A stretch of DNA of 37,505 nt. Source: a virus (taxonomy: Duplodnaviria; Caudoviricetes). Position 1 is the first letter of the stretch. Each line of letters starts with the position of its first letter. Below are positions 1 to 37,505 of the stretch, one piece after another. The stretch lies in the IMG/VR virus record IMGVR_UViG_3300044674_002913, positions 1 through 37,505 of that record; one strand, written 5' to 3'. The position numbers were made by a program, and so were the translations under genes. The notes below the pieces were generated by a model. That model had not been told where the DNA came from and ran no database searches. It saw only the letters and a list, made by a program, of their open reading frames with translations.

Positions 1-14
1 AAGGAAACAGTTAA

Positions 15-317
15 ATGGCTGATCTAAGCGTAGGCGTTCGTAACGCACAAACATACAGTGGAGACCGTCAGGTAGCCCTAACAAGTCTCTCAAAGAGCAA
101 CATGACACAGGACGAGCTCGATGCAGCAATCCAGTTTATTCAAAAGACAGCAACAGTTATCGGTGTTGGCGACGACACAACAGGTGGCTTCAATGCAGGC
201 GTATCTGATGTTGTTCACGTTCTAAGTGAAGGTCCTGCTCCAGCAGCAGGTGCAAACTTCGGTGAAGGTGCCACAGGTGTAACAGCAGCAGTTGTTGCAT
301 ACTTTGAAAACATCTAA
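15..317 (+). CDS. Probable virion (head decoration-like) protein
   Basis: SD-like AAGGA upstream; small Gly/Ala/Thr-rich protein; followed by a strong terminator. Confidence 0.5.
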   Translation: MADLSVGVRNAQTYSGDRQVALTSLSKSNMTQDELDAAIQFIQKTATVIGVGDDTTGGFNAGVSDVVHVLSEGPAPAAGANFGEGATGVTAAVVAYFENI

Positions 318-338
318 GACTTAGTCTTATACTTTATC

Positions 339-370
339 AAAGGGCGATGTTTTTACATCGCCCTTTTTAT
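339..370 (+). terminator. Rho-independent terminator
   Basis: AAAGGGCGATGT-TTTT-ACATCGCCCTTT inverted repeat followed by a T tract. Confidence 0.9.
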
Positions 371-387
371 TCTCTATAATTACTATT

Positions 388-795
388 ATGAAACATTGTA
401 CAAGCGTATGGAGAGATCATCCTGGGATCCACAGTGTTGATATTAATAAATTATCACCAATGGGTTGGCATGCAGACAACCGTTGGTACTGGCGTGATCT
501 CCCACGTATTATAGATCAAGGCCTATGGTATCCAGTGTTGTATTATAAATGTACACTTGAATGGTGGAATTCCAGCTTCTTTAAACGCAAAGGCGCACAT
601 TCCATGTGGTCACATATCAATCCTCCAGTAGTTAATGATGACGGCATGATCTGGGGCGTGTATATGGGAACAAATAGGTTACAATGTATTAAGTTTATGT
701 CGTATACCAGTGTAGACTGCATAGAATGCCAAGGCCAGGCCCAACTTATTGAACTAGGTATACACCTCAGAGACAAGGATCCGCTTCATGCTTGA
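388..795 (+). CDS. Hypothetical protein, ParB/Srx-like motif
   Basis: VYMGTNRLQCIKFMSYTSVDCI resembles the ParB-N G-x-x-R motif. Confidence 0.45.
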   Translation: MKHCTSVWRDHPGIHSVDINKLSPMGWHADNRWYWRDLPRIIDQGLWYPVLYYKCTLEWWNSSFFKRKGAHSMWSHINPPVVNDDGMIWGVYMGTNRLQCIKFMSYTSVDCIECQGQAQLIELGIHLRDKDPLHA

Positions 796-1252
796 CAGCT
801 ATAAAGAGACCTGGTTTATATTAACATTAGTTGATATAACTGAAACGGGAGATCTCCGCGGATCAGGCAAGACACGCAACCAGCAACGTAACTTTGAAAC
901 ACTGCAACAATGTGTAAGTATGCTAGCACAGCCATGGAGTTTAAATTCTCCAATGAAAAGAGAATTTTTAAGTCTACACAAAAGATTAAAAGACACTGGA
1001 ACGACGTTTGGTAGCAAGCATGATTTTACACAAGAAATTCTAAGTAATCTAAATGTATGGACATGGCGCTTTGGTATAGAAAGAATTGGAGTATTTGGCG
1101 GCCCGCTTGGAGATGCTGGTATTCTACAAAATACACTACAGGATATACCTATAATTAGTGGACTAGATGAAAACTGTGTATTAGACCCAGCTGTCTTTAG
1201 TGTACGAGACGAAGATCGTAATATACTATTAATACAAGAGAACGTATTGTAA
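788..1252 (+). CDS. Phage hypothetical protein
   Basis: 154-aa ORF overlapping the previous stop; coding-like codon usage. Confidence 0.7.
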   Translation: MLDSYKETWFILTLVDITETGDLRGSGKTRNQQRNFETLQQCVSMLAQPWSLNSPMKREFLSLHKRLKDTGTTFGSKHDFTQEILSNLNVWTWRFGIERIGVFGGPLGDAGILQNTLQDIPIISGLDENCVLDPAVFSVRDEDRNILLIQENVL

Positions 1253-1361
1253 TAAATACAATACAAGATGCTTCAATAAAAATAATAGGCAACGCAACAG
1301 GCACAAATATAGGCACTCCAATCAAGCATCACCAAATATAGTATAGGTGAGAACAGAGTTA

Positions 1362-1610
1362 ATGGCTGATATTGAAAAAGAAAGTTTAGAAGCACACGTA
1401 GAATTGTGCTCTGAGAGGTATAAATCTCTGCATGACAAATTAGATGCAGTAAACTTACGTCTTGAAACCCAGGACAAGACATTGACTGCAATTCATAATC
1501 ATATGATAAGAAATGAAAACGGCCGTAATAAGCAAGTTATGGCTTGGGGTGCTGGTATAATCGCAAGCCTAGTAGCCGCTGTAGCCTATCTAGTTACACA
1601 ACAACTCTAA
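1362..1610 (+). CDS. Small coiled-coil protein with C-terminal TM helix (XhlA/holin-like architecture)
   Basis: Start moved to ATG 1362 (MADIEKE); heptad-like region then hydrophobic WGAGIIASLVAAVAYLV. Confidence 0.6.
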   Translation: MADIEKESLEAHVELCSERYKSLHDKLDAVNLRLETQDKTLTAIHNHMIRNENGRNKQVMAWGAGIIASLVAAVAYLVTQQL

Positions 1611-1618
1611 ATCTTTAC

Positions 1619-1624
1619 TAAATA
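1619..1624 (+). promoter_or_regulatory. T4-like late promoter core TAAATA
   Basis: TAAATA recurs just upstream of structural genes (1253, 1619, 3321, 10271, 12839, 21332, 33054) and as full TATAAATA at 23631, 24660 and 27485. Confidence 0.65.
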
Positions 1625-1628
1625 CTGT

Positions 1629-1946
1629 ATGCGTTTTAAAGACATAACAAACGAAAGTATTATTCCTCAGTATGACGAGATTGAGTTCGATCTCGAAGAA
1701 GGCATGGCGTGGGCAAAGCGCGGCGGTAAAGTAGTCCGCAAGTTTCGTTGCACAGGAGGCAGACGTAAAGGACGTATTGTAGCCAAACCTGCACAGTGCT
1801 TTGCCGCTCCAGATATTAAAAAACGCAACAAGTTAAAAATTACCAAAGCAAGACTTGGTAAGCGTATGACACGAAAAGCACAACGCACAAAACGAGTAAA
1901 TCCTGCTAGTAAACGTGTAGCAGCATTGAATAAGACAAGTAGGTAG
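1629..1946 (+). CDS. Basic putative head internal/core protein
   Basis: N-terminal MRFKDITNE, acidic propeptide-like segment ending LEE, then very K/R-rich domain. Confidence 0.6.
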   Translation: MRFKDITNESIIPQYDEIEFDLEEGMAWAKRGGKVVRKFRCTGGRRKGRIVAKPAQCFAAPDIKKRNKLKITKARLGKRMTRKAQRTKRVNPASKRVAALNKTSR

Positions 1947-1950
1947 GATT

Positions 1951-2736
1951 ATGAAATTTAAAGACATTTTAGAACAAACCGGACCTCGGAGGTATACACC
2001 CCCACCAGGTAATCCTACCCAAATAGGTGGAAAACAGGTTAATCCTATAAAGGACACTGATAAACCAGGTAACCCACACAAAGGGGTCTCTGCATATGAT
2101 CAAGAGAGAGAATTACAGAAACAACAAAATTTAAAAGGTGCAGGTCAGAAACCTAAGTTACCAACAAGCGATGTAGTGTCAAGACCCGGAGCATCGGCCG
2201 AGCCAGGACTATCTCCAAGAGAGAGAGGGCTAAATCCTAAAAATACTCCAACATCGCCTGCAATGCAGAAAGTTAATCAAGCACTTCAAGGCGTTAACAT
2301 TAATGCACTTAAACCAGAACAAAAAGCATCCTTAATTGCAAAAATTAATCGCACACTTAAAAAAGCAGGACCTAAGTTACCTAGACGTTTAGCAGGATTG
2401 GCTGCACTTGCTAGTGCTGGTCTTGAACTAATAGATCCTAGCATTGCACAAGCAGCTCAGGATGCAAAAGAAAGTTTTATGGGCGAAAGTATGCAAATTA
2501 ATGAAGCCCCTTATCAAGTAATAGACTTAGATGGCAATATCCTTACAGCCGTCCCTCAGGGTGGCGAGCAAGCCATTAAAATGGATATTACAGGATGGGT
2601 ACTAGAATTTGGACAGATGGGACCTGTGTTAAGACAGCCCAAGAGTCCTGTAGAGAAAGATCGTAGTTTACCAGCAGGTAGCCAAGTCGATGTCCAAGGT
2701 AATCCTAGGATTATTGGAACTCCAGAGCGAGGCTAA
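1951..2736 (+). CDS. Putative head internal protein
   Basis: N-terminal MKFKDILE; Pro-rich low-complexity region; AGGA SD. Confidence 0.55.
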   Translation: MKFKDILEQTGPRRYTPPPGNPTQIGGKQVNPIKDTDKPGNPHKGVSAYDQERELQKQQNLKGAGQKPKLPTSDVVSRPGASAEPGLSPRERGLNPKNTPTSPAMQKVNQALQGVNINALKPEQKASLIAKINRTLKKAGPKLPRRLAGLAALASAGLELIDPSIAQAAQDAKESFMGESMQINEAPYQVIDLDGNILTAVPQGGEQAIKMDITGWVLEFGQMGPVLRQPKSPVEKDRSLPAGSQVDVQGNPRIIGTPERG

Positions 2737-2737
2737 A

Positions 2738-2959
2738 ATGCGATTTGCAGAATTTAAACCAGGTATAAGTGTTTTTATCACAAACGAAGAACAGGATCTT
2801 TTTCGTAAGATTCATAGTGAGGGCAAGGTAAGTAAACGTACACTTGATGAACGTGAACAAAACATTGCAAATCAACTAGTAATTAAAAACATGTTAGTAA
2901 GGAAACGTGTCAATGATAGCATCATCTACAAACCGCAAGCTAAAGCAGAATATTGCTAA
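2738..2959 (+). CDS. Small hypothetical protein (winged-helix-like)
   Basis: Start moved to MRFAEF, directly after the previous stop. Confidence 0.6.
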   Translation: MRFAEFKPGISVFITNEEQDLFRKIHSEGKVSKRTLDEREQNIANQLVIKNMLVRKRVNDSIIYKPQAKAEYC

Positions 2960-3323
2960 AGTTCTAAAAAATAAACCTAGAATATTAATTAACACAAATG
3001 GCCGTGTAACACAGGTTAACCAGTATAGTGTGGTTGACAACAATGGCGTCTATGTTATACTAGACAAAGAGTTTACACTCAAAAAGACTGCTGTTGCCTA
3101 TGCTATTGCTCTAGTTAATGGCGACTCTACTTTGCAAAATAGAATAGAACAGTTGAATTGGAAAATTTCTAAATATGCGGAGGATACACAGATATATAAG
3201 CAACATATACATAAAAATCCCAAAAAATTATATCTATATGCACGGATTAGTGATAGTGTAGGACGTATCAATTGTTTAAACATTGAGCTAACTAAAACTC
3301 TTAAATCAATTAAAATAGCATAA
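2907..3323 (+). CDS. Hypothetical protein
   Basis: 138-aa ORF filling the gap between neighbours; start uncertain. Confidence 0.6.
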   Translation: MSMIASSTNRKLKQNIAKVLKNKPRILINTNGRVTQVNQYSVVDNNGVYVILDKEFTLKKTAVAYAIALVNGDSTLQNRIEQLNWKISKYAEDTQIYKQHIHKNPKKLYLYARISDSVGRINCLNIELTKTLKSIKIA

Positions 3324-3350
3324 ATACTATTACAAAAATAGGAAACTATC

Positions 3351-4589
3351 ATGATCTTAGAAGAATTATCACCAAAGCCAGACAGCAAAAAACTTGCTGA
3401 GGTAACAAAAAAGACTTTTGGGTTTAGCGTGGACCTTGCCAGTCTAGACCTGCCAAAAGCAAAACAAATTAAAGAGTCATTTACTACAAAACTTGCTAAA
3501 CTAGAAGCCAAGTTGGGAGCAAATGTAAGTACTAACAAACGATATTATGAAGCTAAACTAGTATTAGAAACACTTGACCGCTTCATTGAAGAGGGCGTGG
3601 ATGATGATGCACTACGTGAGTTAGAACTATATGCAGAAAATGATCAAGATCTTTACAGCCGCAGTTATGTTCCTATTGCAAAAAATTTAAGCAAAAAGTT
3701 TAAGAAAGAAATTTATGATAGTGAACTAGCTAAGAAGCTCTGGAAGTATCACGCAGACCGTGCTGCACAAAAGTATGGTAAAGATCATGCTGGTGGTGCA
3801 AAAGACGGAATGCGTATGTTTAGTCCAGACACTCGCAGAGCATTAGCTGCTCAATTAGAAGACAGTTGGCGTAATGAGATGGAAGCTGGTAACTTTATGG
3901 AGTCAGCTTCACCTGTGAGCGAAGATAGTAATTATAAAATTATAATGGGCTTTATTGACCAGTGGACTGAAGCCGGTCAACCAGACGACTATATGGATGA
4001 CCTTGTTGCATATGTTAAAAAGACTATTCCTGATTCAAAGGATTGGAATTATGCGGCATCATTAATAAAGAATGGTGTAAAAAGTTACCAGGATCGCGAA
4101 TACGGAACAAGTAGTTTAATGGGACTACGAAATAATACAGAATCTGTAGAAGTTACATCAGAAAGTATTATTGTTGAAGGCGAGATGGAATCAGCAGAAG
4201 TAGTAATGGCCGCTAAAAATATTATAGACCGTATCCAGGGAATGGTAGAGGATTTGGGTGAGATCATGAACGAAGACCTTCCTCCACTTGCAGATACAAT
4301 TACAGATCAGTTTGGTGCTGAAGCTAGTGCTGCATTTACAGCACAAATCCAGGGCGCAGTAGGCCCAGCTATGGAAGCAATGGGTGCTGCTCGCGGCGGC
4401 GCTGATGCTGCTGCACGTGGACTTACAGGCGAAGATGCTCAAATGATGGGTGCACCAGAAGAAGATGTGCCTATGGAACCAACCATGGACATGGATATTG
4501 AACAGCCTATTGAGGAGCCAGGAGACGAAATTGCCGCAGCAGATTCTGCGGCTGGTGGAGAAGCTGAGCTAGGCAGAGAACGTAGATAA
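3351..4589 (+). CDS. Acidic prohead core/scaffold-like protein with internal modules
   Basis: Late promoter and AGGA SD; acidic helical C-terminus ending LGRERR; E-rich linkers. Confidence 0.55.
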   Translation: MILEELSPKPDSKKLAEVTKKTFGFSVDLASLDLPKAKQIKESFTTKLAKLEAKLGANVSTNKRYYEAKLVLETLDRFIEEGVDDDALRELELYAENDQDLYSRSYVPIAKNLSKKFKKEIYDSELAKKLWKYHADRAAQKYGKDHAGGAKDGMRMFSPDTRRALAAQLEDSWRNEMEAGNFMESASPVSEDSNYKIIMGFIDQWTEAGQPDDYMDDLVAYVKKTIPDSKDWNYAASLIKNGVKSYQDREYGTSSLMGLRNNTESVEVTSESIIVEGEMESAEVVMAAKNIIDRIQGMVEDLGEIMNEDLPPLADTITDQFGAEASAAFTAQIQGAVGPAMEAMGAARGGADAAARGLTGEDAQMMGAPEEDVPMEPTMDMDIEQPIEEPGDEIAAADSAAGGEAELGRERR

Positions 4590-5356
4590 TGCAACCCTAT
4601 CACCATTACCATACCCTATTAGAAGATATAGATGCTGTAAACACTATTATTGGTGTAGCAGAACTTCTACGTAGTGAAGCTGAAGGTGAAGGCGATGCAA
4701 AAACCAGCATGAACAGTTTTTTAAATATGTTACAGAACGCTGGACTTAATATTAACTATGACGGCCTTAAGGCTTATTACGAATCAGATCCTAGACTACA
4801 AGCAGAGATCCAAGACTTTAATGAGAAAGAAGTTGTGTTTGTGGGCGATGATGCTGGGTTGGATATGAAACCACAGGGTGAAGTATCACCAGAGAAAAAA
4901 GTAAACAGTATGGCTAAAGCCGCATTAGCAAAACGTGAGAGTATTGAAGAAGTATCTAGAGCTACACTTGCTTCGTATCAGTCTAAAGCATCGGACGCTC
5001 GTGGTCATAGAAATCTGCCATTCAAAAAAGTAGACAACCGATACACGTACGTCAAAAAGGCATCTGATAAATTAGAGAAGATGAACACAGATTTACCAGG
5101 TCTAGAAGGACCATTTACAACACGCTCAGGCAAAGTTGTTTACTATGATCCCAAAGAAGGCAAGTATTACGATCGTGATAGTGACATGTATCTTAGTTAT
5201 GATGAGTTTAAGGATTATGATCAAAGTCGTGCCAGCATGGGCTCCAAGATGGAATTACCCAAAGGTGTGGAAAAAGAGAGTATTGAAGAAACATTTGATT
5301 ACTGGCAAGGCCCAGAGAGTATCGCAAAACTCGCAGGACTTAGAAAACCTAAATAA
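4589..5356 (+). CDS. Modular head-associated protein
   Basis: TAATG coupling; two ESIEE repeats flanking small modules; C-terminal IAKLAGL. Confidence 0.55.
   Translation: MQPYHHYHTLLEDIDAVNTIIGVAELLRSEAEGEGDAKTSMNSFLNMLQNAGLNINYDGLKAYYESDPRLQAEIQDFNEKEVVFVGDDAGLDMKPQGEVSPEKKVNSMAKAALAKRESIEEVSRATLASYQSKASDARGHRNLPFKKVDNRYTYVKKASDKLEKMNTDLPGLEGPFTTRSGKVVYYDPKEGKYYDRDSDMYLSYDEFKDYDQSRASMGSKMELPKGVEKESIEETFDYWQGPESIAKLAGLRKPK
4937..5290 (+). repeat. 15-bp direct repeat GAGAGTATTGAAGAA (4937-4951 and 5276-5290)
   Basis: Exact match read from the sequence; both copies encode ESIEE. Confidence 0.85.
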
Positions 5357-5365
5357 ATAGAAATA

Positions 5366-5445
5366 GTGACGCCGCTCCAGGCGCCGGACAAGAACGGGAC
5401 GCATCGACATCAAGTCGTTTATGCATGAGCAGACGCCCCTCCGTA
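5366..5445 (+). ncRNA. Putative structured small RNA
   Basis: GC-rich intergenic island with nested stems GCTC/GAGC, CCG/CGG, GCAT-CGAC/GTCG-ATGC and a possible GGCG/CGCC pseudoknot. Confidence 0.4.
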
Positions 5446-5453
5446 TATAGTTA

Positions 5454-5513
5454 TTGACTATTAGCTAACCCCCCAATTATAATATATTTTATAAACTGTA
5501 GAGCAGTTTATAA
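5454..5513 (+). promoter_or_regulatory. Sigma70-type promoter with downstream palindrome
   Basis: TTGACT(5454)-18 bp-TATAAT(5478); TTATAAACTG-N5-CAGTTTATAA at 5489-5513. Confidence 0.7.
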
Positions 5514-5533
5514 TAATTTAAAAAGGAAAAATT

Positions 5534-6544
5534 ATGAAAAAACTAATTACAGCTCTTACTCTAATGATTGCTATGATCTTTAGTATTGGGACTGCAAGTG
5601 CCGACATCCAAGTTAACAAATTGTTTTCGCCAAATCCCCAAAATGTTAAAGCTAGGTTAATCATTGACATCGGTCCATACTCGTATCACAGTTGGATATT
5701 AAAAGGTATCCAAGATGGAACCTTTGCAAAATACGGCGTAGATGTCGAGTTTGTTGGCACAGGGCCTGGCAGTGTAAAGACTGGTCTTGCAATTACTGCT
5801 GGAAAGGCAGAACTAGGATACCAGGATTATAGTGGCGTAGTTCTTGTTAATAGCAAACAAGCTACTCCAAAGTTTAAGGCTATCTTTGTCATCGATGACA
5901 AAGTACAGGATGGAATTTGGTCATTAAAGGGATCTGGAATCAACAAATTTGATGATCTAGATGGTAAAACTTTTGGAGATTTTATTTCCGGAACTACCAA
6001 ACTTCTGTTGCCAGGTATCACCAAGGCTAAAGTTACGCCAGTTAACATGTCATTTTCCGCTCTAGTTCCAGGGCTAGTAACTGGGAAAGTTGATACAATT
6101 GGTGGATATTTAACAACAACTAAATTTAACCTACAGAAGGTTGGAATTAATGAATACAACGTTATCAAGTTAAGCGATGCATTTCCAATGGGAGTTAGTC
6201 GTGTAATTACTGTAAACAGTGATTGGGCTAATGCTAATCCAAAAGCAATAATTGGAATTAGAAAAGCAATTAGAGAGTTACTGCCAAACTTTATTAAAGA
6301 TCCAAAGTCTAGTGTAGACACTCTTTCTGGACCACTTGTTTCTACCCAAGAAAAACGTGACCTTGAACTAGCCCGTGCAAAGTACGCCATAGAAGAACTT
6401 GTTTGGACTAATAATGTTAAAGTTAATGGGTTTAACAATGCAAAAGTACTCGGGCCACGTCTAAAAGAGTACACTGATTTGCTTGTATCTAGGGTTGGTT
6501 TACCCAATCGTCATCCAGACAACACATATTTTGATCTAGACTGA
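5534..6544 (+). CDS. ABC transporter substrate-binding protein, NMT1/THI5 (NitT/TauT) family
   Basis: Signal peptide (ASA/D); GTFAKYGVDVEFVGTGPGS and GINKFDDLDGKTFG motifs. Confidence 0.85.
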   Translation: MKKLITALTLMIAMIFSIGTASADIQVNKLFSPNPQNVKARLIIDIGPYSYHSWILKGIQDGTFAKYGVDVEFVGTGPGSVKTGLAITAGKAELGYQDYSGVVLVNSKQATPKFKAIFVIDDKVQDGIWSLKGSGINKFDDLDGKTFGDFISGTTKLLLPGITKAKVTPVNMSFSALVPGLVTGKVDTIGGYLTTTKFNLQKVGINEYNVIKLSDAFPMGVSRVITVNSDWANANPKAIIGIRKAIRELLPNFIKDPKSSVDTLSGPLVSTQEKRDLELARAKYAIEELVWTNNVKVNGFNNAKVLGPRLKEYTDLLVSRVGLPNRHPDNTYFDLD

Positions 6545-7284
6545 TGATTCATACTAGTATAACTGTTGCAACAGTTATAGTAGTTTGGGAACTAGTATTC
6601 AAAGGAGGGTATATTCCAGGATTATGGGATATTATAAAAACCTTCTTTGAATTACTAGTTAACCCAGACTTTTTGTTTAATTTATGGACTAGTATATGGC
6701 GGTTGGGCCTGGGCTGGACTATAGGCATGGTGCTAGGAACAGTCGTTGGAATAGCCATGGCCATAAATGTTCACACACACAAACTTTTAATGCCACTAGT
6801 AAGTTGCCTATTTCCTATACCTAAAATTGCACTATTGCCACTGTTTATTGTATTACTCGGCTTGGGCGAGGCTAGTAAGGTTATAACTATCTTTATTGGT
6901 GCATTTTTCCCCAGTATTATTACTGCATATAGTTCTGTAATACGCACACCTGGTGTTTTTACAGATGTTACTGTTTCTTGTAAAGGTAACTTATGGACAG
7001 TAGTAAAATATGTTGTTATTCCATATAATCTTCCCACTATAATACAAGGATTTAGAACAAGTGGTAGTCTGGCTCTAACACTGTTAGTTGCCGCAGAGAT
7101 GCTGGGTGCACAACACGGACTGGGCCACTGGATTTTTATGACAGGCGGAGAAATGGAATTTGCAGAAATGTTTGCTGGACTTATATGGTTAAGTTTAATA
7201 GGGCTAACTATTAACTGGGGTGTGGAATATCTCAGACGCACAGTGTGTTACTGGAGTACACTTGGAAAAGGTGCACAAATATGA
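6544..7284 (+). CDS. ABC transporter permease, TauC/SsuC family
   Basis: Multiple TM helices; PIPKIALLPL, LGLGEASK and VAAEMLGA.GLG motifs. Confidence 0.9.
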   Translation: MIHTSITVATVIVVWELVFKGGYIPGLWDIIKTFFELLVNPDFLFNLWTSIWRLGLGWTIGMVLGTVVGIAMAINVHTHKLLMPLVSCLFPIPKIALLPLFIVLLGLGEASKVITIFIGAFFPSIITAYSSVIRTPGVFTDVTVSCKGNLWTVVKYVVIPYNLPTIIQGFRTSGSLALTLLVAAEMLGAQHGLGHWIFMTGGEMEFAEMFAGLIWLSLIGLTINWGVEYLRRTVCYWSTLGKGAQI

Positions 7285-8426
7285 TTTTAAATGCAGATAA
7301 GTTTGGTTACTATACAGTCGGCGATTTAAAAACATACAGCAAAGTAGAAGCAATAGAATGGCAACAACGTACTGGGCACTTCCCAGAGTGGAACTTTAAC
7401 AAGGAAATCTTTGATACAGTTGATTGGCAAACAGAGCCAGCAATTGAGTTATGGGATTTGTATAAAGCAAGAGCGAGGCAAATTAGAGATGCGTACGACT
7501 ATGTGGTATTATTCTATTCTGGCGGTAGTGATAGCGACAACGTATTACGTAGCTGGATAGATGCAGATTGTAAAATAGATGAGATAGCCTGCTTCTGGAA
7601 TTTGGAAGCAACCAAAGATCCACAAAGTTTTATGTGTGCAGAAATACAAAATGTGGTATTGCCTGTTGTAGAAAAACTAAAGCAAACACATGAGTTTGAG
7701 TTTCGTAAAATTGATGTAAGTCAATTAACTATCGACTTTTTAGCCAAGAATAAATTTGATTATAGTTACTACAGTAATCACAGTATTAGTCCTAATAATA
7801 TTGTAAAGGGTATGTTTAGAGAAACAATACCCGCTTACCAACAACTAATAGACAGTGGTAAACGTGTTTGTTTTGTGTGGGGATTTGAAAAACCTCAATT
7901 AGGATATGATGATAGAGGTGTTTATGTTCAATTTGTAGACACCATGGATAATTGTGTAGGCCCCTACAGCCAGCTGAATTATACAAATGGGTGGTATGAT
8001 GAACTATTTTATTGGACCCCCGACTTTCCTGAGATAGTAGTTAAGCAGGCACACATTGTACAGCGGTTTGTGGAAACGTGTGATATCCCAGAGTTTTACA
8101 GCAATAAGTCAACACCCTATGGATACAATAACAAGTTAATGCAATGGGTCACACACGATGCAGTCAAAAGGATAATCTATCCAAGGTGGGATCCAAACAC
8201 GTTCTGCAATGGTAAGTCACCCACTGGCGCAAGTAACTATCTAGTGTATAGTCCTAGAGATGCATGGCTATGGAATAGTAATCTAGTAGAACGTGACACC
8301 ATGCATAGTATTATAGCTCAAACTACGAATAAAGTTGGCGAATATTGGAAAACAGACAATAATTCTAATAGCAGTAGTCTTTATAAAGGGCATATCCAAA
8401 AACATTACATAAGGAAAATATTATGA
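7281..8426 (+). CDS. PP-loop ATP pyrophosphatase-family protein
   Basis: YSGGSDS PP-loop; ATGA overlap places the start at 7281. Confidence 0.7.
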   Translation: MILNADKFGYYTVGDLKTYSKVEAIEWQQRTGHFPEWNFNKEIFDTVDWQTEPAIELWDLYKARARQIRDAYDYVVLFYSGGSDSDNVLRSWIDADCKIDEIACFWNLEATKDPQSFMCAEIQNVVLPVVEKLKQTHEFEFRKIDVSQLTIDFLAKNKFDYSYYSNHSISPNNIVKGMFRETIPAYQQLIDSGKRVCFVWGFEKPQLGYDDRGVYVQFVDTMDNCVGPYSQLNYTNGWYDELFYWTPDFPEIVVKQAHIVQRFVETCDIPEFYSNKSTPYGYNNKLMQWVTHDAVKRIIYPRWDPNTFCNGKSPTGASNYLVYSPRDAWLWNSNLVERDTMHSIIAQTTNKVGEYWKTDNNSNSSSLYKGHIQKHYIRKIL

Positions 8427-10000
8427 AAAACGTTGTTATTGTCGGGGGTGGATTTGCTGGCTGGTATACAGCCTTAGCTTTAAATCAAAATTTTCCTGAT
8501 TATAATATAACAGTAATTGACAGTAAAGATCATCCAAGATTAGGAGTTGGCGAGACATTAGGATGGAGCGCACCTTATGACTGGAAAAGACTACTACACC
8601 TAGGAGATGATCGTATTCTTATGTGGGAAACTGGTTCCATATATAAGTATGGAATATCAGCAACTAATTTCTATCAGGATAATACCAGTTATAGTTACGG
8701 AAAGTTTTTTAATCTCAAAGTAAAAAGTCTTGCGAGATTCTTTAGTGAATTTACCTATCCTGAATATTATGAGCCTTGGAGTGTGCGACCTGGTGATGCG
8801 GGATTGCAACAAATTTGGTTTAATCTAAATAATGCCACTGATAAGACATTTGATGATTATACTTATGAGTTGAATGAAGCAAGTTTTTTTACACGTTCCA
8901 ATAAAGCACCGTATACCCTAGAGAATGAATACGTATTGAGAACACAAGAAGGTTGGAGTTATCATATTGATGCTGAAACTTTTGTGCAATTTTTAAAATC
9001 TAAATGTAATAACGTAACACATAGGGAATCCACGATTACGGACGTAGTTAAACAGAATTCTAATATAGAATACATCGTAACCGACTTAGATGATCATATA
9101 CACGCCGATATGTTTATAGATTGCAGTGGATTTCAAAGAGTACTAGTGAAGCATATGCCAGAGATGGAATTAACTGACTGGCATCTCCCTACAACCAATA
9201 GTGCGTGGGTGTGTCCTACTCGGTACCAGGATCCGCAATCAGAGATGTGTGGCGGCACCCAAATATACGGCGAGGAATGGGGTTGGCGGTTTAAAGTAAA
9301 CTTATATCACAGGGCTGGAAATGGATGTGTATTCAATAGTACAGATACAGATCATGATATAGTACGACAGCATATGCAAACTCTCACACAAGGTAGACAG
9401 ATTACTGAACCTAAATTAATACAATGGAAACCTGCATATGTTAAAAAACCATGGGTAGGAAATGTATTAGCCTTGGGAATCGCTAGTTATTTTATAGATC
9501 CTTTTGATGCTCCTACGTTTGATGTGCATAGCCGCAATCTAGAAGATTTAATTAACGGCGTAGAGCGTGAAGAGTTTAATACTAAAGCTAATATAATAAC
9601 TCAAGAGAGAAACTATAGGTTGTTATATAACTTTAGCACTAGTAAGCGCAGTGGAGTATTTTGGGACCAACAGAGAGAATTGTTTACAACGGAAGCAGAG
9701 AACACGTTCATACAAATACTAGAGAATCAGGTGCCTGGCATAGATAGCCGACTTAGTCATAATTGGTATCAGATGTATTATAGAATGTGTAATGCTAGTG
9801 GGTTTGATCGCAGTAAAGTAAATATCGATATTGACATTAGTAAAGATGATCAGGATATGGCTCAAGCATTCTTTCAATATAATAAAGCTAGAAACAAATA
9901 CATAGAAACTCAACCGTGGCCTAATTATTATGAATGGCTAAAAGAAAATAGATTTAACGGAAAAACACACACTCAAGTATTAGAAAGAATAATGAAATGA
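8423..10000 (+). CDS. Tryptophan halogenase-like flavoprotein (PrnA family)
   Basis: GGGFAG FAD motif, LGVGET, YHIDA, ADMFIDCSGF, FIDP motifs. Confidence 0.85.
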   Translation: MKNVVIVGGGFAGWYTALALNQNFPDYNITVIDSKDHPRLGVGETLGWSAPYDWKRLLHLGDDRILMWETGSIYKYGISATNFYQDNTSYSYGKFFNLKVKSLARFFSEFTYPEYYEPWSVRPGDAGLQQIWFNLNNATDKTFDDYTYELNEASFFTRSNKAPYTLENEYVLRTQEGWSYHIDAETFVQFLKSKCNNVTHRESTITDVVKQNSNIEYIVTDLDDHIHADMFIDCSGFQRVLVKHMPEMELTDWHLPTTNSAWVCPTRYQDPQSEMCGGTQIYGEEWGWRFKVNLYHRAGNGCVFNSTDTDHDIVRQHMQTLTQGRQITEPKLIQWKPAYVKKPWVGNVLALGIASYFIDPFDAPTFDVHSRNLEDLINGVEREEFNTKANIITQERNYRLLYNFSTSKRSGVFWDQQRELFTTEAENTFIQILENQVPGIDSRLSHNWYQMYYRMCNASGFDRSKVNIDIDISKDDQDMAQAFFQYNKARNKYIETQPWPNYYEWLKENRFNGKTHTQVLERIMK

Positions 10001-10272
10001 AAGAACCTAAAACTAAAATAGTAACAATTGCAGTACATGTATTATTAGAAGAAGCGGATTTTGAAAACAAGTTACTTAGTCTAGGATGGTCGTTAGAACA
10101 TAATTTATCACGTAGTTGTGATCCTATTATATATGGCGTAAAAACAGATTGTCTTGCGATTGATGATTATACAGATAAGTTAAAAGAAAAACATGAATGG
10201 GCAGACAAAAAGCTAGAGGAACACGATATCATCAAAAGTGCCGTTTCAAATTCAAAACTTAAAGACGTATAA
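9997..10272 (+). CDS. Hypothetical protein
   Basis: ATGA overlap with the halogenase stop. Confidence 0.55.
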   Translation: MKEPKTKIVTIAVHVLLEEADFENKLLSLGWSLEHNLSRSCDPIIYGVKTDCLAIDDYTDKLKEKHEWADKKLEEHDIIKSAVSNSKLKDV

Positions 10273-10290
10273 ATACTGTAGGAGTTTAAT

Positions 10291-10650
10291 ATGGCATATC
10301 TACCCACAGGTGCACAGGCACGTGAACGAGCACAAAATAACAATGTAATAGCACAACAGATTGCTATAATGGAAGTAGCAGTTTTAGACGCTATTGCCAG
10401 TAATGCTCTTACGGCTAGTATTACTAATGCAAGCACAGTTACAATTCAGGGCACCACAATAACAGGTAGCCCAATGACTGACAATGATACAGATGGCCTA
10501 AACTACTACAAGGCCTGGCAGGGCACAATCACTGACGCAGTAAAAACAGAACAGATGGCTGAAGTAATTGCACACTTTGAAGGTAAGGGTTATACCATCG
10601 CTCGCAAGAGCAGTTCAGGAACATACTTCTACTGGTATATTACCTGGTAA
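10291..10650 (+). CDS. Probable virion protein
   Basis: TAAATA plus AGGAG SD; Thr/Ala-rich; aromatic C-terminus YWYITW. Confidence 0.55.
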   Translation: MAYLPTGAQARERAQNNNVIAQQIAIMEVAVLDAIASNALTASITNASTVTIQGTTITGSPMTDNDTDGLNYYKAWQGTITDAVKTEQMAEVIAHFEGKGYTIARKSSSGTYFYWYITW

Positions 10651-10658
10651 GGTAAACA

Positions 10659-11201
10659 ATGCTTAAAGCAGCAAAATTAGATTACAATCTTCAACAGTTT
10701 ATTGATGCAGATTATACTGTTCATAGTGGCAGTTGTATCAGTCATCAAGTACACGAACTCAAAGACATACATGAAAAATTTGGCGGTTTTCCGGACAGTT
10801 ATGACATGGGCAACACACTTATTAGACAGTTGTGGTGGACACGAGAGCAGTTGGACTTTGAAAAACTAGGTGCGCAACTTGGCATAGAAGTTGTCACAGT
10901 AAGTAGTATACTACAACCTCCAGGCAATATTATTCCTGTACACAGAGATACGTTCTTTCAAATAAAACATGCATTTCCAGATGACACTAGATCGAAAGTA
11001 AGGGCAAACATGTACTTGGAAGATTGGCATGTTGGGGAAATTATCCAATATGAAAAAGACAAAGAATGGCACAATAGCACACACTGGAAGGCTGGCGAAG
11101 GATGGATCTGGGATAGCAGTCATTTACATTTGAGTGCTAATGCAGGTATGACCAACAAGTATACACTTCAAGTCAGCGGCTTTTTAGTAAAAGATCAGTA
11201 A
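10659..11201 (+). CDS. Cupin/2OG-Fe(II) oxygenase-like protein (Asp/Asn beta-hydroxylase-like)
   Basis: QPPGNIIPVHRD (HxD) and distal HLSANAG. Confidence 0.75.
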   Translation: MLKAAKLDYNLQQFIDADYTVHSGSCISHQVHELKDIHEKFGGFPDSYDMGNTLIRQLWWTREQLDFEKLGAQLGIEVVTVSSILQPPGNIIPVHRDTFFQIKHAFPDDTRSKVRANMYLEDWHVGEIIQYEKDKEWHNSTHWKAGEGWIWDSSHLHLSANAGMTNKYTLQVSGFLVKDQ

Positions 11202-12090
11202 CAGCATCTACTCTACTTTTTACATCAATACTATAGAGAACATTTTGATTGTGTAACAATCTTTGTTTGCAGTGTGCATGTAGTTTGGGTAAATCCATTC
11301 TACTCACTTCTTCAATCAATGCACACACTGCACGAAGTCGTTGTGCAGTGTTGTTTATAGTATCGTAACTTTCATCCCACAAATCTCCAAAAGTTTCATA
11401 CCCTTGATCTTTAAGTAATCCTAAACTACCAACAGGGCCTGCAATTATAAACATTGTAAGATTACCAATAGCACAGTAGGTTTTTTCTGTAAGCATAAGT
11501 GGTGGCACTTGTGTTCTGTAGTGTTGAAAAGTTGTTTCTGTGCTTATAGTAATACAACTATCCTGCCATATATCAGACAAGTCTCTATTATGTGCACCTA
11601 CAACAGGATATGCATCGTAGGGTATTATGCTATCTATACTATGTGCATAGTCTATATCATGTTGTGTAAATCCTAGCGCACTATGAAACCAACTACCATC
11701 ACATGTGTTGTTTACATAACTCCAGTTACACTTATCTAGCACATTTGCTTTGTGCAATGCTGCGATTACACTGCGTCTATGCCCAACGTCTTTAAGTTGT
11801 GTGCAGTTAAATAATTTAGTCTTTGTATCATTCCAAGTTTTATCGGGCCATATACGACTGCTAATAATATCATGTATACTAAAGTAGTTGGGTAAATTGT
11901 AGTTGCCTGTAACATATAAAAAGTCTCTTTTTATGCTGCTAGTATCTTCCATAAATGCCTCTTCGGCGTGCCAAAGCAACAACGGCAAGTCGGGTCTATC
12001 AGGTATGTTAACAAAGTCTTCTTTATCAAAAACTGCATGGTAAATGTAATCACATTGAGGATAATATCCGAGGTAATCAAAAATATTCAT
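11173..12090 (-). CDS. Glycosyltransferase-like protein (GT-B C-terminal motif)
   Basis: ISTET, LTEKTY and GYETFGDLWDESYD motifs; start set at MNIFDY. Confidence 0.6.
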   Translation of the reverse strand: MNIFDYLGYYPQCDYIYHAVFDKEDFVNIPDRPDLPLLLWHAEEAFMEDTSSIKRDFLYVTGNYNLPNYFSIHDIISSRIWPDKTWNDTKTKLFNCTQLKDVGHRRSVIAALHKANVLDKCNWSYVNNTCDGSWFHSALGFTQHDIDYAHSIDSIIPYDAYPVVGAHNRDLSDIWQDSCITISTETTFQHYRTQVPPLMLTEKTYCAIGNLTMFIIAGPVGSLGLLKDQGYETFGDLWDESYDTINNTAQRLRAVCALIEEVSRMDLPKLHAHCKQRLLHNQNVLYSIDVKSRVDAVTDLLLKSR

Positions 12091-12120
12091 AAACTTTGAT
12101 TTACTTTCGGAATAAATTAC

Positions 12121-12149
12121 TTGATATTTGTTTGACTGCATGCTATACT
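12121..12149 (+). promoter_or_regulatory. Sigma70-type promoter with extended -10
   Basis: TTGATA-17 bp-TATACT preceded by TG. Confidence 0.65.
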
Positions 12150-12155
12150 TATCGT

Positions 12156-12833
12156 ATGATAACAGAACAATACAAGTACACTGCTCTATCCCGCAGAGAG
12201 ATAGACGGTAAACGGTTGTACTCTACGCCAGACGGCCTAGCAGTACCAAGTGTCACAACAATACTAGATAAAACTAAACCAGAAGAAGCCAAAGCCGCAT
12301 TGCGTAATTGGCGCAAACGTGTGGGCAATCAACAGGCAAATGCAATATCTAAAGAAGCAGCAGGCCGCGGCACTCGCATGCACAAGTGGTTAGAAGACTA
12401 TTGCCTGACAGGCGAGTTGGGCTCGCCTGGGTCAAATCCATATAGTCAGCAAAGTCATAATATGGCTGATGTTATTGTTAAGCAAGGATTAGACAAAATG
12501 GATGAGTGCTGGGGGGTAGAGGTTCCCATGTATTTCCCCCAGGTATATGCCGGAACAACAGACTGTGTGGGTTTGTATAATGGAAAGCCAGCAATCATTG
12601 ACTTTAAACAGACAAACAAGCCTAAAAAGACTGAATGGGTACAGGATTACTTTTGTCAGTTATGCGCATATGCAGAAGCACACAACGAAGTATATGGGAC
12701 AAACATAGAACAGGGTGTTATCCTAATGTGTTCAAAAGACTTTGAATTCCAAACCTGGGTCATAGAAGGTGACGAATACCAAAAGAATAAACGCATATGG
12801 TGGGATAGAGTTGGGCAATACTACGGCGCCTAA
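12156..12833 (+). CDS. PD-(D/E)XK exonuclease (Cas4/lambda-exo-like)
   Basis: PSVTTIL, RGTRMH, YAGTTD, IIDFKQ and QLCAYA motifs. Confidence 0.85.
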   Translation: MITEQYKYTALSRREIDGKRLYSTPDGLAVPSVTTILDKTKPEEAKAALRNWRKRVGNQQANAISKEAAGRGTRMHKWLEDYCLTGELGSPGSNPYSQQSHNMADVIVKQGLDKMDECWGVEVPMYFPQVYAGTTDCVGLYNGKPAIIDFKQTNKPKKTEWVQDYFCQLCAYAEAHNEVYGTNIEQGVILMCSKDFEFQTWVIEGDEYQKNKRIWWDRVGQYYGA

Positions 12834-12867
12834 ACTAATAAATACTATATAATTAGGAGTTACCAGT

Positions 12868-14448
12868 ATGGCCGTGGTGCAAATTTCAAGAATTCAGCAT
12901 AGAAGTGGGACAAGTGATAATTTACCTCAACTAGCAAGAGGCGAGATTGGGCTTGCCGTGGATACACGTAGGGTGTATATTGGTAATGGTGGCTCAGATG
13001 CACCAACTACAGAAAACTTAGAGATCCTTACTAACCGTAGTAACATTCTAGAAATAAGTGAAACATACACGTATAAAGATGCACAGATCGGGTTTAATGC
13101 ACAGACAGGCCTTAATGCTGCCAGTCCAATAATTCGCACATTACAAGAAAAGATTGATGATGTTGCAAGTGTAAGAGATTTCGGTGCCATAGGCGACGGT
13201 GAAACAGACGATACAGCAGCCATTAACAGAGCACTTTATGAATTGTTTGCACGTGAACAAATTATTCGTGTACGCAGAATGCTTTACTTCCCTGCAGGCA
13301 AATATGTTGTCAGCGGACTTTTAAAGATTCCTAGTTTTGCATACCTAAAAGGTGAAGGCCCAGACAGTACAATTATATATGGTAATGATGTAACTGAAAA
13401 TGCTGTAGCGCAGTTTGCTGATAGCAAGCAACAGGTAGATGCTAGTGTTGGCAGTGGCACTGGATTACCGCCACAGTTTATTGTTATTGATGGCATGACT
13501 ATTGAAGCAGGAGTTGATATCCCAGTACTTCATATAGACCAGGCAGAAAGTTGTTATATAAACAACTGTAAAATTATTGGTAACAGCACAAGCGCACCAA
13601 CGGCTGTGGGTAATTCTAATCCAGCAGTAAAGATTACAAGTACAGCAAGTTATACTACCAAACACATTAATTTTAAAAACTGTACAATAGGTAAACATAG
13701 TTTTGGTGTAAATTTAGATCATGATATGAACAGTGTCCACTTTGATGGTTGCAACTTTGAGCATGCATTCAAAGCTATAAAAATTGGTGAGAATGTAACA
13801 GGTGGCGCACCAGCAATAACTGGGCCAAAAAGTGTTAAGATAACGAGTAGCATGTTCAACGATATTTATAAACAAGGTATACATGCTTATAATGGTGACA
13901 ATATTGTTAGTGCCTATAATCTCTACATTGATGTCGCAAATAATTCGCTGGGTAATGGTAATGCCGCTACCCATGTAATAGACTTTGCAGACGGGGTAGG
14001 TAGTTTCAGTATTGGGGATAGTTTTGATAGACCAGATGCAGATGTTACCACTTCAACAAAGCGTACTAGTTTAAATAATACTAATATAGCATTAGGACAA
14101 AGTTTAGAAATTGGTAGTTATAGTAGGGCCTATAACAGCAACGTAAGTCTGTCTAACAATGTAGGGGCCACAAGTACTGGTATTAGTTTTGATGATAATA
14201 GTGGTATGGATTATGCGGTTGAAATCGATTATTTAATTAGTAGAAATAGTAAGTTCCGCCAGGGAACACTACGTATTGTCCAAGATGGCACCGCACAAGT
14301 GCTAGATGATGACTTTACAGAAAATAATGGTGACGTTGGTGTGACTTTTGATTTAAACAATAACTCAGGATTAACAACTCTTCGTTATGCTACTGATAAT
14401 CAAACAACAGGCACAGTATACCTTACCGTAAGAAAAATCGGCACATAA
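12868..14448 (+). CDS. Tail fibre/baseplate protein with Mtd-like N-terminus and pectate-lyase-type beta-helix
   Basis: LARGEIGLAVDTRRVYIGNG; SVRDFGAIGDGETDDTAAINRA; LYFPAGKY. Confidence 0.8.
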   Translation: MAVVQISRIQHRSGTSDNLPQLARGEIGLAVDTRRVYIGNGGSDAPTTENLEILTNRSNILEISETYTYKDAQIGFNAQTGLNAASPIIRTLQEKIDDVASVRDFGAIGDGETDDTAAINRALYELFAREQIIRVRRMLYFPAGKYVVSGLLKIPSFAYLKGEGPDSTIIYGNDVTENAVAQFADSKQQVDASVGSGTGLPPQFIVIDGMTIEAGVDIPVLHIDQAESCYINNCKIIGNSTSAPTAVGNSNPAVKITSTASYTTKHINFKNCTIGKHSFGVNLDHDMNSVHFDGCNFEHAFKAIKIGENVTGGAPAITGPKSVKITSSMFNDIYKQGIHAYNGDNIVSAYNLYIDVANNSLGNGNAATHVIDFADGVGSFSIGDSFDRPDADVTTSTKRTSLNNTNIALGQSLEIGSYSRAYNSNVSLSNNVGATSTGISFDDNSGMDYAVEIDYLISRNSKFRQGTLRIVQDGTAQVLDDDFTENNGDVGVTFDLNNNSGLTTLRYATDNQTTGTVYLTVRKIGT

Positions 14449-14459
14449 TATAACATAAC

Positions 14460-14918
14460 ATGTGGGATACGTCCATTCAAGACAGGCTTTCTATATGGTT
14501 TTCATTTAGAAGACGCCTCAACCGTTTGCCATTTGAGCAAGCAGTACAGGAAGTTAATGCTTTTTGGCAGCGAGCACCAATTAGTAATCAGTATTATTGT
14601 TGTGATATGATTAACGACTGGCCTGATCCCTGGCAATTATTAGTAGATAATACCTACGATAATATTGCAAGGGGGCTAGGAATGTTGTATACTATTACTT
14701 TAACAAAGCATAACCCTGATGTAGAGTTCCTGTGTATTCGTAGCAAGGAAAAAAGTTGCGAAGAAGCATTAGTATGGATTAACCAGGGTAAATATGTGCT
14801 TAATTGGGATTTAGATATAAGTGTAAATACCACACTGCAACTAGACACATATAATATTATAAACAGAATAAACGCACAGGATCTAATAAACAATGGAAAT
14901 TCAAGTACAAAAGCGTGA
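14460..14918 (+). CDS. Phage hypothetical protein
   Basis: 152-aa Trp-rich ORF between the tail gene and nrdA. Confidence 0.65.
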   Translation: MWDTSIQDRLSIWFSFRRRLNRLPFEQAVQEVNAFWQRAPISNQYYCCDMINDWPDPWQLLVDNTYDNIARGLGMLYTITLTKHNPDVEFLCIRSKEKSCEEALVWINQGKYVLNWDLDISVNTTLQLDTYNIINRINAQDLINNGNSSTKA

Positions 14919-17181
14919 TGGAAAAAAAGAAAACCTTGATCTCGAAAAATTACACAAAGTAGTATTTTATGCTTGCGATAATATCACTGGAGTAAGCGCA
15001 AGCGAAGTAGAAATAAGAAGTCATTTACAGTTTAGTGATGGTATTAAAACAAGTGATATACAAGAAACATTAATCAAAGCCGCCGCTGACCTAATTAGCG
15101 AGGAAACACCTGGTTATCAGTATGTAGCAGGCAGATTAATTAACTATCATCTGCGTAAGATTGTGTACGGAGAGTTCGAACCCTGGCACATTTATCGACT
15201 TATTCAACGTAATGTTGAAAGTGGATTTTACGATCCTGCACTTGTTAAAGACTATACAGAAGCAGAGTGGAACGAACTCAACGATTACATTAAACACGAT
15301 AGAGACGAAACACTGACATACGCTGGAATGGAACAGTGGCGTGGAAAGTATCTTGTCAAGAACCGTGTAACTAGCGAGGTATTTGAAACACCACAAATGG
15401 CATACATGTGTATTGCTGCTACGTTGTTTGGAGACTACCCTAGTGATACAAGACTTCAATGGGTAAAGGATTATTACGATGCTATTAGTACATATGTTAT
15501 TAGTTTGCCTACCCCTGTTATGGCTGGTGTACGAACTCCGCAGAGACAGTTTTCATCATGCGTCCTTATTGAGACAGACGACAGTTTGGATAGTATCAAT
15601 GCTACTGCTAGCAGTATTGTTAAGTATGTTAGTCAAAAGGCTGGTATAGGAATCGGTGCTGGTAGTATCCGTGCTATTGGTTCACCTATACGACACGGCG
15701 ATGCATATCATACTGGCGTTATTCCTTTTTATAAACTGTTTCAGAGTGCTACACGTAGTTGTAGTCAGGGTGGTGTGCGTAATGGTGCTGCTACACTGTA
15801 CTATCCTATCTGGCATTTAGAAGTAGAGGACCTGTTGGTACTCAAAAACAACAAAGGCACCGAAGACAACCGTGTAAGGCACATGGACTATGGAGTGCAG
15901 TTTAATAAACTAATGTATGAAAGGCTTATCAGTGGAGGCAACATAACACTATTCTCACCCAGTGATGTCCCAGGATTATATGAAGCCTTTTTCGCAGACC
16001 AGGATAAGTTTCAAGAGCTTTACGAAACAGCGGAACGCAATACCAGACTCAGAAAAAAGACTGTGAGAGCTAGTGACTTATTCTCAGCGTTCATGGAGGA
16101 ACGCAAAAATACTGGACGCATTTATTTAATGAATGTGGATCATGCAAACGATCACAGTAGTTTCAAAGCAGACGTTGCTCCTATCAAACAGAGCAACCTC
16201 TGTTGCGAAATCGATTTGCCCACAAAGCCACTCAATGACTTTAATGACGAAGAGGGCGAGATTGCACTCTGCACACTCAGCGCAATCAACTGGGGACTTA
16301 TACGTGATCCCAAGGATTTTGAGAAGCCCTGCACACTAGCAGTGCGTGGACTGGATGCACTGTTAACCTATCAAAACTATCCTGTAAAGGCAGCAGAACG
16401 TGCTACTATGTTGCGCCGCCCACTGGGCATCGGTATTATCAATTTAGCATACTGGCTAGCACGTAATGATACAAACTACACTAATCCTAATCTTGAACTA
16501 GTAGACGAGTACGCAGAAGCATGGAGTTATTATCTTATCAAAGCCAGTGCAGATCTTGCGGAAGAACAGGGTGCATGCCCTGGCATATGTGAAACAAAGT
16601 ATGGAGACGGTGTCACACCAAATCAAACATACAAAACAGACGTAGATGAGTTAGTTAAACATAAAGAACGTCAGGATTGGCGGAATCTACGCAAACAACT
16701 TGCAAAAACAGGTATACGCAATAGCACCCTTATGGCACTCATGCCAGCAGAGACCAGCGCACAAATTAGTAATAGCACAAATGGTATTGAACCTCCCCGT
16801 GCATACGTTAGCGTAAAACAAAGTAAAGATGGTGTGCTTAAACAGGTTGTACCTGGTTATCCTCGCTTAAAGAATAAATATGAGTTACTGTGGGATCAAG
16901 AGTCACCTGAAGGTTACTTAAAGATTATGGCTGTATTGCAAAAGTATATCGATCAGGGCATTAGTGCAAACACCAGTTATAATCCGCAACATTTTGAAGA
17001 CGAAAAGATTCCAATGAGTGCAATGCTCAAGCATCTTATTATGTGTTATAAGTACGGCCTCAAACAACTATATTACTTTAACACATACGATGGTGCAGGC
17101 GACGAAGGCGAAAAAGAACAAATAATACTGGAGTTACCAGCTCAAGTAGAAGAAGAAGATTGCGAAAGTTGCATGATTTAG
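14893..17181 (+). CDS. nrdA: Ribonucleoside-diphosphate reductase class Ia alpha subunit
   Basis: N-terminal ATP cone (VQKRDG), FSSCVL, SNLCCEI, MPAETS, C-terminal CESC. Confidence 0.97.
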   Translation: MEIQVQKRDGKKENLDLEKLHKVVFYACDNITGVSASEVEIRSHLQFSDGIKTSDIQETLIKAAADLISEETPGYQYVAGRLINYHLRKIVYGEFEPWHIYRLIQRNVESGFYDPALVKDYTEAEWNELNDYIKHDRDETLTYAGMEQWRGKYLVKNRVTSEVFETPQMAYMCIAATLFGDYPSDTRLQWVKDYYDAISTYVISLPTPVMAGVRTPQRQFSSCVLIETDDSLDSINATASSIVKYVSQKAGIGIGAGSIRAIGSPIRHGDAYHTGVIPFYKLFQSATRSCSQGGVRNGAATLYYPIWHLEVEDLLVLKNNKGTEDNRVRHMDYGVQFNKLMYERLISGGNITLFSPSDVPGLYEAFFADQDKFQELYETAERNTRLRKKTVRASDLFSAFMEERKNTGRIYLMNVDHANDHSSFKADVAPIKQSNLCCEIDLPTKPLNDFNDEEGEIALCTLSAINWGLIRDPKDFEKPCTLAVRGLDALLTYQNYPVKAAERATMLRRPLGIGIINLAYWLARNDTNYTNPNLELVDEYAEAWSYYLIKASADLAEEQGACPGICETKYGDGVTPNQTYKTDVDELVKHKERQDWRNLRKQLAKTGIRNSTLMALMPAETSAQISNSTNGIEPPRAYVSVKQSKDGVLKQVVPGYPRLKNKYELLWDQESPEGYLKIMAVLQKYIDQGISANTSYNPQHFEDEKIPMSAMLKHLIMCYKYGLKQLYYFNTYDGAGDEGEKEQIILELPAQVEEEDCESCMI

Positions 17182-17189
17182 GATAAAAA

Positions 17190-18362
17190 ATGGCAGTACT
17201 AGACACAGAAAACAGAGATCATAAAAATAGAAAAAGTTTCTTTGATGGAGACGTAGGCATTCAGCGTTACGACGATGTCAAGTACCGTGCGTTTGACAAG
17301 CTCACTGACAAACAACTGGGTTTCTTTTGGCGTCCAGAAGAAGTAGATATTCTGCGTGATGCAAAAGACTTCAAAGAACTTACAGACCACGAACGGCATA
17401 TTTTTACCAGCAATCTTAAACGTCAGATACTTTTAGACAGTGTACAAGGACGTTCACCTAATCTGGCATTTCTGCCACTAGTTAGTCTACCAGAATTAGA
17501 AACTTGGATTGAAACCTGGGCATTTAGTGAAACAATACACAGTCGCAGTTACACACATATCATCCGGAATATCTATGCAGATCCTAGTAAGATATTTGAT
17601 GAAATGTTAGACATCAAGGAGATTGTTGATTGTGCAGACGACATTACCAAGCACTATGATGATCTAGTGCGTATGGCAGGTTGGTATAATCTATTGGGTG
17701 TGGGTAAGCATCTGGTCGTTAGCGGCAACGAACACGATACTGCAAAAGTAAATGGCAACTTCAGTAATGTTGCTACAGAAGTAAACGTGGATCTATATGA
17801 GCTTAAGAAGAAGTTATGGCTTACACTCATGAGTGTTAACATTCTAGAAGGTGTTCGGTTTTATGTAAGTTTTGCTTGTAGTTGGGCATTTGCAGAACTA
17901 AAAAAGATGGAAGGCAATGCTAAAATTATCAAGTTTATTGCCAGAGATGAAAACGTACACCTGGGTAGTACACAACAACTTATAAAATTACTGCCCAAAG
18001 AGGATAAAGACTTTGCTAAGATTGCAACAGAAACACTAGACGAATGCACACAGATGTTTGTTAGTGCAGTAGAGCAAGAAAAACGTTGGGCAGAGTTCTT
18101 GTTTGCAGACGGTAGTATGATTGGATTAAATGCTGAACTACTTAGCCAGTATATTGAATGGATCGCAAACAAACGTATGATTGCAATTGGTATAAAGAGC
18201 CCGTTTAGTGTATCACAAGCAAGCCCACTTCCTTGGGCACAAAAATGGATAAGTGGTGGAGAAGTCCAAGTCGCTCCCCAGGAAACCGAAATAAGTAGTT
18301 ATATTATCGGCGGTACAAAACAAGATGTTGAGGAAAATACTTTTGATGGCCTTAGTTTGTAG
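17190..18362 (+). CDS. nrdB: Ribonucleoside-diphosphate reductase class Ia beta subunit
   Basis: FFWRPEEV, ETIHSRSY, LEGVRFYVSF, RDENVH, VAPQETEISSY. Confidence 0.97.
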   Translation: MAVLDTENRDHKNRKSFFDGDVGIQRYDDVKYRAFDKLTDKQLGFFWRPEEVDILRDAKDFKELTDHERHIFTSNLKRQILLDSVQGRSPNLAFLPLVSLPELETWIETWAFSETIHSRSYTHIIRNIYADPSKIFDEMLDIKEIVDCADDITKHYDDLVRMAGWYNLLGVGKHLVVSGNEHDTAKVNGNFSNVATEVNVDLYELKKKLWLTLMSVNILEGVRFYVSFACSWAFAELKKMEGNAKIIKFIARDENVHLGSTQQLIKLLPKEDKDFAKIATETLDECTQMFVSAVEQEKRWAEFLFADGSMIGLNAELLSQYIEWIANKRMIAIGIKSPFSVSQASPLPWAQKWISGGEVQVAPQETEISSYIIGGTKQDVEENTFDGLSL

Positions 18363-18374
18363 TGGATTATCGGC

Positions 18375-18403
18375 TTGCAATTTTAACTATAATAATGTAC
18401 AAT
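18375..18403 (+). promoter_or_regulatory. Sigma70-type promoter
   Basis: TTGCAA-17 bp-TACAAT. Confidence 0.6.
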
Positions 18404-18423
18404 TAAAAAAGTGTGAAGGTGAT

Positions 18424-18462
18424 ATGTTAAAGGGTGCCCCAACTTATGTTTTTAGATTTTAA
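18424..18462 (+). CDS. Putative 12-aa leader peptide MLKGAPTYVFRF
   Basis: AAGGTGAT SD-like sequence close to the ATG; its stop overlaps the next start (TAATG). Confidence 0.35.
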   Translation: MLKGAPTYVFRF

Positions 18463-18932
18463 TGCATGAAGAAATAGAAAAATGGATAATGGAATTTTTA
18501 AGTGTTCCTAATCCAGCGTTTAACGGCTTGCCGCCTTGCCCGTATGCAAAACAAGTATGGCTTAATGACCGGGTTAAGGTAATAGATATAGGCAGTGATG
18601 TAGACTTATATATTACAACCATGATACAAGACTGCATGCAAAACTGGCCAGAAAACACAGATGTTGTGATGTTGGTTACAGATCCTGAACTGTTTACAGG
18701 AAAACAGTTGGACGAAATGTGTATTACAGCCAGTAATGAAGATTATGTATTGTTATGGGATCATCCTGACAACAAAGAAGTAGTTGATGGTGTAGTGTTA
18801 AATCAGGGCAAATATGCATTAACTTTTATACAACCCAGGCGTGAACTAGATCTTGCACGAAAAACACTAGAAGAACAAGGGTACTACAAGAACTTTACAA
18901 AAGAGTACAAGGAAGATATAATAGATAGATGA
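18462..18932 (+). CDS. DUF1415-like protein
   Basis: FNGLPPCPYAK, DHP and LDLARKTL..QGYY motifs. Confidence 0.6.
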   Translation: MHEEIEKWIMEFLSVPNPAFNGLPPCPYAKQVWLNDRVKVIDIGSDVDLYITTMIQDCMQNWPENTDVVMLVTDPELFTGKQLDEMCITASNEDYVLLWDHPDNKEVVDGVVLNQGKYALTFIQPRRELDLARKTLEEQGYYKNFTKEYKEDIIDR

Positions 18933-19378
18933 CAGAACATCCGATTTATGCTAAAGTAAATTTACAAGAAACAAACTACACACCTAGCAAAAAAATAGAT
19001 TATAAACTATTGCCTAAGGATACAGATCCAGAACCGTTATTGGAAATTTACAAAAAATATGCTACCTACAAGGACTTTAAAAGTGCGTGGCCTATATATC
19101 CTGATGAGTTTAACAAGCCTTACAATGATATCCTTGCATACTACAACAACGGCGAAATAGTTGCCTGGACTATGATTTTTTTATTGGCTAAGAACGCAGT
19201 CTGGAACGTGCAATTTGCCTGGGACTATGCTGATCCAAGTTTAAAATTAGGGTATAAAAGTATTAGGAATGAATGTGGCATTTACAGGCTCAAAGGCTAC
19301 TCAGAAATGTTAATAGATCGCAATCAAAAATATAAGACAGATCTACAAGGCTACGAAGAGTTTGGACCCATAGCATGA
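18929..19378 (+). CDS. GNAT-fold protein resembling the C-terminal domain of arginyl/leucyl-tRNA-protein transferase (ATE/Bpt)
   Basis: YYNNGEIVAW...QFAWDYADPSLKLGYKSI..E......GY.....KYK pattern. Confidence 0.55.
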   Translation: MTEHPIYAKVNLQETNYTPSKKIDYKLLPKDTDPEPLLEIYKKYATYKDFKSAWPIYPDEFNKPYNDILAYYNNGEIVAWTMIFLLAKNAVWNVQFAWDYADPSLKLGYKSIRNECGIYRLKGYSEMLIDRNQKYKTDLQGYEEFGPIA

Positions 19379-19695
19379 ATGTTTACACAATATATGCAGA
19401 TCTCAAAGAAGACATAAATCCAAATTTGTTTTTAGATAGTATTAATGCTTTCTTTAAAACACTGGATACACTACAAGCTCATAGGATAACACGTATGAAA
19501 TTGGGTTTTAGAAGCAAGAACATTGGCGAGTGGCGTATTGACATGGAGTTTAAGACCATGCAGGAACTAGATGATGCTATGGAACTAGTGCTATACAACA
19601 AGGACACTAGCGATAATCATATAAACTTTACACAGTATGTGGATGCAAGCAGTCTAGATCATTTCCTTTACAGGGACTTCCCAGATGACATATAA
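19375..19695 (+). CDS. DUF6614-like dimeric alpha/beta barrel protein
   Basis: RITRMKLGFR, EWRIDMEF and LYRDFPD motifs. Confidence 0.55.
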   Translation: MNVYTIYADLKEDINPNLFLDSINAFFKTLDTLQAHRITRMKLGFRSKNIGEWRIDMEFKTMQELDDAMELVLYNKDTSDNHINFTQYVDASSLDHFLYRDFPDDI

Positions 19696-20842
19696 TATAT
19701 GGAATAAGTGGGATCCCCTTAAGGTCTGTATGTTAGGAAATAACTATGCGCCTGAGTTTTTCGATGGATGTGACCCTAAAGCTAGCGATCCTCTAAAGCG
19801 TATATGTGAAGAAACACTGGAAGATTTACAAGGATTCAAACAAGTACTACAAGACTTTGGTGTGGATGTAATACAACCTACAATGGACCCAAATGAAAGA
19901 TTTTTAGACAATCCATATAGATATCCGCGAGGACCTTTGCAACCCAGAGATCATCATCTTGTAATAGGAAATACGTGTTTTGTTAATGAGGGAGCAGATC
20001 ATCCAGCAATTATTGACGAATTAGACAAGTACAGCAAAGTAACTTATAATGTAAGAGAAAATTTTAAATATGTTTATCCTTATATACGAGATGAAGAAAA
20101 ATATAATATAATAAAAGGCTCTGATTATCCCAGTTGGAAAGATTTTTTAGCCAACAGAACAAACAAAGAATATTTTCCAGAGCATGTGTGGAAAGAAATG
20201 ATGGAATTATATGCAACAAATACTATGCCATTTTGTTCTAGTGCTAACTGTTTTATGATAGGAAAAAAATTATTTGTTGGTTTGGCGGAAGACGAATTTT
20301 ATCCGTCCGAAGACGAAGTCAGCAAACTTCATCCTGATTTAGAAAATTTTCAAATTGTATATAGTAACATAGACGGACACAGTGATGGAAACTTTCATCC
20401 AATTAAACCTGGTGCAATACTTAGTTTATATAATGTACAAAACTATACAGAAACATTTCCTGGATGGGATGTGTGTTACTTGCGGGGCGAGACATGGAGC
20501 AAAGTTAACGGATTTACCAAACTAAAAAGGCAAAATGCTGGAAAATGGTATCTAGCAGGAGAAACAGATAACAATGAGTTTACACACTTTGTTGAGACTT
20601 GGCTACAGGATTGGGTAGGTTATGTGGAAGAAACTGTTTTCGATGTTAATGTACTCATGCTTGACGAACATCATTGTTGCGTTACAAATACTAATAATGA
20701 ACAAGTTAATAAATTTTTTAAGAAACATAAGATAGAACCAGTGCATATTCCTTGGAGGCACAGATTTTTTTGGGACGGCGGTCTACACTGTATTACACTT
20801 GATCTTCATAGAGAAGGAACACAAAAGGATTACTTTTTATGA
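19685..20842 (+). CDS. Amidinotransferase (glycine/inosamine-phosphate family)
   Basis: WDPLK, QPRD, GHSDG and GGLHCITLDLHR with the catalytic Cys. Confidence 0.85.
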   Translation: MTYNIWNKWDPLKVCMLGNNYAPEFFDGCDPKASDPLKRICEETLEDLQGFKQVLQDFGVDVIQPTMDPNERFLDNPYRYPRGPLQPRDHHLVIGNTCFVNEGADHPAIIDELDKYSKVTYNVRENFKYVYPYIRDEEKYNIIKGSDYPSWKDFLANRTNKEYFPEHVWKEMMELYATNTMPFCSSANCFMIGKKLFVGLAEDEFYPSEDEVSKLHPDLENFQIVYSNIDGHSDGNFHPIKPGAILSLYNVQNYTETFPGWDVCYLRGETWSKVNGFTKLKRQNAGKWYLAGETDNNEFTHFVETWLQDWVGYVEETVFDVNVLMLDEHHCCVTNTNNEQVNKFFKKHKIEPVHIPWRHRFFWDGGLHCITLDLHREGTQKDYFL

Positions 20843-21120
20843 CATCAACAATTACAATATATACAAAACACTGGTGTGGTTATTGTGATATGGCGAAGAA
20901 TTATTTGCGTGAAAATAATGTAGAGTTTACAGAAATTAATATTGACGACGATAGAGACGCACGTGAATATATGCGGGCAGAAGGACACAGAACTGCACCA
21001 CAAATTTATTACAAGGGAAAACTATTAGTAGAAGGTGGTGCTACTGGATTAACTAGTCTTAGCGGAACAGAGATCCGTGAGCGTATGGGGGATTTAGGGT
21101 TAAATGACCTCACGCTATGA
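20839..21120 (+). CDS. Glutaredoxin
   Basis: CGYC active site, RTAPQI, GG motif; near nrdAB. Confidence 0.9.
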   Translation: MTSTITIYTKHWCGYCDMAKNYLRENNVEFTEINIDDDRDAREYMRAEGHRTAPQIYYKGKLLVEGGATGLTSLSGTEIRERMGDLGLNDLTL

Positions 21121-21328
21121 GATTAGAATTACACTAAAAAACGGTATATTGGATAATGCTGGAAGGGCAGTAACTCGTGCACTAAACACAATGGGTTATG
21201 ACACTGTAAATGATGTACGTATAGGCAAAACAATATATATTGAAACCGATCAAGATCCAGAACCAATGGCTCGATCACAAGTAAATGCAGTTATGGAAGA
21301 CTATGTTATAATAGCACATAATGATTAA
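21104..21328 (+). CDS. purS: Phosphoribosylformylglycinamidine synthase subunit PurS
   Basis: ITLKNGILD..GRAV..AL..MGY..V.DVRIGK and VMEDY motifs. Confidence 0.85.
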   Translation: MTSRYEIRITLKNGILDNAGRAVTRALNTMGYDTVNDVRIGKTIYIETDQDPEPMARSQVNAVMEDYVIIAHND

Positions 21329-21342
21329 CGGTAAATAGTATT

Positions 21343-21633
21343 ATGGGAAGACCAATAGTAAGAATAGGTGATATTAACAGTGGTGGCGGCGTTGCAGTAC
21401 AAGGTCATATGAATATCACTGTGAATGGAAGACCAGCAGCCAAGCAAGGTAGTCTAGTAACACCTCATCCTTGTTGTGGCGCACCAGGATGTGACATTCA
21501 TTGTGCGGCAACGGCGGCGTATCCAGGTAGTTTTAAAGTTACTATGAATGGCATACCAGCTCTTAGAATAGGCGACATAGATACATGCTTCCATCCGAGA
21601 GCAACCGGCTCAATGAATACAACAGCGGCATAG
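21343..21633 (+). CDS. PAAR-domain tail spike tip protein
   Basis: RIGD, NGRPAA, NGIPALRIGD repeats with Cys/His. Confidence 0.9.
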   Translation: MGRPIVRIGDINSGGGVAVQGHMNITVNGRPAAKQGSLVTPHPCCGAPGCDIHCAATAAYPGSFKVTMNGIPALRIGDIDTCFHPRATGSMNTTAA

Positions 21634-21642
21634 GAGAATAAT

Positions 21643-23454
21643 ATGGCTTGCGTAACAGCAGTTGTAAGTTTTGCAGGAATGAGTGCGCTAGGCGGTAGTC
21701 TAGGTGGATTTGGTCTTGGTAACTTGGGCGGCGGCATTGCTAGTTCTCTTGGGGGTCTTGCGAGTGCAGCTGGGCCGCTAAGTTCACTTGCTAGTATATC
21801 CAGTGTTACTAGTGCAATACCGAGTATTGGTGGTTTGGCTGCTTTACCTGGTGGTGCGCTTGGTAATTTAACAAGCACAGTTGGCGGCAGTCTCACTAGT
21901 TTTGGCAGTGGTATTGCTGGTGGTGCGCTTAGTAATGGTATAGGCAGCGCATTTAGCAGTATAGGTGGTGGAGCATTCACAAGTGCGTTAGGTAGTCATG
22001 CTGGTGATTTATTTGGTAGTGGTCCTTTGCAAGCATTTCAAACATTTAATGCGGCAGAATCGTTTAGTGGAATTAGTCAAGGGTTAGCAGGAAGTCTTCA
22101 GGGTGCACTGGACGGCGTAAATTTTGGACAAGCAGTAAGTAGTTTAACATCAACATTGCCTATAAATGGTGACTTTGGGAATTTCCTAGGATCAAGTATA
22201 GGCGATATCCAGGGCATGGTTACAAATGGACTCAGCAGTTTAACTAGCGTGGTTGGAGATATGCCAAACTTTGCAGGAGAACTTGCCAGTTTAGGCAGTG
22301 CCTTTGATTTAGGTAATCTTACAGAGTTTGGAAATCCAGGGCAACTTATACAACAAATTAGTGCTAAAGGCGGACTGGATATCACAGGCATTACTAGTGC
22401 TCTAGGCGAAGTAGGACTAGGAGATGTAAGTATTAGTAGTTTAAGCAATCCTATCTTTAATGCAGAGCTAGGCGATGCATTAGGGATGATTGGCAATCCA
22501 CAGATGATTGCAAATGCACAGGCTTTGTTGGGTAGTAGCGTTGGCGGGTTATCTAGTTTAGCTGACTTTACTGACCTGGCAAAAGTTATGCCAGCAAGTT
22601 TTGATAGTATCCCGTTTGATGATTTTAGCCAGTTAGGTGAGCACCTACAGGGCGTAGAACTAGGAAGCCTTGCTAACACTAGTGAACTTGGTGGACTGTT
22701 ACAAAGTGTTAGTACTGTAGATATCCCGAGTATTATTAATAATACCCAAGTTATTGCACCAGATGCATTGAGTAATATTACTAGTAATTTTTTAGGTGGC
22801 AGTGGAGCAACTGGTGGAATACTAACATCTGATCTAATGGGCTCAGTGGGAGGTATTGGACTTACTGCTCAGTTTGCATCTTATAAGGATGCTATTGATT
22901 CAATAGATACAGCAGGAGGGTTCAGCGCAGTTAACTCATTATACAGTCAGTTAAACGCAGGTATTAATGGAGACTATTTGGATGTTCCCGGAGATCCCGC
23001 TACTAGTACAGATATTACTGATCCTTTTGATAGTAGTGTCTACACAGATTTAGATAGTTTTGTTGAAGCCAAACAAACTCAAATTGAGGGTGCTATACAG
23101 GCAGTAGCTACTGCTTATCCAACTGAAACAGCAGTAGCACAAGGCAGATATGGTGATATGCAACGCAAAGTATATCAGGAAAAACTTCATGCAGGCAAAA
23201 CCGATCTACAGTTAGAACTTAGAGATGAAAGGCCTGATAATGCATATCATTTTGTAAGTAGTATGCAGGACCGTGCAAGCCGTAGTGATGTAATTGCTAT
23301 TGTTGAAGGTATGCAGGATCAAGCCGTAAATAATGGCGACATTTATGGTGAGTATTGGCGTGCATATACAGCAGAATCTAAAAATCGTAATCGGGCGGAT
23401 GAGTATAATATTCGCTGGCGTGGCGAACACCTGGATGAATTTGAAGTAATCTAA
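21643..23454 (+). CDS. Gly/Ser-rich virion (baseplate/tail-associated) protein
   Basis: Follows PAAR; AGGAG SD; long G/S/L-rich region. Confidence 0.6.
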   Translation: MACVTAVVSFAGMSALGGSLGGFGLGNLGGGIASSLGGLASAAGPLSSLASISSVTSAIPSIGGLAALPGGALGNLTSTVGGSLTSFGSGIAGGALSNGIGSAFSSIGGGAFTSALGSHAGDLFGSGPLQAFQTFNAAESFSGISQGLAGSLQGALDGVNFGQAVSSLTSTLPINGDFGNFLGSSIGDIQGMVTNGLSSLTSVVGDMPNFAGELASLGSAFDLGNLTEFGNPGQLIQQISAKGGLDITGITSALGEVGLGDVSISSLSNPIFNAELGDALGMIGNPQMIANAQALLGSSVGGLSSLADFTDLAKVMPASFDSIPFDDFSQLGEHLQGVELGSLANTSELGGLLQSVSTVDIPSIINNTQVIAPDALSNITSNFLGGSGATGGILTSDLMGSVGGIGLTAQFASYKDAIDSIDTAGGFSAVNSLYSQLNAGINGDYLDVPGDPATSTDITDPFDSSVYTDLDSFVEAKQTQIEGAIQAVATAYPTETAVAQGRYGDMQRKVYQEKLHAGKTDLQLELRDERPDNAYHFVSSMQDRASRSDVIAIVEGMQDQAVNNGDIYGEYWRAYTAESKNRNRADEYNIRWRGEHLDEFEVI

Positions 23455-23456
23455 TC

Positions 23457-23606
23457 ATGAAACATTTAAAAGAAACGGGCTATACATATTTCGCCCATAT
23501 GCGTAGAGCATTTTGTATAGCCTTTGTCCTTGTTGTCCATGGTATTGTGCCGGGCATTTGGACAGACAAAGCAACTCAAATGCTTTGTAATCCTGACACA
23601 GAATAA
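23457..23606 (+). CDS. Small membrane protein, DUF6356-like (49 aa)
   Basis: Not in ORF track; MKHLKETGYTYFAHMRRAF...VVHGIVPGIW. Confidence 0.6.
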   Translation: MKHLKETGYTYFAHMRRAFCIAFVLVVHGIVPGIWTDKATQMLCNPDTE

Positions 23607-23607
23607 G

Positions 23608-23638
23608 TTGACAAAACTCCTAAAATAGTATATAAATA
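23608..23638 (+). promoter_or_regulatory. Overlapping sigma70 and T4-late promoter for tmRNA
   Basis: TTGACA-17 bp-TATAAA; the -10 also reads TATAAATA. Confidence 0.7.
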
Positions 23639-23644
23639 AGATAC

Positions 23645-24025
23645 AATTTGATGATACGAATTGAATACAGAACTGGACCGGGGGGCAGTACCCCGCGCCT
23701 CCACCATAAACACATGAGGATATAATGAATTGGGATTGGCATTGGATTAGTTGGTTTAAAGGAACTCCTTTTCAATGGGGTGAATTTAGATTAAACAGTG
23801 GGAATCCTTATAAAAGTTATAGATTTGGGCCATTACTTATTCGTGTGTTTATGAGGGGGGCGAACTAGGATCGACAGGCTGGAATAGATGAGTGGAGAAT
23901 TGTCGGATGACTCCGTTATTGGTCAATTTAGTAAATGCAAACGATAATGCAAACTATGGAGATTACGCTTTAGCAGCATAATCTTTCGGGGTTCGGTGGG
24001 TTCCTAGCAACAGAATACCCACCAC
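23645..24025 (+). ncRNA. ssrA: Circularly permuted two-piece tmRNA (alphaproteobacterial type); outer ends approximate
   Basis: Acceptor piece CGGGG-GGCAGTA-CCCCG-CGCCTCC-ACCA ends 23706; coding piece starts GGGGGCG at 23856 (G3:U70); tag ANDNANYGDYALAA* at 23937-23981; 3' hairpin GGTGGG/CCCACC. Confidence 0.93.
23725..23868 (+). CDS. 47-aa Trp-rich ORF in the tmRNA intervening segment
   Basis: GAGGA SD; MNWDWHWISWFKGTPFQWGEFRLNSGNPYKSYRFGPLLIRVFMRGAN*. Confidence 0.5.
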   Translation: MNWDWHWISWFKGTPFQWGEFRLNSGNPYKSYRFGPLLIRVFMRGAN

Positions 24026-24142
24026 TTAACATAATGTGGTAAATATATCACATTTTTATAATTACTTTAAGATAGGACGTAGAACCACTGTCTACATAAC
24101 TCTAACTAAATAATTGTGAAGTATTAAAAGTAGACAAATTAA

Positions 24143-24409
24143 ATGAAACATGCTGTAATTATAGTATTATTACTACTACCAGGCTGCGGCACAACAGAAT
24201 TACTTGGGACTATAGGAAGCTGGGCAGCAGACGGTATAGTTGAAGCAGAAACAGGAAAAGGTATTGCTGACAAGGTTGTTAGTGATATCACAGGCAAAGA
24301 TTGCACACTTAAACAACTGTTTGATAGTAAAAAACCAATTTGTGTAAAATCTAAAGAGAAAGAGAAAGATAATGGGAAAGAAGAAATCAAGGACGAGCCA
24401 AACAAGTAA
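24143..24409 (+). CDS. Putative lipoprotein
   Basis: Hydrophobic leader and lipobox LPGC. Confidence 0.65.
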   Translation: MKHAVIIVLLLLPGCGTTELLGTIGSWAADGIVEAETGKGIADKVVSDITGKDCTLKQLFDSKKPICVKSKEKEKDNGKEEIKDEPNK

Positions 24410-24644
24410 AGGCGAGCGCAACAATGTATCTAAAAAAGTAGTTAACTCTATGCGGCGTGATTACCTAGCCAACGGGATCGCCCGAATAAATAATCAGATC
24501 AAGGCAATGAAAAAAGGTAAGCGTGTTATGGTTACCATTGAAAATCCTAATAAGAACGAAACAAACAAACGCTTTATTCGCGTTCCTGGTAATGAAGTAT
24601 GGAAATTTGGCAGTTACTCGATGAAACCCGGAGGCCCAAGCTAG
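24372..24644 (+). CDS. Small basic phage protein
   Basis: K/R-rich; VTIENPNKNETNKRFIRV. Confidence 0.65.
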   Translation: MGKKKSRTSQTSKGERNNVSKKVVNSMRRDYLANGIARINNQIKAMKKGKRVMVTIENPNKNETNKRFIRVPGNEVWKFGSYSMKPGGPS

Positions 24645-24690
24645 ACGGTAATATGCTCGTATAAATACTCCTGGAGAAGGAGTATCGATT

Positions 24691-25119
24691 ATGTATGAAT
24701 ATCGAGTAAATGTCGTCAAAGTTGTAGATGGAGACACTGTAGATGTTGACATCGACCTAGGCTTTGGCGTATGGCTTAAAGACGAACGTGTCCGTATTAT
24801 GGGCATCGACACACCAGAATCCCGCACAAGAGATAAGGTAGAAAAGAAGTTTGGACTTGCATCTAAAGCAAGACTCAAGGAACTACTAGGCAAGAAATCT
24901 ATCCTCAAAACACAAGTAAGCAAAAAAGGTGAAGATATGAAGGGCAAGTTTGGTCGTATTTTAGGCGACTTTGTTGCACCAGACGGTCGCCTAGTAACGG
25001 AAATTATGACTGAAGGTGGATATTGCGTTCCATATTTTGGTGGATCAAAAGAAGATACCCAAGCAGCTCACATGATTAACAGAGAACGGCTAATTTCTGA
25101 AGGAAAAGTTACTCTATAA
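24691..25119 (+). CDS. Thermonuclease (SNase-like)
   Basis: VVDGDTV, RVRIMGIDTPESR, GKFGRILG. Confidence 0.9.
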   Translation: MYEYRVNVVKVVDGDTVDVDIDLGFGVWLKDERVRIMGIDTPESRTRDKVEKKFGLASKARLKELLGKKSILKTQVSKKGEDMKGKFGRILGDFVAPDGRLVTEIMTEGGYCVPYFGGSKEDTQAAHMINRERLISEGKVTL

Positions 25120-25122
25120 CGG

Positions 25123-25150
25123 TTGACAAGTCTCAAATACAAGTTAATAT
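25123..25150 (+). promoter_or_regulatory. Early promoter family member
   Basis: GG-TTGACA-16 bp-TAATAT. Confidence 0.6.
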
Positions 25151-25180
25151 AGTATATCGTTAACAAGCATGGAGGGTCTT

Positions 25181-25897
25181 ATGGGACCTAGAGCTGGGTT
25201 ATTGGTTATTGGATTTATGGCTGGTGTAGTGTCTTATTACTACGGCGGTGAACCACGCATAGAGATTGAAGTTGTTGAGGTTGAAAAGACAGTTGAAAAA
25301 CTTGTACCTGTAGATAAAGTTATTGTCAAAGAGGTAGAAGTACCTACTGTAGTTGAAAAGGTAGTAATCAAAGAAGTTCCTACTACTAAAACACGTATTG
25401 TATATCTACCAAAACAGCCTTCCAATGTAAAAATAGACAAAGAAGAACAATACTGTATGGCACTTAACATGTACCGCGAAGCAAGCAATCAAAGCGTTGC
25501 TGGTATGATCGCTGTTGGTCGTGTAGTTATGAACCGTGTAAAGAACAGGCGCTATCCTGGTAGCCCTTGTGAAGTTATATACGAAGGCCCACATCGTGAA
25601 AGTTGGAAGACTAGAGGGAAGGATGTGGATGATACTAAAAGAGAATATTATCCTGTTCGCCACAAATGCCAGTTTAGTTGGTATTGTGACGGCAAAGTAG
25701 ACCCTCCTGCAAATAAGGAAAGTGTTAGTTGGAAACTTGCTGAAGATGTAGCATATCAGATCCTAGCGTTTGACAAATGGAACGGCATGGTAGAAGGTGC
25801 TACACATTACCATGCAGATTATGTCAGTCCCCATTGGCGTAAAAGTATGCGTCTGATAACTAAGATCGACGACCATATCTTTTACAGAGAGAACTAG
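25181..25897 (+). CDS. Cell wall hydrolase, SleB family
   Basis: CMALNMYREA, VVMNRV, CQFSWYCDG, GATHYHADYVSPHW, IDDHIFY; N-terminal TM. Confidence 0.9.
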   Translation: MGPRAGLLVIGFMAGVVSYYYGGEPRIEIEVVEVEKTVEKLVPVDKVIVKEVEVPTVVEKVVIKEVPTTKTRIVYLPKQPSNVKIDKEEQYCMALNMYREASNQSVAGMIAVGRVVMNRVKNRRYPGSPCEVIYEGPHRESWKTRGKDVDDTKREYYPVRHKCQFSWYCDGKVDPPANKESVSWKLAEDVAYQILAFDKWNGMVEGATHYHADYVSPHWRKSMRLITKIDDHIFYREN

Positions 25898-26658
25898 TGT
25901 TTAATACTGATAGTCTAGATCAAGCACGAAAGGATTTTGCAGAGAATAGATTCTGCATTATAGACAATGTGCTCCAAGACGAGTATATAACAGAAATCTA
26001 TGATGCTGTTAAACAGATCGACTATGGGCGTTGGGGTTGCATACACACTAGCCATCAAAAGATATCACCCAAAAAACTTGCTATTATAGATGAAGCGGCT
26101 CTACGTGATGAATACAAACAAGGTGCACAAGGTACTTTTGGCTATTGGCATATGGCTAAATGGATTCTCAAAGATGAAGATTGTGTTTTTATTGATCATC
26201 CACTAACCACAGAGTTTACAAGAGTTTGTGTAGAAGATTACCAGTTAGGCAAGCCGGATACTAGTTTTATGGATCTGGCAAGGTATGTTAGTGGGTTTAC
26301 TAACATGTACACACACCAACCCACATATAGTGCCTACGATCATACTAATTGGTTAAAAGCACATCACGATCCTAGACGCTGGATGGCATATATATTCTAC
26401 CTAAATGATACCTGGGAAACGCATTGGGGCGGACAACTATGTATAATGAACGACGACGAGCAAACTATTAAAACAAGTGTGGAACCATTTGGTAATCGGT
26501 TGCTTTTAATGGACGTTAGTGCTACAATTAAAGATAGGATTAACAAACACTTTATAAGTCCTGTAAGTTATGCCGCTGACCACCCACGTTACACTTTGAC
26601 AGGCTGGTTTTATCAAAAGGATAGTAACGGCCCTACATCTAATGGAGAAAACAAATGA
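25897..26658 (+). CDS. 2OG-Fe(II) oxygenase (prolyl-hydroxylase-like)
   Basis: HHD, YLNDTW...WGGQL, distal H and RYTLTGW; GTG start. Confidence 0.85.
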   Translation: MFNTDSLDQARKDFAENRFCIIDNVLQDEYITEIYDAVKQIDYGRWGCIHTSHQKISPKKLAIIDEAALRDEYKQGAQGTFGYWHMAKWILKDEDCVFIDHPLTTEFTRVCVEDYQLGKPDTSFMDLARYVSGFTNMYTHQPTYSAYDHTNWLKAHHDPRRWMAYIFYLNDTWETHWGGQLCIMNDDEQTIKTSVEPFGNRLLLMDVSATIKDRINKHFISPVSYAADHPRYTLTGWFYQKDSNGPTSNGENK

Positions 26659-26945
26659 ATGATGACGATACTGATAATGTAGTACATCTTATTGTTGCAA
26701 ACGAGTCTGATACGGAAGAACCAAGCCTGGCAGAAAAAACTAGGGCAAGTGTTATTGATGTTTTAGAAGAAATGCTTGAACGTGCTCGAGCTGGTGACAT
26801 AACTGAACTAGTTGCTGCCAGTGTTGACGCTGATGGTGATGCTTGTATTCACGTAAGTAGCGCAGATTGGCTGGGTGCTGTGGGGTTATTTGAGACAGGA
26901 AAACACATTTTTATTACCCAATTTAATTCAAAAATGGTAGACTAA
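26655..26945 (+). CDS. Acidic hypothetical protein
   Basis: GGAG SD; ATGA overlap. Confidence 0.65.
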   Translation: MNDDDTDNVVHLIVANESDTEEPSLAEKTRASVIDVLEEMLERARAGDITELVAASVDADGDACIHVSSADWLGAVGLFETGKHIFITQFNSKMVD

Positions 26946-26982
26946 TCCTGTATACGTGCTACTATGGTTATAGTTAGAAAAC
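26938..26982 (+). promoter_or_regulatory. Early promoter plus conserved leader
   Basis: GG-TAGACT-16 bp-TACTAT; TATGGTTATAGTTAGAAAAC is repeated at 29710. Confidence 0.7.
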
Positions 26983-27002
26983 GAGGAAGGACTGCAGACC
27001 CG

Positions 27003-27272
27003 ATGGTAAACGAAAACGAATTTAATTTCATCCACCCCAAAATGTCTGAGAAGGATATGAAGTCCTTCGGGTTCTGGGATGACAAAGACAGTGCATGGCA
27101 TATTGATCCAATTTGGACTATGGCGCATGTTATGCACCTAGCAGGAGTTTTCCCTAGCGTTGGGCAGGCTCGTAAGAACGGATGGAATAAACCCATCCAG
27201 CCTGGCTTTAGTGAGTTTACTGTTGGCAAAATGAAAAAGAGGGTATGTATTCTTAATGAAATACCAGAGTAA
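27003..27272 (+). CDS. Hypothetical protein with S4-like motif
   Basis: LAGVFPSVGQARKNGW...FTVGK; start moved downstream of the promoter. Confidence 0.55.
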   Translation: MVNENEFNFIHPKMSEKDMKSFGFWDDKDSAWHIDPIWTMAHVMHLAGVFPSVGQARKNGWNKPIQPGFSEFTVGKMKKRVCILNEIPE

Positions 27273-27489
27273 ATATTTTAAGCCTGAGGGAATGAACACC
27301 AAAGATCATTTCCTACTTGGTAATATCTGGAATGTTGAAGGAAGCAAAGGCAATTCGTATGAGATCGAATTGCATTCCAAGGGGTTTGATTGTAATTGCC
27401 CTGGCTTTGGATTCCGCGGCAAGTGTAAACATGTTGTGTCTGTCGCAGGACGGTTGATGCAAGAAGATGTGCCAGAGTATGCACTATAA
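27256..27489 (+). CDS. SWIM zinc-finger protein
   Basis: VEGSKGNSY and CNCPGFGFRGKCKH. Confidence 0.8.
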   Translation: MKYQSKYFKPEGMNTKDHFLLGNIWNVEGSKGNSYEIELHSKGFDCNCPGFGFRGKCKHVVSVAGRLMQEDVPEYAL

Positions 27490-27511
27490 ATATATCGAAG
27501 GGAGATTTAAT

Positions 27512-27934
27512 ATGAGATCTATTATGATGGCGAGCGTTCTTGTGCTTAGTTTAAGTGCCTGCGTAACAAATCAACAAGGCGGTGCTGTACTTGGCGGCGT
27601 CGGTGGCGGTATTTTAGGAAGTACTATTGGTAAAGGTAGTGGCAATACAGCAGCCACCATTGGTGGAGCAATATTAGGCACAATTGCAGGATCGGCAGTT
27701 GGCGGAAACATGGATCGCCAACAGCAGTCCAATCAACCACCCCAGGTTATTGTACAACAGCCACAGCCTGTGCCAGTGCATCCACAGTATCAGTCCTATC
27801 CCAATAATTCTTGTAGCAAGTATATTGGTAACGAAGGCGCATATTCAGCATGCCAGCGTGGTCTTGCGGATCGTAATGCACAGTCACAGCGTCGGTTAGA
27901 AGATGAAGCATATAAAGCTGGCCAGGCCCGTTAA
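27512..27934 (+). CDS. Glycine-zipper 2TM lipoprotein
   Basis: Lipobox LSAC; GGAVLGGVGGGILG...GGAILGTIAGSAVG. Confidence 0.85.
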   Translation: MRSIMMASVLVLSLSACVTNQQGGAVLGGVGGGILGSTIGKGSGNTAATIGGAILGTIAGSAVGGNMDRQQQSNQPPQVIVQQPQPVPVHPQYQSYPNNSCSKYIGNEGAYSACQRGLADRNAQSQRRLEDEAYKAGQAR

Positions 27935-27937
27935 TTT

Positions 27938-28867
27938 ATGAAGACACTCTTCTTAGAAGACACCTTGCCATTTCAAGGACTTTGTGAACTCGTTGCTGAT
28001 GCAGAGGGATTGTTTGAAAAAGAGGGACTTAAAGTTGAATGGGTAAAACATAATGACAATCTTGAAGCTATTACTGATACCCAAATCATTAACCATCATG
28101 GTTCGGATCCGTTTAATGGTCATGGAGCCGCGTTTGAACAGGGTGAGGCGGATATGTATAACGCCTGTGAATGGGGCAACTACTGTCGTGCTCAAGATTC
28201 TAAAACAGGCCTGGTAATAGGAAGACGGTCTATTGTTACCTATGCTGCTCTTGTTGTCCGTCCCGAGTCAAATATTTATACTCCACAGCAGTTTGCAAAT
28301 CGCCAAGTTGGCGTTCCTTTCTTCTATGGCACTCATTACCTAGCCCTTCAGATGCTTGAAGGATTTATGACACGGGATCAGATTAGCCTATGCAAGACTT
28401 CTCCTATGTTACATATACGTTATCAAGCAATGATGCGCGGAGAAGTCGATAGTGTGATCCTAGTTGAACCCTATATTTCACTTGCAGAAAAACAAGGATG
28501 TCGTATTATCTGCTCGGCATTTTTTCACGGAACAGAAGTAGCATCTGCTAAAGTTGATTCTGAGACCTACGGCATGTTTAATCGTGCAGTACGAGAAGCG
28601 GTTAAAAGAATTAATGCTAATAAAAAACAATATCTTCAGTACTTTATAGATTCTTACAAGGATGTTGATCCTCTTATTTCTATGTTATCGATTAATGATT
28701 TACCAGAAAGTCGTCTTGTTGTAGTAGACCCTGCGCCTATTCCAGCAAAAGAACTAGAACAAACAGCAAATTGGATTAAGAGTTGGGGTATGCTAGAAAA
28801 CACTGATAATTCAATAGATTTAATTAATATAGATATAAATGGAAATTCAAAGGCTCAAGGGAAATAG
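27938..28867 (+). CDS. NMT1/SsuA-type binding-protein fold, no signal peptide
   Basis: VADAEGLFEKEGLKVEW, LVVRPESNI, GEVD..ILVEPY. Confidence 0.8.
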   Translation: MKTLFLEDTLPFQGLCELVADAEGLFEKEGLKVEWVKHNDNLEAITDTQIINHHGSDPFNGHGAAFEQGEADMYNACEWGNYCRAQDSKTGLVIGRRSIVTYAALVVRPESNIYTPQQFANRQVGVPFFYGTHYLALQMLEGFMTRDQISLCKTSPMLHIRYQAMMRGEVDSVILVEPYISLAEKQGCRIICSAFFHGTEVASAKVDSETYGMFNRAVREAVKRINANKKQYLQYFIDSYKDVDPLISMLSINDLPESRLVVVDPAPIPAKELEQTANWIKSWGMLENTDNSIDLINIDINGNSKAQGK

Positions 28868-28871
28868 ACAA

Positions 28872-29672
28872 ATGGCTGATATTCTCGAGATCAAAAGCGT
28901 CTCCAAAACCTACAATGCCGATGGCGATAGCCCGGTAAAGGCGCTGAATGGTGTTGATCTGAATATTGCAGAAGGGGAGTTCGTCTCGATCATCGGGCCG
29001 TCAGGCTGCGGAAAGTCGACCCTGTTCAATATTATCGGTGGGCTGATAGACGATCATGACGGTGAAGTGCTGATCGACGGCCACGAAGTAGACGGCGCCC
29101 ATAAGGATGTCGGCGTCGTGTTTCAACAAGAATCAACATTTCCCTGGAGAACGACCCTGGACAATGTGGCCTTTCCACTTGAAATCGAAGGGATCGATAA
29201 GGCGGAGCGGGAAGAAACCGCTCAGAAGTTCATCAAGCTGGTTGGCCTTGAAGGGTTCGAGAGTCATTTCCCTGCGCAACTCTCCGGCGGTATGAAGCAG
29301 CGGACGGCTGTTGCCAGGACACTGGCCTATGAGCCACGTATCATGCTGATGGATGAGCCGTTCGGCGCACTGGATGAACAGACACGGATGCTGCTGGGCG
29401 ACAAGATGCTCGAAATCTGGGCAGCCTTGAACCAGACGATGCTGTTGATCACGCATAATATCACGGAGGCGGTTCAGCTTTCGGACCGGGTCGTCGTCAT
29501 GTCGTACCGGCCTGGGATCATCAAGGAAATCATTTCGATCGAACTGCCACGGCCACGGACATCGGAAGTCATTGCGACCCCGGAATTCAGCACATATGTC
29601 GGAAAATTGTGGACTCTGCTGCGTGAAGAAGCATCTCGCGGTATGCATGACACAGAAAAATCTCTTTTTTAG
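28872..29672 (+). CDS. ABC transporter ATP-binding protein, TauB/SsuB family
   Basis: Walker A GPSGCGKS, LSGGMKQR, MDEPFGALD, H-loop ITHN; markedly GC-richer than neighbours. Confidence 0.95.
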   Translation: MADILEIKSVSKTYNADGDSPVKALNGVDLNIAEGEFVSIIGPSGCGKSTLFNIIGGLIDDHDGEVLIDGHEVDGAHKDVGVVFQQESTFPWRTTLDNVAFPLEIEGIDKAEREETAQKFIKLVGLEGFESHFPAQLSGGMKQRTAVARTLAYEPRIMLMDEPFGALDEQTRMLLGDKMLEIWAALNQTMLLITHNITEAVQLSDRVVVMSYRPGIIKEIISIELPRPRTSEVIATPEFSTYVGKLWTLLREEASRGMHDTEKSLF

Positions 29673-29684
29673 TCCCAAAAACGG

Positions 29685-29729
29685 TAGACAAACCATGTAT
29701 CTGTGTTATTATGGTTATAGTTAGAAAAC
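29685..29729 (+). promoter_or_regulatory. Early promoter plus conserved leader (second copy)
   Basis: GG-TAGACA-16 bp-TATTAT; 20-bp identity with 26963-26982. Confidence 0.7.
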
Positions 29730-29743
29730 ACGGAGCGAACACT

Positions 29744-29974
29744 ATGACACAAACTACTGTAGTAAGCAACGAGTACTGTGGATATTACAACGGACTTAAA
29801 GACGGTAACAGTCGCAGCGGCAGCACAAGCACTGTAACGCTGCAACGTGGCAGTGAATACGCACAGTGCGAGGACATACTGATATGGGAAGAAGAGAACG
29901 CAGACTGCTGCTTTGACGAGTGGAAACAGTTTGCACTTGCAGGTGAAGAGGGCTACACTTACTGGCAGGAATAG
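29744..29974 (+). CDS. Small early hypothetical protein
   Basis: GGAG SD, start MTQTTV. Confidence 0.65.
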   Translation: MTQTTVVSNEYCGYYNGLKDGNSRSGSTSTVTLQRGSEYAQCEDILIWEEENADCCFDEWKQFALAGEEGYTYWQE

Positions 29975-30004
29975 CAAAAAAGTGCTTGACATTTTGGATT
30001 TTGC

Positions 30005-30130
30005 TCAGGGTCGTGAAGTAGAAGACCCTGACACCTAAGGGGGAGAATGGTACCCGAATCACAGCTAACGTCAATTAGCAGTGTAGGTGTTGACGCACCG
30101 AGGCCTGGTTCGATTCCAGGTACCCTACCT
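30005..30130 (+). ncRNA. tRNA-like structured RNA (T-arm plus complementary loops)
   Basis: T-arm CCTGG-TTCGATT-CCAGG; loops CGTCAA and TTGACG are complementary; ACACCTA/TAGGTGT and AGGGT/ACCCT stems. Confidence 0.65.
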
Positions 30131-30238
30131 AATTTAGCAGCTATGCTAGCTGACGGCCGCAGTATAGGGCCAAGGGGCAAGGCGCCCCCAAGTGCTGTGG
30201 AGCGGGTAGAAATAGCAATTACACTATAGTACTCGGGG

Positions 30239-30270
30239 AGAAAAGCTCACACAATGTGGGCTTTTTTCTT
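30239..30270 (+). terminator. Rho-independent terminator
   Basis: AAAAGCTCAC-ACAAT-GTGGGCTTTT followed by T tract. Confidence 0.8.
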
Positions 30271-30290
30271 GAATTATCGGTTAGAACTGG

Positions 30291-30318
30291 TTGACGTTCC
30301 CTATATCCGTATTACTAT
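30291..30318 (+). promoter_or_regulatory. Early promoter family member
   Basis: GG-TTGACG-16 bp-TACTAT. Confidence 0.65.
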
Positions 30319-30348
30319 ATGTACGTATTACAGCAAAGAGGAGCAACT

Positions 30349-30597
30349 ATGTCCAAGTTCACTACACAACAGCAAATTTTTCTGTTCCTAGGGGAGCTCA
30401 CAGTTAACCCTAACGTTCCCGCAAGTGTGCAAGAGGATGCGCTAGAGTTGCAAACAAAAATGGGGGATTATGCTAGTATGCAACTGCCCCACATGCCTAG
30501 CTATAAGGAATTTATAGCCCACTTCCACGGGAAAGCAAAATTGCATCCCTGCGCTACTTTTAACCCCCAAAAACTAAAATACTCACGCAAGGACTAA
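30349..30597 (+). CDS. Small early hypothetical protein
   Basis: GAGGAG SD, start MSKFTT. Confidence 0.6.
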   Translation: MSKFTTQQQIFLFLGELTVNPNVPASVQEDALELQTKMGDYASMQLPHMPSYKEFIAHFHGKAKLHPCATFNPQKLKYSRKD

Positions 30598-30603
30598 CCC
30601 CTT

Positions 30604-30631
30604 AAAAGTGCTGCATTGCAGCACTTTTTTC
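30604..30631 (+). terminator. Palindromic terminator
   Basis: AAAAGTGCTGCA-T-TGCAGCACTTTT followed by T tract. Confidence 0.8.
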
Positions 30632-30642
30632 ACCCAAAACGG

Positions 30643-30670
30643 TTGACGAATGCCCTATATGTGCTAATAT
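30643..30670 (+). promoter_or_regulatory. Early promoter family member
   Basis: GG-TTGACG-16 bp-TAATAT with extended TG. Confidence 0.7.
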
Positions 30671-30698
30671 GTATATATAGGAAATGAGGAGCAAGCAA

Positions 30699-31100
30699 AT
30701 GGCTGTTTACAAGATTTGGCAGATTAACTTAACGGATGCGGAAATTGACACCATTAACGCCACTGGCGATCACGGTGCCGTTCCTAAGAACATGCTGCGT
30801 ATGAAGATTGAGATGTCCTTTGGCAAGCCCGTTGGCGACCTGGTTAAGGAAGCCTTTGAGAAAGGCTACTACGAGCATGTTAGCAACATTACCGCTGACA
30901 GCCTAGAAGGTGTTTTCCACGTTGGTAACATGGGTCCTGAAGAGAACATTGAGCGTTTTATGCCCATGCATAGCCTGAGCGTTGGTGACTTGGTGCTGGA
31001 CGAGAACGGCATGTACCACATGGTTGCTAGTTTTGGTTTTGATGCAGTGAACGAACTGAACATGGTACCATGGTCTGCACTGAACATGGAGATTGCGTAA
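30699..31100 (+). CDS. YodL-like domain protein
   Basis: SLEGVFHVGN...MHSLSVGDLV...GF motif; GAGGAG SD. Confidence 0.6.
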   Translation: MAVYKIWQINLTDAEIDTINATGDHGAVPKNMLRMKIEMSFGKPVGDLVKEAFEKGYYEHVSNITADSLEGVFHVGNMGPEENIERFMPMHSLSVGDLVLDENGMYHMVASFGFDAVNELNMVPWSALNMEIA

Positions 31101-31441
31101 TGATTGGAGTTGAAGTGTTTGATAGTGGTGACACTATAGATGCTGTAGGTACAAGCCTGCAGGGTTATGTTATGGCAACCTATGCAGAACTTGAAGCAGT
31201 GTTTAGTAAGAACCTCGGTCCTAGTGACAAGGTTTTTAACGAGTTTCGTGGTGAGATTTCAGTGTACGATCCTACACTTGAATGTCATGATGTCTACACA
31301 GTAACCCTTTACGATTGGAAAGAGGATAGCCCGCTGACTGCTCGTACGGGAACCTACCGTTGGCACGTAGGTGGTTTTTGTAGTGAGGCTCCATATTACG
31401 TAGAAGATGTATTGGAAGCCTATCGAAGGTTTAATTTATGA
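31100..31441 (+). CDS. Phage hypothetical protein
   Basis: TAATG coupling; GTSLQGY, TLYDWK, WHVGG. Confidence 0.65.
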   Translation: MIGVEVFDSGDTIDAVGTSLQGYVMATYAELEAVFSKNLGPSDKVFNEFRGEISVYDPTLECHDVYTVTLYDWKEDSPLTARTGTYRWHVGGFCSEAPYYVEDVLEAYRRFNL

Positions 31442-32430
31442 CCGATATGTTTATCACTACATCCTATAGCTCTATAGGATGTACATTCGTAGAATGGAGT
31501 ATTAATTATCTAGCCGGTAATGATTATTACCATAGGATCTGGCCATCTTATCTTAAGAATAAAAACGGTACTGCGAATGTTATACCGCTTGTAGACAATC
31601 CAGTTACCAATAAAAATGCACATGGACATAACAAAAACGAGCCACACAGTCTAGAAGAAACAATGCGTGTAATTGGACTGTTGCGTCAGCAGCAAGGTGG
31701 ATTGAAGTCCTGTTATCCTCACTGTCACAGTCCACAAGAGCATAGAGAAGTAATTGATTATTGTCTGGAAGAATCTATTCCTGTCATATTTGTAACACTG
31801 CCTAAAGATTTGTATCTTTTTAGTTTCATTGGAACAAGAGCATCGGGACAGTGGGTTAACGGAGTTCCTATTTTTGGAATTAAGGATTTAGACATAGTGA
31901 AAACGATTATATCCAACTTCTTTGCGGACAGCACAAATAAGTGGGAATCTTCTGAGGTATGGGATGTTAGAGAATTACTGGCTTTGAATTTGTATAAGAT
32001 GTATAAAGCTAATGATCAATCAACATTAATATTGGAAGATATAAAAGACCATAATCTTCACCGTGTGAGTGGTCCCATGTTGTGGCATTCTGGAGAGAAC
32101 GTATTTCCAGAAATATTTCGTAAACTAGGTCTCAAGTTGGATGAAGAAAGATTCTCAAAATGGAAGCCTGCATACACCCAGTGGCAGGCTACACTGAGGA
32201 AACAGGTAATCGATTTCTATTATAATTTAGATTTTATTGTTGATAGTATAGTTTACAATTGGGATTTGGATCTATCTCAGTTTAATATGAGTCTTACCAA
32301 AGAAATTGTAATCCAAGGGGAACTAATTAAAAACCATAATCTTACTATCAAAGGTTGGGGATTAGAAAAGTTTCCAGATAACGCTACAGACTTACACAAA
32401 CTATTAGAAGAGAGTTTTTACTATGCCTAA
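31438..32430 (+). CDS. Hypothetical protein, possibly sulfotransferase-like fold
   Basis: 330-aa ORF; N-terminal SSIGCTFVEWSI loop-helix. Confidence 0.5.
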   Translation: MTDMFITTSYSSIGCTFVEWSINYLAGNDYYHRIWPSYLKNKNGTANVIPLVDNPVTNKNAHGHNKNEPHSLEETMRVIGLLRQQQGGLKSCYPHCHSPQEHREVIDYCLEESIPVIFVTLPKDLYLFSFIGTRASGQWVNGVPIFGIKDLDIVKTIISNFFADSTNKWESSEVWDVRELLALNLYKMYKANDQSTLILEDIKDHNLHRVSGPMLWHSGENVFPEIFRKLGLKLDEERFSKWKPAYTQWQATLRKQVIDFYYNLDFIVDSIVYNWDLDLSQFNMSLTKEIVIQGELIKNHNLTIKGWGLEKFPDNATDLHKLLEESFYYA

Positions 32431-32617
32431 GACAAAGAAGATTACAGTTGAAGATGAGATGCTCACTATCCCAACTTTCCTTAATCGTACTATCAATCCT
32501 GATAAGGTTGCGGTTGGGTACACCAATGTAGACGGCAAGCTCTACAAGGTTGATAGTGAAGGTAACCTTTTTGATGCCCATACTAACAAGCTCAAGCGGG
32601 GCAAGAAGAATGGATGA
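32423..32617 (+). CDS. Small hypothetical protein
   Basis: Overlaps both neighbours; LTIPTFLNR. Confidence 0.55.
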   Translation: MPKTKKITVEDEMLTIPTFLNRTINPDKVAVGYTNVDGKLYKVDSEGNLFDAHTNKLKRGKKNG

Positions 32618-33056
32618 CGTTCCACCGCCGTCGCCCTTGGGGCGTCGTGATTATAGAGTAATGGACTTCCTGCGTAGGCAGGCTATTGATAACGAGGGGG
32701 CTAGTCGTGCAAAACTAGCCGCCTGCGTCGTAATTAAGAATAGAATTATTAGTACAGGACGAAACCAGTACAAAAGTCATCCTCTCGCAAGACAGTATGG
32801 TAAGAATAAAGAAGCAATCTTTTTGCATGCCGAAGTAAACGCTATTGCCAACAGCCTTAACCATTTGGATAAGGATGATTTGCGTAAAGCAACTCTCTAT
32901 GTCTATAGAATCAAACACCCTGATAACGACAAGCGTGAATGGGTGAACGGTATGGCAAAGCCCTGCAAGGGCTGTATGCGGGCTATTGCTGAGTTTGACT
33001 TTAAGCGTGTAGTTTACACCACAGATAACCCTGAGGAGTTCGCTGTCCTACAATAA
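32610..33056 (+). CDS. Zn-dependent cytidine/dCMP deaminase-family protein
   Basis: HAE and PCKGC motifs. Confidence 0.85.
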   Translation: MDDVPPPSPLGRRDYRVMDFLRRQAIDNEGASRAKLAACVVIKNRIISTGRNQYKSHPLARQYGKNKEAIFLHAEVNAIANSLNHLDKDDLRKATLYVYRIKHPDNDKREWVNGMAKPCKGCMRAIAEFDFKRVVYTTDNPEEFAVLQ

Positions 33057-33063
33057 ATAAAGT

Positions 33064-33357
33064 ATGGACACTAGTGAACTTATTAAACGCCTATTAGGTG
33101 TAATTGACGAATATCAACAGGTAAATGAACCTGTGGATGATAATCATTTTCGTCAGATTGAAGATTTAACTGACGATGATCGTAGTGCATGCGAGCCTGC
33201 AAATGCTCCTAACGAGCAATACGCAGATATTGAAAGCGTAACAACTTATGCAGGAGGCGGTGTAAACGGTCCAAAACACGCGGCGGATATCCGAACTGAT
33301 AGTCCAAGCCTGTATCATTACCTAACACAGTTGGAGCATGAACGTGGCAAACATTAA
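33064..33357 (+). CDS. Late hypothetical protein
   Basis: TAAATA 4 nt upstream; AGGGVNGPKHAADIR. Confidence 0.6.
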   Translation: MDTSELIKRLLGVIDEYQQVNEPVDDNHFRQIEDLTDDDRSACEPANAPNEQYADIESVTTYAGGGVNGPKHAADIRTDSPSLYHYLTQLEHERGKH

Positions 33358-34543
33358 CATTGAATACAAAGGTCTAACAGGACTGCACAATGCCCTTACT
33401 ATTGACGATGGGCAAACAATGGCACAACTTCGCACTACTATTATAAGTGACGAAGGCTTGAGCAGTTCTTACTACAGTCGTGTTAGTATTCACAAAAATG
33501 GAACAGTAAAAGACAGCACAGACAATGCTGCAACAACTCTTGCTGATGCTGGCATTGTTGCTGGAGATGTTATCACAGTTGCCAGTGAAAGATCACAGGC
33601 AAACAAAGAAGCAAATCAACTTATGACACTTGAGATTGCACAATTAAAACGCAAAGCAGGTGGAGATACCACAAAGTCATATTACAGACAATGGAACACA
33701 TACGATCAACTGGCATTGAGTTTGCCTTATGCAGATGGTGCAAGCACACTAGAAGATGATGCAAACACATACAATCCACTATTGCCTCACAGACCATGGG
33801 TGACCAGTGTAGAAGGTGCTGCACCTGCAAGTCCAGAAGAAGCAGTTAGTGAAAGCACATTTGTTGACTTACAGATTTGGTATGATGCTGCCGATACAAC
33901 TACACTTATTCCAAGTGCCACAGATGAAGGTCAGATCACACAGTGGACTGATAAATCTGAATTTGCTCACAACGCTAATCCAAATGGCGGTAGTGCTAAA
34001 CCAAGTTATGAAAACACTACACCACAAAATGGTTATGGTTACTTGGAGTTTGATGGCAACGATAACTTGAGCGTCAACCCATTTACACAACTACAAAGTC
34101 AAACAGGCTTCACTGTTTTTATAGTTAGCAAACTACTAAACACCACAGGTGTGCAGTATTTGAGTGAAACAAATCAAAATGACCTGCGTATAAATGCAAA
34201 CGGCACTACTATGGAAATAGGTATGAATGGCGCAGTTGGAACAGTTGCTACCACTGCTGACACAAACTGGGCAAGACACACACTGGTGTTTGATGGTAGC
34301 CAAACAGGAAATGCTGCAAGGTTAGTATACAGAAAAGATGCCGCAGCAAAAACACTAAGTTTCACTGGTACAGTTGCCGCAACCACAAGCGCAAGCAACA
34401 CACATTTCTATATTGGTAATAACGCTGCAAAGACAAGTGGTGCAGAAGCATACATTGCAGAAGTATTGTTGTTTAATAAAACACTAAACGCAATCGAGAT
34501 TACAAACGTAGAGTCATATCTAGGCACCAAATGGGGGCTATAA
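33344..34543 (+). CDS. Virion protein with N-terminal ubiquitin-like domain and C-terminal LamG/ConA-like domain
   Basis: GTG start after GGAG; KGLTG, EG and TLAD..I match ubiquitin; LQIWYDAAD, QWTDKS, IAEVLLFNKTL...VESYLGTKWGL fit a LamG-like domain. Confidence 0.7.
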   Translation: MANINIEYKGLTGLHNALTIDDGQTMAQLRTTIISDEGLSSSYYSRVSIHKNGTVKDSTDNAATTLADAGIVAGDVITVASERSQANKEANQLMTLEIAQLKRKAGGDTTKSYYRQWNTYDQLALSLPYADGASTLEDDANTYNPLLPHRPWVTSVEGAAPASPEEAVSESTFVDLQIWYDAADTTTLIPSATDEGQITQWTDKSEFAHNANPNGGSAKPSYENTTPQNGYGYLEFDGNDNLSVNPFTQLQSQTGFTVFIVSKLLNTTGVQYLSETNQNDLRINANGTTMEIGMNGAVGTVATTADTNWARHTLVFDGSQTGNAARLVYRKDAAAKTLSFTGTVAATTSASNTHFYIGNNAAKTSGAEAYIAEVLLFNKTLNAIEITNVESYLGTKWGL

Positions 34544-34546
34544 TAA

Positions 34547-35290
34547 ATGGCTACTAATCGTAAACTGTATGACTTTCCTATTGCAGTATCGAGTGAAATA
34601 AATGATTACAACAGTGTTGTAAATATTTTTGGTTACAGTATTGCTGCTACCACAGCCTTTAGAGTGTTGTGGGAAAAAAACTCTGATTACACACCTCCTA
34701 GTTCTGCACAACAAATGCAAGTCAAAAGCACCAGTGGCAGTGATACAATGAACTTGCTTATACAAGGACTAGACAGTAACTATGATGCATTAAGTGAAAC
34801 TGTTACACTAACAGGTACTGGTGTTGTTACAACTACAAACAGTTTTTACAGAATAAACAATGCAATAATACTCAGCGGATCAAATGTTGGTGTAATTGAT
34901 ATTGGCAATGATCTTGCTGGTACACCCACATACTATGCCGCTATTCGTGCAGGTGACGGCAAGACACAAATGAGTCACTATACTGTGCCAAGAGGATATT
35001 GTTTTTTCCTCTATCGAATAGATGCTTTCAGTGCTGACAGCACAGCAAACAAGCCTGGCGTTTTTAGAAATCGTGTAACAAACAGCACAGGTAGAGTGTT
35101 AACTGTGGCAAGAACAACCTTTGATGGCAACATGAATATTCAAAGAAGATTTCCTTTCAAGTATGATGAAAAAACTGATATAGCATTCCAAGGTAGCACT
35201 GTTACAGGGTCACACGAAGTAGGCATATTTGCGGAAGGACTTTTGGCAGAGCAACTTGGTCAGACGCACCTAAACAACCTCAGTGGTTGA
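34547..35290 (+). CDS. Probable virion structural protein
   Basis: Thr/Ser-rich beta protein; IQGLDSNY...ETVTLTG, YTVPRGY. Confidence 0.6.
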   Translation: MATNRKLYDFPIAVSSEINDYNSVVNIFGYSIAATTAFRVLWEKNSDYTPPSSAQQMQVKSTSGSDTMNLLIQGLDSNYDALSETVTLTGTGVVTTTNSFYRINNAIILSGSNVGVIDIGNDLAGTPTYYAAIRAGDGKTQMSHYTVPRGYCFFLYRIDAFSADSTANKPGVFRNRVTNSTGRVLTVARTTFDGNMNIQRRFPFKYDEKTDIAFQGSTVTGSHEVGIFAEGLLAEQLGQTHLNNLSG

Positions 35291-35316
35291 CACACAAAAT
35301 AAAAAGGTAGTATAAT
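35287..35316 (+). promoter_or_regulatory. Sigma70-type promoter, probably leaderless transcript
   Basis: TTGACA-18 bp-TATAAT, ATG 6 nt downstream. Confidence 0.65.
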
Positions 35317-35322
35317 AAGCGG

Positions 35323-37128
35323 ATGTTTTTAGGAATTCTTACATTACTAGTTGCTCTTTGTATTTCAGGCATTGCAGCTTACTATAGCATCATTGGCTTG
35401 ACTGCTATTTTTGCAGCAGCCTTCTTGCCTATTGTTCTAATGGGCAGTGTGTTAGAAGTTGGTAAGATCCTAACAACTGTATGGCTACACCAAAACTGGC
35501 ATCGTGCACCTAAGATTATACGTGGCTATCTAACAACGGCTGTAATAGTACTCATGTTTATTACAAGCATGGGTGTGTTTGGTTTCCTAAGTAAAAGTCA
35601 TATTGAGCAGTCTAGTGTAGGCGCAGAACAGATTGCACTAGCACAAAATATTGACGATAAGATTACACGTAGCCAAGCAAAGATAGAACGTTGGACAAAT
35701 GAGATTAAACGTCTGAATACAGGCGGAGATAGCACTCGTATTGATAGTTTAATCGCCAGAGAGCAACAGCGTATCAAGGACGCTAATGCTAGACTACAGC
35801 CACAGATTGATGCTGAAAACGCAAAGATACCCGGACTACGTAGTCAAGCACAAACAGAGATTGGACAGCAGGAAAAGCGCCTAGTAGATGCACAAAAACG
35901 TGCAGAGGCTAGTATTAAAGTAGCGCAGGATGAACTTACAAGACTTGATAATGATGTAGAGGCTTACACCAAGCAAGGTACTACAGGCTCAAGCGGATTG
36001 TTTAGCAGTTCAACAGATAATGTTGCTAAGGGCGCTGAACTAAGAGCTAGACAAAAGACAGAGCGTGATAAACTACAGGCTGACATTGACCAAGCTAAAG
36101 CAAACGAACTAGCCATTGCTAGTAGAGTGCAAGCAGAGATTCGTGCAATCAATGGTCGTCTAGCAAATAGTATTAAAGAAGTTGAAGCACGTATTGCTGT
36201 TATTCGTAAGAGCATTGATCCAACAGTCAAGAGTGCTAATGAAAATATTGCACGTTACACACTAGAAGCAGGTAATGCCAACAAGGGTGTAGATACACGT
36301 ATTGCTGATATTGAGAAACTAATAGAAAACGAACAGCCCGTTATTGATCAGCTACGTGAAGAAAAGTTTGTATTTGAGAAAAAGTACAGACAGTTTGAAG
36401 CAGAAGTAGGCCCAGTAAAATACATCGCAGAACTTATCTATGGTGCAGCAGATAAGACATTATTAGAGGAAGCGGTGCGTTGGGTGATAATTATAATAGT
36501 AGCAGTTTTTGATCCACTTGCTGTATGTTTAGTTCTTGCTGGTACAATGACTATATCATGGTGGAGACAGGACAGAGGCAAAAACGTCAAACGTAAAGTG
36601 GTACGAGTTGACGACCCTAGATTAGAGGAACTTGAAATGAAACTAGGCCAACATAATGACATTCTCGGTGAACTCGAGAAACTACTAGATGACAATCTAG
36701 GTAAGATGGATCCTGCAGAGTATGCAAAACTCAAAGCAGAATATGATAGCATGGTGCAAGAACGTGACACACTTGCAGCCTCCCTCGCAGAAGCAAAAGC
36801 AGAGTCAGATGGTCTAGTTGACAAGGTTGTTGCTACTGAGGCAGAGCGTGATGCACTTGCTAAACGTTTAGATGATGTTGCCGCTGGCAGTACAGCATTT
36901 GAAGCACGTATTGAGGAACTATTAAAGCGTATTGCAGATCTCGAAGCAGAAGTTGAACGTAGGGATAAAGTTGTTCTTAAGATGGCTGAGAAATATCAGC
37001 TAGTTGAGAAGGATGATTTTGGTGACTCGTTAGTAGCAGATGCTAATGACGATGGTGTACCAGATATGTTCCAAACAGATGATGTATCATTTAATGATGT
37101 TGATGATATTGTATCAAAAAAAACGTAA
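35323..37128 (+). CDS. Membrane-anchored long coiled-coil protein
   Basis: Three N-terminal TM helices, coiled coil, TM near VIIIIVAVFDPLAV, second coiled coil. Confidence 0.8.
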   Translation: MFLGILTLLVALCISGIAAYYSIIGLTAIFAAAFLPIVLMGSVLEVGKILTTVWLHQNWHRAPKIIRGYLTTAVIVLMFITSMGVFGFLSKSHIEQSSVGAEQIALAQNIDDKITRSQAKIERWTNEIKRLNTGGDSTRIDSLIAREQQRIKDANARLQPQIDAENAKIPGLRSQAQTEIGQQEKRLVDAQKRAEASIKVAQDELTRLDNDVEAYTKQGTTGSSGLFSSSTDNVAKGAELRARQKTERDKLQADIDQAKANELAIASRVQAEIRAINGRLANSIKEVEARIAVIRKSIDPTVKSANENIARYTLEAGNANKGVDTRIADIEKLIENEQPVIDQLREEKFVFEKKYRQFEAEVGPVKYIAELIYGAADKTLLEEAVRWVIIIIVAVFDPLAVCLVLAGTMTISWWRQDRGKNVKRKVVRVDDPRLEELEMKLGQHNDILGELEKLLDDNLGKMDPAEYAKLKAEYDSMVQERDTLAASLAEAKAESDGLVDKVVATEAERDALAKRLDDVAAGSTAFEARIEELLKRIADLEAEVERRDKVVLKMAEKYQLVEKDDFGDSLVADANDDGVPDMFQTDDVSFNDVDDIVSKKT

Positions 37129-37162
37129 GGGCATCTGATCAACTAGCCGTTCTAGGTGTCCT
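37116..37162 (+). other. Candidate programmed -1 ribosomal frameshift site
   Basis: A8 run (A AAA AAA) followed by AGGGCATCT/AGGTGTCCT stem. Confidence 0.65.
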
Positions 37163-37451
37163 AGATATTAATGATGCGGCAAATGTTAATTTTGGCACAC
37201 GATTCCCACAAGCAACCAAGGGTGATATATTTGTACGTGTGGACTTTATGCCAAACAAAGTTTTTAGGAATACAGGCGACCGTTGGATAGAAATACCAAA
37301 AACATATACTCAGATATATTTAGACAATAACGAGTATATTGCATATCTAGCACATGAGCTTGCTAATAAAAGAATGGAAATAGAAGATTTATCAGGAGAG
37401 GAACAAGAAGAAGTTGCAAAATACATTAGTAACAGTCGTAACAGAACCTGA
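37122..37451 (+). CDS. -1 frame C-terminal extension of the coiled-coil protein
   Basis: Frame open from the A-run: NVRASDQ...FGTRFPQATKGDIFVRVDFMPNKVF...WIEI. Confidence 0.6.
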   Translation, partial: NVRASDQLAVLGVLDINDAANVNFGTRFPQATKGDIFVRVDFMPNKVFRNTGDRWIEIPKTYTQIYLDNNEYIAYLAHELANKRMEIEDLSGEEQEEVAKYISNSRNRT

Positions 37452-37505
37452 CTTATATTTTAATGAGCAGCCTTGTTTTTTAATTATAGGGGATGAGGTA
37501 TATAG

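Follow-up and report, generated by a model that had tools for sequence, protein, structure and literature searches.

The permuted, two-piece tmRNA, in which the pieces are separated by an intervening segment (IVS), is known from Alphaproteobacteria (Rfam families RF01849 and RF04321) and, according to the accessible part of PMC9004378, from marine myophages, e.g., the Methylophilales phage Melnitz. That article describes the ssrA gene of Melnitz, and the word “intervening” does not occur in its available text. Regarding what such segments may contain, the accessible sections of a 2025 tmRNA survey mention no more than two cases, a tRNA-Ala and a repetitive element, with a single IVS for each, and record that group I introns of tmRNA carry homing endonuclease genes (PMC11915505). 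IVS with ORFs of the S23p family have been described in the 23S rRNA of Leptospira, Coxiella, Brucella and Xanthomonas (excerpts of PMC4990558). ORF-bearing spacers of stable RNAs are, in themselves, already known; a slot of this type in phage tmRNA is apparently undescribed, and we found no description of protein genes in a tmRNA IVS in the literature that can be searched without subscription.

The tmRNA gene and its intervening segment

We have analysed a stretch of DNA from a marine phage, 37,505 nt long (ca. 37.5 kb, the window hereafter). It contains genes of phage type, i.e., nrdA/B, a tail spike-like and an endolysin-like gene (the top cultured match of nrdA is 62%), and a single tmRNA, called by ARAGORN as permuted at 23614-24072 and matched in Rfam by both RF01849 (123.3 bits) and RF04321 (116 bits). 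As in the permuted alpha-type molecules, the acceptor piece lies 5' of the coding piece and T-arm, CCA and paired acceptor strands are all present, while the tag frame (ANDNANYGDYALAA) ends in the proteolysis motif ALAA. The features of the locus are the following:

23457..23606, plus strand: upstream neighbour, a 49-aa DUF6356 gene (PF19883, above cut-off)
23608..23637, plus strand: likely tmRNA promoter, TTGACA, 17 nt, TATAAAT, overlapping a TATAAATA motif (window-wide pattern match)
23643..23706, plus strand: tmRNA acceptor piece with T-arm, 3' acceptor strand and CCA at 23704-23706 (ARAGORN; Rfam, RF04321 starting at 23643)
23705..23718, plus strand: 5' arm of the closing stem of 14 pairs, covering the GAG of the Shine-Dalgarno (SD) sequence (folding)
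23707..23855, plus strand: IVS of 149 nt, the cargo slot (sequence, Rfam)
23716..23720, plus strand: SD-like GAGGA, 4 nt 5' of the ATG at 23725 (sequence; present in most family members)
23725..23868, plus strand: gene of a 47-aa protein, conserved core codons 1-42, four beta-strands predicted (sequence, selection, model)
23840..23853, plus strand: 3' arm of the closing stem and, at the same time, coding sequence of Arg40-Val41-Phe42-Met43 (folding)
23856-23862, plus strand: 5' acceptor strand GGGGGCG (sequence)
23856..24026, plus strand: coding piece of the tmRNA, with the tag frame at 23937-23981; RNase P is predicted to cut before G23856 (ARAGORN, Rfam)

The promoter pattern is unique in the window, but it was derived from that very site and its chance figure is no test; a stricter promoter scan of the window did not list it. 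Among 100 viral loci with a promoter-like motif, 90 had it at most 120 nt from the CCA. The overlapping motif is one that we take to be the T4 late promoter consensus. The position of the RNase P cut is predicted from the tRNA-like geometry together with the available portion of PMC3985003. Elsewhere in the window, two ORFs had no PHROG match, a 603-aa Gly/Ser-rich protein at 21643-23454, upstream of the tmRNA region, and a 322-aa ORF at 11173-12141 on the minus strand, amid an otherwise plus-strand run of genes.

A preliminary description of this DNA, made from the sequence alone, had reported the 149-nt IVS with its GAGGA and a 47-codon ORF with five Trp that stops in the coding piece, and all the coordinates agree with the sequence. 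Codon 44 spans the predicted cut (23855/23856), and the last codons and the stop (TAG, 23866-23868) are supplied by the stem arm and the coding piece. Length alone is a borderline argument for this ORF (p = 0.03-0.05 against dinucleotide shuffles in five family members of 149 nt), and it is the comparative sequence data below, rather than any single sequence, that take it beyond chance. The start is overlapped by a short upstream ORF (Met-Arg-Ile-stop), which was considered and dropped, as it is found in the window but is missing from some relatives.

Selection on the ORF family

Relatives were collected by protein search (26) and by DNA scans (39, 62, and the best 80 of 113 loci), in sets that overlap. 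The 185 tblastn hits, in 182 loci, gave 78 distinct contexts with full flanks and 61 distinct cores. We limited the selection test to codons 4-38, since one clade starts two codons later and codons 39-42 lie within the stem. On the tree of the 61 cores, 122 of 184 changes were synonymous, against 48.5 +/- 5.6 under the null (3000 random placements, maximum 68), and the changes were distributed 23/25/136 over the three codon positions. Restricting the analysis to the copies that reside in an IVS (42 variants) gave a similar picture, with 96 synonymous changes out of 144 (null 35.8, about +/- 5; omega about 0.17), and on their terminal branches 41 of 64 were synonymous when 14.7 were expected. 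Codons 4-9 and 29-34, which fall outside the first two DNA search patterns, had 30 synonymous changes in 46 (11.9 expected). Not one of the 61 cores contained an in-frame stop, with about 11.6 stop-making changes expected, while each of the other five frames was interrupted in 56-61 of them. The copies found outside the IVS are under similar selection (omega 0.23). Only one of the 78 contexts, L279, had a stop at codon 3, together with a damaged CCA, a count to be read knowing that decayed copies are under-sampled by the design of a homology search. Conservation of the ORF and dN/dS among phage permuted tmRNAs was the check that the preliminary description had proposed, and it revealed purifying selection. 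We conclude from these sequence comparisons that the IVS ORF is a real gene, selected as protein.

The encoded protein

A profile search brought together 42 proteins, the distant members of which have 33-57% identity. These distant homologs terminate at or just past the position of Arg-Val-Phe 40-42, each with its own stop; they occupy 28 distinct contexts, all with own stop and 25 of them without tmRNA, and in L549, L552 and L588 they are placed in the tmRNA leader, 3' of the promoter and 5' of the acceptor piece. With an alignment of 33 sequences, AlphaFold2 predicted four strands over residues 2-42 (2-7, 16-24, 27-34 and 37-42) with pLDDT 93 and pTM 0.66; an earlier model, made with a shallow alignment, was of low quality (pLDDT 51). 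There was no match to any PHROG or Pfam family nor among cultured phages, and the best PDB sequence hit had E = 0.23. Atlas matches, at 0.79-0.82, were all unnamed. Foldseek against PDB and BFVD returned nothing at E <= 0.001, a weak test for a model of 44 residues, and the best VIA Z, 4.3, was among generic beta-sheets. The “hidden small protein” suggested in the preliminary description is, therefore, supported by purifying selection, by a confident fold model and by homologs down to about 33% identity. Most likely this small protein has an accessory function in the phage, one that does not depend on tagging.

The closing stem

CATAAACACA (23705-23714) can form Watson-Crick pairs with TGTGTTTATG (23844-23853) along its whole length, as the preliminary description had noted, and the stem reaches the SD, with 14 pairs by folding. 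Compared with shuffled sequences the whole IVS folds with z = -3.86 and its interior alone with z = -0.58, so that the excess is due to the closing stem alone. A conserved RNA structure within the ORF was, accordingly, rejected. Among 53 long IVS sampled independently of the stem, 49-53 have a pair at positions 4-12, of several types, and 30 have one at position 3. Within the family of the window, a clade with a synonymous change in the codon of Val41 also has the corresponding change in the 5' arm, which indicates that the same bases serve both protein and stem. The pairing of the SD GAG and the AUG is predicted to be closed in the precursor and also in the excised IVS, while in the nascent RNA the predicted probability of being unpaired is 0.18-0.89 over GAGGA and 0.08-0.98 over the AUG. 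With an SD and AUG that are predicted to stay partly paired even in the nascent RNA, an order in which translation comes first, and folding and cutting later, is no more than plausible. The 14-bp stem could also be a target for RNase III.

The ORF might instead be untranslated and merely incidental to some conserved element of RNA or DNA, given that close copies are highly identical in nucleotides and that other IVS hold structured RNAs (see below). This we regard as very improbable, because the changes concentrate at third codon positions, the folding energy of the interior is ordinary, the homology extends at the protein level to about 33% identity and relatives at new contexts come with a new SD.

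A slot with many different cargos

We scanned with a T-arm pattern viral contigs (120 of about 310 stretches) and genomes (120 of about 6800), and the IVS could be parsed in 114 of the 120 loci of each set. The viral set gave 87 distinct IVS with a median of 74 nt, 28 of them of at least 100 nt, while the 115 distinct bacterial IVS had a median of 33 nt and a maximum of 95, i.e., none reached 100 nt (Fisher p = 3e-12, for sequences that are related and so are not independent events). Very long IVS are under-counted because of short flanks beyond the first 80 loci and a parser reach of 700 nt. A second viral scan, biased to the stem of the window (120 of about 300), brought the total to 164 distinct viral IVS. 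Among these, the ORF was longer than in shuffles (p <= 0.05) in 26 of the 57 IVS of at least 100 nt vs. none of the 64 of 60-99 nt. The 57 long IVS formed 36 clusters, and sorting the cargo ORFs by hand gave 22 families, including those of L552 and Melnitz; in round numbers, there are about 20 unrelated ORF families. In eight of the nine other ORF families with several members pN/pS was 0.00-0.53, from two to six sequences each (the alignment of the FKEKCR pair retains an unaligned gap), and the ninth had a single change.

The cultured phage Melnitz is itself an example. Its IVS (MZ577097, L542:1597-1761) has a GGAGA and a 54-codon read-through ORF, unannotated in GenBank and unrelated to that of the window, which is kept in two viral contigs (L604, L605) with synonymous and Arg/Lys changes. 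DUF6356, encoded directly upstream of the tmRNA in the window, is found inside the IVS of L028 and L060 (PF19883 above cut-off for L060), which suggests, at the sequence level, a traffic between the upstream site and the IVS. Other arrangements were observed. L552 (1617-2130) has an IVS of about 510 nt with a short closing stem, missed by both ARAGORN and Rfam. Its ORF of 152 aa weakly resembles HNH proteins (E = 0.004, below cut-off) and is possibly a homing endonuclease in a tmRNA spacer. The cargo ORFs of L071, L109, L113, L432 and L531 begin 7 nt past the CCA and have no SD, and an excised IVS would thus be nearly leaderless. There is also a second slot in the leader, between promoter and acceptor piece, with small ORFs in L549, L552, L588, L003, L025, L072, L082 and L116; those of L549, L552 and L588 are distantly related to the protein of the window, and other families occupy the leader too.

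The IVS of 60-105 nt have a higher G+C and, in several families, compensatory changes. Rfam, run on 40 loci with IVS of this RNA type, found only tmRNA, tRNA and one sub-threshold cspA match. One cargo of 69-89 nt (L469, L485, L502, L465, L518, L072, L489) has two crossing helices with compensatory changes, read by eye as an H-type pseudoknot (L469 and L072 had no Rfam match). Apparently structured and conserved are also a family formed by L475, L476, L484, L523 and L154, and further families in L426, L493 and L503; in L430, L449, L454, L491 and L506; in L014, L433 and L530; and in L424, L436 and L488, all of them without Rfam match in the members scanned. In L104, whose IVS has 110 nt, visual inspection showed a T-loop motif like that of tRNAs; Rfam made no tRNA call there. 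All together, the sequences indicate that the phage tmRNA IVS is a general and exchangeable cargo slot, one that the preliminary description had missed and that appears to be new.

Movement of the cargo

When the 49 contexts located in an IVS were compared with one another, 244 pairs had an ORF identity of at least 95%, and in 117 of these the tmRNA pieces were less than 75% alike, with different tags, although overall the two identities are still correlated (r = 0.44). The reverse situation is found in L086, where a 60-nt acceptor piece identical to that of the window is followed by an unrelated IVS of 82 nt, and in L020 (97%), which contains a different ORF. Among the 78 contexts 21 were outside an IVS; in eight of them part of the tmRNA 5' end has remained, a sign of movement from the tmRNA outwards, and six are flanked by duplications of 10-27 nt of the gene start. 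The duplicated region includes SD and start, and was seen at the insertions of L130, L157/L158, L263, L264, L268 and L269; L157/L158 has two cassette copies 814 nt apart. Copies of the ORF were found directly upstream of the tmRNA promoter in L219, L278 and L301, and two cassettes in tandem within the IVS in L154 and L155. Acceptor and coding pieces are also shuffled among phage tmRNAs (L231 and L234; L242, L261 and L277).

Such mobility could mean that the IVS is only a safe harbour, an insertion-tolerant loop where mobile small genes hitch-hike with no benefit from being expressed with the tmRNA, and are read weakly or mainly off longer upstream transcripts. The free movement to gene starts, with target duplications in 6 of 21 contexts, the lack of relation among cargos and the HNH-like ORF in one IVS would fit this, as would the ORF of the Coxiella 23S rRNA IVS, apparently untranslated in vivo (PMC4990558, accessible text). 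We nevertheless consider it unlikely, as selection is strong on the IVS-resident copies, terminal branches included, unlike in the decaying Coxiella ORF, the stems are re-matched to each cargo, and such cargo is not collected in the bacterial IVS, whose sequence is just as free.

Read-through and the order of events

The geometry of the non-stop RNA that the preliminary description expected from a cut at 23856 is correct, i.e., 43 codons and no stop. Its claim that translation and tmRNA maturation are mutually exclusive is too strong, since the stop is present in the unprocessed precursor and both could occur in turn on one molecule. From the same cut the preliminary description suggested a feedback sensor. 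Such a sensor would be ArfA-like: the spacer RNA, cut and lacking a stop, would be the chief message, and its tagged product would be destroyed unless trans-translation fails, whereupon the intact protein of 43 residues would build up and affect translation or the host. The predicted domain would indeed be whole after the cut (the last strand ends at residue 42 in the model, and the cut comes after codon 43), distant homologs lie on tmRNA transcripts in two more lineages (L549/L552, L588) and the accessible part of PMC3985003 provides a precedent in the regulation of ArfA via RNase III cleavage. Read-through was the rule in the 57 tmRNA-linked contexts (51, with five stopping inside the IVS and one without a coding piece following), a fact that would also fit a selected non-stop design, and it was found in 10 of the 22 cargo families, the other 12 stopping inside the IVS.

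Several observations make this sensor improbable, and as the purpose of the arrangement it is possible but finds no support here. The stop-less message is not conserved across the window's family, given the five contexts that stop in the IVS and the 21 of 78 that lie outside it under similar selection, and both states coexist within one family (L071 stops in the IVS; L453 and L466 read through). Distant homologs end after the last strand and have their own stop in all 28 contexts, 25 of which show no tmRNA. By cargo family, the stops are found before the stem arm in seven, within it in five, at +13 in eight and at +30 or later in two, and the read-through frames (5/8/2) are compatible with chance (p = 0.17 vs. 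equal thirds). Moreover, the stem over the SD persists in the cut spacer.

What is seen in the data is a gene with selection on its protein, a covarying closing stem, a mismatch between the relatedness of cargo and tmRNA, and many unrelated cargos. The explanation that we prefer, and think probably right, is that of a conserved small-protein gene in a stem-closed tmRNA slot of varying content, likely translated from the unprocessed precursor before folding and excision. Expression of the cargo would be driven by the tmRNA promoter; a ribosome would load on the nascent RNA and leave it on reaching the coding-piece stop; the closing stem would then hide part of the SD and the tRNA-like domain would fold; and removal of the spacer by RNase P and 3' trimming would end expression from that molecule. 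A ribosome caught on a cut spacer would presumably be rescued and its product tagged. Phages may exchange cargos by recombination in the conserved tRNA-like flanks. As for the origin of the read-through, the last codons native to the gene (Arg-Val-Phe), matching the 3' arm, may have been joined to the stem with loss of the own stop, and this match would then be a simple capture junction.

RNA libraries yielded contigs in which the IVS ORF has relatives, in all four runs compared (chosen because they contain this stretch, and sharing at most 0.27 of the words), and one contig covers acceptor piece, IVS and coding piece; contigs from RNA libraries may be DNA.

Implications

The tmRNA spacer has been regarded as discardable and is masked by gene callers, hence the unannotated ORF in Melnitz. 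The comparisons presented here point to a place in abundant aquatic phages where selected small genes, and structured RNAs that Rfam does not match, are repeatedly lodged, and tmRNA spacers could be mined for new small proteins and RNAs. This is likely a natural case of one transcript that acts both as mRNA and as precursor of a stable RNA, with bases coding twice. The cargo slot is also a possible reason why phages retain tmRNA genes. Melnitz, growing on OM43 strain H5P1, offers a cultured system open to testing.

A bolder interpretation, for which we would give rather low chances, is that the tmRNA precursor of aquatic phages is a programmable expression cassette, with read-through output gated by tagging and an all-beta protein that acts on the trans-translation machinery. 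If true, the abundant tmRNA transcript would give a burst of small protein or of stem-protected small RNA per tmRNA, dozens of cassettes would form a shared pool swapped via the conserved tRNA-like flanks, and one all-beta protein family would be tied to tmRNA transcripts at three positions.

Comparison with known systems

The tmRNA of the window has the order acceptor piece, IVS, coding piece, the tRNA-like domain and a tag ending in ALAA in common with those of Alphaproteobacteria and of Melnitz, which is its closest cultured match (77%). The difference is in the spacer, short in bacterial permuted tmRNA and, in the window and its viral relatives, housing selected protein genes and structured RNAs. 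Protein genes nested in a removed part of the precursor are also found in the group I introns of tmRNA, but those introns are self-splicing and lie in the T-loop of a one-piece tmRNA, and the cargo of the window is not a nuclease; no group I intron core was detected in the window, where the T-arm is intact and Rfam gave no intron family match.

With ArfA, as described in the available text of PMC3985003, the locus shares an RNase cut that would yield a non-stop message and a truncated product that keeps its folded domain. It differs in that the cut is the maturation site of the tmRNA itself, the stop-less state is not conserved in the family and no role in ribosome rescue is indicated.

The 23S rRNA IVS is similar in being a stem-closed insert with an ORF in the precursor of a stable RNA, sporadic and horizontally moved, and in being excised without religation, a trait that for the tmRNA of the window is predicted. 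Here the host RNA is tmRNA and removal is expected by tRNA end-processing enzymes and not by RNase III. While the 23S rRNA IVS carries one protein family, a four-helix bundle, the tmRNA slot has about 20 unrelated families, that of the window being predicted as all-beta, and in contrast to the ORF in the Coxiella IVS, which is decaying, the ORF of the window's family is under purifying selection.

Follow-up and report, generated by a model that had tools for sequence, protein, structure and literature searches.

A 37.5-kb virus fragment, which was analysed at its full length of 37,505 nucleotides and is referred to here as the window, carries an RNA gene that is real, under selection and not catalogued so far; in design it is a minimal variant of T4 RNA C with the loops swapped. 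The unit appears, from its sequence, to be a phage gene for a tRNA-shaped RNA of ~90 nt, in which two neighbouring hairpins with complementary 6-nt loops occupy the places of the anticodon and variable arms. The reading of its function that we favour, at a probability of roughly 0.36, is that copies of this RNA pair with one another and that the resulting dimers or small rings present tRNA elbows, acting as decoys for host tRNA-binding proteins; within this reading, the decoy role has the least support.

Layout and genomic setting of the RNA unit

The window encodes a class Ia ribonucleotide reductase, virion and lysis proteins and ABC transporter parts, as well as a permuted tmRNA of alphaproteobacterial type at 23604–24072, from which we infer that the host is probably an alphaproteobacterium. 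A related record (G012, 50.6 kb, completeness estimate 15%) suggests a phage genome of ~340 kb. Two small ORFs, neither assigned to a known family, flank the gap that holds the tRNA-like element. ARAGORN predicted no tRNA in the window, the tmRNA was the sole match in an Rfam scan of the whole window, and a focused Rfam scan over the element gave tRNA-Sec as its top match, with 16.4 bits (cut-off 47). An earlier sequence-only reading of this DNA had suggested such a scan, together with kinship to the phage manA motif or to Y-like RNAs; the element is without any family match, and neither the manA model (RF01745) nor that of Y-like RNA (RF02553) matched it. Among other features of the window, the tmRNA carries, compared with the Rfam model, a long insertion in its intervening segment; it also has a promoter-like site of its own, and a tryptophan halogenase-family gene lies at 8423–10000. 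The ABC transporter parts occur at two sites (5534–7284 and 27938–29672), one with an NMT1/THI5-like binding protein and a permease and the other with a second binding protein and an ATPase; at the ATPase end the GC content is higher (about 0.50 vs 0.40) and identity to locus L507 is 93.6%.

The conserved unit is 30038–30130. The sequence-only reading had drawn it as 30005–30130, of which 30005–30037 has no counterpart in the two closest homologous loci (L462 and L507). The unit and its flanking signals are as follows (L numbers denote loci outside the window).

29685–29712, + strand: sigma70-like promoter (10/12 matches), the nearest upstream consensus site
30005–30031, + strand: 8-bp hairpin upstream of the RNA, window-specific and outside the conserved unit
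30038–30044, + strand: 5′ strand of the acceptor-like stem, pairing with 30121–30127
30045–30059, + strand: stemless D-loop with GG at 30049–50 and the 3′ end YGAAT
30060–30083, + strand: hairpin 1, in the anticodon-arm position, 9 bp with one A·A mismatch and the loop CGTCAA (30069–74)
30084–30085, + strand: 2-nt linker TA between the hairpins, the same in the window, L462 and L855
30086–30099, + strand: hairpin 2, in the variable-arm position, 4 bp with the loop TTGACG (30090–95)
30100–30103, + strand: GARG linker 5′ of the T stem (GAGG in the window, GAAG in L462, GAGG in L855)
30104–30120, + strand: canonical T arm
30121–30130, + strand: 3′ strand of the acceptor and the tail ACCT
30135–30225, + strand: module B, a second, separate conserved structured RNA
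30245–30267, + strand: terminator-like hairpin and T run, identified by eye and retained in L462, L507 and L688

When the sequence was re-read, all motifs of the earlier reading were found where it had placed them, including the canonical T arm, the loops of the two hairpins, which are exact complements, AGGGT at 30007–11, the hairpin 30005–12/30024–31 and AATGGTA at 30046–52. Two long-range pairings built on them did not hold: the proposed stem between ACACCTA (30031–37) and TAGGTGT (30084–90) has a pair probability of 0.01 and is not conserved, and a stem between AGGGT and ACCCT is likewise not conserved. AGGGT is held in its local hairpin at a probability of about 1.0, as the same reading had allowed, and the acceptor role that it was offered falls instead to the covarying strands 30039–44/30121–26. 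That local hairpin (30005–30031, fold probability about 1.0) is missing from L462/L507, which have coding sequence in its place. The view that there is no normal cloverleaf was right in that the element has neither a D stem nor an anticodon arm, yet a tRNA-like junction exists. A GGG/CCC D stem was rejected, as it is absent in L462 and L855. The acceptor has an A·A mismatch at its end and a G·A mismatch adjoining the T stem, acceptor and T stem together amount to 11–12 bp, and CCA is not encoded in the window, L462 or L855.

The terminator-like hairpin, which is absent from the list of a terminator scan, would close a unit made up of the tRNA-like RNA and module B. The surroundings of a TTGACA at 29986–91 are promoter-like but lack a consensus −10, and the 8-bp hairpin at 30005–31 starts where the −10 would fall, as if a promoter had been overwritten. 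A look-up of sequencing runs listed none for this stretch, a result that speaks neither for nor against its transcription.

A pair of hairpins with complementary loops is by itself not unusual: 9 of 30 Markov resamples of 37.5 kb had one pair with complementary 6-nt loops. The same pair with a T arm behind it occurred in 0/30 resamples, and a strict descriptor of the arrangement was satisfied by 0/337 distinct T arms from loci fetched blind to loop sequence. A loose loop-complementarity descriptor was dropped; it passes 62 of these 337 T arms, and therefore a 5-bp loop match alone means nothing. Folding energy was weak for 30000–30135 (z −1.44) and strong for 30000–30275 (z −3.74).

Covariation of stems and loops in homologues

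The two closest loci, L462 and L507 (nhmmer E values against the window of 4.7e-37 and 8.6e-44, respectively), belong to the same phage lineage, have neighbour genes in common with the window and carry an identical RNA, with similarity to the window spanning about 30039–30275. Because they came from a metagenome pattern scan using the loop hexamers (at least 117 loci among the matches listed), they are uninformative on loop covariation, and the close sequences that are distinct number three (the window, L462 = L507, and L855). L462 preserves 24 of the 25 stem pairs: 14 are unchanged, 5 are changed on both sides and 3 on one side while still pairing, 2 are mismatched in the window only, and 1 is a G·A mismatch common to both. 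As many pairs were kept in 0/200,000 simulations under uniform substitution and 5/200,000 under transition-biased substitution. The changes are spread over the molecule, with one compensatory change (A–U to C–G), one G·U to G–C change and the retained G·A mismatch in the acceptor, which in L855 has only 5 bp; two compensatory and two consistent changes in hairpin 1, whose upper stem has a pair probability of 0.98 in the window fold; and two compensatory changes in the T arm, for which L855 has another stem and the same loop. Hairpin 2 is identical in L462, and the TGGT and YGAAT of the D-loop are conserved in L462 and L855.

Two simpler accounts, a decayed ordinary tRNA and conservation imposed by protein coding, were weighed against these data. 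ARAGORN labels the L462/L507 element 'tRNA-???', the window copy has two extra mismatches, and an ORF crosses the RNA in L462/L507. Against both accounts stand the compensatory changes in four stems and in the loop–loop pairing described below. Furthermore, the 15 differences between the window and L462 fall 3/6/6 over codon positions 1/2/3, and the D-loop differs in length by a frame-breaking 2 nt; with no third-position bias and this length difference, coding is not behind the conservation and was ruled out as its cause. The two accounts thus appear, from the alignment, to be largely refuted, and we consider them scarcely credible.

Evidence on the loops comes from a search in which they played no part. 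A covariance model (R1) was built from two sequences with the loop–loop pairs left out and, when run on 15 related virus records, matched one of them (G012, 36.8 bits, E 2.7e-10). The G012 copy, L855, is located near a homologue of the window's downstream gene. It retains the GAAT, TA and GAGG linkers and the T loop, while every stem is altered. Its loops, TTGCAG and CTGCAA, are again exact complements, hairpin 2 reading GGTT-CTGCAA-AACC with a matching loop 1, and four of the six loop–loop pairs are changed on both sides relative to the window; given four changes per loop, complementarity arises in 1 of 1215 arrangements by simple arithmetic. In a four-sequence alignment that was fitted to the model stems, and in which L843 came from the loop pattern and is not independent, 24/24 cells of the loop–loop pairing (the kiss) pair, across three loop versions. 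The predicted kiss is therefore backed by direct covariation evidence. The homologue comparison that the sequence-only reading had called for accordingly yielded compensatory changes in stems and loop–loop pairs alike, and its view of the element as a tRNA mimic gains support from covariation in the acceptor, both hairpins, the T stem and the kiss. The idea that the loops imitate Val/Asp anticodons or the −35 promoter hexamer was discarded, since the L855 loops differ. Beside this copy, a structured element lies directly upstream (1589–1704, minus strand), with no match among the loci compared, and an HD_4-domain hydrolase gene lies downstream (691–1188, minus strand), with a possible bearing on alarmone control.

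Conservation extends to the T loop, to GG in the D-loop, to the linkers of the junction and to the loop pairing, but not to acceptor sequence or length, CCA or the loop letters. Such a pattern speaks for an RNA that imitates the tRNA elbow in shape and would be neither charged nor decoding, rather than for the decoy for anticodon nucleases put forward from the sequence alone. Anticodon nucleases recognise a specific exposed 7-nt anticodon loop. A phage-borne tRNA outline and anticodon-like triplets in some of the loop hexamers speak for such a decoy, but there is no 7-nt anticodon loop: the loops have 6 nt, exist in three sequence versions with letters free to change, as L855 demonstrates, and are predicted to be paired, all of which makes the anticodon-nuclease decoy very unlikely.

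Possible pairing between copies and candidate functions

Secondary-structure prediction does not uniformly return the structure drawn here. For the window copy, ViennaRNA prefers another fold (−28.1 vs −21.3 kcal/mol, a gap of 6.8 that excludes the energy of the kiss and the elbow), with a T-arm pair probability of about 0.25; hairpin 2 of L855 is weak (pair probability 0.26), and of the close sequences L462 alone folds as drawn. A rod model using assumed helix constants places the stem bases of the two hairpins 28–34 Å apart at inter-helix angles of 120–180°, a gap larger than the 2-nt linker can reach (at most 21 Å), and the model therefore slightly favours pairing between copies over pairing within one molecule, which it allows if there is a ~90° kink or if the lower 4 bp of hairpin 1 melt.

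The main competitor is a monomer whose loops kiss in cis, locking the arms into a compact, nuclease-resistant decoy. Loop covariation fits cis and trans pairing alike, and in-molecule kisses of neighbouring hairpins, as in the SRP Alu domain and the lysine riboswitch, count for a cis monomer; so do the long bulged arms of RNA C, L328 and a gut-phage family, which could bend back, and the bulge of hairpin 1 in L855 and its A·A mismatch in the window. However, each loop has exactly 6 nt and thus none to spare, all three close sequences have a 2-nt linker, and in hairpin 1 the covariation of the lower pairs indicates that they form. We regard the cis monomer as possible, if somewhat unlikely.

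Under the favoured reading of pairing between copies, transcription would begin at the upstream sigma70-like promoter, and tRNA-processing enzymes would release the RNA from the longer transcript. The D-loop GG and the T loop would then build a tRNA elbow, and copies would pair in trans through their loops, since the 2-nt linker does not reach far enough for the loops to meet head-on over 6 bp in cis. The sealed loops may confer nuclease resistance, and the RNA could titrate a host factor that reads the elbow or the acceptor arm, for example a tRNA-targeting defence or stress protein. A precedent for the assembly step is provided by phage-borne manA RNAs of <200 nt, which assemble via intermolecular kissing loops as seen by cryo-EM (bioRxiv 10.64898/2026.07.01.735769). 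The manA pentamer has two interfaces, as opposed to one loop pair here, and the tRNA outline is a trait of the window RNA. Both are short and phage-borne, kissing-loop assembly being an observation for manA (RF01745) and a rod-model argument for the window RNA, and the comparison is an analogy only. If intermolecular pairing is true, a tRNA-shaped building block would join the short natural RNAs that self-assemble.

A further possibility is that the unit acts as a cis signal at which RNase P and RNase Z cut, thereby releasing module B or completing the mRNA upstream, the excised piece being otherwise without a role. Module B, for which Rfam has no family, consists of a 5-bp hairpin with an RCTA loop, a helix 30157–64/30193–200 and a variable inner hairpin; the first hairpin covaries, while in place of the inner one L462 has an unrelated hairpin and L688 retains almost nothing. 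It was considered as a hammerhead, twister, pistol or HDV-like ribozyme and as a c-di-GMP riboswitch, none of which gave an Rfam match, and, in a comparison with the consensus motifs of these classes, the CTGA motif is lost in L462/L507. A processing signal is in keeping with the position of module B, which lies 3′ of the tRNA-like RNA in L462/L507 (585–681 in L462) and begins within about 8 nt of it in the window, L462 and L507, with the overlap of the unit with an ORF end in L462/L507, with the L855 unit closing another structured element, and with an acceptor plus T stem of the length given above. Module B also occurs without the tRNA-like RNA in L688–L690 (about 1450–1535), after a lipoprotein gene. 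In G012, the tRNA-like RNA (L855) and module B are about 30 kb apart in the same record, which counts against a processing signal, as do a covarying kiss that processing would not need and the annotation of RNA C as a stable RNA; this role is distinctly unlikely.

Resemblance to tmRNA was considered in the same way. The tRNA-like domain of tmRNA has in common with the window RNA an acceptor, a T arm and a stemless D-loop, and the G-rich 5′ strand and the GA on both sides of the junction also recall the window's own tmRNA, 6 kb upstream, so that the RNA might mimic this domain, bind SmpB and tune ribosome rescue. However, the window RNA has kissing hairpins and no mRNA-like domain, no alanine identity pair (G3·U70, in the 7-bp register), no CCA, no tag reading frame and no match to the tmRNA model, and D stems are present in L843 and the gut-phage family, which makes a tmRNA mimic improbable in our view.

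Nor does the element fall into the remaining classes with which it was compared. As a tRNA (RF00005) it lacks the cloverleaf, the 7-nt anticodon loop, the D stem and the model score. The bacterial Y RNA YrlA (RF02553) is a non-decoding RNA with tRNA-like D and T loops, permuted arms and a Ro-binding stem; in contrast, the window RNA has the arms in normal order and shows neither the Ro-binding stem nor the model match of YrlA and other Y RNAs. Among the 41 ORFs scanned in the window, a 37.5-kb fragment, none matched Ro60/TROVE. The stable RNAs of phage T5 (RNAI, III, IV, 1, 2, 2H and 3) are likewise stable and partly tRNA-like with function unassigned, and 0/7 of them contain GTCAA or TTGAC.

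Likeness to T4 RNA C and other carriers

The closest known system is T4 species 1 RNA (RNA C, rnaC; NC_000866, 70908–71046). RNA C has the 6-nt loops TTGACG and CGTCAA, the window's hexamers in swapped order, with the second loop hairpin directly 5′ of its T arm, and it also has an acceptor with conserved mismatches and no anticodon. It therefore shares with the window RNA an acceptor stacked on a canonical T arm, the lack of an anticodon arm, and two hairpins with covarying complementary 6-nt loops, the last of these being a feature defined from the present alignment and not from the literature. The two differ in loop order, in length (139 nt, as against about 90), in the long, multi-bulged first arm of RNA C and in location, RNA C lying within a tRNA cluster and the window RNA having no tRNA beside it. 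Alignable homology is limited to the T arm and the loops, BLAST of the window found no rnaC, and R1 scores RNA C (17.3 bits) below an ordinary T5 tRNA (23.2 bits); common descent is therefore unsupported, and what the comparison establishes is a shared design.

The kiss is maintained in RNA C itself, being 98.9% paired in 15 Tevenvirinae sequences, a set obtained via the loop pattern (5) and via annotation or BLAST (10) that leaves out the non-homologous L687 and the near-duplicates L593, L694, L697 and L703. One pair is changed on both sides, from A–U to G–C, in two Klebsiella phages, and the divergent phage L702 retains the kiss in part only. Most members have two U·U mismatches in the acceptor. 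RNA C is annotated as a stable RNA and is described as of unknown function (PMC3014915, 2010; PMC9697503, 2022; PMC12685909, 2025) and as a transcribed late RNA on the basis of a Northern blot (PMC9697503). In the literature covered, which lay mostly outside subscription journals and the 1970s papers on RNA C, we found no description of the kiss in RNA C or in the present family, and six supplementary files of PMC10690425 (files 1, 2 and 4 aside) contain none of six motifs.

Pattern scans revealed further strict carriers. L328/L504 and L843/L853 have the window's loop order and lie in tRNA clusters, with L843 having Klebsiella-type loops, and L586 has the T4 loop order and encodes CCA. The L586 RNA (about 575–740), which is not a T4 RNA, has a promoter-like site of its own and precedes a repeated leader and a further structured stretch. 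In RNAs of the RNA C design, selection retains the T arm and the junction together with a 6-bp loop–loop pair that covaries, but neither the loop letters nor the acceptor; the present family is a minimal, 90-nt version with two natural loop codes, those of the window and L855, that do not cross-pair. A broader proposal, which we put forward as doubtful, is that the window RNA is the smallest member of a widespread, uncatalogued phage class that includes RNA C, whose head-to-tail rings or dimers, assembled through covarying 6-bp kissing loops, would form a multivalent array of elbows soaking up tRNA-sensing defence or stress proteins of the host.

A loose loop pattern gave 122 loci in viral contigs, of which 0 resembled the window; the RNA was found at 0/80 loci near relatives of the neighbour protein (30684–31100); and when 50,697 phage records were searched by BLAST with the elements of the window, L462, L855 and L328, only short or T-arm matches or none were obtained. 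In cellular genomes (120 of about 130 loci), 0/78 T arms fitted the strict descriptor, and the loci were by eye ordinary tRNAs or chance matches. A broader covariance model (R2) found no further member in 50 related records, all of them fragments: it matched 5/50 records at nine places, of which the five inspected were ordinary tRNAs and the other four had identical scores.

A gut-phage family, found blind to the loops, has the GTCAA/TTGAC core within larger loops. As its link to the present RNAs rests on the identical core alone, it provides weaker evidence of kinship, and may or may not belong with them. This gut RNA is abundant (L214, L218, L317, L341, L363, L235, L240 and many duplicates) and has a full D arm, a long bulged arm and a covarying acceptor, with TGTCA/TGACA loops in L235/L240 and 0 Rfam matches for L214 and L248. 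L355, L404 and L435 carry a tRNA-shaped RNA in which GTCAAG could pair with a CTTGAC hairpin loop, forming a pseudoknot and not a kiss. A second tRNA-shaped phage family comprises eight loci (L211, L227, L249, L271, L277, L288, L293 and L299), in which a conserved insert, AAGTCCGA...GTAGGC, replaces the anticodon arm; the two of these loci that were scanned against Rfam gave at most a weak tRNA match.
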